From: Octopus vulgaris
Lineage: Eukaryota
DNA length: 64,000 bases
Assembly: GCA_951406725.2 (NCBI GenBank)
Contig: OX597832.1
Coordinates: forward strand, 31,496,001 to 31,560,000
Direction: 5' to 3'
Shown: positions 1-64,000 of the stretch, in pieces
How positions within the stretch are numbered: position 1 is the first letter of the stretch
How the letters are laid out: the number at the start of each line of letters is the position of its first letter
The notes under the pieces: model-generated
What the model saw: the letters and a program-made list of their open reading frames with translations, nothing else
What the model was told of the DNA's origin: nothing
Databases searched by the model: none
Position numbers and translations under genes: made by a program

Positions 1-7
1 CAGATAG

Positions 8-74
<67 letters not shown>

Positions 75-429
75 CTAGACTTTAAGCTCTTCGAAAGTGT
101 CGGCTCACTCCCTGGTTTTCGTGGCTGTGTCCTTCGTTTATTTGTTCTGTGGTTTTAATCGTTTCAATGTCCCCTTTCGATTTTTCCTACACACGTAGTG
201 TATATGTATGCATGTGTGTGTGTGTGTATGTGTATGTGTGTGTGTACTGTTGTATGTGTGTGTGTGTGTGTGCGAGTGCGTATGTACGTATGTATGGATT
301 CCACTCGCTTAAAACTGTCATTGATACACGCTAAAGATTCTTCGCCAACATAAACTGTTTATGATATTCGGTAAACACCAAGCGCTTCAATGTGCTATGT
401 AAATGTTATGCATAGGTGTGTCTATACGT

Positions 430-468
<39 letters not shown>

Positions 469-870
469 CAGGTATACATACATGTATGTGTGTGTGTGTG
501 TGTGTGTTTGGCCTCGTACTATTCTGACACTGACAATCCGTTCACCTCTTTCTTTTTCATTCTCTGTCTCTCCCCCTCTCCATCCACGCACCTACCAATA
601 GCCGCACACCCATCTATTCTGCCCTCCTGCCGACCTGAAGTCTTATGTACCTACCTATGTACATATCTACCTCGCTATGCAACCCGCCTGTCTACCTATC
701 TACACATCGACATAATTACCTGACTACACGCATGTTTATCCATCTAAGTGCCAACATAATTCTCAGTGCTGCGTTCGTTGTTTGGAATTCCAACATGAAA
801 ATGTTTATCATCGCTTATAACCGATTTCTCTATAAACACTCAGCAGATAATCAAATTGCAATTATGTGTG

Positions 871-934
<64 letters not shown>

Positions 935-943
935 TGTATGTAC

Positions 944-978
<35 letters not shown>

Positions 979-1216
979 TATACTTATATATATATATACA
1001 TATACATATACATATATATATACATATATACATATACATGTTTGTATGCAGGCATGTATGTATGTATATATGTATGTTTGTATGTATGTATGTATGTATG
1101 TATGTATGTATGTATGTATGTATGTATGTATGTATGTATGTATGTATGTTTGTATGTATGTATGTATGTATGTATGTATGTATGTATGTATGTATGTATG
1201 TATGTATGTATGTATG

Positions 1217-1912
1217 CAGAGTGTTCAGGCTAAATATGATGGCTTTTTTATGTCTCTTTTTCTGTGTCAGGAACAGCTTAATGTATTGCTAAAGAGTCAA
1301 CGACGTTGGAGGGCATAAGGCTTAAACTATAGTCGAAAACACGTTGACTGACGTGGATGACTACGAAACTGTGACTCGCAGAAAGGGTCACAACAAGCGG
1401 TCCCGATGGCACCCGAACGCCGGAACACACCACTTGGAATAGAGACGTCGGCTCAATTCAGACAGCGATGTGAAGCTGGTGGCGACTGTGGTCCCTGGCA
1501 GCAGAGGGTCGCTGCAAGAAAGCCATATGTGTGCCAGCAATATTCGGCTCCTTGCCATACCTCCAGAAAGAATTACAACTGGTCGTCGGAGAGTTTCTAC
1601 TTCATCAACCTGTCTCTGCCCTGCCAATTTCCTCGACTGTTATGCCATGTGTGAAGAACAGTCGAGAAAGACAATCAACCACTCAGCCTGAAATGTCAAA
1701 GCTGAGTTGATGGCCAAGATCAAGGAAGTGTTCAAAGGTCTTCCCAGGGACCCAGCGAGGAGCAACGCATGCACCCGGCTCTGGGACCCTCATGTGGCCT
1801 TACTTTCACTAAGCTGCTATTTCCCTGCTAGAATCTTGTCAATATGTTTTGAGGTTTTAAAATACATTTATTTTGGATGGGATATTGTGTCAAATTTAGC
1901 TGGAACACTCTG
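1217..1912 (+). mobile_element. Internally deleted Tc1/mariner-superfamily transposon (maT/DD37D-like), decayed transposase
   Basis: TIRs cagagtgttcaggctaaat (1217) and atttagctggaacactctg (ends 1912), followed by TA. Internal translation PYVCQQYSAPCHTSR resembles the 'QQDSAP.H' motif of maT-like transposases; frameshifted downstream. Confidence 0.8.
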
Positions 1913-1932
1913 TAGATAGACAAAGAGGGAGG

Positions 1933-1974
<42 letters not shown>

Positions 1975-2291
1975 CAGACAGATAGGTAGGTAGATAGATA
2001 AATAGATAGATAGGTAGATAGAAGACATGTTGCTTCAGCATGGCCACACTAATAACCTGGTTTTAAAACTCAATATTCTTTTGCTTCCGGATGAAGCATC
2101 AGTAGAGTACAGAGCGTAATCAATAAATGACAATGGAACAGGAATTACGTCAGCAGCCACACACACACACATATGTGTGTGTGTGTGTGTCTGCATATAT
2201 CCATACATACATAAACATAAATTCATACATACATATATATATATATATACACGCACATACTTATGTACATACATGCACACACACTTTCATG

Positions 2292-2349
<58 letters not shown>

Positions 2350-2395
2350 CACTTACATACGTCCATTCTTATAATTATTATTTGTTACTTCCGGA

Positions 2396-2790
2396 CTTTA
2401 CGTCCTGAGTTCAAATTCGTTAGCGCGTCGGACGAAATGCTTGGCAGTATTTCGTCTGCCGTTACGTTGTGAGTTCAAATTCCGCCGAGGTCGACTTTAC
2501 CTTTCATCCTTTCGGGGTCGATAAATTAAGTACCAGTTACGCACTGGGGTCGATGTAATCGACTTAATACCTATGTCTGTCCTTGTTTGTTCCCTCTATG
2601 TTTAGCCCCTTGTGGGTAATAAAGAAATAGGTATTTCACCCGTCGCTACGTTCTGAGTTCAAATTCTGCCGTGCTCCATCGTTTCGGCGTCGATAAATTA
2701 AGTACCAGTGGTGTACTGGGGTCGATGTAACCGACCAACCCCCTCCTGCCAAATTTCAGGCCTTGTGCCGCCTTCAATAGACAGGATTAT
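2396..2790 (+). mobile_element. SINE family B, two to three nested or tandem copies
   Basis: B-box-like gagttcaaattcc followed by gtcgactttacctttcatcctttcggggtcgataaattaagtaccag, which recurs many times in the window. Confidence 0.85.
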
Positions 2791-3771
2791 TTAGCTGTCG
2801 GTAGCGTTGTGCGTGTTTGATTCAAAACGGTAATTTAGAGACTATTTCTAGAAGTTGGAGACGACATAGAGAGAGACCCCATGGTTGGCCTGAATATATC
2901 AATGTATTTTTGGTGATACTCGAAGATTCTGAGTTCAAAACTCACTGGGGGTAGCAGGCTGTTTTATCTTTTCATCTCACCCGGGGAGAGAAGAGAAAGA
3001 GAATGAACCGTTTTTATGTTGTTCCAACACGAATAATGTTGAAAATATTTCATTTGATGACTGTTTTTTGATGTTCATGTGTTTGTGGTTGCTGTTGCTA
3101 TTCCTAGTATGACAGTGGTGGTGGTGGTGGAGATGATGATGGTGATGATGGTTATGATGATGATGACGATGACGATGGTGATGTTGAAGATGATGATGGT
3201 GATGATGATGATGTGGTGGTAATAGTGATAGCGATGCTGATGGGGGTGATGACGACGATGATGGTGATGATGACAACTATTGTAATGATGATGATGATGA
3301 TGATCGAAATGCTGTTAGTAGTAAGCACGATGGAGATGCTAATAAAGGTAACAAAGATGATGACGATGATGATGATGATGCTGTTATTGTGTTTGATAGT
3401 GTTGATGTTGCTCCGCTACCCCTTACGTCATCCACCCCACTGTTGCTCTCTCTCGACACCGCAGAGATTACACCGGAGAACAAGTTTTGAAACAGGTTCA
3501 AACATATGTCCCACGACGGGCAATCTGCTTTGTGAACGAGAGCACTCGCACACACGCGCAGCACGTGCACACCCAGAGACACACACACACACACAGACAC
3601 ACACGTACACACACACACACGTACACACAGACACACACGTACACACACACACACGTACACACTGTCACGAAGGAACACAGCAGACTTGTCTTTCCCATAT
3701 GTTCTTTTATTCCGTTGCCATATTTGACACGGTGTCATTTTTAGAACCAAACACTCGAGATAAACGACCAA

Positions 3772-4086
3772 ATCATCATCATCATTGTTCGACCGTGGTT
3801 GAGACAATGGAATTTACCATGCTACGCCAGACTTCACGGTCCATCATAGCACTACGGAGGTCCTGTTGCTGGATGCTTGTATCCCTGGAGATTACATCAG
3901 GGTAGGAGAGTGTGCACCCTCTGGTATTGCGAGTAGATGGCTTCCAGAGGAGAAGAGTAGAAATTACCTCTTTTTCAGCTCTACAACAATGTCCAGCAAA
4001 CTGGACTCTCTTACCTTTCACAAGAGATGACACAGGTGGTAGTTTCCCATATATTTGCATTTTGGTTGGATGGTGCTTCCACGACC
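3772..4086 (-). mobile_element. 5'-truncated RTE-like LINE 3' end
   Basis: Minus-strand ORF SWKHHPTKMQIYGKLPPVSSLVKGKRVQFAGHCCR...LLLWKP...AMMDREVWR, typical of an RTE-clade ORF C-terminus; ends in a short (TGA)n tail. Confidence 0.85.
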
Positions 4087-4138
4087 AAAAGACGTACAAC
4101 ACCACAGCATTTACCACAAAGAATTCAATTATTGCCAA

Positions 4139-4172
<34 letters not shown>

Positions 4173-4290
4173 TGACCATGACTTTAACTTTAGACCCGAA
4201 ATCTTCCAATGTGTGTTGAGTTTTTGGGACACTACATGTCCATGAGAGATTCTATTACGGGTGGAAACAGCTGTACCTGGCCTAGCAACA

Positions 4291-4344
<54 letters not shown>

Positions 4345-4452
4345 ACATTAAGTATGATGTACTGATGGCTATTTCAATTAACAACTGAAATACATTTACT
4401 GGAACTGTCTGTCTGTTTATTCATCTATCTATCTTTCTATGCATCACACTCT

Positions 4453-4523
<71 letters not shown>

Positions 4524-4557
4524 CACACACACACACACACGTACACACACATATATA

Positions 4558-4710
4558 TCATGAGATTCTTTCAGTTTCAGTCTACCAAATCCACTCTCAA
4601 GGCTTTGGTTGGTCTGAAGCTATAGTAGGAAACACTTGCCTAAGGTGCCACACAGTGGGACTGAACCCAGAACCATGTGGTTGGGAAGCAAACTTCTTGC
4701 CATACAGCTA
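4558..4710 (-). mobile_element. SINE family A, 5' fragment
   Basis: Reverse complement of the family A head found at 25339 and 44809. Confidence 0.8.
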
Positions 4711-4824
4711 TGTGTCTGTGTATATATGTGCTTATACATATATACATATATATGTCTCTTAATCTCTCTCCTCTGTGTGTGTGTACGAATATATATATAC
4801 ATATATATATATGCATATACATAC

Positions 4825-4859
<35 letters not shown>

Positions 4860-5657
4860 CATATACATATATCGCGAGAGAGAGAGAGAGAGAGAGAGAT
4901 TGAGAAACAGAGAGAGGAGTCCTACCTGTCGCTTTCTCACACTCATTCATACGGGCAGACATTGAGAGTGAGAGAGAGAAAGAGATTGAGAGATTGAGAA
5001 GAAGAGAGAATGAGAGAGAGAGAGCGCGAGGGAGAAAGAAAAGGAAAAGGTGGGTGGGGGCGCGAATGAGAGATATATATTAAAGTGTTCAGGAGAATTG
5101 CAAGCCTATATATTTATATACGAATGTAGCTTTTAAAGAAAGCGATCAGTCCGCCATAGCTGGCGATATCTTTTAAACCGCCATTCCGTCCGCCTGTCTG
5201 CCCGTCTGCCAGTCTGTTTGCCTGTGTGTCTCTCAGTTTGTCCATCTGTCTGTCCGTTTGTCTGTCGCTCTCTTCTGAAAAGAACAACTTTCACCTGAAT
5301 AAACAGTAAACATACCTGAGGTGAAAAGCCCTTTAACCAATATGGTGATTAGTACACCTGGCTATTATACAACGCGGCAACATATTTACATTGTCAACCA
5401 GACCAGTATAATGTGTGGGAGGGGATGTGTGCGTGTATTTGTGTGTACGTGTGTATGCGTGTGTGTGCGTGAGTGCGTGCGTGCGCGCGCGCAGGCGTGT
5501 GTATACATATATATATATATATATATACACGCACACACGCACACATGTCTGTAGAAACACACTCTTGCACACATGTATATAAAGACACACACATACACAC
5601 ATTAATCTGTGTGTATGTATGTGCGTATATATGTATATGCATAATTATATATATATA

Positions 5658-5701
<44 letters not shown>

Positions 5702-6055
5702 CGTATGTATGTATGCATATTTACGAATGTGCATTCACACATATATGTATATATACATATATATATAAAGTGTATATATATATACATATATATACATATA
5801 TATACATATAAGTGTATATATATATATATAAGTGTATGTATATATATATATATGCATACACATTCGTAAGTGTGCATGCGTACATATATAGGTGTATTTA
5901 GTTGTATTTATATCTATATGACTGTGTCCGTGCGTATGTGTGCGTATCAGTGTCTGTATGAACATATATATATATAAATTTATATTTAGATATATACTAA
6001 TGTATCTAGATGAGTGTGTGAGTGAGTTTATGTCTCGGTGTATATGCATGTATAC

Positions 6056-6110
<55 letters not shown>

Positions 6111-6158
6111 CATATCTATAAATGTATATATGTATATATGTATATATATACATACATA

Positions 6159-6190
<32 letters not shown>

Positions 6191-6235
6191 AATATATACA
6201 TATACACATACATACATACATACATACATACATAA

Positions 6236-6280
<45 letters not shown>

Positions 6281-6747
6281 CATCCAGACACAGACACAAA
6301 CACACAAACACACAGATGCACGTGACTTGACTACAATCCCTTAACATGATTTTCACCAAACAGTGAAAAACAAACAAAAGGAAATTAAAAAAAGGAATAA
6401 AACAATAAAAAATAAAACAAAAATATGAAAGAAAAAAACAGCAACAAATTCCCTGAAAAAAAAAAGCGAATGAAAACAACAAAAGCAACGCGAAAATAAA
6501 ATACATAATAAAAAATACATCAAATTTATAGAAATAAAAATGGTAAATGTAATTTCTTAGAATAGAATAATAAATCTTTCTGTATTTGTAGCCCCCCCCA
6601 CACCTCCATCCCACTGCATCACCTTCATAAAGTATCGGTGACGGTGTACATCTGGGATAAGTATACTCTGATATTTATCACCCGGATAAAACAATCTGAC
6701 TAGTAAATTATTTTTTATCCGCTGGATATAAATTGTGCCGTTTATAG

Positions 6748-6779
6748 GAGCTGCTACGTGAGATCTTCGCAAAGTTGGC
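6748..6779 (+). CDS. Candidate 32-nt internal micro-exon (ELLREIFAKL or SCYVRSSQSW), host gene unknown
   Basis: gtttatag|GAGCTG...TTGGC|gtaagt: AG acceptor, consensus GTAAGT donor, two open frames, lies in non-repetitive sequence. No homology recognised. Confidence 0.25.
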
Positions 6780-6924
6780 GTAAGTGCCTCTTGGGGTTTT
6801 GGTGGAAAAAGATATTTATGGGTCCTGCGGGAAAAGAAAGCAATAAGGTTTGGGGGAGATGTGTCTGTACAGTCATTTAATTTTCTATTTTAGTTTCAGT
6901 ATTAAATTAAAAAAAAAACGTTCT

Positions 6925-7150
6925 ATATTTCATTTGTTTCACTCAGTAATCCGCGGCCGTGCTGGGGGTACCACCTAGAGGAATTTGTAGTTGAATGAAT
7001 CGAACCCAGCCTGATACTTATTATATCAGTCTCTTTTTCTCCAACCGCCAGGTTACGGGAACGTAAACACACAAGTGCTGATGGCCAAACGGTGGTGGCG
7101 GACAAACACAAAGTCACACAAATACACACATATATGCACACATGACCGTC
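6925..7150 (-). mobile_element. SINE family A, diverged 3' half
   Basis: ggttacgggaacgtaaacac and gcggccgtgctgggg match the 3' half of family A. Confidence 0.7.
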
Positions 7151-7420
7151 TTAAATCACACTCTGTGTCCTTTTGCTCGTTTCGTTTGCTCTTGACCCTA
7201 ATTCTACGCAAGAAAACTCTTTGTTTTTTGCGTTCACCGCCAATTGAGAAGCATTCAGTCTTATCGTTAAAGGTGCGAAACTGAACAGTAATATTAATCG
7301 ATAACTGATGAAGAATATTGGGTCTCCTGTTTGTCTCCAGTTCGCTTTTACATTCAGTATACATTACGTCGTTTCTTTATACATTTTTCATTTACATACA
7401 TACATACATACATATATACA

Positions 7421-7811
7421 TTCTTTTACTTGTTTCAGTCATTTGACTGCGGTCATGCTAGAACACTGCGTTTAGTCGAGCAAATCGACTCCAGGACTTA
7501 TACCTTGTAAGCCTAGTACTTATTCTATCGGTCTCTTTTGTCGAACCGCTAGGTTACGGGGACGTAAACACACCTGCATCGGTTGTCAAGCGATGTTGGG
7601 GAGACAAACACAGACACACAAACACACACACATATATATACATATATATGATGGGTTTCTTTTCAGTTTCCATCTACGAAATCCACTCACAAGGCTTTGG
7701 TCGGCCCGAGGCTATAGTAGAAGACACTTATCCAAGGTGCCACGCTGTTGAACTGAACCCGGAACCACGTGGTTCGTAAGCAAGCTACTTACCACGCAGC
7801 CACACATGCAC
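7421..7811 (-). mobile_element. SINE family A, full length (tRNA-derived head, CORE-like segment, internal microsatellite)
   Basis: A/B-box-like head tggctgcgtggtaag...gggttcagttc, then ggcaccttggataagt, ending in an agtaaaaga tail. Confidence 0.9.
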
Positions 7812-8050
7812 TGGTCATATTATAACTGCCTTTTTTTTAGCTACAATTACAAGAAGAACAACGACTTCAACTATAATAATCTGCTTTAATTTGTGAAATA
7901 AGAAAATAAAAACCGAATAAATACCACCCATGGTCTTAGTATCCGCTTGTAATAAGTTATTTCTATGATAAGTAGACACTCGTCTGAAACTAGTACCCGG
8001 ATACCCGTGACTGAATTACTCTAGGTAATATTATTGGTATGTGCATACAA

Positions 8051-8243
8051 TAGTTAGTTAGTTAGTTAATTTTTGGGCTCAAAAAGCGAAAAGCAAGGCC
8101 ATGTAGGGGGACATGGAGTTATGTACAGGGTGGTGTTCATGTAAAGAGTTCAGGCCACTTGTGTTCAAGGGAGACTTTGAACCGAGCGGTGGTCGGCATC
8201 TTCACTATCTCGTCCGGCAGCTTATTCCACGGATCCGCAACCA
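8051..8243 (-). mobile_element. CR1-like LINE 3' end
   Basis: Minus strand reads VADPWNKLPDEIVKMPTTARFKVSLEHKWPELFT*, the typical 'WN.LP..V......FK..LD' CR1 terminus, followed by a 3' UTR and a (TAAC)n tail. Confidence 0.85.
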
Positions 8244-8945
8244 GTGGGGTGATCTTATTAGCGTTGAATCGTAATATGACGGATTTGAAAAAGTGTTAGA
8301 AAAAGGAGAGACACGAGGAGTGAAACAGTTTGAGGAGCCCTGCCTTCGGAATCACTCCACGCCGTTTTAGAAATGGAAAAGAAATAATTGGATAATGTAG
8401 TTCTAAGTTCCCTGCTTATAGGCAAAAATCGAGTTGGTCACGGCCGGGCTGACTTTGATTTTATGTCTTCTCTACCAAGGCGTTGAGGACTAAAGGTCAG
8501 TGACTCTGCTACATGGCTGATCTTCTGCTAGGTAGATCAGTCTGCTAGAAATAATAGCCAAACGTCCCTGAATTTGCGTCCCTCATAATGTAGTAAAAAA
8601 CAGGAAGGACACATTGAATGATAATCTTTATGGGTTAATCGGGAGTGAGGCTGGTAGCCATGACACATTTCAGAGTCTACGATACCAGGGTGTGTTGGTG
8701 GGGATTGAAAGAATAAGGGAGGAGGAAGGAGAGAAGGAAAGAGAGGAGTGAGAAAAACCAGACAGCAGACATGAAAAGACTGCAACAGAAATGACTTAAG
8801 TAAAATCACCCAAGGTCCAAAGAGGTGGTCGTGGTTGAAGAGGCGGTGATGTTAAAGCAGGGGACGGTTTGAGTGTTCCGCCCTAGAAGGTAATATCACG
8901 ATTTGAACTCAGCACGCCGACAGACGGAGAAAATAGCATCCAATG

Positions 8946-9377
8946 TAGTGGTTCTCAACTATGATTGGATCTGTAGACACCCTTGGAACTGAAAACCACT
9001 GGAAGTTTAAAAACTTGTTTTATTGATTCTTCTTTCAAAATTCCTGTTTTGCTTTTCATCGATTCACTTTCGTAGGTTTACAACAGCTCTGAGAGAACAT
9101 ATTTCAGTGGCCAGAAACACGGGGAACTATGTAAAATGTCAGTGAAAGAAATCTGGCTGTTTAAAGATATCGCCAGCTTTGGCAGACTGATTGCTCTCTT
9201 TAAAAGCTACATTCGTAGATAAATATATGACTTGGAATTCTCCCCAACACTTTAATTTATATCTGAAACGAAAATGTTTTCATGGAATCTTAAAATACGA
9301 TTATTTTGCTTGTGTGGACCCCCAAAGACCTTATATGGATTCCCAGGGATGATAGGAACCCCAGCTGAGAGCCTCTG
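8946..9377. mobile_element. Old hAT-type non-autonomous element
   Basis: Ends tagtggttctcaac and gctgagagcctctg resemble CAGTGGTTCTCAAC hAT TIRs; 8-bp flanks atccaatg and gtctaatg match at 6 of 8 positions. Confidence 0.6.
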
Positions 9378-9586
9378 GTCTAATGCTTTAAGGGTTTCTC
9401 TCAAAAGCCGCTTCGGGTGAAATGCTTGTCCTCGCCACCGAAATTCGGAAAGAAAGGCTAATGGCTAAATCAGTGAAATAAGGGGAGACGGCAAAACTGG
9501 TCGAGTCAGTGGAGCATCGGGTAAAGATAGCTTAAATGATTATTCTGGACCTCAGCATCTTAAGTTCAAATAAACTTAAGGTCAGC

Positions 9587-9884
9587 TTCTATATTTAAGA
9601 GACGAGGAATTATTTAGATTATTTACATTATTTACATTTGGTGGATATTTGTCCCCATCTTGTTTGTTGTGAACAATGTTTCGGCTGATATACCCTCCAG
9701 CCTTCATCAGGTGCCTTTGGGAAATTTCGAACCTGGGTTCTCATTCCTATCGCATTTTTCGATGTTGTTGTTATTATTATTATTATTATTACTATTATTA
9801 TTATTATTATTCGGGTCACTGCCTGGAATCGAACTCGGAATCTTGGGGTTAGTAGCCCGCGCTCTTAACCACCACGCCATATGC
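9587..9884 (-). mobile_element. tRNA-headed SINE with internal (AAT)n and a hammerhead-containing tail
   Basis: Minus strand: tggcgtggtggttaagagc (A box) ... gagttcgattcc (B box), then (AAT)n, then CTGATGA-a-ggctg...cagcc-GAAA, then an (aatgtaaat)n tail. The tail recurs on + at about 53007-53061. Confidence 0.8.
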
Positions 9885-10103
9885 TTTAACTATCATCCTT
9901 TCGCTGTCGTAAATAAATACTGTCAATACCAGTCAGATATTGGGGCTGTGTCTTCTATCAATCTCCTCTTCCTCTCCCTCTCGCTCTCGCCCTCACTTGC
10001 CTCTCTTCCTCGCGGTGATTATCTTTTGTTTCGTTTCCGTAAAGCCTCGCATTCAGGCTCTCACTTATCATGCATGCAAACGTGCACACAGATATATGAA
10101 CAC

Positions 10104-10178
<75 letters not shown>

Positions 10179-10194
10179 CACGTACACATACACA

Positions 10195-10235
<41 letters not shown>

Positions 10236-10326
10236 CACACACACACGCACACACACACGTACACAAACACACACACACACGTGGGCAAATATACATTTAT
10301 ATATAAATGTATTAAATATATTTGTT

Positions 10327-10364
<38 letters not shown>

Positions 10365-10850
10365 CATGTGTGTGTGTTTGTGTGTATTCAAACGGTGGAT
10401 TAACGATTGATCACACGCACACATACATACACACATAATTATATATATGAAGAGAAAGAAAAAGAGAATGAAATACAGAGATAAAGTGAGAAAGATAGTG
10501 AGGGAGAGAGGGAGAGATGAGAGAGACAGAAATAGATAAGATAGATAGATAGAGATAGATATATAAATAGAGAGAGAGAGAGAGAGAGGGAGAGGGTGAA
10601 ATGCTTGTTCATAATGCAGCTTCCTTTGATCCGTATTAAAAATGCCAAGATGTAATCCTTTTCAGCAGCAGAATCCACACACAAACAGACACACACATTC
10701 ACGCACGCACGCACACACACGCGCGCACACACACACACGCGCGCACACACGCGCGCTTGTGTTTATAGAATTACAGATGGACACACTCACCTAACATACA
10801 CGCATCATATTCACACTCACATACACACACACACACACGCACAGAACAGA

Positions 10851-10881
<31 letters not shown>

Positions 10882-11385
10882 CACACAACATGCCCCCTGC
10901 GTACACACATATAGATAGCTACAGATACATCCACACACACACACACCTACACATATATATATATACACACAAACATACATACATGCATACACACCTCACC
11001 ATGCATACACATATACACGCATCTCACCACAACGAACAGTATGGACGGATAGTGATGCAGGATGGGAAACAAGCAGAAAATATGTTCTCCCTCCAAAAGT
11101 AGCGAAATGTAGCGAAATGTAGCGAAACATACCGGAACAAAAACAGTACCAACTACAACACCAGCAACAGCAACACTAACCCCCCAGCACCAGCTACAAA
11201 ACCAATATGCAAGGGTTATACACATATATAACATTAACGAGCCAAAAAAAAAATAATAAAAAAAAAGCTCTCCCACAGTTTTACGTGTCAACGGAGGGAG
11301 TGGGGGGAGATGATAGACGCCATATTGTTGCAGAAGGTAAGACACACGGAGAAGAAAGAAAGATGTATAAAGAAGTATAATGAGA

Positions 11386-11455
<70 letters not shown>

Positions 11456-11614
11456 GTTGAAGAAGAAGAATACGTAAAGATCTTTTTTATCTGTTGTTCT
11501 TCAAGTTCATATTCTCCGAAGATCTGCTTCGATTTGGTTGAAAAAATTTGAGAGGGAAATTTCTCCATTTCCCTAATTAACGAAATTCAGGCAAATCTTA
11601 CGTATCAATGTTCA

Positions 11615-11655
<41 letters not shown>

Positions 11656-11846
11656 AAAAGAAAGAGAAAGAGAAAGAGAGAAAGAGAGAGTTCATACGAC
11701 CTCGTCTGTGTGCATGAATGTGTGTAATGTGTAAGCTTATGTGTGTTCGTGTGTATGCGTATATATATATATATATATATGTGAATATTCATGGTGTGTA
11801 TTTATGTATCTATATCTATCATTCAATATTTATATATAAAACTCTT

Positions 11847-11885
<39 letters not shown>

Positions 11886-11938
11886 CTATCTATATATATT
11901 TATATATATAGATAGATATATACATATATATATGTATG

Positions 11939-11988
<50 letters not shown>

Positions 11989-14309
11989 TCTACACACACA
12001 TGTATATATGTATTTATGTATATGTAAATACATACATTTATATATGTACACACTTACACACACACACACATATATATATATAACCCTTGCATAAATTGAA
12101 TTTTCAGTATTTTATGCGCGAACTCACTCACACACACACACACTCACACGGAGTAAGTATGTATGTATGCATGTATGTATGTATGTATGTGTATGTATGT
12201 ACGTACATATGTGCGCCGAGATGTAGGAATGCCTGGGTTGGCAGCCGAGGGCGCAGTAAGCCCACTGGGAAAGAGGAGCCGCTGGTCTTTCTCTAGAAGA
12301 ATGCTAACCCTTCTGCGCCGGACATCTTGCATTTTGCTTGTTTTGGGATTTCTTGTTGTTGCTAGAGAGAGTTGATGTGGTGTTGTTCAAGCCGCACTCG
12401 ACCTAAAAACCCTTGAACGGGTACAGCTGGTTTTCCCGCCAGAGATGGTTCTACTCGTCCAACGCATAGACAACAACCATATACATGTAATTATGTAATG
12501 GTTGTTTATACATCCTTGCAATCAACAAAAAGTGCCGTACCTGACTTTCACGCATGGAGAGTGTTACTCATACGTAACATTCATGGGCGGATGCGAGTGA
12601 ATGTCGGAGGCACCACTCTATGATTATATGTAACCAGGGGGATGCTTTCTTGATGGCAACATGATGGCCGGCCTTTTGCCTATTTACGTTAATATCAATA
12701 TGGGAAATACAATCAATTTAACAAACAAAATCTTCAAAAGCTTTCATGAGTGTGTCGAAGGATTAAAAAAATGACCAATGAGTTGTTATTAATTGAGATT
12801 AACGTGATAAATCTATCTAATAAATGAATGACAGAAGTAACCAGATAAATTGAGCGAGTCTTTTTGTTTAACCGCAGCTGGTGTTAACTTCCAGAATATA
12901 TTAACATATATTGCGCCAACTAACAGTGATAATAAATATAGATAATAAATACAGATAATATAGATAATAATATTGATAATAAATACAGATAAAAGAAAGA
13001 ATTTGTTTGCTGGTTTCATGCTATAAGTTTAAAGTGTTGGCGGTTCAATTTTTAAAATCTCCGCTAGTATTTTTCGAAGTGGCGACATTTAGTAAAAAGC
13101 TCAGATTTCTTTTTTTTTAGATAATTTCATGAATCTTTTCCAAAATAAGTTTCTCTATGTCTCTACATAAAGTGAATCATTTTGTGCTATTTATACAGAA
13201 TCTTTTCAACACTAAAATCTAAGATGGTAGCCTGTGATTTGAGGGTTTATGGTTACTATATCTAACATGTATCGCTCTCTCCAGAACACTAAACTAGGTT
13301 TTGATGGATATTTGGTCGTTATATCTTACTTGTCTCTTCTAAACAGTACGTTGTGATTTATGGATTATTCGGCCGCGATAACTAGCATGTTTTCTTTACT
13401 CTTTAAGCAGTAGATTGTGGTTTGACAGATATTTGGCTGCTATTTCTAGCAGTTAAATCCCATAAATGAAGATGTGCCCATAGCCGTGGGAATATTTCGA
13501 ACCTGTAACCTCAATCTGTCGAATGAAACGTAGATCCTCTATTTACCAACCCAACTTTACCTTTCACCTACCTGCCTAATTGCTAATTATCTTTCTATCA
13601 GCTGTTTCTACCTGTTAATTAATTGGTTTTAGTCATTCTTCATCATTGCTGCCAGCAATATACGTCAGCAAAACTGTCAATATTTACCGCTGTTGCCTAC
13701 AGAGCTTCTATCTCTCTCTCTACCTCATTTTCTCACTCACTCACTCACTCTCTCTTTAACTCTCTCTAGCGCTCTCTTACTCTCTCTCTCTCTCTCTCTC
13801 TCCCTCAAACACAATCTCGCTCTTTCGTCAACCATCTTTTCTATATCTCTCTCCGTCTCTCACACATACTTTCTCACATTCTCTCTTTCATCTACCATCC
13901 CTCTCTCTCTCTCTCATCTATGATCTTCTCTATCATACGAACTGTCTTTCTTCATCACCATCTTCTTCCACCTTCTCTCAACCCCCTCTCTCTTACACAC
14001 ACACATAAACCCTCTCCTCTTTCTGTCTGTCTCTCTCTCTAATGGTCACACATCCTTATACACACTCCTTCATCTACCCTTTTGCTCCCCCTCTCACTCA
14101 CTCTTTCTCTCGTCTACACGCTTCTCTCTCCATTATACAAACCCTTTCTCTCCCTTATTATCTTCCACTAATTCTCACTCCTGTACTACTTCTCCTTCAC
14201 AACCGCTCTCTCCCTCTTTCCCTATTTCTTTCTCTCTTTCCCCCTCTCTCTCACTTCTATTGCCCCTCTGTGTCTCCCTCTCTCTTATATATATGTATCT
14301 ATGGGACGA

Positions 14310-14412
14310 CCTTGTTAGTTCTTCAGCCAACCGCAGTCCATTTCTGGATATTGAGTCGCAGAAGTGACGTTCTCTGCGATTCCTTTTTACCGCGTGACGT
14401 AAGCGATTGGGG
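14310..14412. promoter_or_regulatory. Promoter/enhancer-like island with two CRE-type sites and a CCAAT box
   Basis: TGACGT at 14365, TGACGTAA at 14395, ATTGG at 14406; CpG-rich unique sequence between a CT-rich tract and a (GA)n tract. Confidence 0.35.
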
Positions 14413-14424
14413 GAGACGTAGAGG

Positions 14425-14491
<67 letters not shown>

Positions 14492-14577
14492 GGGGGAAAG
14501 CCAGGTGGGAGAAAGACAGAGAAAGGTAGAGGCAGAGACAGAACGAGAAAGTGTGTTAGAGATGAGAGAGGAAACTC

Positions 14578-14720
14578 GTTATCGCCTTAGTAGTACTTAA
14601 TTTATCGTCCCCAAAGGGATGCGAAACAAAATTAACTTCAGCGGGACTTGAACTCATAACGCAGTGGGCCGTAAGGATTACTGCAAGGGATTTTATCTTG
14701 GCATTCTCACCGTCTTCTGA
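14578..14720 (-). mobile_element. SINE family B, decayed
   Basis: gtacttaatttatcg...aaagggatg...ttgaactcataacg matches the reverse complement of family B. Confidence 0.6.
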
Positions 14721-15749
14721 AAATATTGAAAAGAAATTAAAAACAAATATAAACAAAAAAGAAAAACATACATACAAATTTCAAATATATTGTGTGTAAG
14801 TGTGTGTTTATATTTGGCACTGTGTGCACGCGTGTGTACGTGAGTGTGTGTTTTTGTTGGTGTGCATGTATGTGAGTGCGAGTGTATTGAGTACTTTCTC
14901 ACAGCTAAAAACCCGATAGAGAAACCGAAGCATATGTTGTTGCTTTGATCAGATCTTTTCATGAGAAGATTCCAGAATATTTACGTGAATTTAACTGTTT
15001 TGGATTCTCTTTAAACGTTGCCAGTTGCTTTATGGCAGACAAAAAAAAATCAAACAAAAAAAGCAAAAACAAAAATACGCACATAAATGCATACGTACAC
15101 ACATACACATAATACATATATATGCACGTACATAGACACATGCATACAAACATAGACACACATACACAAAAATATTCATATTCACTGTATAAAATATAAT
15201 ATAATATACAGTACACACACACAGACATATGAGAGTGTTGTATAAACACACATTCAAGTTTATGCAGAAACCAATATTCTGCATGTATACACGTATACAT
15301 TAATTCGTACATACATACATACATACATACATACATACATACATACATACATACATACATACATACATACATACATACATTCATACATATATACACACAT
15401 ACATACAAACATACATATGTATATATGCATGTGTTTGTGCGTATCTAATGCATATATGCAAAAATGGATTCATAGATAAAGCATCTGCAGTGATCTGTAT
15501 TTGTGTCTGTGAGAAAATGCTTGCGAGTTTTCTGTACAAACGTGTTCAGTTTTTGTGAGCAAACCGCTGACATGTATGGCCATGTGTATATTTACGCTTA
15601 ATACATACAAACATGCGCATTCACACAGCTTGCTATAAAAACCTTATCTATATATCGCATAGAATACGTATGCATACGTGAATGTGTACTTATCTAACTC
15701 TATATTTCGTTAACTAGTTTTCAGCTCGTGAGGTGCGGCCATGCTGGGG

Positions 15750-16292
15750 CACCTGCGTTAGTTGACTCCTCCTGCTGTATGGAGAATTTGGTGAACGAGG
15801 GAATTTGATATCATTACCCTCAGCTGCCTTTCCTACTGCGAGGTAGGCTTTGAAAGGAGGAGATCCAGTTTTTTTTTTCAAGACACCTACATCCACCCCA
15901 TGTAAGTCTCTCAGGTTTTTTGGGGGTGGAGATGAATTATTGAGGAGCTGTGGTCCCTTGAAACGTATCCTGTATCTTGATGGTGATGTTGGGAACTTTG
16001 GCATTATTCATTTCTGTTGTTCGTGTCACTTTTCAAGATGTATTTCACTGATAATCTTCGTCGTTCTGTCTTGACTTTCCCAGTTTTTCCTAAAAGCTGA
16101 CATGTTGCATTGAGACGGTCTTTGTGTAACTTGACATGATTGCTTCGAGTTCTGCCGGTAATTTTACGCCGTGTGGTGACCATAATTGGGAGCAGCAGAT
16201 TAAGCGGCCGAGGACAAATGTCCTGCAAAGGACTGGCGAGGTTTCCTGATCCCTTGTTCTGTAAGTTCTAAGGAAAGCAAATGTTTCACTTT
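15750..16292 (-). mobile_element. CR1/L2-group LINE 3' fragment with internal deletions
   Basis: Minus ORFs FLRTYRTRD...RTFVLGRLICCSQLWSPH...ELEAI (decayed 'LDYCSQLWSP' motif) and FKGPQLLN...PKNLRDLHGVDV. Confidence 0.8.
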
Positions 16293-16386
16293 CATACAAT
16301 ATGATTAGAAATGGAGGGATTTAGAAACAAGTGTTGCTTTAAATTCATTCTTCGTCTTCTTAATTTCATTACACGCACACACACAG

Positions 16387-16450
<64 letters not shown>

Positions 16451-16463
16451 GCACGCACGTACG

Positions 16464-16502
<39 letters not shown>

Positions 16503-17044
16503 CACGTATGCTTGTATATGTGTATGTATAGGAGTAGTACAAAGTGTGTTTTCAGAGAATCGTGCGCTCATCACAGGAAGCTCCTCTTACGGATTCGGCT
16601 ATCAGTCCACATTACAAACAGTTATAGAGATGTGTAATGTAAAGTGTCCGTGTAACTGAAAATCCAGAACATCCGATTGATAAAAATATTTCCTGAGTAG
16701 TAAATAAAAACCATAAAACCAGGAAGTATGATAGATGAACATGTATTTCTTTAATCACGTGACTTCCATAGGCCCACGAACGTTTCGCAAGAATCTTCGT
16801 GTAATATGCATTTCAGCATAGAAGAAATTATGCGTATACGTTTACATGAAAATGAATGCTGAGCATTATGCTTTACTGATGTATATTCATCAATTGATAC
16901 AAAGAAAGCTAGCTCATCAGATAGCCGGAGCGCACAGAAATAACGACTATATCAGAATGGTTACGAAACAAACGTAATCCGATGGAAGTAACGTTGTTTC
17001 ATAAAAAATATATTCGCCTCTCGTAGCTCGTAACTTTATGGTGT

Positions 17045-17076
<32 letters not shown>

Positions 17077-17316
17077 TGTATGTATGTATGTATGTATGTA
17101 TGTATGTATGTATGTATGTATGCATGCATGTATGTGTGTATGTATGTATGTATGTATGTATGTATGTATGTATGCATGCATGTATGTGTGTATGTATGTA
17201 TGCATGTATGTATGTACGTGTGTGTATATGTGATTGTATGTGTGCGTCTATCTGTCTAACATACTGGTGCATACATAATATATATATGTATATATACACA
17301 CACATTTGTACTTGTA

Positions 17317-17443
<127 letters not shown>

Positions 17444-17838
17444 GTTTATGTGGATATATATATTCTTTTACAAAAAAGTGCGTTTTCACAGAACAAATGT
17501 TTTTTGTATGACAGTTCTACTGAAATTATATAGGTATACGTATTCTCACGGTGACTTCAGTATGCATACATACATACATGCACACACATACATACATACA
17601 TTCATGTAAATTATATAAGCATATTTAAAAAAAAAGGTGAGAAGAATGGAAGCGAACAAAGAAAAATAAAGAGTTACGCGTTGCTTCGAGTGTTTTTTAT
17701 AGAAAAAAGGTTTTAGAATCTGCGTTTTTGAGTTTTGCAGCTAAAAAGGGATTTTTTGTGGTATAGGGAAAGAAAGTTAGATTCAACGTTTTGGTGGTGG
17801 TGGTGTTGATGGTGGTATTGTTGATGATGTTTTTGGTG

Positions 17839-17871
<33 letters not shown>

Positions 17872-17992
17872 TGGTGTGTGTGGTGTGTGTGTGTGGTGTG
17901 TGTGTGTGTGTGTGGGGGGGCGGAATTTCTTTTTCTCTTGCTTCTTTTCTTTCGACGGTTTCTTCTCTGGTTCAGATTTCGTTTGTTCAACT

Positions 17993-18290
17993 TTCTTCTT
18001 CTTCTTCTTCTTCTTCTTCTTCTTCTTCTTCTTCTTCTTCTTCTTCTTCTTCTTCTTCTTCTTCTTCTTCTTCTTCTTCTTCTTCTTCTTCTTCTTCTTC
18101 TTCTTCTTCTTCTTCTTCTTCTTCTTCTATTTCTTCTTCTTCTTCTTCTTCTTCTTCTTCTTCTTCTCCTCCTCCTCCTCCTTCTTCTTCTTCTTCTTCT
18201 TCTTCTTCTACTTCTTCTTCTTCTTCTTCTTCTTCTACTATTTCTTCTCTTTCTTCTTCTTCTCTTTCTTCTTCTTTTCTTTCTTCTCCT
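17993..18290. repeat. (CTT)n microsatellite
   Basis: Long, nearly pure CTT run decaying at the 3' side. Confidence 0.95.
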
Positions 18291-18966
18291 TCTGTCTTCC
18301 GTCTTCGGTTTGCTCTTTGACTTCCTTCCACGACGTTTCCGTTTCTTTTGCGCTTTAGGAACTCTCTCGTCTGCCACCTTTCGTTTGACGAGCAAATCCA
18401 TTACTCGATGTTAGCTATGAATACGAGATGGAAGAGCAAATAAGACGCCACCAGGCGCCTGCTTCCCACGTCAGTCGTATAAGAGAGGCTGAACGTTTGA
18501 CCTGCTAGAAATATCAGTGAAGCATCCCTCGAATTACGCCGAAGCAACTCATATGGGCTGAGAGCCGGTTATACGATGTTGACCTACACAACCTTGAATA
18601 AAACAGATGGTCACGTATGGAATGTCTTTCAACATAGTTCCCTTTCAGTTAGCGTTTTTTCCGGTCACAAGAAGGTCACCGCCACCGACACCTCAACCCC
18701 AACCCCACTGCTCTACAACCACCTCCACTACGACGACGACCACCACCACCCTCCTCCTCCTCCTCCTCCTCCTCCTCTACATTATCATCATCATCATCAT
18801 CATTGCCATCGTTACAAAGCACAGAATGCTTTAAGTAGCTTCTGCTGAAATAGAACTCAAGCGTAGGGATCTCTGTCTGTCTGTGTGTCGAGCACTATGC
18901 ACACACAGACACACACACATACACACACACTCACACTCACACACATGTCGCACGCGCGCATATACA

Positions 18967-19036
<70 letters not shown>

Positions 19037-19073
19037 CCTACCCACCTACCTATCTATATATATACATATATAC

Positions 19074-19117
<44 letters not shown>

Positions 19118-19755
19118 GTATATATGTATGCATATATATGTGTGTGTGAGTATATAAGTAAATGGATATATAGATGTGTCTGTGTTTGTATAGTAATACA
19201 CAAACACATTTACATACACATATATATCTCTGTGTAAGGCTATATATGCATATGTATGGATATGTGTGTGTATGTACATTTCTATGTATGCATTTATGTA
19301 TGCATGTATGCATGGGCGTATGCATGTATGTATGTATAGAATGGAAATACCATCTGTTTCGATGACAGCTTCATTTTTCTAAACAACACTTGTAAATAGG
19401 AAATACATTTAAACAATACAATCGAGATCTTTTGCAACAAAGCAGTTAAAAGGGTGTTTTTTGCTTCCTACAGCAGCGTCTCCTGAGATTCTTCGTGGAG
19501 ATTATTCCAAAGATAAGAACAACATGTCTTTAGCTTTTCAGGAATACAAATCTGATGTTAAATACTCTCTGTTGAGGTTAACTTGTTAAAGTCTGACAAA
19601 TCAGCAAAGTTTTCTATCATCTGCAGCACCGAAATCCGAAAAATTCTGTTTCTGCTCCGCCCACTTCTGAAAACGAATTTGGTTGCTATTGTTGTTATTT
19701 TTGTTTTACTGTTGTCATTATTGTTACGTTTGTTATTATTATTATTATTATTATT

Positions 19756-20054
19756 GAGTGAGAGAGCAGTTCATGCCATCAAAGTGACACTGGGGTAAAA
19801 TATACGAAGCCCAATATACCCATCATGACTACCCGTCTGATAAAGGTACACCAGGCACATGCATCACAACCACATGTGCGTGACATGGTGATCTCATATC
19901 AAGATAAACAGCACATGACCTTGCAGGTAGGGCCCAGTTAGAATTTTCTTCAGGTTGAGTAGCCCATCCCGCTCAAACGGTCCCTGAATAAGGGTTGTTT
20001 AAGGATGTTGAAAGAACCACCCATGTTTCCAGAGGTGAACTATTCAAACCCCAA

Positions 20055-20055
<1 letters not shown>
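19756..20055 (-). mobile_element. (TAA)n-embedded retroposon, short copy
   Basis: Near-identical to the first 300 bp of 20091-20640 and to the reverse complement of 43117-43452; flanked by (ATT)n on both sides. Confidence 0.85.
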
Positions 20056-20090
<35 letters not shown>

Positions 20091-20640
20091 GAGTGAGAGA
20101 GCAGTTCATGCCATCAAAGTGACACTGGGGTAAAATATACGAAGCCCAATATACCCATCATAACTACCCGTTCTGATAAAGGTACACCAGGCACATGCAT
20201 CACAACCATATGTGGGCGACATGGTGATCTCATATCAAGATAAACAGCACATGACCTTGCAGGTGGGGCCCAGTTAGAATTTTCTTCAGGTTGAGTAGCC
20301 CATCCCGCTCAAACGGTCCCTGAATAAGGGTTGTTTAAGGATGTTGAAAGAACCACCCATGTTTCCAGAGGTGAACTATTCAAACCCCAAAGAATCCTTC
20401 TCAACACATGGCTATGATGCTCCCCCACTACTTCTGCTCGTGATCAGAGATGCACATATCATCAGCCACTAAGGGACATGCTCAACTGGTTAAGGTCAAA
20501 CAACTGACAAGCAAGTCTGTGGTATTGAGCAGAATATTTGCTGTAGCCCATCTTTTATACCAAGACAAAACAATGTACATGATAACACTTCCAATCAGTT
20601 AAGATCAGAAGCCATGAGAGCCACTGCCTGGTACTGCATC
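20091..20640 (-). mobile_element. (TAA)n-embedded retroposon, long copy
   Basis: Shares the fixed end gagtgagagagcag with the other two copies while the opposite end varies, consistent with 5' truncation; flanked by (ATT)n and (ATC)n. Confidence 0.85.
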
Positions 20641-20655
20641 ATTATTATTATCATT

Positions 20656-20766
<111 letters not shown>

Positions 20767-20771
20767 GCTGA

Positions 20772-20985
20772 GGCGCAGAGCTGGTGGAATCGTTAGCACT
20801 TTGGGCGAAATGCTTAACAGTATTTCGTCCGTCTTTACGATCTAAGTTCAAATTCTGCTTGGGTCGATTTTGCCTTTCATCCTTTCGGGGTCGATTAATT
20901 AAGTACCAGTGAAACACTAGGGTTGATGTAATTGACACATCCCCTCCCCCAAAATGGCTGTCCCTGTGCCCTTAGCAGAAAGGAT
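20772..20985 (+). mobile_element. SINE family B
   Basis: ggcgcagagctggtggaatcgttagc head followed by gcctttcatcctttcggggtcga. Confidence 0.85.
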
Positions 20986-21000
20986 TATTATCATTATTAT

Positions 21001-21342
21001 GTTTTTTCCTTCTTTCTTCAAATTTTCTTCCGTTTCTCGCCGAGTGTTTTCCATACACCTAGGGCAGAGAAGGGCATTGTATGCATTCCCAGATTACACG
21101 CGCAAATTTACAGATAAAATATGTATTTAAAAATTAATAAATAAATAAATTCATGGATGGATGTTATTTTCACAGCGATAATGCTCTTCTCCGTACATGA
21201 GCCGTTCCAGTTAATACGATTTTTTGCACTTCCTGTAGGGATGGTAAGCCTGGAATCATTTTCAAATAGGTTTCAGTACCTTTTTTTTATCATTCCTAGA
21301 GATCCTACAATCACTGGTACTGTAGTCGCCTTGAGATGTCAC
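21001..21342 (-). mobile_element. R4/Dong-like LINE 3' end
   Basis: Minus strand HLKATTVPVIVGSLGMIKK/GTETYLKMIPGLPSLQEVQKIVLTGTAHVRRRALSL* (one frameshift in an A-run) matches the 'PVIVG.LG...QK..LLGTA.ILR' R4/Dong terminus; abuts (ATT)n. Confidence 0.85.
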
Positions 21343-21430
<88 letters not shown>

Positions 21431-21489
21431 AAGATAGCGAGCTGGTAGAAACGTTAGGAAGCCGGTCGAAATGCTTGAGAGCAGATCCA

Positions 21490-21697
21490 AGCCCCCCAAA
21501 AGCTGCTCTGTTGGGGACAGCTAGGATTTTGAAATTGGAACTTGAATGTTGAATGTCTCCCACGATAATTAACAACCAAGTATCGAAGCTTATAATGTGT
21601 GGAAAGAGACCCTGTGAGACCTCTGACAACAGGCTGCTGTCTGCTCTCAGAGAATCTATCAGAACAAACAAGACTGTGTACTCTGAGAAGTAAAACA
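21490..21697 (+). mobile_element. R4/Dong-like LINE 3' end, second family
   Basis: KAALLGTARILKLELEC* followed by a distinct 3' UTR. Confidence 0.7.
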
Positions 21698-21726
21698 ACA
21701 ATGATGGTAATAAATAATCGTATAAC

Positions 21727-21782
<56 letters not shown>

Positions 21783-21986
21783 ATGAAAAAGAAGAATGAG
21801 GCATCATTTATATCTAGAGACATGCTTCCAATAATTCTTGAAACTTGACCAAAAAACTTTTTCTTGTAAAATTTTCCATTTATATACTTTAAAATTATTC
21901 TTTAAAATATTCCTTAGATTTTATAGAATCTTCTCCAACATTTTCCTTCGTAACTCTTTCTTTCTTTCCTTCTTTCTTTCTTTCCT

Positions 21987-22026
<40 letters not shown>

Positions 22027-22030
22027 TCCT

Positions 22031-22081
<51 letters not shown>

Positions 22082-22118
22082 ATATTCTTGTGTTGTCAAC
22101 AACAACAACAACAACACC

Positions 22119-22173
<55 letters not shown>

Positions 22174-22766
22174 GTGAAACACTCGTGCCGACCATTAATC
22201 ACCTTCGTCCTTTCCTGCCTCGCATAACTTCCACTTCTTTCGCTGCCTCCCTTCCATTCGTGCCCATCCTACCAGACCAACACCCTGTTCTATACACCAG
22301 TCTATCAATCACTGTTTAACATTAATCAAACACATTTTGCCAAAATGAATAAATGAATGAAAACATTAAAATAAAATATATTATAATAAATTATATAAAA
22401 AAAAGACAACAAAACTTATACAAAACTGTTTAAAAACCATAAAAAAAAATCTGCTGAGAATAATGAATATAAAATATTTAAAATAAAATATATTCAAAAA
22501 TACCGAGAAAGAGATAAGAATATTTTTAAAGATAAGAAAAATTGTGGTTGGAATGATTTTTGCTTATAGACATATTGTGTAGACAGATACATATATTATA
22601 CAAACATATACATACATTCTCTCTCACATACACGTACGCACACACACACAGACACACAAACAATCAGACATGTACACACATGATTATAAATATATATGTA
22701 CATACACACCAACATACATGCATACATATATATATGCATATCTATAAATATCTATGTATGTGTGTG

Positions 22767-22840
<74 letters not shown>

Positions 22841-23725
22841 CTTGCACACACCTGTGAACACTCAAACGTATGTTTAATAATAAATCTGCATGTACGTATG
22901 TATATCAAAATATATATTTTGATATATTAGAATACACACATGCATATATACATATACATACATATCTATCTATCTGTCTATCTTTCTACCTACTTACCTA
23001 TCTACCTGTCTACCTACCTACCTACCTACCTACCTACCTACCTACCTACCTACCTACCTACCTACCTACCTACCTACCTACTTACTTATCTATCTATCTA
23101 TCTATCGATTTTTGGGATGCTTTTGCTGCTTTAATAAAAAAGCATAATACTCTACTTTTGGTATCGAGTACTATTCTTCGACCTTGCTTTGCATTTACAT
23201 GCTTGCTCGTGTATTTACATACATATGCATATATATACCTAATATTTTGGTGGTAATTGATTTCCTTAAAATAATAAGTCTGTAAATAAAAACTTGTAGT
23301 TTATATTCATATAAGTAAATGGAGATTCTGAAGGTAATAAGAATATATTATCAGCAACAAATCAAACATTTACCTTACAGCTGTTTCGATTAATACTCAG
23401 TGAATTAATTAAATATTAAGTTCATATTTCTGAATATAATATTTTCAGAGGGAACAAAAATATACCTTGAAATGTTTTATATGTTTGTTTATGGATAGTA
23501 AACAGAGAGATAATTAAGGTATAAGACAGAAATATAATTAAGGTATAAATGATTATCTTATGGACTTCATTACTCTACAGCTGTTTCTGCAATATGACGC
23601 AACAGACTCACAGCTGAGAACCCGAAAAGCAGCTTATAGCTTCGTAGGAGCCTCCTTGTCACATTCTTCTCTTTTTCTTTCTCCCTCCCTTTGTTTCACT
23701 TTACTCTCTTCCCTCCCCCTACAGC

Positions 23726-23764
<39 letters not shown>

Positions 23765-24316
23765 CCATTTCTGATTTTTCGATATTGGATATTGTTGTTC
23801 TCTGACTGAGAAAAAAACACAGAACAAACAAAGAACAAACAAACAAAAAAAGAAGTAATGTGCCAAATATGTTGTTTGACCATAGATTTGTTCGATCGGG
23901 ACTAGTATTGAACTAACCAACAACAACAGCAGCAGCAACAGCAGCAGCAACAGCAGCAGCAACAGCAGCAGCAACAGCAGCAGCAACAGTAGCAGCAACA
24001 GCAGCAGCAACAACAACTGCAATAACAATAACCAACACTGCTTTCTATTTTATTAATGAGAAAATAATTTCTCTGATTGCAAGAGAACAATATGTCTGCT
24101 TTAAAAACGAGAAAAAAAGAAAGTTATTTTATTCAGAAATCAGTTAAATCAGGTCAATTTTACATAGTAAGAATTGTTTCACCGAGAATCTTCCATAGAT
24201 TTCCATAAAACCTTACAAGTAAGTTAGCTTGTTTGAACAATCAAGAAGTGCTGTTGGGGGTTTAATCTGAAATTCCGGGCGCCATCCGGCCGGATATATA
24301 TCTTAATTGATAACAA

Positions 24317-24665
24317 AAGTGTGAAACAGATCAGCGAAAAGGTGTGAATTACGTCGGCAGGAGGTGTTGGAAATAAATTGCTTGGAGGTGTGAATTACAT
24401 CAGCAGGAGGTGTGAACTACGTCACGTGACCGGCGTGAAAGAAGGTCGCAAAAAGGTGTGAATCTTCCTGGGACGAAGGTGTGAAGTACATCAAGCACGT
24501 CAGGTAGAAATTTCTGAAACGAGGTGTTAGACAACCGGACAGTCCAAATATTCGGGTGAGGGTGGGCAGGGGAGAGGACGGAGGAAGAGGAGAAGGAGGA
24601 GGACGGAGGTGAGGAAAAGGGAATGGTGGAGGTGTGTGAACTACGACAGCATGAAAGGTGTAAAG
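24317..24665 (+). promoter_or_regulatory. Periodic array of T-box-like motifs (AGGTGTGAA) with bZIP/Maf-like linkers
   Basis: Motif starts at 24317, 24340, 24362, 24386, 24408, 24431, 24454, 24477 and 24522, then about 24632 and 24656; all on the same strand. The array is observed; function is inferred. Confidence 0.55.
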
Positions 24666-24740
24666 TAATTTGAAGACATAATTACTGTGTCCCCCCCCCC
24701 CCACATAGCTATACACACCAATATATACACATACGCATAT

Positions 24741-25146
24741 ACTCTTTTACTCTTTTACGCTTTTACTTGTTTCAGTCATTTGACTGCGGCCATGCTGGAG
24801 CACCGCCTTTAATCGAGCAACTCGACCCTGGGACTTATTCTTTTGTAAGCCCAGTACTTATTCTATCGGTCTCTTTTGCCGAACCGCTAAGTAACGGGGA
24901 CGTAAACACACCAGCATCGGTTGTCAAACACAGACACACAAACACACACACGCATATACATATATATATATGTATACATATATACGACGGGCTTCTTTCA
25001 GTTTCCGTCTACCAAATCCGCTCACAAGGATTTGGTCGGCCCGAGGCCATAGTAGAAGACACTTGCCCAAAGTGTCATTCTGTAGGACTGAACCGGGGAC
25101 CATGTGGTTGGGAAGCAAGCTACTTACCACACAGCCACTCCTGCGC
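24741..25146 (-). mobile_element. SINE family A, full length
   Basis: Complete head gcgcaggagtggctgtgtggtaag through to an (agtaaaag)n tail on the minus strand. Confidence 0.9.
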
Positions 25147-25176
25147 ATATGCATATATATTAAATATCGATTCATA

Positions 25177-25219
<43 letters not shown>

Positions 25220-25338
25220 TTAGAACATGCGAAATACGCCATGTAGTAGTTAGTAGCTGTTGCTGATTTTAGTCCAAGGCCATTTCTGGTAAAATGGATC
25301 TGTAATGAAATAAGTTCCATCCATGACCGTTCGATATA

Positions 25339-25726
25339 GGCGCAGGCGTGGTTGTGTGGTAAGAAGTTTGTTTCCCAGTCACATGGTTCCGGGTTCAGTT
25401 CCACTGCGTGTGCACCTTGGGCAAGTGTCTTTTATTACAACCTCGGGCCGAACAAAGCCTTGCGAGTGAATTTGTTAGACGGAAACTGAAAGAAACCTGT
25501 GATATATTATGTATATATGTGTGTACGTGTATTTGTTTCTGTGTTTGTCTCCACCACCACCACCACCACTTGACAACAGATGTTGGTGCATTTACACCCT
25601 TGTAACTTAGCGGTTCGGCAAAAGAGACCGATAGAAGTTCCAGACTTAAATATAAATACTGGGGTAAGGCGGCGCTCCAGCATGGCCGCAATCTAATGAT
25701 TGGAACAAGTAAAAGAATAAAAGAAT
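25339..25726 (+). mobile_element. SINE family A, full length
   Basis: ggcgcaggcgtggttgtgtggtaag...gggttcagttcc...accttgggcaagt...aagtaaaagaataaaaga. Confidence 0.9.
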
Positions 25727-26339
25727 ATCAGGAACTTCATAATTGTTTCTATCTTAAGACTGTAGTTTGGGCTGAGAGGGAGATTTGACTGTTGTTTCTA
25801 ACGAATCAAGTAGAGATGTTGTTGTTGTTGCTTAGTCCCCAGATTGATTTCGATTGGTCAGATCTATTATCAAAGGTATTCCTACCGTGTCCACCCCGTC
25901 TTGTTCCGATGTACTGAGAATAGAATTGCGCATTAATCTAAAGCAGTTCGCTGGACTTTCTGAATGGCATAACGGACAAAACTTACTTTGAATGCTTTTA
26001 GAAGTGCGGCCCGCCTACTGATGAGCCAAGTTACTCGCGGCCCGCTTGTTGAAAAACGTTGCCTATACCTGATGTAAAAAGTTCTTTTCGAAGGTAAAAA
26101 AAAGTGTGATTTTTAGGTAGATTTGGCTGCTATTTCTAACAAATGCGACCGAATACAGGTTCCTTGAGTGGGTAGATGTAAGTTGATTTAGTGTTTGAAG
26201 AAGTGTGTAACAACAGTCAGGTGCTAAATAGATGGCAACAAAGTGTCAGGTGTGTCACCGGAAGCTCATTGAACAAATTAAACAACTCACTTGTTCACAT
26301 TACAGAAGATGTGTGAATATAACATCTGTTGATAATAAT

Positions 26340-26700
26340 AACAAGAGCATTCAGAGAGCGCAAACCTCAGCCAAGGCAACACCAACGTCCTCTCAACGAC
26401 TAGCCTGATGGTTTTTTAAAATGAGAATATCTGAAATAAACTCGACTGCTCTCAAAAACGAGAATACTAAAAATGAACCTGACCGCTCTCAAAAATTAAG
26501 TAAAAAGATAAAAAGAATCCAGAATCCTTGTCCAGTACCGAATCGATCCTAAAATATAATCAGTTCGTGCCTGTAACGAGGCACGAAAATCCCTCAAAGT
26601 TTCATTCGAATCCATCCAGTCGTTCTTGAGATATCTTGTCCACGGACAAACAAACAACACAACTGAAAGTAATACTTCCGCCTTCGTTAACGCGGAGCTA
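26340..26700 (+). mobile_element. Helentron-associated (HINE/DINE-1-like) non-autonomous element
   Basis: Starts aacaagagcattcagagagcgcaaacctc, has (acaa)n near the end and a terminal stem-loop ttccgc...gcggag; architecture recalled from similar fish and invertebrate elements. Confidence 0.55.
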
Positions 26701-26715
26701 ATAATAATAACAATG

Positions 26716-26768
<53 letters not shown>

Positions 26769-27427
26769 TTATTTCTTTATTGCCCACAGGGGGCTAAACA
26801 CAGAGGGGGCAAACAAGGACAGACAAACGGAAAGTAAATGTGAAATGTAATGGTGAGAAATTGTTATGAAACAAAACCGTGAAATGTAATCGTGAAATTT
26901 AACGATAGAAAGTGACCATGAAATGTAACTGTGAAATGTAACTCCAAAGTAGTAAAACACTTCAAGCCACTCCCGGTTATCATGTTTCACAGCTTTTGTT
27001 TTTCGAATTCCTTATTTAATAAAATGATTAGAAGCCATTTTCAGTGGAGAAAATTGTATTCTTAAAAATGTGTCTCCCTTGTGGGAAAGAAATGTCGTTA
27101 AAACATGATGAGTTCCTCGTGTAGAACGATTAACAGTCAAACATCACGTTTGTGAGATGACACGAGTCGAAGAAAATTATGCGGGACATGTTTTATAGAG
27201 ACGTGTTAACAACATAGTTAAGGAAGTGTCAAAAGCGTTGGCAGAAGCCGAGCTGGAAGTGTTTGAACGATTCTGAAAAGAGAGAATATTATTTACGTCA
27301 GGACGAAATGGTAAAAACAGAAGAATCGTTGATAAAAAAAATAAACTAACCGTAGGAAATTTTAGACCTTTCACGAGAAAATGTCAAGGCTGGAAGATAA
27401 AAATAGGGATGTGTGTGTGTGTGTGTT

Positions 27428-27489
<62 letters not shown>

Positions 27490-27633
27490 CACGCGTGCGT
27501 ATTTGTTTTCCAAGATTCTTGTGTTGAAACAGATATCGTTATATTTCGGGATGGTCATTTTTTGGTGGTGGTGGGCGCAAAAAATAGTGCGCGTGTTTAT
27601 TTAGCAAAACACACAGACAGACAGACAGACACA

Positions 27634-27677
<44 letters not shown>

Positions 27678-28074
27678 CACACACACGTGGTGTGCCCCTG
27701 GTGGCGACTGTTTATAGGGGGAGACAATCTCTTCTAGATTAAGTTCTGTCGGATTTGGAAGTTCGGAATTTCGATCAAAGACTAAAAAAGGCGGCGTAGA
27801 GAGTATCTTTGTTGCTTATGTCTTACTTCTTCCAGTCGTTAACATGCGGCGAAGCTGGGGCACTACCTTCATGGGTTTTAGCCGAGGGAGTCGACCCCAG
27901 CACTTGTGTCTAGTCTTTAATCCTTGGACTTATTTTATCGATTTCTTTTGCTGAACCACATTGTACATTATGAAGTCCTTAAATTTTCAAACCGTTGGTA
28001 GTTATGTATGTATGTATGTATGTATGTATGTATGTATGTATGTATGTATGTATGTATGTATGTATGTATGGTGA

Positions 28075-28313
28075 AGTCACACGGCTCTGTGGTTAGAGCG
28101 TCGAGCTTACGATCTTATGGTTTTGAGTTCTCGGACCGGGCTGCGTGTTGTGTTCTTGACCAAGACACTTTATTTTACGTTGCTCCAGTTCACTCGACTG
28201 TGTATTTCATCCTTTCAGGGTCGAGAAATTAAATACCAGTTGTTTACTGGGGTCGATCTAATCGACTGGTCCCTTCCCCCAAAATTTCGGGCTTGTGCCT
28301 AAAGTAGAAAAGG

Positions 28314-28315
<2 letters not shown>
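28075..28315 (+). mobile_element. SINE with a family C-like head and a family B-like 3' part
   Basis: tgtggttagagcg...ttgaccaagacactttattttacgttgctccagttcactc joined to tttcatcctttcagggtcga...ctggggtcgatctaatcgact. Confidence 0.6.
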
Positions 28316-28357
<42 letters not shown>

Positions 28358-28424
28358 GTGTGTGTGGGTGTGTGTGGGTGTGGGTGTGTGGGTGTGTGTG
28401 TGCGTGTGTGTGTGTATCATATAT

Positions 28425-28586
28425 ATGACGGGCTTCTTCCAGTTTCCGCCTACCAAATCTACTCACATGGTTTTGGTAGGTCTGAGGCTTATAGTAGTAA
28501 ACACTTACCCAAGGTGCCACGCAGTGGGACTGAACCTGGAACCATGTGGTTGCGAAGCAAAGTTCTTACTGCACAGCTACTCCTGC
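28425..28586 (-). mobile_element. SINE family A, 5' part
   Basis: Reverse complement of the family A head. Confidence 0.8.
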
Positions 28587-29716
28587 TGCTAGCATTGTGA
28601 AATCGAATTTCAAATTAGAAGTTGTTACACCGAAGATGGTAGACACGTTATTCTTTGTAAGATATTTCATGTCATCAAAAGGTAAACACAACGTCTGAGA
28701 GGTGCAATTAATTCTATCAAGAAAGGAAAGTGTGAATTACGTCAGCAAAATTGTGTAAAAGATGATGAAAGAGGGAAAAAGAACTCGTGTGAAAACAGAA
28801 CAACAAAAACAGAACAACAAATAAGAAAATTTACGTGTGAAAGTTAAGTCTATAAGGGTGTTGAGAGTTGATATTAAATACCTCATGTCACCTCGTGTTC
28901 AACCCTGGAAATATCTACCCGAAAAAAAAAAAAAAAAAAAGAACACACACACACACACAAAAGCAAACGAAAGGAAAAAAATTGATAACAAAATACAAAA
29001 GAAAATATTTTTTCAAAAAAATTTCGTCGAAGATGTAAAACCGGAAGATATTGAAAGTGACAGGAAGTATGAAAATAGTGATGATGTATATCGGCAAATA
29101 GTAAATAGAGAACTATTGGGAGAAATATTAATAGTTTATAGGTGAACACCAAGGTCAAAGGTTGGCTTTGAGTGAGGTCGCTTCGGAGCAAAAGGAAAGG
29201 TGTTACAACTTGGTATTTACACCTGTTTTCCGATGTCAGACTTTGAAAATGTGTGGGCTATTTTTCCATACATACATACATACATACATACACACATACA
29301 TACGTACATACACACATACACACACACACATACATACATACATACATACACACACATACATACATACATGCATACATACACGCATACATACATACATTCA
29401 TAAATACATACACATATACATACATACATACATACATACATACACACACATACATACATACACACATACATACACATATACATACATACATACACACACA
29501 TACATACATACATACATACACACACATACATACATACATACATACATACATACATACATACATACACACATACACATATACACATACATACATTCATACG
29601 GTTCTATTCTTCTCTACACGAGCCTTTGAGTCTGAGATATAAAGGTTTTATTATAGTTTCCGCATTGTTAGAAGCTGTCTATTTTCTCTCTTTTTACATT
29701 CTTCGATATATTTATA

Positions 29717-30041
29717 CGAGAGTTAAGGAATGGTGCCGATAAGATCCGGTCTGCATATGTTACATAGCGAGTGGAACCTCTGAAGTATAAATATCCAAGG
29801 CAGGTGTGTACCGCAGACCACTCTTTAGGCCAAGGCCATCTTGGTTAAATGAAAGTTTACATTGTCGCAAAGAGGTAAAGATTGAATCTTCCTCGTATTC
29901 ACAAGTACCTCCTTTGCGACAATGTAGTCTGACAAGTAACCTGCAGTATACACCTCGCTCGGATATTTACCACTTCCGAGGTTCCGCTCGCTGTGAAACA
30001 TATGTAAACCGGATCTTATCCTCTCCATTCCTTAACTCTTG
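29717..30041. mobile_element. Palindromic MITE, Tc1/mariner-type, TA target duplication
   Basis: ta|cgagagttaaggaatgg ... ccattccttaactcttg|ta; arms pair over about 100 bp, plus an inner stem tacattgtcgcaaagaggta / tacctcctttgcgacaatgta. Confidence 0.8.
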
Positions 30042-30237
30042 TATTCTTATCCGCACTTCCGGCAACCCTGGTCGCCTACCATGAAATATAAAAAGAACTT
30101 TTTCTGATATCAAAAAAATCCATAACCTTCCGTCTCAATAAACCACTATTGTCCTTGAAAGTCATTTTTTCTATTTACTACGGATTGCTTGAAGCTAACT
30201 TGCTTCCTACACCTCGATCCCTGGATCTTATATAATA

Positions 30238-30400
30238 GGCGCAGGAGTGGCTGTGTAATAAGTAGCTTGCTTACCTACCACATGGTTCTGGGTTCAGTCC
30301 CACTGCGTAGCACCTTGGGCAAGTGTCTTCTACTATAGCTTTGAGCCGACCAAAGCCATGTGAGTGGATTTGGTAAACGGAAACTGAAAGAAGCCTGTCG
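30238..30400 (+). mobile_element. SINE family A, 5' part
   Basis: ggcgcaggagtggctgtg...accttgggcaagt...gaaagaagcctgtcg. Confidence 0.85.
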
Positions 30401-30510
30401 TGTATATATATATATATATAGTGCAAACTATCTTATCAGTATATTATCTTCATCGCATAATAACTGGAGTTGAGAAACTGCTGGTTACAAGCCTATAATA
30501 ATAATAATAA

Positions 30511-30576
<66 letters not shown>

Positions 30577-32440
30577 TAGTGGTAGTAGTAGTAGTAGTAG
30601 TAGTAGTAGTAATAATGATGATGATGATGATAATAATAATAATAATACTCAGGCAGAATATAATATTGAGGAAACAGTAGACTTTATGGAAAATATCTGT
30701 TAGAAGTGAGAAATTCTGAAGAGGATGTCTCTCAGACAACAAATAATAACCAGAGAATCAGATAAAATCCTTCAGCATACATTTTATCAGCAGAGTATAT
30801 ACATCGCTAAACATTCTTAAAAGGTTTTATTCGAAAAACAAATTCGTCACATTTTATTAACGCATTTCAAAGGCTCCAAAAAAAATTTTTTTAAAAGTCA
30901 ATATCAAATTTACACAATAATTTATATTGAAAAATAAGAAAATAAGAAATTTTAAGTATGGAATCACAAAAAAGGTTTACAAATGGAAGAAAAAAAAATC
31001 CATCTTAAAATGACAAATTATGTGAAGCGGCTCTTATATAATCCATTATTTTGTGATTTTTATATTCATTGAGGATGATATATATAATTCTCCTTGCACT
31101 GTCTAAATATTTCTTTATGGGATGTGGAATTTCTCTACTTGCCATATTTTATTGTGTTCTTTCTGCATTTCGCCTGCGTTTTTATTTATTCGAAATTTCA
31201 GAAAACAGTTTCCAAAATGCAGGAATTGCTTGCATTGGAATTTCTTCGTTTTCGTAGTTAAATAAAACGAGGTGTATTTCAACTTGGAATAAATGCACAC
31301 TTAAAATATTATTTAGCGATGTACTTACTCGGTAGGTAAAAAAATATTGATGGATTCACTGAGACGATGTATTTGGCGTTACGAGGAATATGTCGTTGAT
31401 GTATATAGCACGAAAATAAATTTACTAGCGTTGCATTGGCCGAAGATGTAATTAATTAAAAAGGTAATGTAATTATGGTGATGAAATTTCTAGAGAATTC
31501 ATAGCAAACCGGTCGAATGTATCTCAGTTTTTAAGAAGAGAATGACGACGCCGGGAAGCCTTTTGTTTGTTTCTTGACGAATTCCTTGGCAGATGCTGAA
31601 AGGATTACTGCAGTCTCCACTTTACTTCTTTCTCCACCTCTGAATTTATCTCTGGAATTTTTAGACTCTTCTCTGTATCTCTCCACTCCTTTATTTCTCT
31701 CTTTCTTTCGACTCCTGTCGATATGACTTCACTGCCTTTTCATCTTCGACATTTGCCGCCGCACTTCTAGACCCTTTTCATCATTGTAATGTACTTTCTT
31801 TTAAATATGTGTTCGTAATATTACAACAGTTTCTCAAATTTTTAATTGACATTTTGTGACTCTGTCTTTCTTCCGACATTGATTTCTCACCAGTTTTATT
31901 GTTTTGTTAAATATTTTTCTCGCTGTTTATATAGCTTTCTTTGTACTTTGTACCTCTTATATATAACACCCCGCTAAATGTACAGTTATCTCCCTTGGTT
32001 TTCCTACATTCCCTTTCACCCCCACCACGCATTCATGTCCCCAATTCACCAGCCTTCTACACCCTCACTACTCCATATCACTATCCGTCAACATTTGCGA
32101 ACCTCCACTCCCCTTAAGCCCATCCCTATAAACAGATCCCCTCCATACATGCACACACCACCCCCGCTTCTTTCTCTCTAATTCTTACTTACAGAATTGC
32201 ATTCTCACCTGGAACCTAAAACCTTTTGCTTTCTTTCCTCCCTAGTTTCCTCTTCCTCTTCCTCCTCCTCCTCCAATTTCCTATCCTTCCTTTTCTTTTC
32301 TTAACTTGTGCGATGAAGGTCTAGCATTCGAAACGTCAAAGACTGTTTCCTTTCCTTTCATCCATCACACTAATAACAACCATGTTAAAATATGTCCGTC
32401 TTGTTCTTGTCTTTTGCCTATACACACACACACACACACA

Positions 32441-32564
32441 TACGACGGGCTTCTTTCAGTTTCCGTCTACCAAATCCACTCACAAGACATTGATCGGCCC
32501 GAGGCTATAGTAGAAGACACTTGCCCAAGGGAGCCATGCATTGGGATTGAACCCGGAACCATGT
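32441..32564 (-). mobile_element. SINE family A fragment
   Basis: cgacgggcttctttcagtttccgtctaccaaatccactcacaag. Confidence 0.8.
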
Positions 32565-32567
32565 GAT

Positions 32568-32598
<31 letters not shown>

Positions 32599-33732
32599 CA
32601 TATATATACATATACTTATATTTATCAGGTCGTTGTGCTGTGTTCCGGATTGACGTAAAATCACACAACCTCGAGTGTCTTCGCAATCATTTAATCATCA
32701 CAATCATCAACATCATTTGCATGAACAACAACAGCAACAACAACCTCAACAACAACAACAACCACAACAACAGCAACCACAATAACAACAACTACTACTA
32801 CTACTACTACTACTACTATTACTACTACTACTACTACTATCTGCTTTAAAATCAACAAGGTGTTTGTATATGATCACTAGGCCTGCTAGAAATAGCAGTT
32901 AAACTTTTTATCACATTCGAATGTCTTACCAAAGCGACATATTTCTTAATGTTGCTCAGGAAGCACTACTTCAGGATGGTCACTAATGGAGCGCCGTTTG
33001 CTATTAATGTTGTTGTTGCTTGTTCTAAGGCAAAACACGAACCGATACAAAAGGAGCCGTTACATAATTGCGGAACCTGCTAGAAACAGTAGCCAAATGA
33101 CTCATATAACGGCCTACTTTTTCATTAAAGAGGGAAGTCCTTCAATGAACTGTACTTGAACGAAAGAAAAACACATGATAGTCGTGGACGGAATACATTT
33201 GATCATAGATAGATCTGCTCGAAATGGAATCACTTGGGGTTAAATGACAACAACAACATCCATAAAAATATAAAAAACACAACTATATAACAAAAAATAG
33301 AAACATGAGCAATTGTTAAAAAATAGAACAAAAAACGACAAAATCCTAACACCACCACCACCACCACCACCACCACCACCACCACCACCACCACCACCAC
33401 CACCACCACCACCAACACCACCACATCCACTACCGCAACCATCACTGTCACCACTACCACTACCACCGTTCCCACCACCACTATCACCTCATATTTATTT
33501 GTTGACGCCATATTGATTCTGTTATCGGGTTGACATATAAGGGTGGAGGTGGTGGTGGGGGAGACGGTGAATGGAGGTTAAATAAGTACGTTTGCACCTC
33601 TTCACCCCACCCCCCTTATCTCCTATGTTATACCCAGCATTCTACAGAATATTGAAATGGCACCAGCACACTCCGCCTGTGTGTCAATATTTGATGGAGG
33701 ACACACACACACACATATGTATATACGTATAT

Positions 33733-33778
<46 letters not shown>

Positions 33779-33780
33779 GT

Positions 33781-33811
<31 letters not shown>

Positions 33812-33819
33812 CATACATA

Positions 33820-33872
<53 letters not shown>

Positions 33873-34351
33873 TAAATGCTTGGGCATATAAACTCATATA
33901 TGATACACGTAAATATAAACTCATCTACATACACATGCATTCCGTTTCACGGACGTAGACACACACAACACACCAGCCACGCATACACACATCCATGTGA
34001 AGCGGAAATTAGACGACATACATAAATACGCACATACATACATTCATGTATGTATAAACCCATACATGTGTGCTCGTGTATACATATGCATGAATATAAA
34101 TGTGTGTGTGTGTGTGTCTTTCTCTCTCTCTCTTTCTGTATATACATATATATATACATATATATATATATGCATGTATATATGTATATACACATATATA
34201 TATATATATATATGCAGAGAGGGAGAGCGGGGAGTTGTACCATGATGGAAGTGGAGAGATAAGACTGAAACAAAAGTGTTGTTGTCTGAAAAAAATAGCA
34301 TCAAAGGAGTTGGGCCGATGGGGAGTGGGGAGAGGAGAGATTGGTATAAGA

Positions 34352-34379
34352 ATCATCATCATCATCATCAGCATCATCG

Positions 34380-34416
<37 letters not shown>

Positions 34417-34417
34417 T

Positions 34418-34500
<83 letters not shown>

Positions 34501-34630
34501 CATCGTCATCATCATCATCATCATCATTATCATCATCATCACCACCATCATCATCATCATCATCCTCATCATCATCATTATCATCATCATCATGTTCATC
34601 ATTATCATCATCATCATCATCATCATCCTC

Positions 34631-34707
<77 letters not shown>

Positions 34708-35410
34708 CCTCATCATCATCATTATCATCATCATCGTCATCATCATCATCATCATCATCATCATAGTCGTTGTCGTCGTCATCTTCATCATTATCATGAT
34801 GATCATCATTACAGTGGACGATGATGATGATGAGGTGGATGAGGTAGAGGAGAAGGGGGAAGAGGTGAATGGTAGTGATGGTGATGGTGATGATGAGGAT
34901 GATGATGAAAATGCCTTCCTCCTCATCAACAGAACCACCATTACGACTATCATCATCATGACCACTATCATTATCACTACATCCTCCATCTTTCTTCTTC
35001 CCTCTCCCTCTTCCTCCTCCGCTTCATCATCATCATCATCGACATTAACATCTTTGACATTGTCAACAACCTCCTCACCAGTACCACTATTTTCAACATC
35101 ACCACCACCACCACCACCACCATCATCAGCATCATCACCAACATAACCGTCACAACCAGTATCATCATCATCATCATTGACATCGTCATCATCATCATCC
35201 CCACCACCACCACCACAAACCCCCACAACCATCATCATCATCAACACTATCACCATTATCATCATCATCATCCCCACCACCACCACCACCACAAACCCCC
35301 ACAACCACGATCATCATCATCATCATCATCGTTATCCTCATCATCATCCCCATCACCACCATCACCACCACCACCACCACCACCACCCTTCACCACCACC
35401 ATCGTCATCA
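34352..35410. repeat. (ATC)n microsatellite grading into a (CAC)n/(CAT)n low-complexity tract
   Basis: About 400 bp of near-pure ATC, followed by mixed trinucleotide decay. Confidence 0.95.
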
Positions 35411-35769
35411 TCATTACTGATAATTTTTCTCAGCCTTCCTTTTCTCGCCTCCCCTTCTCTCCTCCTCCTCCGCATCCCGCTCTTCCTCCTCGTTGTCCTC
35501 ATCAATATTCTGCGGTAGGTGAGTCGAGTGAAAAAGATCAAAGATATCTATTGATAAAAAACTAAATACTCAATAGAATAGACAATAGCTTATCGAATTT
35601 TGAAAATATGATAGTGGAATATGCAAAGATAAATAGAATGGATCTCCGTCGGTTCAACTAACACTTTTCAGCTGCCTCCATCAACTTAACAGTCATATAT
35701 ATAATGTAACCACGTGTGTATCGTTGGCGATTTTCTTCCTCCGTCTTCCCTTCCTTTGGACTTTTCTCT

Positions 35770-35804
35770 ATTTCTGAAGATGAGCTTTTCTCGAAACGTT
35801 AAAT
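35770..35804 (+). ncRNA. Minimal type I hammerhead-like motif in a short dispersed repeat (about 35710-35905)
   Basis: attt CTGAAGA t gag ctttt ctc GAAA cgtt aaat: core, 3-bp stem II, palindromic ACGT stem III, 4-bp stem I. A decayed related copy lies at about 60430-60600. Confidence 0.55.
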
Positions 35805-36239
35805 CATATTTCATTCCTTCCCTATGCGTCTGATAATACAGCACTTGTACCACGTCCTCGTGTTTTGATTTTATCTTGCTTGTTGTGGTTTGTTTGGATT
35901 CACTATAATATATATATATATATATAAATATATGATTGACCGCTAGCTATTAAAGATTCTTTTTTTATTCTCTCTGTTTATTTTCTCGTGTTCCTTTCTC
36001 CTGAAGAGTGTAGGCTTGAAACGTCAATGACTTTCTCACTTTCCCGCAGCAAATAAACTTGTTTATTCACGTTAACAACATCGTTTCACAGGAAGAAGAG
36101 AATGAAAGACATTAAAAGTGTAAAAGCTGAAACTATCGAGAAAATCCTCCATTAACATTGCACCAAGGAAAGAACAAAGAAAGAAAAAGAGGTGGGTGGG
36201 TGGGTAATTAAGCATCAGAAAATGGGGGAGGGAGTATGT

Positions 36240-36545
36240 TTCTATTTTACGCATAAGGCCAGCAATTTTGCAGTGAGGTGTCTGGTTGATATCACCGTCC
36301 CCAGCACATGACTGGTACTTTATTATATCAACCCCTGGAAAGGCAGAGTTGACTTCGGCGGGATTGAACTCAGAACGCAAAAGAGCTGCAATAATGGTTT
36401 CCGATTCAGGCACAAGGGAAGCAGTTTTCAAGAGAAGGGCTTTGTCGGTCGTATCGATACCGTGATTTGGACTGTTACGCTATTTTATCGATCCTGAAAT
36501 GAGGATCGTTAATAGTTGACCGCAACGGGATTCCTACGCAGAATA
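36240..36545 (-). mobile_element. SINE family B, two decayed copies
   Basis: ctggtactttattatatcaacccctggaaaggcagagttgacttcggcgggattgaactcagaacg. Confidence 0.65.
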
Positions 36546-36593
36546 TAAACAGTCCGAACGAATAAAATAAATTATTTTCCTGACGCTCTACCG

Positions 36594-36707
<114 letters not shown>

Positions 36708-37329
36708 CATATATATATATATATGTATGTATATGTATATATATATATATATACATACATACATACATGCATACATACATACATACATACATATATATTT
36801 ATGGTTATCAGTGTAATCCCTTTGTTTCTTCAGTGACTTAATATTAAAAACAACTCTGTAGGTTATCGTAGGATATCATATTAAAGGAAGATAAATCTGA
36901 ACAATGTAAACGATCGGCTGAGCGTCCGAAAAGAGAGATGATTTAATATAGGATATCCACAGGATATCATATAATATAAATATCGATCAAAACTGTCAAA
37001 GCTGTCTTCACTCAGTCTCAATTGCTATCGAATAAATTTGCCATAAATAAATAGATCCCACCGTTGCAACGACAAGCGTCCATTAGTACGATCTAATATA
37101 TCGTATCTGAGGGATATCATTTCATATTAAGGCATACAACAATTATATTTCCTCATATCTCAGTGTTTTAAGATATGTCAAAAGTCACCTCATCCACACA
37201 ACGCCGATCCGATGCTTCCGATCCACGACGTGTGTAACAGCAGGAAATACCGAGGCGACGCCTGCTCGGGCAGTGACGGTGTTCGACTCACAAATCCTAA
37301 ATTCGCGTGTTCAATTCTTGTGTCCGGCA

Positions 37330-37609
37330 ACGTTCTTAGTTGTTAGGGCCGTAAGACCGTGAGTTCGATTCCCGGTGGCAAGACACTTGATTTCGCGTTG
37401 CTCCAGTTCATTCAGTTGCCAAAAATGATTAGTACCTGTAATTCGCAAAGGGCCAGTCTTGTCACATTCTGTGTCATGCTAACTCTTGTTGAGAACTACG
37501 TTAAGGATATGCTTGTCTGTGGAGTACTCAGCCGCTTGCAGGTTGATTTCACGAGCAGGCTGTTCCGTTCATCGGATCAACTGAAACCCTTGTCGTCGTA
37601 AGAGGCGGA
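37330..37609 (+). mobile_element. SINE family C
   Basis: gagttcgattcc B box; body is the reverse complement of 55303-55611. Confidence 0.8.
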
Positions 37610-38034
37610 GAGATAATAATATACATACATACATACATATATACATACATGCTTACATACATACACACATACATACACACATACATACATACATAAATAC
37701 ATACATACATACAAACATACATACATATATACACATACATACATACATATACATGCATACATACACACATACATGCATACATACATACGTACGTACGTAC
37801 ATACATACATACATATACATACATACATACATACATACATACATACATACATACATACATACATACATACATACATACATACATACATACATACAGATTT
37901 TGATTCCCAGCCTCACAGTTTCGGGTTTCGTTCTACTGCATTTGGATTGGAGAAGTCAATTAGATCGAGTCCTCTTCATCACTGAATTTGGTCGACCGTG
38001 AAAGTTGTGGAAGACGAAGCTGTCCTCAGTGGTG

Positions 38035-38310
38035 TTTGAACTCAAACCGTAAAGATGGACGACATGCCGCGAACCCTGCCCGCTCGCCGCCTAACGTAGT
38101 TTAAATAATGATTTTAAAATATTGGCACAGGGCCAGCAATTTTTTGAGGGGAGCGGATATCGATTACATCGAGTTTAGTATATGAGTGGTACTTTGTTTG
38201 ATGAAAAGCAACATTGATCGCAGCAGAATTTGAACTCAAAACCTAATGACGGACGAAATGCCGCTAAGCATTTTGTCCGGCGTGCTAACGATTTTGCTAG
38301 CTTGCTGCCT
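38035..38310 (-). mobile_element. SINE family B copies
   Basis: atttgaactc...gacggacgaaatgccgctaagcattttgtccggcgtgctaacgatt. Confidence 0.75.
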
Positions 38311-38723
38311 TATGTTCTTTAAATAATAAACGAAAATACGACGCGTACTCGATTCCGTTTGGAGATCGTGGATCATTATTATATCACATATGGCATCGGT
38401 CAATCGATAATCTGCTTTGACATGAAACTGTCACATGATAATCACGTGATAATCATCTAATATAAAATAACATGGTGGCTGCTTAAACCATCCTCTTTCC
38501 GCGTTTCACACACAACAAATGCGGTTTAATAATGTGCGATAAAGATATCAACCGGAGTACATCATATAATATAATGATATATCGCAGTTGTATTGCAAAA
38601 ACAAAAACAAAAAAAAGCAAAACAAAACAACAACAAACGTAAAAACAAACAAACACAAAAGATGCTTGATTGAACACCGAATCTATTTCGCTTTCTCCCC
38701 ACATTTTTTTTATCGATTTTCCC

Positions 38724-38914
38724 GTTTCCATGACAACGGTTTTGTTCCTCTGCCAATCCATCAACATGGCAACAACGACTTACACCGTCTTCCATTATAT
38801 TCTTCCTCCTCTTCTTCCCTTTTTACTTTCATCTTTTCACCCGCTACCCCTACTCCTGTCGATCTGTCACCATAGCAACCAGATAATAATCACTACATTT
38901 CTCTCCATGGTAAC
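38724..38914 (+). promoter_or_regulatory. Cluster of four RFX X-box-like motifs
   Basis: gtttccatgacaac at 38724, atcaacatggcaac at 38760, gtcaccatagcaac at 38866, ctctccatggtaac at 38901. Confidence 0.55.
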
Positions 38915-39035
38915 CAAATGACGATATTGCTCCTTCTGAATATCCCAGATCGGTTTCGATTCCCGCCCGGGTGATGGCTGATTTTCCCCGTTCTTAGAAA
39001 TCACCCCATTTCTGAGTCTATCATTTACCGTTTCT

Positions 39036-39211
39036 CTTTTTCTTGTTTCAGTCAATGCACTGCGGCCATGCTGGGGCACTAACTTCAAGAATTTTCAGTA
39101 AAATTCTGTTACTTGTTCTGTCGGTCTGTTCTGAAGATTACAGAGACGTAAACACACCGATACCGGTTGTTAGGCAGCAGCAGGGGACAAATACAGACAC
39201 AAAGAAACACA

Positions 39212-39259
<48 letters not shown>

Positions 39260-39393
39260 TTCTTTGCAATTTCCATCCATCAGATTCATTCTGAAGGTTT
39301 TGGTCGGCCTGAGGTTATAGTAGGTGCCACACAGTGGAACTGAACCCAGAAACAAGGACTTAGGAAGCAAGATTCTTACAGCACACACAGGCA
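39036..39393 (-). mobile_element. SINE family A, diverged
   Basis: cttgtttcagtcaatgcactgcggccatgctgggg...gtgccacacagtggaactgaaccc. Confidence 0.75.
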
Positions 39394-40116
39394 TTTCATC
39401 ACTAGCTGGTTATTAACACACGCTGAGGACAGGTAACCATACAGAAACATGAATCCGTGTGTATCACGTAAGGCTAGGAATGGGAGCGATGACCTCCCCC
39501 CACAAATACTAATCGGACACAGAATGTGTGCCGTTAGCCAGCTGGAAGAGATGTTTTCCTGGGGCTATAAATGCCAGTAGCACTGTCCCATATAGGACGC
39601 CACAATTGGTTGGCAATTATATATGTATACTTTTAGACGCACGCACGCACGCGGGTGTGCGGGCGCGCATGTGTAGGTATGAACACGCTCGCTTACGCGA
39701 ATACTATGAACTCTTTTACCCCCTTGACTTTTACTCCCTTCCCTCACTCAGCGGTCATTCGAATAGCTCATTTGTCTTAATAACGGTCAACCACACAGTA
39801 ATTTCCTTTTGTTTAACGGTCATTTTTCATAGCATTTTCCTGATGACCTAATTTCCCCGAAAACTCTTGGCGTCACTCAATGTTATAGTAAAATGCACGT
39901 GCCAAAGATATCACGCCGTGGAATCGATCGCGGCACCTCACGATTGCAAAGTGAAGTTGTTAGTAATTTGTTTGTTTGAAATATCCTGTGGGATGGTCAT
40001 GTTTGGGACGTTATTGATGATAGCGGATTGTTTAGTGAAGGTTGGACTGTGGTTAAATGACGTTATTTGTTTCATCTTCATTTTTGTTCCGCCCCTCTCT
40101 CTCTTACCACCACTCT

Positions 40117-40162
<46 letters not shown>

Positions 40163-40803
40163 ACATGTACACACACATGAACACGCTGAAAGAGAGACAC
40201 AGTGACGTACACTGACATACAGGTTCTACATACACACACATACATGGATACAAAAACATACACATACAAACATAAGACACACATAGATATAACACACACA
40301 CACACACACACACTATAGATACACAGGGACACAAAAACACGCACGTAAAGACAGAAGGCCGACACATACACATCATGCACACACACAATTGACACATGCA
40401 CACACAGACGCCCAGCCACATTTACTTCCTCTGCTTCTAGCAGACACAGAGACACACACACGCACTCACACACACACACACCCACAGCCACTAACCCTCC
40501 CACATACATACACACACACAAACACACACACACGCACTCACACACACACACACCCACAGCCACTAACCCCCCCACATACATACACACACACAAACACACA
40601 CACACTAACACACACACTAGGACACACACAAATACACACACGCACACACACACGTGACAGACATACGGAAATAGAAGCACAGAGATACAGATACACAAAC
40701 CTATATACACATATAGACATTGCATAACCAACACTCTCTATCACACACATGCACACACATACACATACACACTCATAGAGATTCACAGTGGATACTTCGT
40801 GGC

Positions 40804-40962
40804 TACTGATTGATGACCGAATGGTCATCAATCAGTATCCATGGCAACAAATCAATCCACTTATTTTCCTTAACGACCAATATTCCAAGATTTCCTATTT
40901 TCCCGCCGGAGATTACAGTAATCAGTTTTCCACTTAACTTCGTTATTTATCACCGTAGCAAC
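40804..40962 (+). promoter_or_regulatory. Perfect 15-bp inverted repeat overlapping an X-box, with a second X-box-like motif downstream
   Basis: tactgattgatgacc-gaat-ggtcatcaatcagta (40804-40837); gtatccatggcaac at 40835; atcaccgtagcaac at 40949. Confidence 0.45.
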
Positions 40963-41412
40963 CACGGCACACCACCACCACCACCACCACCACCACCACC
41001 ACCACCACCACCACCACCACCACCACCACTGAGACACAAGCATCATCATTAGTTTACCTTTTCTATAAGTACACAAGCATCGGCACCGGTGTCCCCGCCA
41101 ACCTCAACAACATCACAATCACCTATAACACCACCACCACCATCGCCAGTCAACATCCGAAACCGTCGTTACACCACCACAACCGACGACCCAACAAATG
41201 CACGAGGGAAATAGAGAAGTAGATGGCGCACTTGACAAATGGTGTACATGTCAAACAGAAAAAGCAGTTGGAGTCAAGCATAATGGTCAGGCATTCCGTT
41301 CGCTGCCAACTCACTCTGTGCAAAGCGCTGGTTATTCCTTAGATAACGATACCCAGTTGGGCACTGAAGTAGCACTATCTACCCAGAGGTTCGGAAAAAG
41401 TGAGCAGGAGTA

Positions 41413-41795
41413 GACGTGGGAGTGGCTGTGTGGTAAGTAGCTTGCGTACCAACCACATGGGTCTGGGTTCAGTCCCACTACGTGGCACCTTAGGCAAGTG
41501 TCTTCTACTATAGCCTCGGGCCAACCAAAGCCTTGTGAGTGGATTTGGTAGAGGGAAACTGAAAGAATCTCGTCGTATATATGCATATATATGTGTGTGC
41601 GTGTGTATGTGTTTATGTGTCTGTGTTTCCCCTCCCCCCAACATCGCTTGGCAACCGATGCTGGTGTGTTTACGTCCCCGTAACTTAGCGGTTCGGCAAA
41701 AGAAACCGATAGAATAAGTACTAGGTTTGCTCGACTAAAGGCGGTGCTCCAGCATGGCCATAGTCAAATGACTGAAAGAAGTAAAAGAGTAAAAG
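41413..41795 (+). mobile_element. SINE family A, near full length
   Basis: Head, internal (GT)-rich tract and gtaaaagagtaaaag tail. Confidence 0.9.
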
Positions 41796-42819
41796 GGATC
41801 GCTATTTGTCAGACTCAACTCTTGGATGGAACTGTTATCCTGGAGTGAGCAAAGACTAAGACATTGCGCCTGACATCAGGAATACTATCTGTTGTTGACG
41901 TCTCTCAAGTTGTGAAGCAATTGGCTCAGTGTAACTCGTTCGTTAACATATATGAAGAAGTAGAGGTGGGAAACGTTATGACATCTAGTGCTTCTCCGAG
42001 AAACACTGGATATAGATGCGATTCCTTTGTGTCTTTTGTTCCAGAGGGAATTCAGTCTGCAGACTGTCTATAGCTTTCAGAAATACCTTATTTGGCAGTG
42101 GTACTTGGGTGGGAATTAATCATTGTCGTTGGAGACAAACGCTATAGACAGGGAAGTGCTGCCTGCAGGGCTTGGCCGAGATGCAACCTTTTCGCTCAGT
42201 GTTCAAACATTGCTGACTGGTGGAGTTATACCGAACAAACTGCTGTCGATGTAAAATGAATCTAGTTATTAATCAAGTCGTTTATGAAGATCGAGCCGCA
42301 TTCCTTCGTGTAGGAAAGACAGGCAGGTATCTCCTTCTTGGTGGTGGTCATCGCAAAAGAAATCGTGTGCTGAGCGGAATGAAAAGACAGAAGACAAACA
42401 CTTTTTCCTTCGGTTTAACTACCATCAATCTTTTAGGGTTTCGCTTGGGGAAGAATGCGAAGAAGAAGAGTCAGGAGTCTCTCTCAGTAGAATTTGTTGA
42501 AAGATGGGTCAAAATAACGATCACGACTCGAATGAATGACTTTTATTCTCAGTACGTAGCCGTACACTGGGGAACGACGGTTGGGTGGGGTCACTTGAAA
42601 GTCAGTGGTCGGGATAACTCTGGATCTGTTGTCGGCTTTCTTGACGAGCTCCACCTGTCGGTATAATACTGGCATCGATTCTTGTGACTTTTTTCTGTTT
42701 TTTTTATTTGTTTTGATCCTCTTTTTGAAATGTCTCGAAAGTTCTTCAGCGCATGTGACCAATAAACAGGATTCAATAGTCGTCGTCATTTTCGTAGTAG
42801 TAGTAGTAGTAGTAGTAGT

Positions 42820-43022
42820 CCTTTCTACTATAGTCACAAAGCTTGAAATTGGGGAGGGGACTAATCGACCACAACGACCCCAGTGTTTCACTGGTACTTA
42901 ATTTATCGAACGCCAAAGGATGAACAGCAAAGTCGACCTCGGTGGAAGTTGAACTCAGAACGTAGCGACGGGTGAAATACCTCTCAGCATTTCGTCCGGC
43001 GTGCTAACGATTCTGCCACCTT
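42820..43022 (-). mobile_element. SINE family B
   Basis: ctggtacttaatttatcg...aaagtcgacctcgg...gtgctaacgattctgcca. Confidence 0.85.
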
Positions 43023-43028
43023 ACCATC

Positions 43029-43116
<88 letters not shown>

Positions 43117-43118
<2 letters not shown>

Positions 43119-43452
43119 GGGGAGCATCATAGCCATGTGTTGAGAGGGATTCTTTGGGGTTTGAATAGTTCACCTCTGGAAACATGGGTGGTTCTTTCAA
43201 CATCCTTAAACAACCCTTATTCAGGGACCGTTTGAGCGGGATGGGCTACTCAACCTGAAGAAAATTCTAACTGGGCCCCACCTGCAAGGTCATGTGCTGT
43301 TTATCTTGATATGAGATCAGCATGTCGCGCACATATGGTTGTGATGCATGTGCCTGGTGTACTTTTATCAGACGGGTAGTCATGATGGGTATATTGAGCT
43401 TCGTATATTTTACCCCAGTGTCACTTTGATGGCATGAACTGCTCTCTCACTC
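43117..43452 (+). mobile_element. (TAA)n-embedded retroposon, third copy
   Basis: Reverse complement of the first 335 bp of the 20091 copy; (AAT)n on both sides. Confidence 0.85.
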
Positions 43453-43470
43453 AATAATAATAATAATAAT

Positions 43471-43633
43471 AGTGATCCAGAAGACATCATTGTTGGGTAC
43501 AGCTCACAGTCTACGGAGAGTATTGTCTCTTTGAGTCACAGGAGAAGGCACTACTTGAAACCTTTGGTGATTTGTTATTGCCTGCTTTCAAGGAACAACC
43601 GGTAATTAAGAACTATTCGAGAGTCTTTCAGAA
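43471..43633 (+). mobile_element. R4/Dong-like LINE 3' end, third family
   Basis: VIQKTSLLGTAHSLRRVLSL* followed by a 3' UTR, between (AAT)n runs. Confidence 0.75.
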
Positions 43634-43656
43634 TAACAACAACAACAACAACAACA

Positions 43657-43714
<58 letters not shown>

Positions 43715-43912
43715 TCGGGGAAGAGATTAAATCGAAGCTAAAATTGGATTTTACTGCTATGAAAAAGCAACAGTAAGAAAAGCGTAGAAAATGCGGAACG
43801 GAGGCTGGAGACAGAAAATTCACTCAGCCTGTCTGTCTGTCTGTCTGATTGTCCGATTCTCTTGATTGTCCGTGTGCTTGTGTAGTATGTATGCTTATAA
43901 TTGTGATCATAA

Positions 43913-43946
<34 letters not shown>

Positions 43947-44076
43947 TATACGCACAAATGTATGTATATGTATTTATTCACTCAGACTCCGATCAAATCA
44001 AGAAAGCATTCACATATCTGCAGACGTACCCACACCCATGCACATACCCGCATACACGTACACGCTCATATACCCG

Positions 44077-44128
<52 letters not shown>

Positions 44129-44498
44129 TATATACGCGTACCACATAGCCACGCGGAAATGTATTGGTTGGCATTTGCGATGCAACTGCAAATGACCAAA
44201 CTCTCAGCTTGATATTTCTAGAAATGGACAGTTCTGATAATGGCTATTCAAAGACTTATTTTGGAATAAATCCTCGGATTAACTTGGCAATAATCTGAGA
44301 GATTGAAGATTAAGTCATCGGACACGACACGGAGAAATCACAGCATGTGAAGCAGTAGCAATCATGCGTCTGAGTGTAGGAGTGAGGACGTGGCTACGTT
44401 GGATGGTGTGTGCCTGCGTATACCTATGTCAAATACATGTACATATGAGCAAATGCATAGACGCATGAATCTGTCTATCAAGCTATATCTATGTCTAC

Positions 44499-44577
<79 letters not shown>

Positions 44578-44808
44578 ATGTTTAGTCTCTGTATAGCAAT
44601 ATACGTACGCACAAATACATATACACGCTCGCACACGCATATATATCTGGCTACGCAATTGAGAAAATATTAAATTAAAATACAGATCCGTGCATCTACC
44701 AACCACATGGTTCCGGGTTCAGTCCCACTGCGTGGCAACTTGGGCAAGTGTCTTCAACACCCATCGTAGCTATTTTCCCGTCGACTGGAGAAAAATAAAC
44801 AACCAAAT

Positions 44809-45219
44809 CGCAGGAGTGGCCGTGTGGTAAGAAGCTTGCTTCCCAACCACATGGTTCTGGGTTCAGTCCCACTGTGTGACACTTTGGGCAAGTTTCTTCT
44901 ACTATAGCCTCGGGCCGATCAAAGCCTTGTGAGTGGATTTGGTAGACGGAAACTGAAAGAAGCCTATCGTATATATGTATATATATATGTATGCATGTGT
45001 GTGTATACGTTTGTGTGTCTGTGTTTGTCCCCTCAACATCCCTTGACAACCGATGCTGGTGTGTTTACGTCCCCGTAACCTAGCGATTCGGCAAAAGAAA
45101 CCGATAGAATAAGTACTTGGTTTACAAAGAACAAGTCCTAGGGTCGATTTGCTCGACTAAAGGCGGTGCTCCAGCATGGCCACAGTTAAATGACTGAATC
45201 AACTAAAAGAGTAAAAGAG
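44809..45219 (+). mobile_element. SINE family A, full length (extra head fragment at about 44697-44755)
   Basis: cgcaggagtggccgtgtggtaag through taaaagagtaaaagag. Confidence 0.9.
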
Positions 45220-45730
45220 CATATATGTATACCAACAACGGGAACGTGAAACTCCGAGTAGCAGTTTTTGTGATATTTTTGCTGCTTCTTAATAAAGTAT
45301 ATACAAACATGTATAGTTAAATGAGATTCTGATAAAAAGCCTTGTAGAATGCCATGCAAATCCAGGCCATAGTTATCGGCTACCTGATGTCATCTTACAG
45401 GGGAAATACTCCTGCTATAGGTCATACATCAGGAATACCATAGTCTCAGTAGATTTTATAGAAACGATAGAGAATGGAATGAGCGATGTTTTTAAAATTT
45501 AGAATCACTACAATTGTTTCAGCACATTTTGACACCTGTAGTACATCGGTGAAATGTGTAATCATAATCCTCCATCCAAGATGTAAAATGCACCACCTCA
45601 GGTGGTTGTTTAAGGAAGACCTTCGTTAGATCCCTTCGGCATTTCATTCACTTTGAGAACGCATACCCAGAATCGTTAATTCCATATTCTATCATCTCTG
45701 TCTCCCTCTCTCTGTTTCTCTTCCTCTCTG

Positions 45731-45782
<52 letters not shown>

Positions 45783-46729
45783 CATCTATGAATTATACCC
45801 CATTGATAGGCCTATTACGGTGTTATTCGTACTGTGACAATCTCTCCCTTCCGCTCTCTCTCTCTTTGCCTAGATATATAAATATGTATAAACATACACA
45901 CATATACACATACATAGTTATACAATGGGATACATATACACGAACAGTTCTTCTGAGCGAACAATTAAATGATGAATAATTTCACAAAAAAAAAAAGAAG
46001 AAAAATGCATTCGCTCAACGAACAGAGTACGGCACGCGTATAAATGCTTGGGAAGTATATATATATACGCACGCGTAGTCTGTTCGTTCTCGTACGAACG
46101 TACGTTAAATAAATAAATTGTATTTCGAATAGTTTTTTGAAATACAAAATAATATTCAGGCAGCGAACTGGAATTCGAACAAGAAACACAATTTGACAAC
46201 GCATTCGAACAAGAAACAAACTAGGAGAGAGGGAAGAAAGTTTACCTATGGATTCCATGTAGCTTCTGGCCACATAATAATAATATTAATCTTACTTCTG
46301 GAAGCAGTATTCGTTCAAAATACTATTCTGTATATCAATCTTAACGCAGATGTATTGTTCAGAGCCTGGAAATTGCAGTTTTTCATCTCGAAAAAGCACC
46401 AGAACATATTTCTGTCAATTTTAACGTTTTTAAACATAATTCTAACGTTATACGTTTATAGAAGATGCTTTTGTCTGGAGACGATTTCCACAATTTCCAG
46501 GCTTTCAAATACTGCCGAGATCAACATTACATTTTTTCGCCATTTTGGGGGCGGCGATGAAATAAGAACCAATTTAGCACTGGGGTCGAGAGTATCGATT
46601 AAGGCTCCCTACAGCCATAAATCAGCATGACCATCACTACCGATATAACGGCAACACCAGCTGCTGCTATTACTGCTACTAATAATAATGACAATAACAA
46701 CAACATTAATAATAATAATAATAATAATT

Positions 46730-46770
<41 letters not shown>

Positions 46771-46772
<2 letters not shown>

Positions 46773-46987
46773 GAATAAGAATAGTCCTTTCTACTATAGG
46801 CACGTGGGTTTTATGGGGAGGTGGACAGTCGATCACATCGACTCCAGTACTCCACTGGTACTTAATTTATCGACCCCGAAAGGATGAAAGGCAAAGTCGA
46901 CCTCGCCGGAATTTGAATAATAATAATAATAATAATAATAATTATTATTATTATTATTATTATAGCAACAGCATCACCACCACCACC

Positions 46988-47021
<34 letters not shown>

Positions 47022-47035
47022 GTAACAACAACAAC

Positions 47036-47067
<32 letters not shown>

Positions 47068-47208
47068 GAATAAGAATAGTCCTTTCTACTATAGGCACGT
47101 GGGTTTTATGGGGAGGTGGACAGTCGATCACATCGACTCCAGTACTCCACTGGTACTTAATTTATCGACCCCGAAAGGATGAAAGGCAAAGTCGACCTCG
47201 GCTGAATT

Positions 47209-47243
<35 letters not shown>

Positions 47244-47276
47244 TATTATTATAGCAACAGCATCACCACCACCACC

Positions 47277-47308
<32 letters not shown>

Positions 47309-47357
47309 CAACAATAGTAACAACAACAACAACAATAATAATAATAATAATAATAAT
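46771..47357. repeat. Tandem duplication with a period of about 295 bp (SINE B fragment plus compound microsatellite)
   Basis: aagaataagaatagtcctttctactataggcacg starts at 46771 and again at 47066; the non-microsatellite part is nearly identical. Confidence 0.9.
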
Positions 47358-47777
47358 GAGTGAAGAATCCGTGACAAATCATGGGAAACAATTTGTATGC
47401 AATGCTTGAAAGTTTTGCGTGGCAGCCATAGTAAAAGATAAATGGAAAGGAGCGGGAAAGCAGCGAAAGGATGGCTGCTCTGCAAGTAATGTTGGAATTG
47501 GAATTGTGTCCAGTTGTAGAATATTGGTGGGGGTGGGGGTGTGGAATGAAGGCTGGTCATCCATCTATGGCAGGTGGGGTGGGGGCGAAAAACATGTTCT
47601 CGTTTTGATTTTGATTTATTTGCCAACTGATACGTATATATATATACATGTATATATACATACATACATATATATATATATATAATATGCTTATATGTTT
47701 GTATTAGGACATGCGTATATATACCATACATTCGTACGTATGTTATATATATATATGCATGTATGTATATATATGTA

Positions 47778-47813
<36 letters not shown>

Positions 47814-48564
47814 GATTTCATATGCCACTAATGCTTCGTAGAATTTATCAAAATACGTTATGCTCCAATGCCATAAAGAATTTATCAAAATATTTGATAT
47901 TACATGAGTAATACATACAATAAGAAAAACACCAAAAATTTACAATAATACCTAGACACACACACACACACATATATATATACATACACATAAATACATA
48001 CAGATGCAAATATAAATGTATAAACATAACATATACACATGTATGTATATGTATGTATACACACATACGTATATATGTGTGTAAGGATGTTGTTTTATCG
48101 ACTGTGTATTTCACAAAGTCACAGACGCACAAAACCACATAAACACTTCGGCATTGGTCTCTAATAAAACAGAAACGTTATCTCACTCTCCAATACACCG
48201 GTGCAATGACGAAATTATCAAAGCCGTGTTATATGCTTATGCTATAAAAAGAAGAATTTATAGAAATATATTATAAAAGAGCCGTTGTAAAGAAAAGGAA
48301 TATATCAAAATATATTATATAGCAATGTTTTAAAAGATATATAAACGATTCAATATATCAGGGTGGTATTGAAATCATAAAAAAAGAAGAAGAGAAAAGG
48401 AGGAAAACTGGAAGAGATGTTTTCAAACTGACTGGTGTAGATATATTCTATAGCTGATTTATGGATACATACATACATACATACATACATACATAAATAG
48501 ATAGTTATATATATATATATATATATATATACATACATACATACCTACATAAATATACATATTC

Positions 48565-48601
<37 letters not shown>

Positions 48602-48679
48602 CACGCACACACATTACATCATATCATACACATGTATGTGTATACAATATATATATATATATACATACATACATATATG

Positions 48680-48766
<87 letters not shown>

Positions 48767-48841
48767 AGTTCTATATTTGTGATACTTATATGCACCTATT
48801 TATATCTGTCTGTCTGTGTCTGTCTCTCTGTTCATCTATCG

Positions 48842-48877
<36 letters not shown>

Positions 48878-49972
48878 GTGTTGGTCCAGCGTAGCCCGCA
48901 TCCGCCTAGCTGAAACGGATGAAACGAAATATATATATATATATACACACATACGTATACACATACGCATATATGCATATATTTGCTCTTTCACACACGC
49001 CCACGCCCACATATATATATGTAAGGATATATATATATATATATATATGTCTGTTTGTGTGTATGTACGTCAGCTTGTATGCATAACTGTGTTTGTGAAC
49101 ATATACATATACACACACAAACACACGCATGTATATATATATGTATATATATATATGTATATATATATACACGCACTCACACGTGCATATATAAAAGTAT
49201 ACACACACCACACACTTACACACACATACACGTACACTTTCACACATACACACACACGTACATATGTATACATACACACATATCCACACACACACACGCA
49301 CACACAGATATATACCACAGCCACTACTGCATAGATACACTTTATCGAAGCTGTTTCATACCTGAATGCAAGAGAGAATTTATCAAAACTCTTGTAAACA
49401 ATATTGTAATAAAGTATTTAGCGAAAACACCTTATACACCAGAGCAATGAATAATTTATCAAGATCTTTCTATTTTATTGGATTTTATTTTGGTTTTATA
49501 ACACTGCAATGGAAGAACGAGTAATCAGGTTATCACAGATTTAACTTGTGTTCCATAGAATTACGAGATTGGTCATAAAAAATTTTTGGAAGTTACAGAA
49601 TTATCAGTTGGATGTTCTGAAAGTGGTTTTTCTTTTATGCAGGGAAGAATTGTGTTTTGATATATGTTTGGCTTCGAAAAAGTTCCTCTTTCCTCGTCTT
49701 CTTGGATGTCTGTCATCGTAGAAATTTCACATAACATTTCGAGCGGCATTGTCTAGCAGAGACTTCAGGTATCGTCTACCAGAGACTTGTATGTTGGGTC
49801 GAATGGCGAAGATTGAACCTAGAGTTTTTGTTTCATTCTTTATCAAGTTGTAACGTATGTTCTGATAACCGTCAGTTACAATAGATTGCCTCACCTTTGT
49901 GAACAGTGTTTTCTTCCGGTGTCTTCAAATTATGCATTCACACATTGATACATACATACATACATACATACA

Positions 49973-50055
<83 letters not shown>

Positions 50056-50491
50056 ATATATATATACACACACAAGAATTTTTTGCGTAATGAGATAAAA
50101 AAACCAAGGCTGTGTAGATATTAGAACATTTATAGAGAGAAGGTATTACAGCTGTTTCCGGGATATTTATTAATTATATCCCTTCATCCGAGACGATGTG
50201 AAAGGACGGTTAAGTAATAATTAATTTAGACGGGATACAAAATAGAGAGTGAGGTGGAGGAAAGAAAATAGATGTGAAATATGCAGGGATATTGAATTTG
50301 TAGATCCTTTTTTTGGGCAGAATGGTATATATGTAAGATTCCAATACATTATGAGAAAAATCCAACAGCATTTCAAATTGTTCATTCCAAATACAGAGTT
50401 TATTCACAATGTAAGATTCCAAAGCCTTATACGTAAGTCCTAACGGTATTTAAAATTGGTCCTTTTTTGGGTCTCAATGACACCATTACCT

Positions 50492-50525
<34 letters not shown>

Positions 50526-50745
50526 CTAATGTAGGATAAAATTTTTTTCGGGAAAAAATTTTTTATCAATGGCCAGCATATCAAAAAATACCTTTAAAGG
50601 TTAAATTTATAAATAATTTACAAGATAATGGCAAAAGAAAAATTCTAATGCCAAATATGCCGAAAAAAAAACAAAAATTGTCAATAACCATTATAATTTA
50701 TGCGTCTCGAAACAAACCGATAGAAATTTCTAAAAAAATCCGTTA

Positions 50746-50806
50746 TTACCGTATTGGTCCCAATTTCGGGGTTAATTTATAAGAATTTTCCCCTCTTCAG
50801 CAATAA
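50746..50806 (-). ncRNA. Type I hammerhead ribozyme, apparently intact
   Basis: Minus strand: UUAUUG CUGAAGA GGGG (18-nt loop) CCCC GAAA UUGG GA CCAAU A CGGUAA. Full core and stems I-III; predicted cleavage after AUA. Confidence 0.7.
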
Positions 50807-51008
50807 ATACGTGAGATATAAGTGAAATACTTACTCATACCCATGGAAAAAGCAAGTACTAAGTCCCGAGCAGACATAAGTACCTCAAATATATCCAAAA
50901 TAGAAAATCTTCGGCACATCTCGAGACGCATAAATTTGCTCGACTAAAGGCAATACTCCAGCACGGCCGCAGTTAAATGACTGAAACATATAAAAGAATA
51001 AAATAAAA

Positions 51009-51040
<32 letters not shown>

Positions 51041-51044
<4 letters not shown>

Positions 51045-51557
51045 AATATATAAATTAAAGAGATATGCTATTGATAATCCAGAAATTTATATTACAATAT
51101 TACATTAAACACTATGACCATAACATAATACTATATAACATAAATAATTATATAAACCATAAAAGTTCAACAAATTGTTTCGAGTTATATACATTTTTTT
51201 CTGATATACACACTCGCAGTTCCATTATATATAAAATTCACTTCAGGGTCAAGGTTTAGAGAAAGACGAAATTTCGTGTGAAAGGACCGCTGGATGGTAA
51301 AAATTAATTCAAAACAATCTCATTTTTTGAATTGAAGTGACTTTATATATAATGGAACTGTGATTATGTATATCAGAAGAAAAAAAACATATATATGAGT
51401 CGAAGCAATTTGTTGGTCTTTTAAGGTTTTTATAATCATTTATGTTATTTATATAATATTATGTTATGTTATATTCATAGTATTTAATGTGATATTGTGA
51501 TATAAATAAATTATTGGATTGTCAATAGAATATCTCTATATTTAATTTATCTTTATT
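51041..51557. repeat. Long imperfect inverted repeat (arms about 51041-51245 and 51333-51557)
   Basis: cagttccattatatataaaattcacttca vs tgaagtgactttatatataatggaactg, and gatatgctattgataatcca vs tggattgtcaatagaatatc. Confidence 0.8.
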
Positions 51558-51716
51558 ATTGAATTATACCAATATTTATATGGTATCCAACTGACGCACA
51601 CCAGTGAATTGGAGGTTTAACAACAAACCCCTTTCAAGGATTTCGTCTCCTCAGTTTGTTACTTTATATACATCCATACATAAATACATACATACATACA
51701 TACACATATACATATA

Positions 51717-51770
<54 letters not shown>

Positions 51771-51853
51771 TTAATAATAATGGTATGACAACAAAAGAAT
51801 GAATGAGACCTCGATATTATGTAAATAGAGGAATTTATCTATAATATGTGACA

Positions 51854-51911
<58 letters not shown>

Positions 51912-51983
51912 TCATAAATCAATCAAACACTCGATCTATCTATCCGTCCGTCTGTCCGTCTTCTGTCTGTCTCTCTTTTACTC

Positions 51984-52046
<63 letters not shown>

Positions 52047-52582
52047 TCCCAGGCGAACTATCGTACCCCACAAGTCCTTCATAGTGTCATTCATGAATAA
52101 GATTACAGCCTTCTCACTGTTACGAAATTACAGCAAATTATTGGGCAAGGAACCATCCCTCCACAGTAAAATGCGGAAAACCAAGGGGAAAGGCTTTATG
52201 TAAGCGCTCAGCATGCTGGAAATAGTAGCGAAATCTCTGTCAAATCTCTAATATTCTCGAAAAGGTGCACACGCTGATTGATGTGGTCGTGTGTTGGCTG
52301 TTTATTCAGGTGGAAAAACCAGAGGTGAGCTGGATCAGGACTGACCTGAGGTCAAATGAGAACAACAACAACAACAACAAGATGAACAACAGCTGCTGGA
52401 GGAGCATCAGAAGGAAAAGTCAAAAACGAATCGGAGAGAGAGAAAGAAAGAAAGAGAATGAAAGGGGGTAGGAGAGAGAGAGAAGAGAAAAAGAGAGAAA
52501 GAAAGAGAATGAAAAGGAGGGTAGGAGAGAGAGAGAAAGAGAAAGAGAGAGAGAGAAAGAGAATGAAAGGGAGGATAGGAGA

Positions 52583-52616
<34 letters not shown>

Positions 52617-53419
52617 AATAGAGATAGAGAGAGAAGGCGTAGCGAACTAAATACCGGAAACAAATAAAAATGAAACATAACTTTGACCGGAAACACATCT
52701 GGTTGCGTTCTGCAACATTTCTCTGTCGTTTCGTAATTAAATTTATGTTTTTGCTTTATTTCATATTTTATGTTTTTTAGAATAGATTTTTTTTAGCAAT
52801 GAAATATGGCGATATAATTTCTATTATGGCGTCTAACTGTAGCGATAAACGACGCCACCGCCATGACCACCACTTAGACTGGTGTCAATTAGCAACACTA
52901 CTATCACTGCCTTTATTACCACAACTACCACCACCACCACCACCTCCAAGAACAACAACAACAAGAGCAACAGCAGCAGCAACAACAATAGCAACAACAA
53001 CAACATCAAATGTAAATAATGTAAATAATGTACGTAATTCCTCATCTCTTGAATATAGAACATCACCACAATCAACGGCATTACTGCCACCAGCTCTTTC
53101 ACTATCACCATCACCACCATCAGCAGCTATACCCCCACCACCATCACCCCACCACCATCACTATAGTAAGAGCATGAACATCACAACTGCGAGCGTCCTG
53201 ACCAAAGCCATCACACCGTTCGTTCTATGACTATGAACAACTCATTAACCGGATTCGTTAAGCTTAATTCGTCTTTCACTGTTTGGTAACGGAGCTAAAG
53301 CCCACAGAGTGAAGCCGATCGGCACAGACTGACCTCGAACTCTGTCCTGCACGCATCCTTGGTTACAATGCTCTTGCTCTCACTTCTGTTGTTTATGGCA
53401 GGGCCTGGAAGTGAAGTGT

Positions 53420-53782
53420 GTAGAGTTTCGTCATCTCAAAATGAAGAAAGGGTTTCAGCGGCACAGGATCTCTTTGATTGGGTCAAGGAAGATGAAAACC
53501 TTTTGAAAACGGTCATCACAGGTGACGAATCATGGGTCTATGGCTATGATCCCGAAACCAAGCCTTGAAAGGAATCCCACTTAAAACGAGCAAGATTTCA
53601 AGAATATGACGAGGCAGCTGTTCGCTTTCCAAAAACAGGATTTCCAGGAATGCTTCCATCAATGGAAAGGATGCTAGATATAAAGCCTGTGGCTTTGGAA
53701 GGGGTCTACTTGGAAGGAGATTAAATGATATCTGCTTTAGTTTTCTTTTTATAGCAACAGTTCCGATAACTTTTCAGACCTT
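53420..53782 (+). mobile_element. Mariner transposase remnant (left boundary uncertain)
   Basis: LKTVITGDESWVYGYDPETK (first catalytic D motif) and a C-terminal FQECFHQWK...EGVYLEGD*, with a large internal deletion. Confidence 0.85.
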
Positions 53783-53959
53783 TAATTTAATTTAATCAGA
53801 CTTCATATGTTTTCGATCCAACAAGCCGGCAAACAGATGGGAAACTATAAGAATACACGAAACCACAATATAGATTTCGCAACATCGTAAAACTGATTTT
53901 ATGCTTAAAACCAGTTTTACATCTCCAAATAGTGCATCCATCCGAAGAACGCAGCGGTT

Positions 53960-54900
53960 CTTGTGGTGGTGCGATGGAAACTTGTTTGGAAATGATAATT
54001 AAGATATAATAATGAGTTAATGGCAAACTAATGTGCAGATACAAAAGTGAAAATGATAAAATCTAACACCTTCTCTGTTAGAAGTGAATATTTCAGGAGT
54101 CTGTCCCTCCACTTTATTCTGAATAGTGCTGACAAATTTGACCAACATATTAAAATAAACTGGATTCAGATATAAGATGCATTCAGCTTCTGCAGATCAT
54201 AATTAACTAAAAACAGTACTTCGGATAGTAAACAGAGTTACTTAGGAAATTGATTGGAAATTTGGATTAGAAAAATGCGTCAAGGAAACCTTGAAGGATG
54301 GGGGATGGGGTGGATAATAAGTTAAGCACGTTAGGATTATGTTAAATGAAGAAATAAAGATAATTGCATCGCATACGAAGAAATCACTGAATTAAACACA
54401 ATAGACACACGTTTATTAAATAAATTTGTAAAGAATATTACCATTGCATTAGTTTAAACCAGTGCTTTTCAAACTTTTTGCTGGAGCGGAACCCCAAAGG
54501 AAACATTCCACTGGCTCGAAGAACCCCTGTGCAATAATTTAATAGTCTTATGCACACATATCTGCACAGGAGAATTAAAAATTACTGCCGATTTTAGCAG
54601 TTTTGTAACTTCTTGCGGAACCCCTGGACTGTACTGGCGGAACCCTGGTTGAAAACCACTGGTTTAAACATTTAACAGAGAATTAAATACAAGATACAAG
54701 CTAATAGACAGGGATACATTAGCTGTCCCGATAATAATTTGTGATATCCTTAACTAAACGTGAAATAAGTTAGACTAAACGGGGAAACGTGAAAAGTAGC
54801 GACTGCATTTCGACTGCATTTAGACGCAGAAATGATATTCTATTTTCTCACAAATAGAAAGAGCTAAAGGTCTTCTAAAGCTAGAAAACTAAAACAGAAC
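53960..54900 (+). mobile_element. Highly decayed R4/Dong-like reverse transcriptase fossil
   Basis: Residual motifs IFQ near 54088, KFGLEKC near 54257 and TLAVPII near 54715; many stops and frameshifts. Confidence 0.5.
54460..54661. mobile_element. Young hAT MITE, 202 bp
   Basis: Perfect 8-bp TSD gtttaaac (54452-54459 and 54662-54669); TIRs cagtgcttttcaa / ttgaaaaccactg; subterminal gcggaaccc repeats. Confidence 0.92.
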
Positions 54901-55302
54901 TAATAAAGCATAGAAGGCACGTATTAACAATTCAAAAAGCACACAAAACAACTGTTAATTTCACTTAAACATTTATCAATCGGTGACAAAATTTTCGTCG
55001 CATCAACTACGACCTGGTCACTGACATGGTTCCACTTCAATGCACTTTCTCTGATCAAATCATTCGCCTGGCAAGTACTTCTAAAATAGAATTCTATCGA
55101 CCGTAGAGCTACAAATATATTCAATGAATATCTGCTGTAGAACAAAAAAAAAATAATGATAATGGTTTTGAAACCAACAAATACAATACAAACTAAAATG
55201 GGAGAATTGTGAGGAAAAACCAAAACGAACACAAGAAATTGTGAAATAACTAAATGCTAGGTGAAAAGTTGGGGTACAAAATGCTTTGCAAAGAAACTGG
55301 TA

Positions 55303-55611
55303 CTCCGTCGGTTACGACGAGTGTTCCAACTGACTCGACCAACGGAAGAGCCTGCTCGTGAAATTAACGTGCAAGTGGCTGCGCACTCCACAGACACGTG
55401 TTCCCTTAAGATAGTTCTCAGGAGTATTGAACACGAAACTAGATGTGACAAGGCAGGCCCCATTTGAATTACTGGTACCACTCATTTTTGCCAGTTGTGT
55501 GAACTGGAGCAACGTGAAATAATGTGTTTTACTCAAGGACACAACGCGTTACCAGGAATTGATCTCACGACCTTGTTGTCGTTAGCCGATTACTCTAACC
55601 ACTAGGCCACG
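55303..55611 (-). mobile_element. SINE family C, full length
   Basis: Minus-strand head gtggcctagtggttagag...gagatcaattcc, then gtgtccttgagtaaaacac. Confidence 0.85.
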
Positions 55612-55614
55612 TAT

Positions 55615-56137
55615 CCCCGAAAGGATGAAAGGCAAAGTCGACCTCGGCAGAATTTGAACTCAGAACGTAACGGCAGACGAAATACCTATTTCTTTATTAC
55701 CCACAAGGGGCTAAACACAGAGGGGACAAACAAGGACAGACATAGGTATTAAGTCGATTACATCGACCCCAGTGCGTAACTGGTACTTAATTTATCCACC
55801 CCGAAAGGATGGAAGGCAAAGTCGACCTCGGCGGAATTTGAACTCAGAACGTAACGGCAGACGAAATACCGCTGAGCATTTCGTCAGGTGTGCTAACGAT
55901 ACAGCCAACTCGTCACCTTTATAAGGGTTTCAAATTTTTCCACAAGGGCAAGACTTTTGGGGGAGGGGATGAGCCAATTACATCGACCCCAGTACGCAAC
56001 TGGTACTTATTTTATCGACACCGAAAGGATGAAAAGTAAAGTCGACCTCGGCAGAATTTGAACTCAGAACGTAGCGACGGGCGAACTACCACGAAGCATT
56101 TCGTTCAGCGCGCTAACGATTCTGCCACCTCGCCGCC

Positions 56138-56138
<1 letters not shown>
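55615..56138 (-). mobile_element. SINE family B, three tandem or nested copies
   Basis: aaagtcgacctcggcagaatttgaactcagaacgta occurs three times; head ggcggcgaggtggcagaatcgttagc lies at the right end. Confidence 0.9.
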
Positions 56139-56217
<79 letters not shown>

Positions 56218-56339
56218 GTGTCCTTTAATACGTGGTTCCCCAAATTATTCTAATTCTTGTTTTATGAGAGGAAACTCATAATGTGTTTCTGAAGCCACGT
56301 AATCTCACCTTCCGAAAACAGCAGCAGCAGCAGCAGTAT

Positions 56340-56341
56340 TT

Positions 56342-56375
<34 letters not shown>

Positions 56376-56768
56376 CAGCACCAGCACCAGCAGTAGTAGT
56401 AGTAGTAATAGTAGTAGTAGTTGCAGTAGTAGTAGTAGATGAAGAAGAAAAGAAGAAGCAGGAACGGGAAGAGGAGAAACACAAGAAAAAGAAGAAAAAA
56501 GTAGAAGGAGGAGGGGGAGGAGAAGAAGGAGAAGAAGAAGAAGAAGGAGAAGGAGGAGGAAGAGAAGAAGAAGAAGAAAGAAGAAGAAGAAGAATGAGAA
56601 GAAGAAGAAGAATGAGAAGAAGAAACAAGGAGAAGAATGAGAAGAAGAAGAAGAAGAAGAAGAAGAAGAAGAAGAAGAAGAAGAAGAAGAAGAAGAAGAA
56701 GAAGAAGAAGAAGAAGAAGAAGAAGAAGAAGAAGAAGAAGAAGAAGAAGAAGAAGAAGAAGAAGAAGA
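56340..56768. repeat. (TAG)n then (GAA)n microsatellites
   Basis: Direct inspection; pure GAA from 56641 to 56768. Confidence 0.95.
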
Positions 56769-57046
56769 CTGAAAAGAACTGACCATCGAAAAATCAATAG
56801 CGATAGATGAAAAGAAGCAACTCCTGGAGCCAGGAATCGGCAATCATTGATATGCGAACGAAATAACATCGGAATACATCCGGGTCCTGAACCAAAGGAA
56901 CAACAACAACAACAACAACCAGAACAATAATAATAATAACAATAATAATAATAATAATAATAATAATAAGGAGGAGGAGAAGATGAAGAAGAAACGCAAA
57001 GTGTTACATGTGTAGGTTAACTAAGTTAATTTACTGAATAACCATG

Positions 57047-57091
<45 letters not shown>

Positions 57092-57260
57092 AGAGAGAGG
57101 GAGAGAAAGAGAAAAGGAGAAATGGAGAGAGTAAGTGTGTTTGATTCCAGCCAGAGTCTTTAATCAATCTTGATGCAAGTTTTCACAAAACCCAAACCGA
57201 AAAAAAGAAGCAAAAAACAAGGAAGAAACAGAAAAGAATAAAAAAAAGCGGTTGCGCCTG

Positions 57261-57425
57261 GGCGTAGGCACGGCATGTGTGGTTAATAAGTTTGCCTTCC
57301 AGCCACGGGGCTCCGGGTTCAGACCCGGTGCGGGACACCTTGGGTTAACTGCTTTCTACTATAGGTCAGGAAGGACTAATGTTTCGCCGGGGTATTTCGT
57401 TGACAGAAACTGAACGGAAGCCCGT

Positions 57426-57521
<96 letters not shown>

Positions 57522-57779
57522 CACATGCATGCACGCACACACACACACACATATATATATGTGTGTGTGTATGTATGTGCATTGCATGTTCCCTGCATCA
57601 CTTTGAAACCCGGTACTAGTTTGTTTACGTCCCTGTAACCTAGGCGTTCAGCATAAGAGAGCGATAAGTACGAGATTTTAAAAGAAGTTAAGTAACGGGG
57701 GCTGATTTGTTCGACTAAACTTTTCAAGGCGATGCCCCAGCGTGGCACAGCCCTATAACTTGCACGAACAAAGAGTAAA
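57261..57779 (+). mobile_element. SINE family A, diverged, with expanded internal (CA)n
   Basis: ggcgtaggcacggcatgtgtggttaataag...ccgggttcagaccc...tgtttacgtccctgtaacctag. Confidence 0.75.
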
Positions 57780-58295
57780 CTCAGGAAAAGAAGAAAGGAA
57801 AGAAAGAGAAAACTAATAAAGATGGCGATATCGAAAATTGCGGAACGGAGAAAATGGCGGAAAATAAAATGAGAAACAGAAAACAAGATTTTCTTAGTCA
57901 GCGAAAAAGAAAACTAGAGGCGATGGTAGGAGGATAGGGAAAAAGGAGTAGGAGGAGAAGGAGGAAGGAAAATTTGTGGAATGGAAGAAGAGAGCAATAA
58001 ATATTAAGAAACTAGAATATGAAGACAGAGAGGAAGTGATCTTGGAAATAAAAGGAAGAAGTATTATAACAATTGATGTTGGCATCGGAAAAGAAAACAA
58101 ACACAAAAGAAAGAAACAAAGCAAATAGGAAAAAAGAAAAGAGAAAACCAAATGGGGAAAAAAGAAAAAACGAACTCTAAAAGGGAAACGGTTTTGGTTA
58201 AGATATAAGTAAATTTTTCAATCAGAATTATTGAGTTTGAAAAACAGAAATGGCAAAAACATCATCTTTTGGGGCGGAAATATATCAATACGGAC

Positions 58296-58920
<625 letters not shown>

Positions 58921-59433
58921 TATCAATAAATAAATATATGAATAACAAAGGCTTTCGTATTTCATGTTACACCAACACCAGCAGCACCATCTTTGGCACT
59001 ACCACTGCCGCCACCACCATCACCACCCGGGGCACTACAACCCCCACAACCACCACCATCACCATCACTTATACTGGCACCGCAAATATCCTCTACCTCC
59101 ATCAACACCCACCGCCACCTTCCCGCTACAACCACCACCTCGACAACCCGCACCAAATGGACGCCACCACTATCTCCACTACCACCACCACCACCACTAC
59201 TAACAACAATAAAAACAACTTCATCACCACTAAATCCACTACGTCACTATCACCATCGTCGTCGCCACCATCGTCAAAAGTTCAAACCAGAAAGTGGTTA
59301 TTCAATCTGCTAGACATAGCAGGAAATTATACCTAAAATCTCAACCGACTGTCTTTAAAAGGGTGAAAAGAAGGACTGGGTTTTAAGAGCTGGAACACCT
59401 TCGAACCTACTATTACTACTACTATTATTACTG

Positions 59434-59487
<54 letters not shown>

Positions 59488-59509
59488 ATACTACTACAAA
59501 AATATTGAT

Positions 59510-59703
59510 TTCTATCGCAGACACAAGTTTCAAATTCTTGTGTCTGTAGGGAGGGGTTTAAATCGATTATATCGACCCCAGTATTTAACTGGTATCTTAT
59601 TTTATCCATCCCGTAAAGTTGACATTCGAAGTTGATTATGGCGGGATTTGAACAAAGACCGTTAAGAACCGAAAGAAATACCGTATATCATTTTGTCTCG
59701 GGC
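59510..59703 (-). mobile_element. SINE family B, decayed
   Basis: atcgattatatcgaccccagtatttaactggta...gggatttgaac. Confidence 0.65.
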
Positions 59704-60390
59704 ACAAAGTCGGTGATGGTGGTGGCGTTAGTGGTAGCGTTGATGGTTCGAGTGGTGGTGGTGGTTGTGATGGTGGTGTTGAAAAACTCTTACAACTCTC
59801 CACTACCAGATACTCAAAACATGTGACCTGATTACGAAACGAATCTTCTCTGTCACCAAACTGGACCATATTAGTGATTAGAAGCGCGAAAAAGTGACGG
59901 CGAGTGACCAAATGACTATCAGCCGACTTTTGAAACAGCCGTCTCTGCTGCCATTTGACGCCTCCTCCATGTTTCGTTCAGTCCGGTATGAGAGGGTGTG
60001 GAACTTATCCGTGTTTGTTCACGATAATATAAGCATCTAAAACATAGCCAAAGCATAGCACAGACTACAAGGATATACTCTCTTGCGAGCGACAATCAAT
60101 TTGACGTACATACATATATACATTCAGACACATATACATACTACATACACACGCAGATACATACATACATACATACATACATACATGCATACATACATAC
60201 ATACATACATAGACAGACACATGCACACATACTCATATATTAATATATGCTTGTATGTACATACCTATTTCTGTATACGTGATGCATACCACACAGAAAT
60301 ACAAAGTCTACATACGGATTTGGAATACTACAATAAGCAGATGAGCTTCAAAATGGCTTGAATTTTAACTCTCTCTTTCTTTCTCTCTAA

Positions 60391-60426
<36 letters not shown>

Positions 60427-60663
60427 GTATGTATTTCTCCGTTTTCCCTCGTTTGGACTTTTTCTATATTCCCGATGGAGAGCGCTTGAAACTTGAAATC
60501 CTCTTTCTTTTCTTTCCTTTCCTGAGCGTCCAATAACACTGTACTTGTACCACGTCCTCGCGTTGTTGTTTTTTCTTGCTTGTTCGTGTCTGGATTGATT
60601 AAATATATATATATATATATGGATGCATACATACATCGATACACACACATATACATACATATA

Positions 60664-60711
<48 letters not shown>

Positions 60712-60741
60712 TACATATATACACACATATACATACATATA

Positions 60742-60787
<46 letters not shown>

Positions 60788-60808
60788 CATACATCGATAT
60801 ACATACAT

Positions 60809-60942
<134 letters not shown>

Positions 60943-61459
60943 GTTTGAGTGTATGCGTGTTTGAAGATCAGAGCGACGTGAGACACAAGTCGCTTGACAA
61001 AACCTCGGCTTTCATTTCAATGAAAACTCTATGCTTGCATACATATACACATACATATATGCATGTGTGTATAAGTGTATTTATGTACATGCATGTGTGT
61101 GTGTGTGTGTGTATGAACATGTATGACGTGTATGAAAGTATGTCTGGTTTTTGCCCTTGAGTCCCATGTCAGCCTTGTTCTAGCAAACTTATGATCGAAG
61201 ACGTTCCAATAGTGGCCTTCGCACTTTCTTTTTCAAACATAATGCATCTAAAACAAAACCATTAAACGCGTTTTTCTCTTTTAAAATTCCGCAGTGTGAC
61301 TGGAGGGAGAGTTGGTTACAAATTCTACCAAGTAAAACTATCAGCTGCATGTTATCGAGTTAGTTTGCGCATGCGTGCTTGCATACTTCGTGTCCGTGTA
61401 AGGGCGTACATATGTACGTGCTTACATATGCACGCGCTCGAGAACGTGTACATATTGAT

Positions 61460-61665
61460 TTCAAAACTTTTGTACAAGGCCTGTAATTTCGGGAGAAGGC
61501 GCTAATCGATTACATCGACTCTCAGGGATCGATTGGTACTCATTTCATCGACCCCTGAGAGAATGAAAAGCGACGACGGTCACGACGGAATTCGAGCTCA
61601 GAACACAAAGACAGACGAAATGCTGCTAAGCTTTTTTTCCAAGCACGCTGACGATTCCGCCATCT
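61460..61665 (-). mobile_element. SINE family B, decayed
   Basis: atcgattacatcgac...tggtactcatttcatcgacccctgagagaatgaaaagc...gacagacgaaatgctgctaagc. Confidence 0.7.
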
Positions 61666-62455
61666 TGTCGCGCGGGAACGTGTTTATATTAAAGCACGCA
61701 GAATATTTTGCTGTTGCTGGAAATGTGCCTGTTGAAGTAGGTTTGCATAGCTGAGATAATTAAATATTCAGTAAGGCTTCTGTATTGGCTGTTTATAATA
61801 TGTTAGTGTTTATATCAAGGGTCTTCTTCAATTGACTTAGCTATATTTGTTTAGATCGTGACTTCAGTTTAATAAGATGTCCTTCACATATTCTTGCAAG
61901 ACATTCCATCAGTCTGTTCTTTCTTAAACACTTTAGCTTAGCAACATTAATATATTCAGGTTGCTCGGTAAACTGACAAGATGTCGTTAGAAAGAAGGAG
62001 CGACTTAATATTAAATTGGTTAAAGGCATTTTATTTATTTATTCTATAGCGTATTCACTTAACCCTTTATATGAATAGCGAATTACAAATATTGTATATA
62101 CATACATAACTATACATACATACATACATACATACGTACGTACTTACATACATAGATACATACATACATACATACATACATACATACATACGTACTTACA
62201 TACATACGTACATACATATACGCAAAACTACACACACACATACACACACTCATATATATACATATACATGTATATGTCTGTAACAATATATCAATATCTT
62301 TCTATATGTATTACATATATAATGTATGTGGGCAAGTTTATATATATATATGCATATATATGCGGATAAAATATAAGGTTGTATACATACATACATAATT
62401 AATAAATAATACATACATATATACATATATATATATATGCTTATAAGTGTGTATA

Positions 62456-62514
<59 letters not shown>

Positions 62515-62807
62515 ATGCGTGTGTGTGTGTGTGTATTTATGTATGTATGTCTACGGATACATGTCGACATATATGTGGGAAAGTGCAAACATGTATCTGT
62601 ATGTATGTGTGTATGTGTGTATGTGTGTATGTGTATATTCAGGCACTCTTACGCATGTGCGCGTGTTTGTAACATACGAATATGTGAATGCGTGTTTGGA
62701 TCAGCAATGTGTGTGTGTATGTGTGTTATCGCTGCATTAGGCCGAGAACAACCATCTTCTCACGAAATATTACTATAATTCCACCCTAAGGCCAAGAAGA
62801 TGTTGGC

Positions 62808-62904
<97 letters not shown>

Positions 62905-63708
62905 GTGGAGGTGGTGGTGGTGGTGGTTGGTGTTAGTCATATTGTTCTTAGTGGTATTAAAATGGCGCATAATGACGCGGAGCAGGTGCTTGCAGTTGTG
63001 GTTTCGCGCTGGTGTCGGTGGTGGTGGTGTCGTTGATGCTTGCGCTGGCGATGGTGGTGTTGGTGTTGGTGATGGTGGTGTTGGTGGTAGTGTTGGTGGT
63101 GGTGGCGTGGTGTTTATGGCGATATTGTCGTGCTGTGGTATCGCTGTTGTTATTGCTGTTGTCGTGGTTTCATAATGGAATGCGATGCTGTAGTGGTCAG
63201 GTGTTGTTGCGGTATTGCGGTGGTTCTGTGGTGTAGTTCCGGTGTTGTTGTTGTTGTGTTGATGTGGTAGTTGCGGTTGTAGTTTTGTGTTGTGTCCCTG
63301 GCGTTGGCGGATGGCAGCTGTTGTGATGTGTTGTGTCTGTGTTGTTAGGTTCTGTAGCGTTACGACGTTTTGGCGTGGTCGAATGTTGCGTTGTGGCGGT
63401 CATTATGTTCCGGTGGTAGTGGTCGTGGTAGGAGTGGTTTTGGTGCCATAGAAAGAAAACTAAAAACAGAAATGGATGGCAGGGAACGAAAGGAAAGATA
63501 AAGAAGAATATAAGAAAATATGAAGAGGAAAGAAGGTGGAAGAGGAAAAGGAGAAGTCATAGTAGAAGTAGTAGTAGTAGTAGTGATGACGAGATTAAGA
63601 GTAATAAGTGGAAGAAATAGAATTTTAGGGGAGAGAAATGGAAGAAGATGGGAAAGAGATTGAGGGAAACGGATTTTATATGTTTACACACTTATGAATA
63701 TATGGGTG

Positions 63709-63800
<92 letters not shown>

Positions 63801-63805
63801 CTGTG

Positions 63806-63836
<31 letters not shown>

Positions 63837-64000
63837 GTTTGTCTGTCTGTTTGTCTATACGTGTGTTTGTACGTTGTTATATAGATATTTGAGCGTGCGT
63901 GTGTATATATATATATATACATGCGCACATACATACATATACATATGTGTGTATATATGTACACACACATATACATATATACATACATACATACATATGA

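What the first reader, a model, noticed from the sequence alone, without database searches (positions are those of the whole stretch)
24317..24665. Phased T-box motif array with a 22-24 bp period and variable linkers
Seen: eight consecutive same-strand motifs, five of them exact AGGTGTGAA, at spacings 23, 22, 24, 22, 23, 23 and 23, then one at +45 and another pair near 24632 and 24656. The linkers differ much more than the motifs; several read TTACGTCGGCA, TTACATCAGCA or CTACGTCA. Established: AGGTGTGA is the T-box half-site, and TGCTGAC/TGACGTAA are Maf and ATF-type bZIP sites. Inference: an enhancer built by tandem amplification of a T-box plus bZIP unit, with motif and near two-helical-turn spacing preserved. 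This is the best candidate here for an undescribed regulatory architecture.
Basis: partly seen in the sequence, partly recalled or inferred. Interest (0 to 1): 0.72.

Follow-up and report, generated by a model that had tools for sequence, protein, structure and literature searches.

The report
Conserved T-box site ladder in octopus
A single-copy, 280-base stretch in a gene-poor part of an octopus genome carries eight T-box-type motifs about 23 bases apart, with other dimer-type motifs between them, and has changed far less than its neighbours in a related species, so it likely acts as a long-range developmental enhancer whose target gene is not yet known.

Summary
The array is single-copy. Uniform minisatellite decay never reproduced its motif-versus-linker contrast (0 of 20,000 simulations). 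In a related species the core 24277-24560 shows 3 listed substitutions in 284 bp, against 6.6% in neighbouring unique DNA. Only 21 of 32 substitution rows were displayed, but a second contig bounds the array part at 4 in 185. Linkers are conserved too and hold five CRE/Maf-like cores, a perfect E-box palindrome and other palindromes. A second exact T-box+Maf-type composite lies 4.4 kb away. No host gene was recognised from 0.3 Mb left to 1.2 Mb right. Best reading: a dense distal enhancer, likely bound by T-box monomers alternating with bZIP/bHLH dimers. Two first-reader points fail or weaken: the 22.9-bp period is 2.18 turns, so sites spiral rather than share one face, and only some units look duplicated. 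Binding, activity and target are untested. Periodic homotypic enhancers are known, but I found no report of this layout. The scan had no earlier look-alike finding.

The parts
24277..24560 (.). Conserved non-coding core (candidate enhancer)
   Evidence: 3 listed substitutions and no listed indel in organism E contigs X13/X18, versus 77 in about 1,164 aligned bases of two nearby unique stretches; 11 of 32 substitution rows and 5 indel rows of the call were not displayed
24284..24295 (.). 12-bp palindrome holding two head-to-head CCGGAT words (ETS-type, label recalled)
24293..24302 (.). 10-bp AT-rich palindrome (TATA-like)
24304..24317 (+). 14-mer with GATAA / ATTGAT / AACAAA words, repeated exactly at 28980
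   Evidence: factor labels (GATA, Cut/Onecut, Sox/Fox) recalled
24317..24485 (+). Eight phased T-box-like half-sites (starts 24317, 24340, 24362, 24386, 24408, 24431, 24454, 24477)
   Evidence: 5 of 8 match the TBX1 SELEX consensus AGGTGT(G/T)(A/T) exactly, 2 with one mismatch, 1 with two
24349..24359 (+). CRE/Maf-like linker of unit 2; organisms D and E carry G>A at 24356, giving the first 11 bases of the Mafb SELEX motif on the - strand
24395..24405 (+). CRE/Maf-like linker of unit 4 (85% identical to the unit 2 linker)
24417..24430 (.). Unit 5 linker: ACGTCA core overlapping a perfect 10-bp E-box palindrome GTCACGTGAC (24421-24430)
   Evidence: the only copy in the window, 2 copies in the 1.8 Mb of flanks; no listed change in organism E; USF/TFE/MITF/MAX label recalled
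24486..24515 (+). Unit 8 linker: TACATCA and CACGTCA cores, a degenerate motif slot at 24502 and a 10-bp palindrome at 24506-24515
   Evidence: organism E has A>G at 24490, giving TACGTCA
24522..24530 (+). Ninth T-box-like site (AGGTGTTA type), two periods after 24477
24560..24629 (+). Purine-rich GA tract; source of the only other BLAST hits in the genome
24630..24664 (+). Distal pair of T-box-like sites, less conserved
   Evidence: 5 listed substitutions at 24627-24655 in organism E
24289..24473 (.). Stretch covered by one 185-nt contig of run X20 (RNA is the tool's guess)
   Evidence: depth 7.7, 4 differences, no joint listed; weak evidence
28728..28759 (+). Second exact T-box + CRE/Maf-type composite, followed in phase (+23) by a degenerate GTGTAAA site
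28980..28993 (+). Second copy of the 14-mer found at 24304

Best explanation
This is a conserved, single-copy non-coding element with a 23-bp ladder of T-box-type motifs, and it likely works as a distal developmental enhancer in which T-box monomers would bind head-to-tail while bZIP (CRE/Maf-type) and bHLH dimers would fill the slots between them. Shown: the array, its uniqueness, its conservation relative to its flanks, the dyad-symmetric linker sites and the second composite 4.4 kb away. Inferred: the 23-bp period is a packing length, one roughly 12-bp T half-site plus one roughly 11-bp dimer site, so proteins wind round the helix by about 65 degrees per unit rather than line up on one face. 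Inferred: many linked sites give a steep, T-box-dose-dependent output gated by a bZIP input. Inferred: short local duplications (at least unit 2 to unit 4) seeded the ladder and the linkers were later recruited as different sites. Inferred: the 28.7-29.0 kb patch is a weaker sister element with the same vocabulary. The target gene was not found.
For: Conservation: 3 of 284 versus 6.6% background (binomial 6e-6); independent bound of at most 4 of 185 from X20 (P 0.005); none of the 3 listed core changes in organism E hits a T-box motif, and two move linkers toward the bZIP consensus (24356, 24490). Uniform decay gave a motif-linker contrast of 0.50 or more in 0 of 4,000 runs at each of five divergence levels. 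Motifs fit published T-box consensi. The linker word equals the first 11 bases of the Mafb SELEX motif, which is cAMP-responsive in reporters. The core has 5 YACRTC cores versus 0.77 in shuffles and 4 palindromes of 10 bp or more versus 0.17, as expected for dimers reading double-stranded DNA. 2 of the 3 exact genome-wide matches to the 18-bp composite are in this window, and 2 of 9 14-mers that the core shares with 1.26 Mb of surroundings fall in one 250-bp patch 4.4 kb away. It is the only cluster of 3 or more T-box-type matches within 250 bp in 1.86 Mb. The genome has 7 T-box loci and 4 bZIP_Maf-family matches. No ORF runs through the array, and no Rfam match or significant fold was found there.
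Against: No binding, chromatin or reporter data. Eleven of 32 substitution rows were hidden; if all fell in the core the signal would vanish (14 of 284, P 0.15). The background rate rests on two stretches, and organisms D and E are the only informative relatives. With one mismatch the composite is not enriched genome-wide (25 matches versus 36 control); a looser exact form gives only 5 versus 1. Phased triples are not enriched either (59 versus 206 control). Every motif copy in both clusters is on the + strand, and the one RNA-labelled run covers just the array, which an RNA element would also explain. In organism D a change falls inside motif 1 (24323). No target gene was found, and conservation of the second patch could not be read.
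Confidence: 0.62

Rival explanations
1. It is a DNA regulatory array, but the repeated 9-mer is read by a factor other than a classical T-box monomer, for example a lineage-specific C2H2 zinc-finger protein, or a single T-box+bHLH protein of the MGA kind (recalled) that would use both the T sites and the E-box.
For: Assignment rests on motif likeness alone. A perfect E-box palindrome sits inside the array. The C at the start of unit 6 and the GG end of unit 3 fit T-box consensi less well.
Against: 7 of 8 phased sites are within one mismatch of the TBX1 consensus, and T-box genes are present. Whether any of them also carries a bHLH domain was not tested.
Confidence: 0.13
2. It acts as RNA: part of a long non-coding transcript, or its promoter and first exon, carrying repeated sites for a microRNA or an RNA-binding protein spaced at about one Argonaute footprint.
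For: All motifs are on one strand. The period equals microRNA length. Run X20 (RNA by guess) has a contig on 24289-24473 but no depth in unique bins 24020-24194, 26995-27344 or 28745-28919, and it alone shows A>G at 24326, which fits editing or a SNP. A TATA-like palindrome lies just upstream.
Against: One low-depth contig in one run of uncertain kind, which enhancer RNA or DNA carry-over also explains. Five of the ten or so motif copies depart from the 9-mer at positions a seed match would need. The linkers are palindromic double-strand-type sites. Fold z-scores are -1.4 and +0.7.
Confidence: 0.15
3. It is a decayed 23-bp minisatellite or a transposon subterminal repeat with no current function.
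For: TRF calls a 22-bp repeat at 24340-24424. Units 2 and 4 are 85% alike, and autocorrelation peaks at 23 and 46. A look-alike 18-mer occurs three times in inverted repeats on C8. 22-24-bp minisatellites containing the same 7-mer are common.
Against: Single-copy by BLAST. Uniform decay fails in 0 of 20,000 simulations. 19 of 20 other triple matches examined have linker identity 0.69-1.0, versus 0.25-0.5 here. The core diverges less than its flanks.
Confidence: 0.07
4. The AG|GTGTGA words are a tandem set of alternative splice donors or microexon boundaries.
For: Superficial likeness to the donor consensus (recalled); microexon arrays were noted elsewhere in this genome by earlier AI notes.
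Against: 23 bp is too short for introns, and the period is not a multiple of three. All six frames are stopped or lack a continuous ORF through the array. The X20 contig runs through seven motifs with no joint listed.
Confidence: 0.03

Closest known systems
Homotypic, periodically spaced site clusters in Drosophila enhancers (Papatsenko et al., PMC2761283; 12 passages read)
   Same: Clusters of one factor's sites with preferred distances near 20-23 bp (Twi, Hb, Kr; peaks near 23 bp for Dorsal), mixed with heterotypic pairs
   Different: Those are statistical signals over about 100 enhancers with 3-5 sites per cluster and are read as same-face helical phasing; here one element has 8-9 sites in strict register and the phases precess
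Cooperative Brachyury enhancers: Ciona notochord CRMs and the Drosophila orthopedia enhancer (PMC3812116; passages read; the Kusch 2002 paper itself was not held)
   Same: Multiple non-palindromic T half-sites with a TNNCAC core; activity was lost when spacing was changed in one CRM
   Different: Two or three functional sites at 35-45 bp in the passages seen; no regular 23-bp ladder or interleaved bZIP sites described there
TBX1 tandem T-site repeat (PMC4010391; passages read) and Midline/Tbx20 monomer site (PMC3485041; passages read)
   Same: Head-to-tail AGGTGT(G/T)(A/T) half-sites
   Different: The TBX1 repeat is abutting (period 8-9 bp); here sites are 22-24 bp apart with a different site between them
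Mafb HT-SELEX / CRE-like element TGCTGACGTAAGCA (PMC11604768; passages read)
   Same: The first 11 bases match the linker at 28737 and the organism D/E allele at 24349
   Different: The last three bases are replaced by the end of the T-box site; the paper notes CREB1 may be the real reader, so Maf versus CREB/ATF is open
Gyre-spanning T-box binding on nucleosomes (bioRxiv 10.1101/240598; passages read)
   Same: T-box factors bind nucleosomal DNA at long fixed distances
   Different: That mode needs about 80 (or 40) bp; distances here are 22-24, 45-46, 68-69 and 91-92 bp

Membership tests
T-box-driven enhancer | Sites match T-box half-site consensus | tested here: met
   5 of 8 phased sites exact, 2 with one mismatch, 1 with two, against AGGTGT(G/T)(A/T)
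T-box-driven enhancer | Non-coding and evolutionarily constrained | tested here: met
   No ORF; 3 of 284 versus 6.6%, with the hidden-row caveat and the 4 of 185 bound
T-box-driven enhancer | T-box proteins exist in the genome | tested here: met
   18 matches at 7 loci
T-box-driven enhancer | Direct binding, open chromatin, orientation-independent activation of a target | not testable with these tools
   No EMSA, ATAC or reporter data; target not found
Helically phased (same-face) site array | Period a multiple of about 10.5 bp | tested here: not met
   22.86 bp; phase concentration R 0.08-0.16
Maf recognition element | TGCTGAC half-site with Maf-type flank | tested here: inconclusive
   Exact at 28737 (with AT-rich flank) and in the D/E allele of unit 2; one base off in reference units 2 and 4; equally a CRE-like site
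Minisatellite | Whole-unit similarity that decays uniformly | tested here: not met
   Motif 0.83 versus linker 0.33; 0 of 20,000 simulations
Transposon interior or terminal repeat | Multiple dispersed copies | tested here: not met
   3 BLAST matches: self and two to the GA tract only; the tool warns that counts are lower bounds
microRNA sponge RNA | Transcribed, with repeated seed matches to an expressed microRNA | tested here: inconclusive
   One guessed-RNA contig; six seed strings absent from the 4 supplementary files searched as text, which may not list mature sequences
Known structured RNA family | Rfam match over the array | tested here: not met
   None of 33 matches at E<=1 in 20000-32000 overlaps 24277-24700

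The most novel reading that the evidence does not exclude
A previously undescribed enhancer grammar: a spiral lattice in which T-box monomers and bZIP/bHLH dimers alternate every 23 bp along 200 bp, built by short tandem duplications, held to base-level spacing by selection, and using a fixed T-box/Maf-CRE composite that recurs in a sister element 4.4 kb away, acting over hundreds of kilobases in an octopus gene desert.
Probability: 0.25. Interest if true: 0.75.

Novelty: new variant of a known kind. Interest (0 to 1): 0.52.

Why it matters
Almost no cephalopod enhancers have been dissected at motif level: a search for octopus, ATAC-seq, enhancer, conserved noncoding, T-box and cephalopod (5 of 6 terms) gave 3 papers, seen as listings only. 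This element is compact, single-copy and unusually regular, so it is a ready test of whether site spacing matters, whether a T-box/bZIP composite exists, and whether tandem duplication can seed an enhancer. If it proves to act as RNA it would be a candidate microRNA sponge in a lineage known for microRNA expansion.

Tried and rejected
Target gene hunt. I fetched C19:30.896-32.76 Mb and ranked stop-to-stop ORFs by composition. Pfam was run on 135 of the top 150 of 13,387, 75 of the top 110 of 5,895 and 43 of the top 120 of 5,728. Rows left out were those I judged by eye to be transposon or low-complexity frames, plus most left-flank rows. The top 70 of 2,902 from 32.56-32.76 Mb were only read by eye. 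Host genes appeared only on the left; from 31.22 to 32.76 Mb only transposon remnants and weak sub-cutoff hits. Short exons of a giant gene could be missed. A Neuralized hit at 32.38 Mb (E 0.006) was not confirmed. Shox-like and Arx-like homeoboxes are 1.1-1.4 Mb away beyond other genes, an HMG box 12 Mb away and Zic 6.5 Mb away; none can be named as target. Autoregulation: no T-box or Maf-family match on C19. RNA: no RNA holder on record was listed. The lack of array cover in runs X10 and X14 is no finding, since X13 and X18 of the same organism cover it. Dosage-compensation idea: the Zmast preprint (10.1101/2024.12.09.627507, passages read; supplements closed) mentions no motif, and Z-linkage of contig C19 was not tested. 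A recalled 24-bp T-box spacing preference could not be traced: absent from the main texts of PMC3791401 and PMC5494305 (term search), searches did not show it, and three older papers (Garnett 2009, Kusch 2002, Morley 2009) were not held, so precedent may exist. No T-box/Maf composite appeared in the main-text passages of the CAP-SELEX paper PMC12119339; its supplementary tables were not read and could list one. Searches showed no description of this element or layout (listings only, apart from the papers cited). My first linker-contrast table (first part) was biased by the trailing linker and was replaced.

Full report
Setting. The window is G000:C19:31496001-31560000 in a 2.80-Gb genome of 227 contigs. 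The window is dominated by simple repeats and interspersed repeats and shows no convincing coding exon.

Observation. Motifs start at 24317, 24340, 24362, 24386, 24408, 24431, 24454 and 24477, then 24522, with a distal pair at 24630/24632 and 24656. All 5 exact AGGTGTGAA in the window are here, against 0.57 expected. The spacing regularity has probability 2.5e-7 under random placement. Units are 0.83 identical in the motif and 0.33 in the linker, with 0.26 expected by chance.

Not an ordinary repeat. BLAST of 461 bp gives 3 matches: itself and two to the GA tract. Exact motif pairs at 22-24 bp occur 5 times genome-wide, 2 of them here, with 4 in the control. A looser triple pattern gives 59 matches (control 206), 3 of them here. 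Of the 20 other matches for which loci were returned, 19 have near-identical linkers (0.69-1.0) and are plain minisatellites; one on C5 has unrelated linkers (0.27) like this array (0.25-0.5). The other 36 were only read by eye and mostly look like minisatellites. Simulated uniform decay of a 22-mer, allowed to pick its best 9 columns, reached the observed contrast in 0 of 4,000 runs at each of five divergence levels. Some duplication history is real: the linkers of units 2 and 4 are 85% alike and autocorrelation peaks at lags 23 and 46.

Conservation. 20 of 24 listed runs hold part of the stretch, under five organism codes. In organism E, contigs from two studies span 24020-24734 with 32 substitutions. 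Of the 21 displayed, 11 lie in 24140-24276, 3 in 24277-24560 and 7 in 24561-24655. Two neighbouring unique stretches differ at 77 of about 1,164 bases (6.6%). Three of 284 has binomial P 6e-6. The 11 hidden rows matter: all in the core would give P 0.15. Two points argue against that. Every displayed row of this contig is at least 84 bases from a contig end, which suggests the hidden ones lie near ends or in the repeat-diluted GA tract (inference). And the X20 contig, also labelled E, has only 4 differences in 185 bp of the array (P 0.005). No indel was listed in the core for D or E, although 5 indel rows were not shown. The three core changes in E are all in linker bZIP-like sites; two move toward the consensus and none hits a motif. 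Motif and linker do not differ significantly (0 of 81 versus 3 of 133, p 0.29). In the closer organism D one change falls in motif 1 and converts it to the GTGTAAA variant. The distal pair is not conserved.

Anatomy. Seven of eight phased sites are within one mismatch of the TBX1 SELEX consensus, and six have the TNNCAC core of functional Brachyury sites. The linkers are not filler. The core has 5 YACRTC cores (0.77 in shuffles) and 4 palindromes of 10 bp or more (0.17 in shuffles; 0 of 5,000 reached 4), including a perfect E-box palindrome at 24421 and a 12-bp palindrome at 24284. The word TGCTGACGTAA is the start of the Mafb SELEX motif, which behaves as a cAMP-responsive element in reporters and may be read by CREB1. 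The genome has 7 T-box loci and 4 bZIP_Maf-family matches, none on C19.

A sister patch. At 28728 the T-box+Maf-type composite recurs exactly, followed 23 bp later by a degenerate site, and a 14-mer from just upstream of the array recurs at 28980. Two of the 3 exact genome-wide matches to the 18-bp composite are these two places. Two of 9 shared 14-mers in 1.26 Mb fall in this patch. The patch is otherwise not alignable to the array and is single-copy apart from a poly-A/AC stretch. Genome-wide the composite is at best weakly enriched (25 versus 36 with one mismatch; 5 versus 1 for a looser exact form). The patch's conservation could not be read.

Spacing. The mean period is 22.86 bp, 2.18 turns at 10.5 bp. 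Site phases are spread round the helix (R 0.08-0.16), and no pair lies at the roughly 80 bp of gyre-spanning T-box binding. A packing reading fits better: the Brachyury palindrome is 24 bp, two 12-bp halves, so a 23-bp unit holds one half-site plus one dimer site (inference).

Neighbourhood. Across 1.86 Mb this is the only cluster of 3 or more T-box-type matches within 250 bp. The same crude exon screen found regucalcin-like and RNA-cyclase-like exons near 31.0 Mb, a weak methyltransferase-like hit at 31.12 Mb (E 0.003) and an intronless EB1-like gene at 31.22 Mb, 302 kb from the array. It found nothing recognisable from there to 32.76 Mb. This suggests a gene desert or a giant gene with short exons. 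The target is unknown.

RNA rival. All motif copies are on one strand, and the only RNA-labelled run laid covers just the array among unique bins, with one private A>G. This is one low-depth contig from a run whose kind is a guess. There is no Rfam match or notable fold, and seed strings were absent from the supplements searched. I give it 0.15.

Comparison and verdict. Periodic homotypic clusters near 20-23 bp are known from fly enhancers, and cooperative multi-site T-box enhancers from Ciona and fly, so it works like a known kind. Membership as a T-box enhancer is met on sequence and conservation but untested on binding and activity. A nine-site ladder with interleaved dimer sites did not appear in my searches, with the caveat that three older T-box papers were not held and the CAP-SELEX supplements were not read. 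The scan's own index had no look-alike. Verdict: real, probably functional, a new variant of a known kind; interest 0.52.

Noticed in passing
L082 (G000:C5:16972801-16972851, - strand): A second triple of T-box-like sites at 22 and 22 bp with unrelated linkers (0.27 identity); may be chance or a smaller element of the same kind.
   Followed up: partly
L022-L024 (G000:C8:68686731-68688522): Three copies, in both orientations, of an 18-mer one base from the composite, inside longer inverted and direct repeats that look like transposon ends.
   Followed up: partly
window 2145 and 13660: Further TACGTCAGCA words on the + strand; 5 of the 6 TACRTCAGC matches in 464 kb lie in this window, all on +, though the total is about what chance gives.
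   Followed up: partly
L112:1685-2914 (G000:C19:31217685): Intronless EB1/MAPRE-like ORF with a CH domain (E 5e-26 to human EB1) and a long divergent tail; possibly a retrogene.
   Followed up: partly
L078 and L079 (G000:C19:30.11 and 30.40 Mb): Shox-like and Arx/aristaless-like homeobox exons (names recalled from the sequence) 0.29 Mb apart; Zic (37.98 Mb) and a strong HMG box (19.36 Mb) are on the same contig.
   Followed up: partly
G000:C19:31.22-32.76 Mb: At least 1.5 Mb with no recognised host exon by a crude screen: a candidate gene desert.
   Followed up: partly
window 19733-20391: Near-perfect 336-bp tandem duplication (98%).
   Followed up: no
window 26831-27390: Unique stretch with a 13-bp repeat (26875-26942) present in organisms C and E at background divergence; used as neutral control.
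   Followed up: partly
G000:C15:74129340-74129737: Homogeneous 23-bp minisatellite whose unit contains the AGGTGTTA word, about 17 copies: the kind of young array from which such a ladder could start.
   Followed up: no
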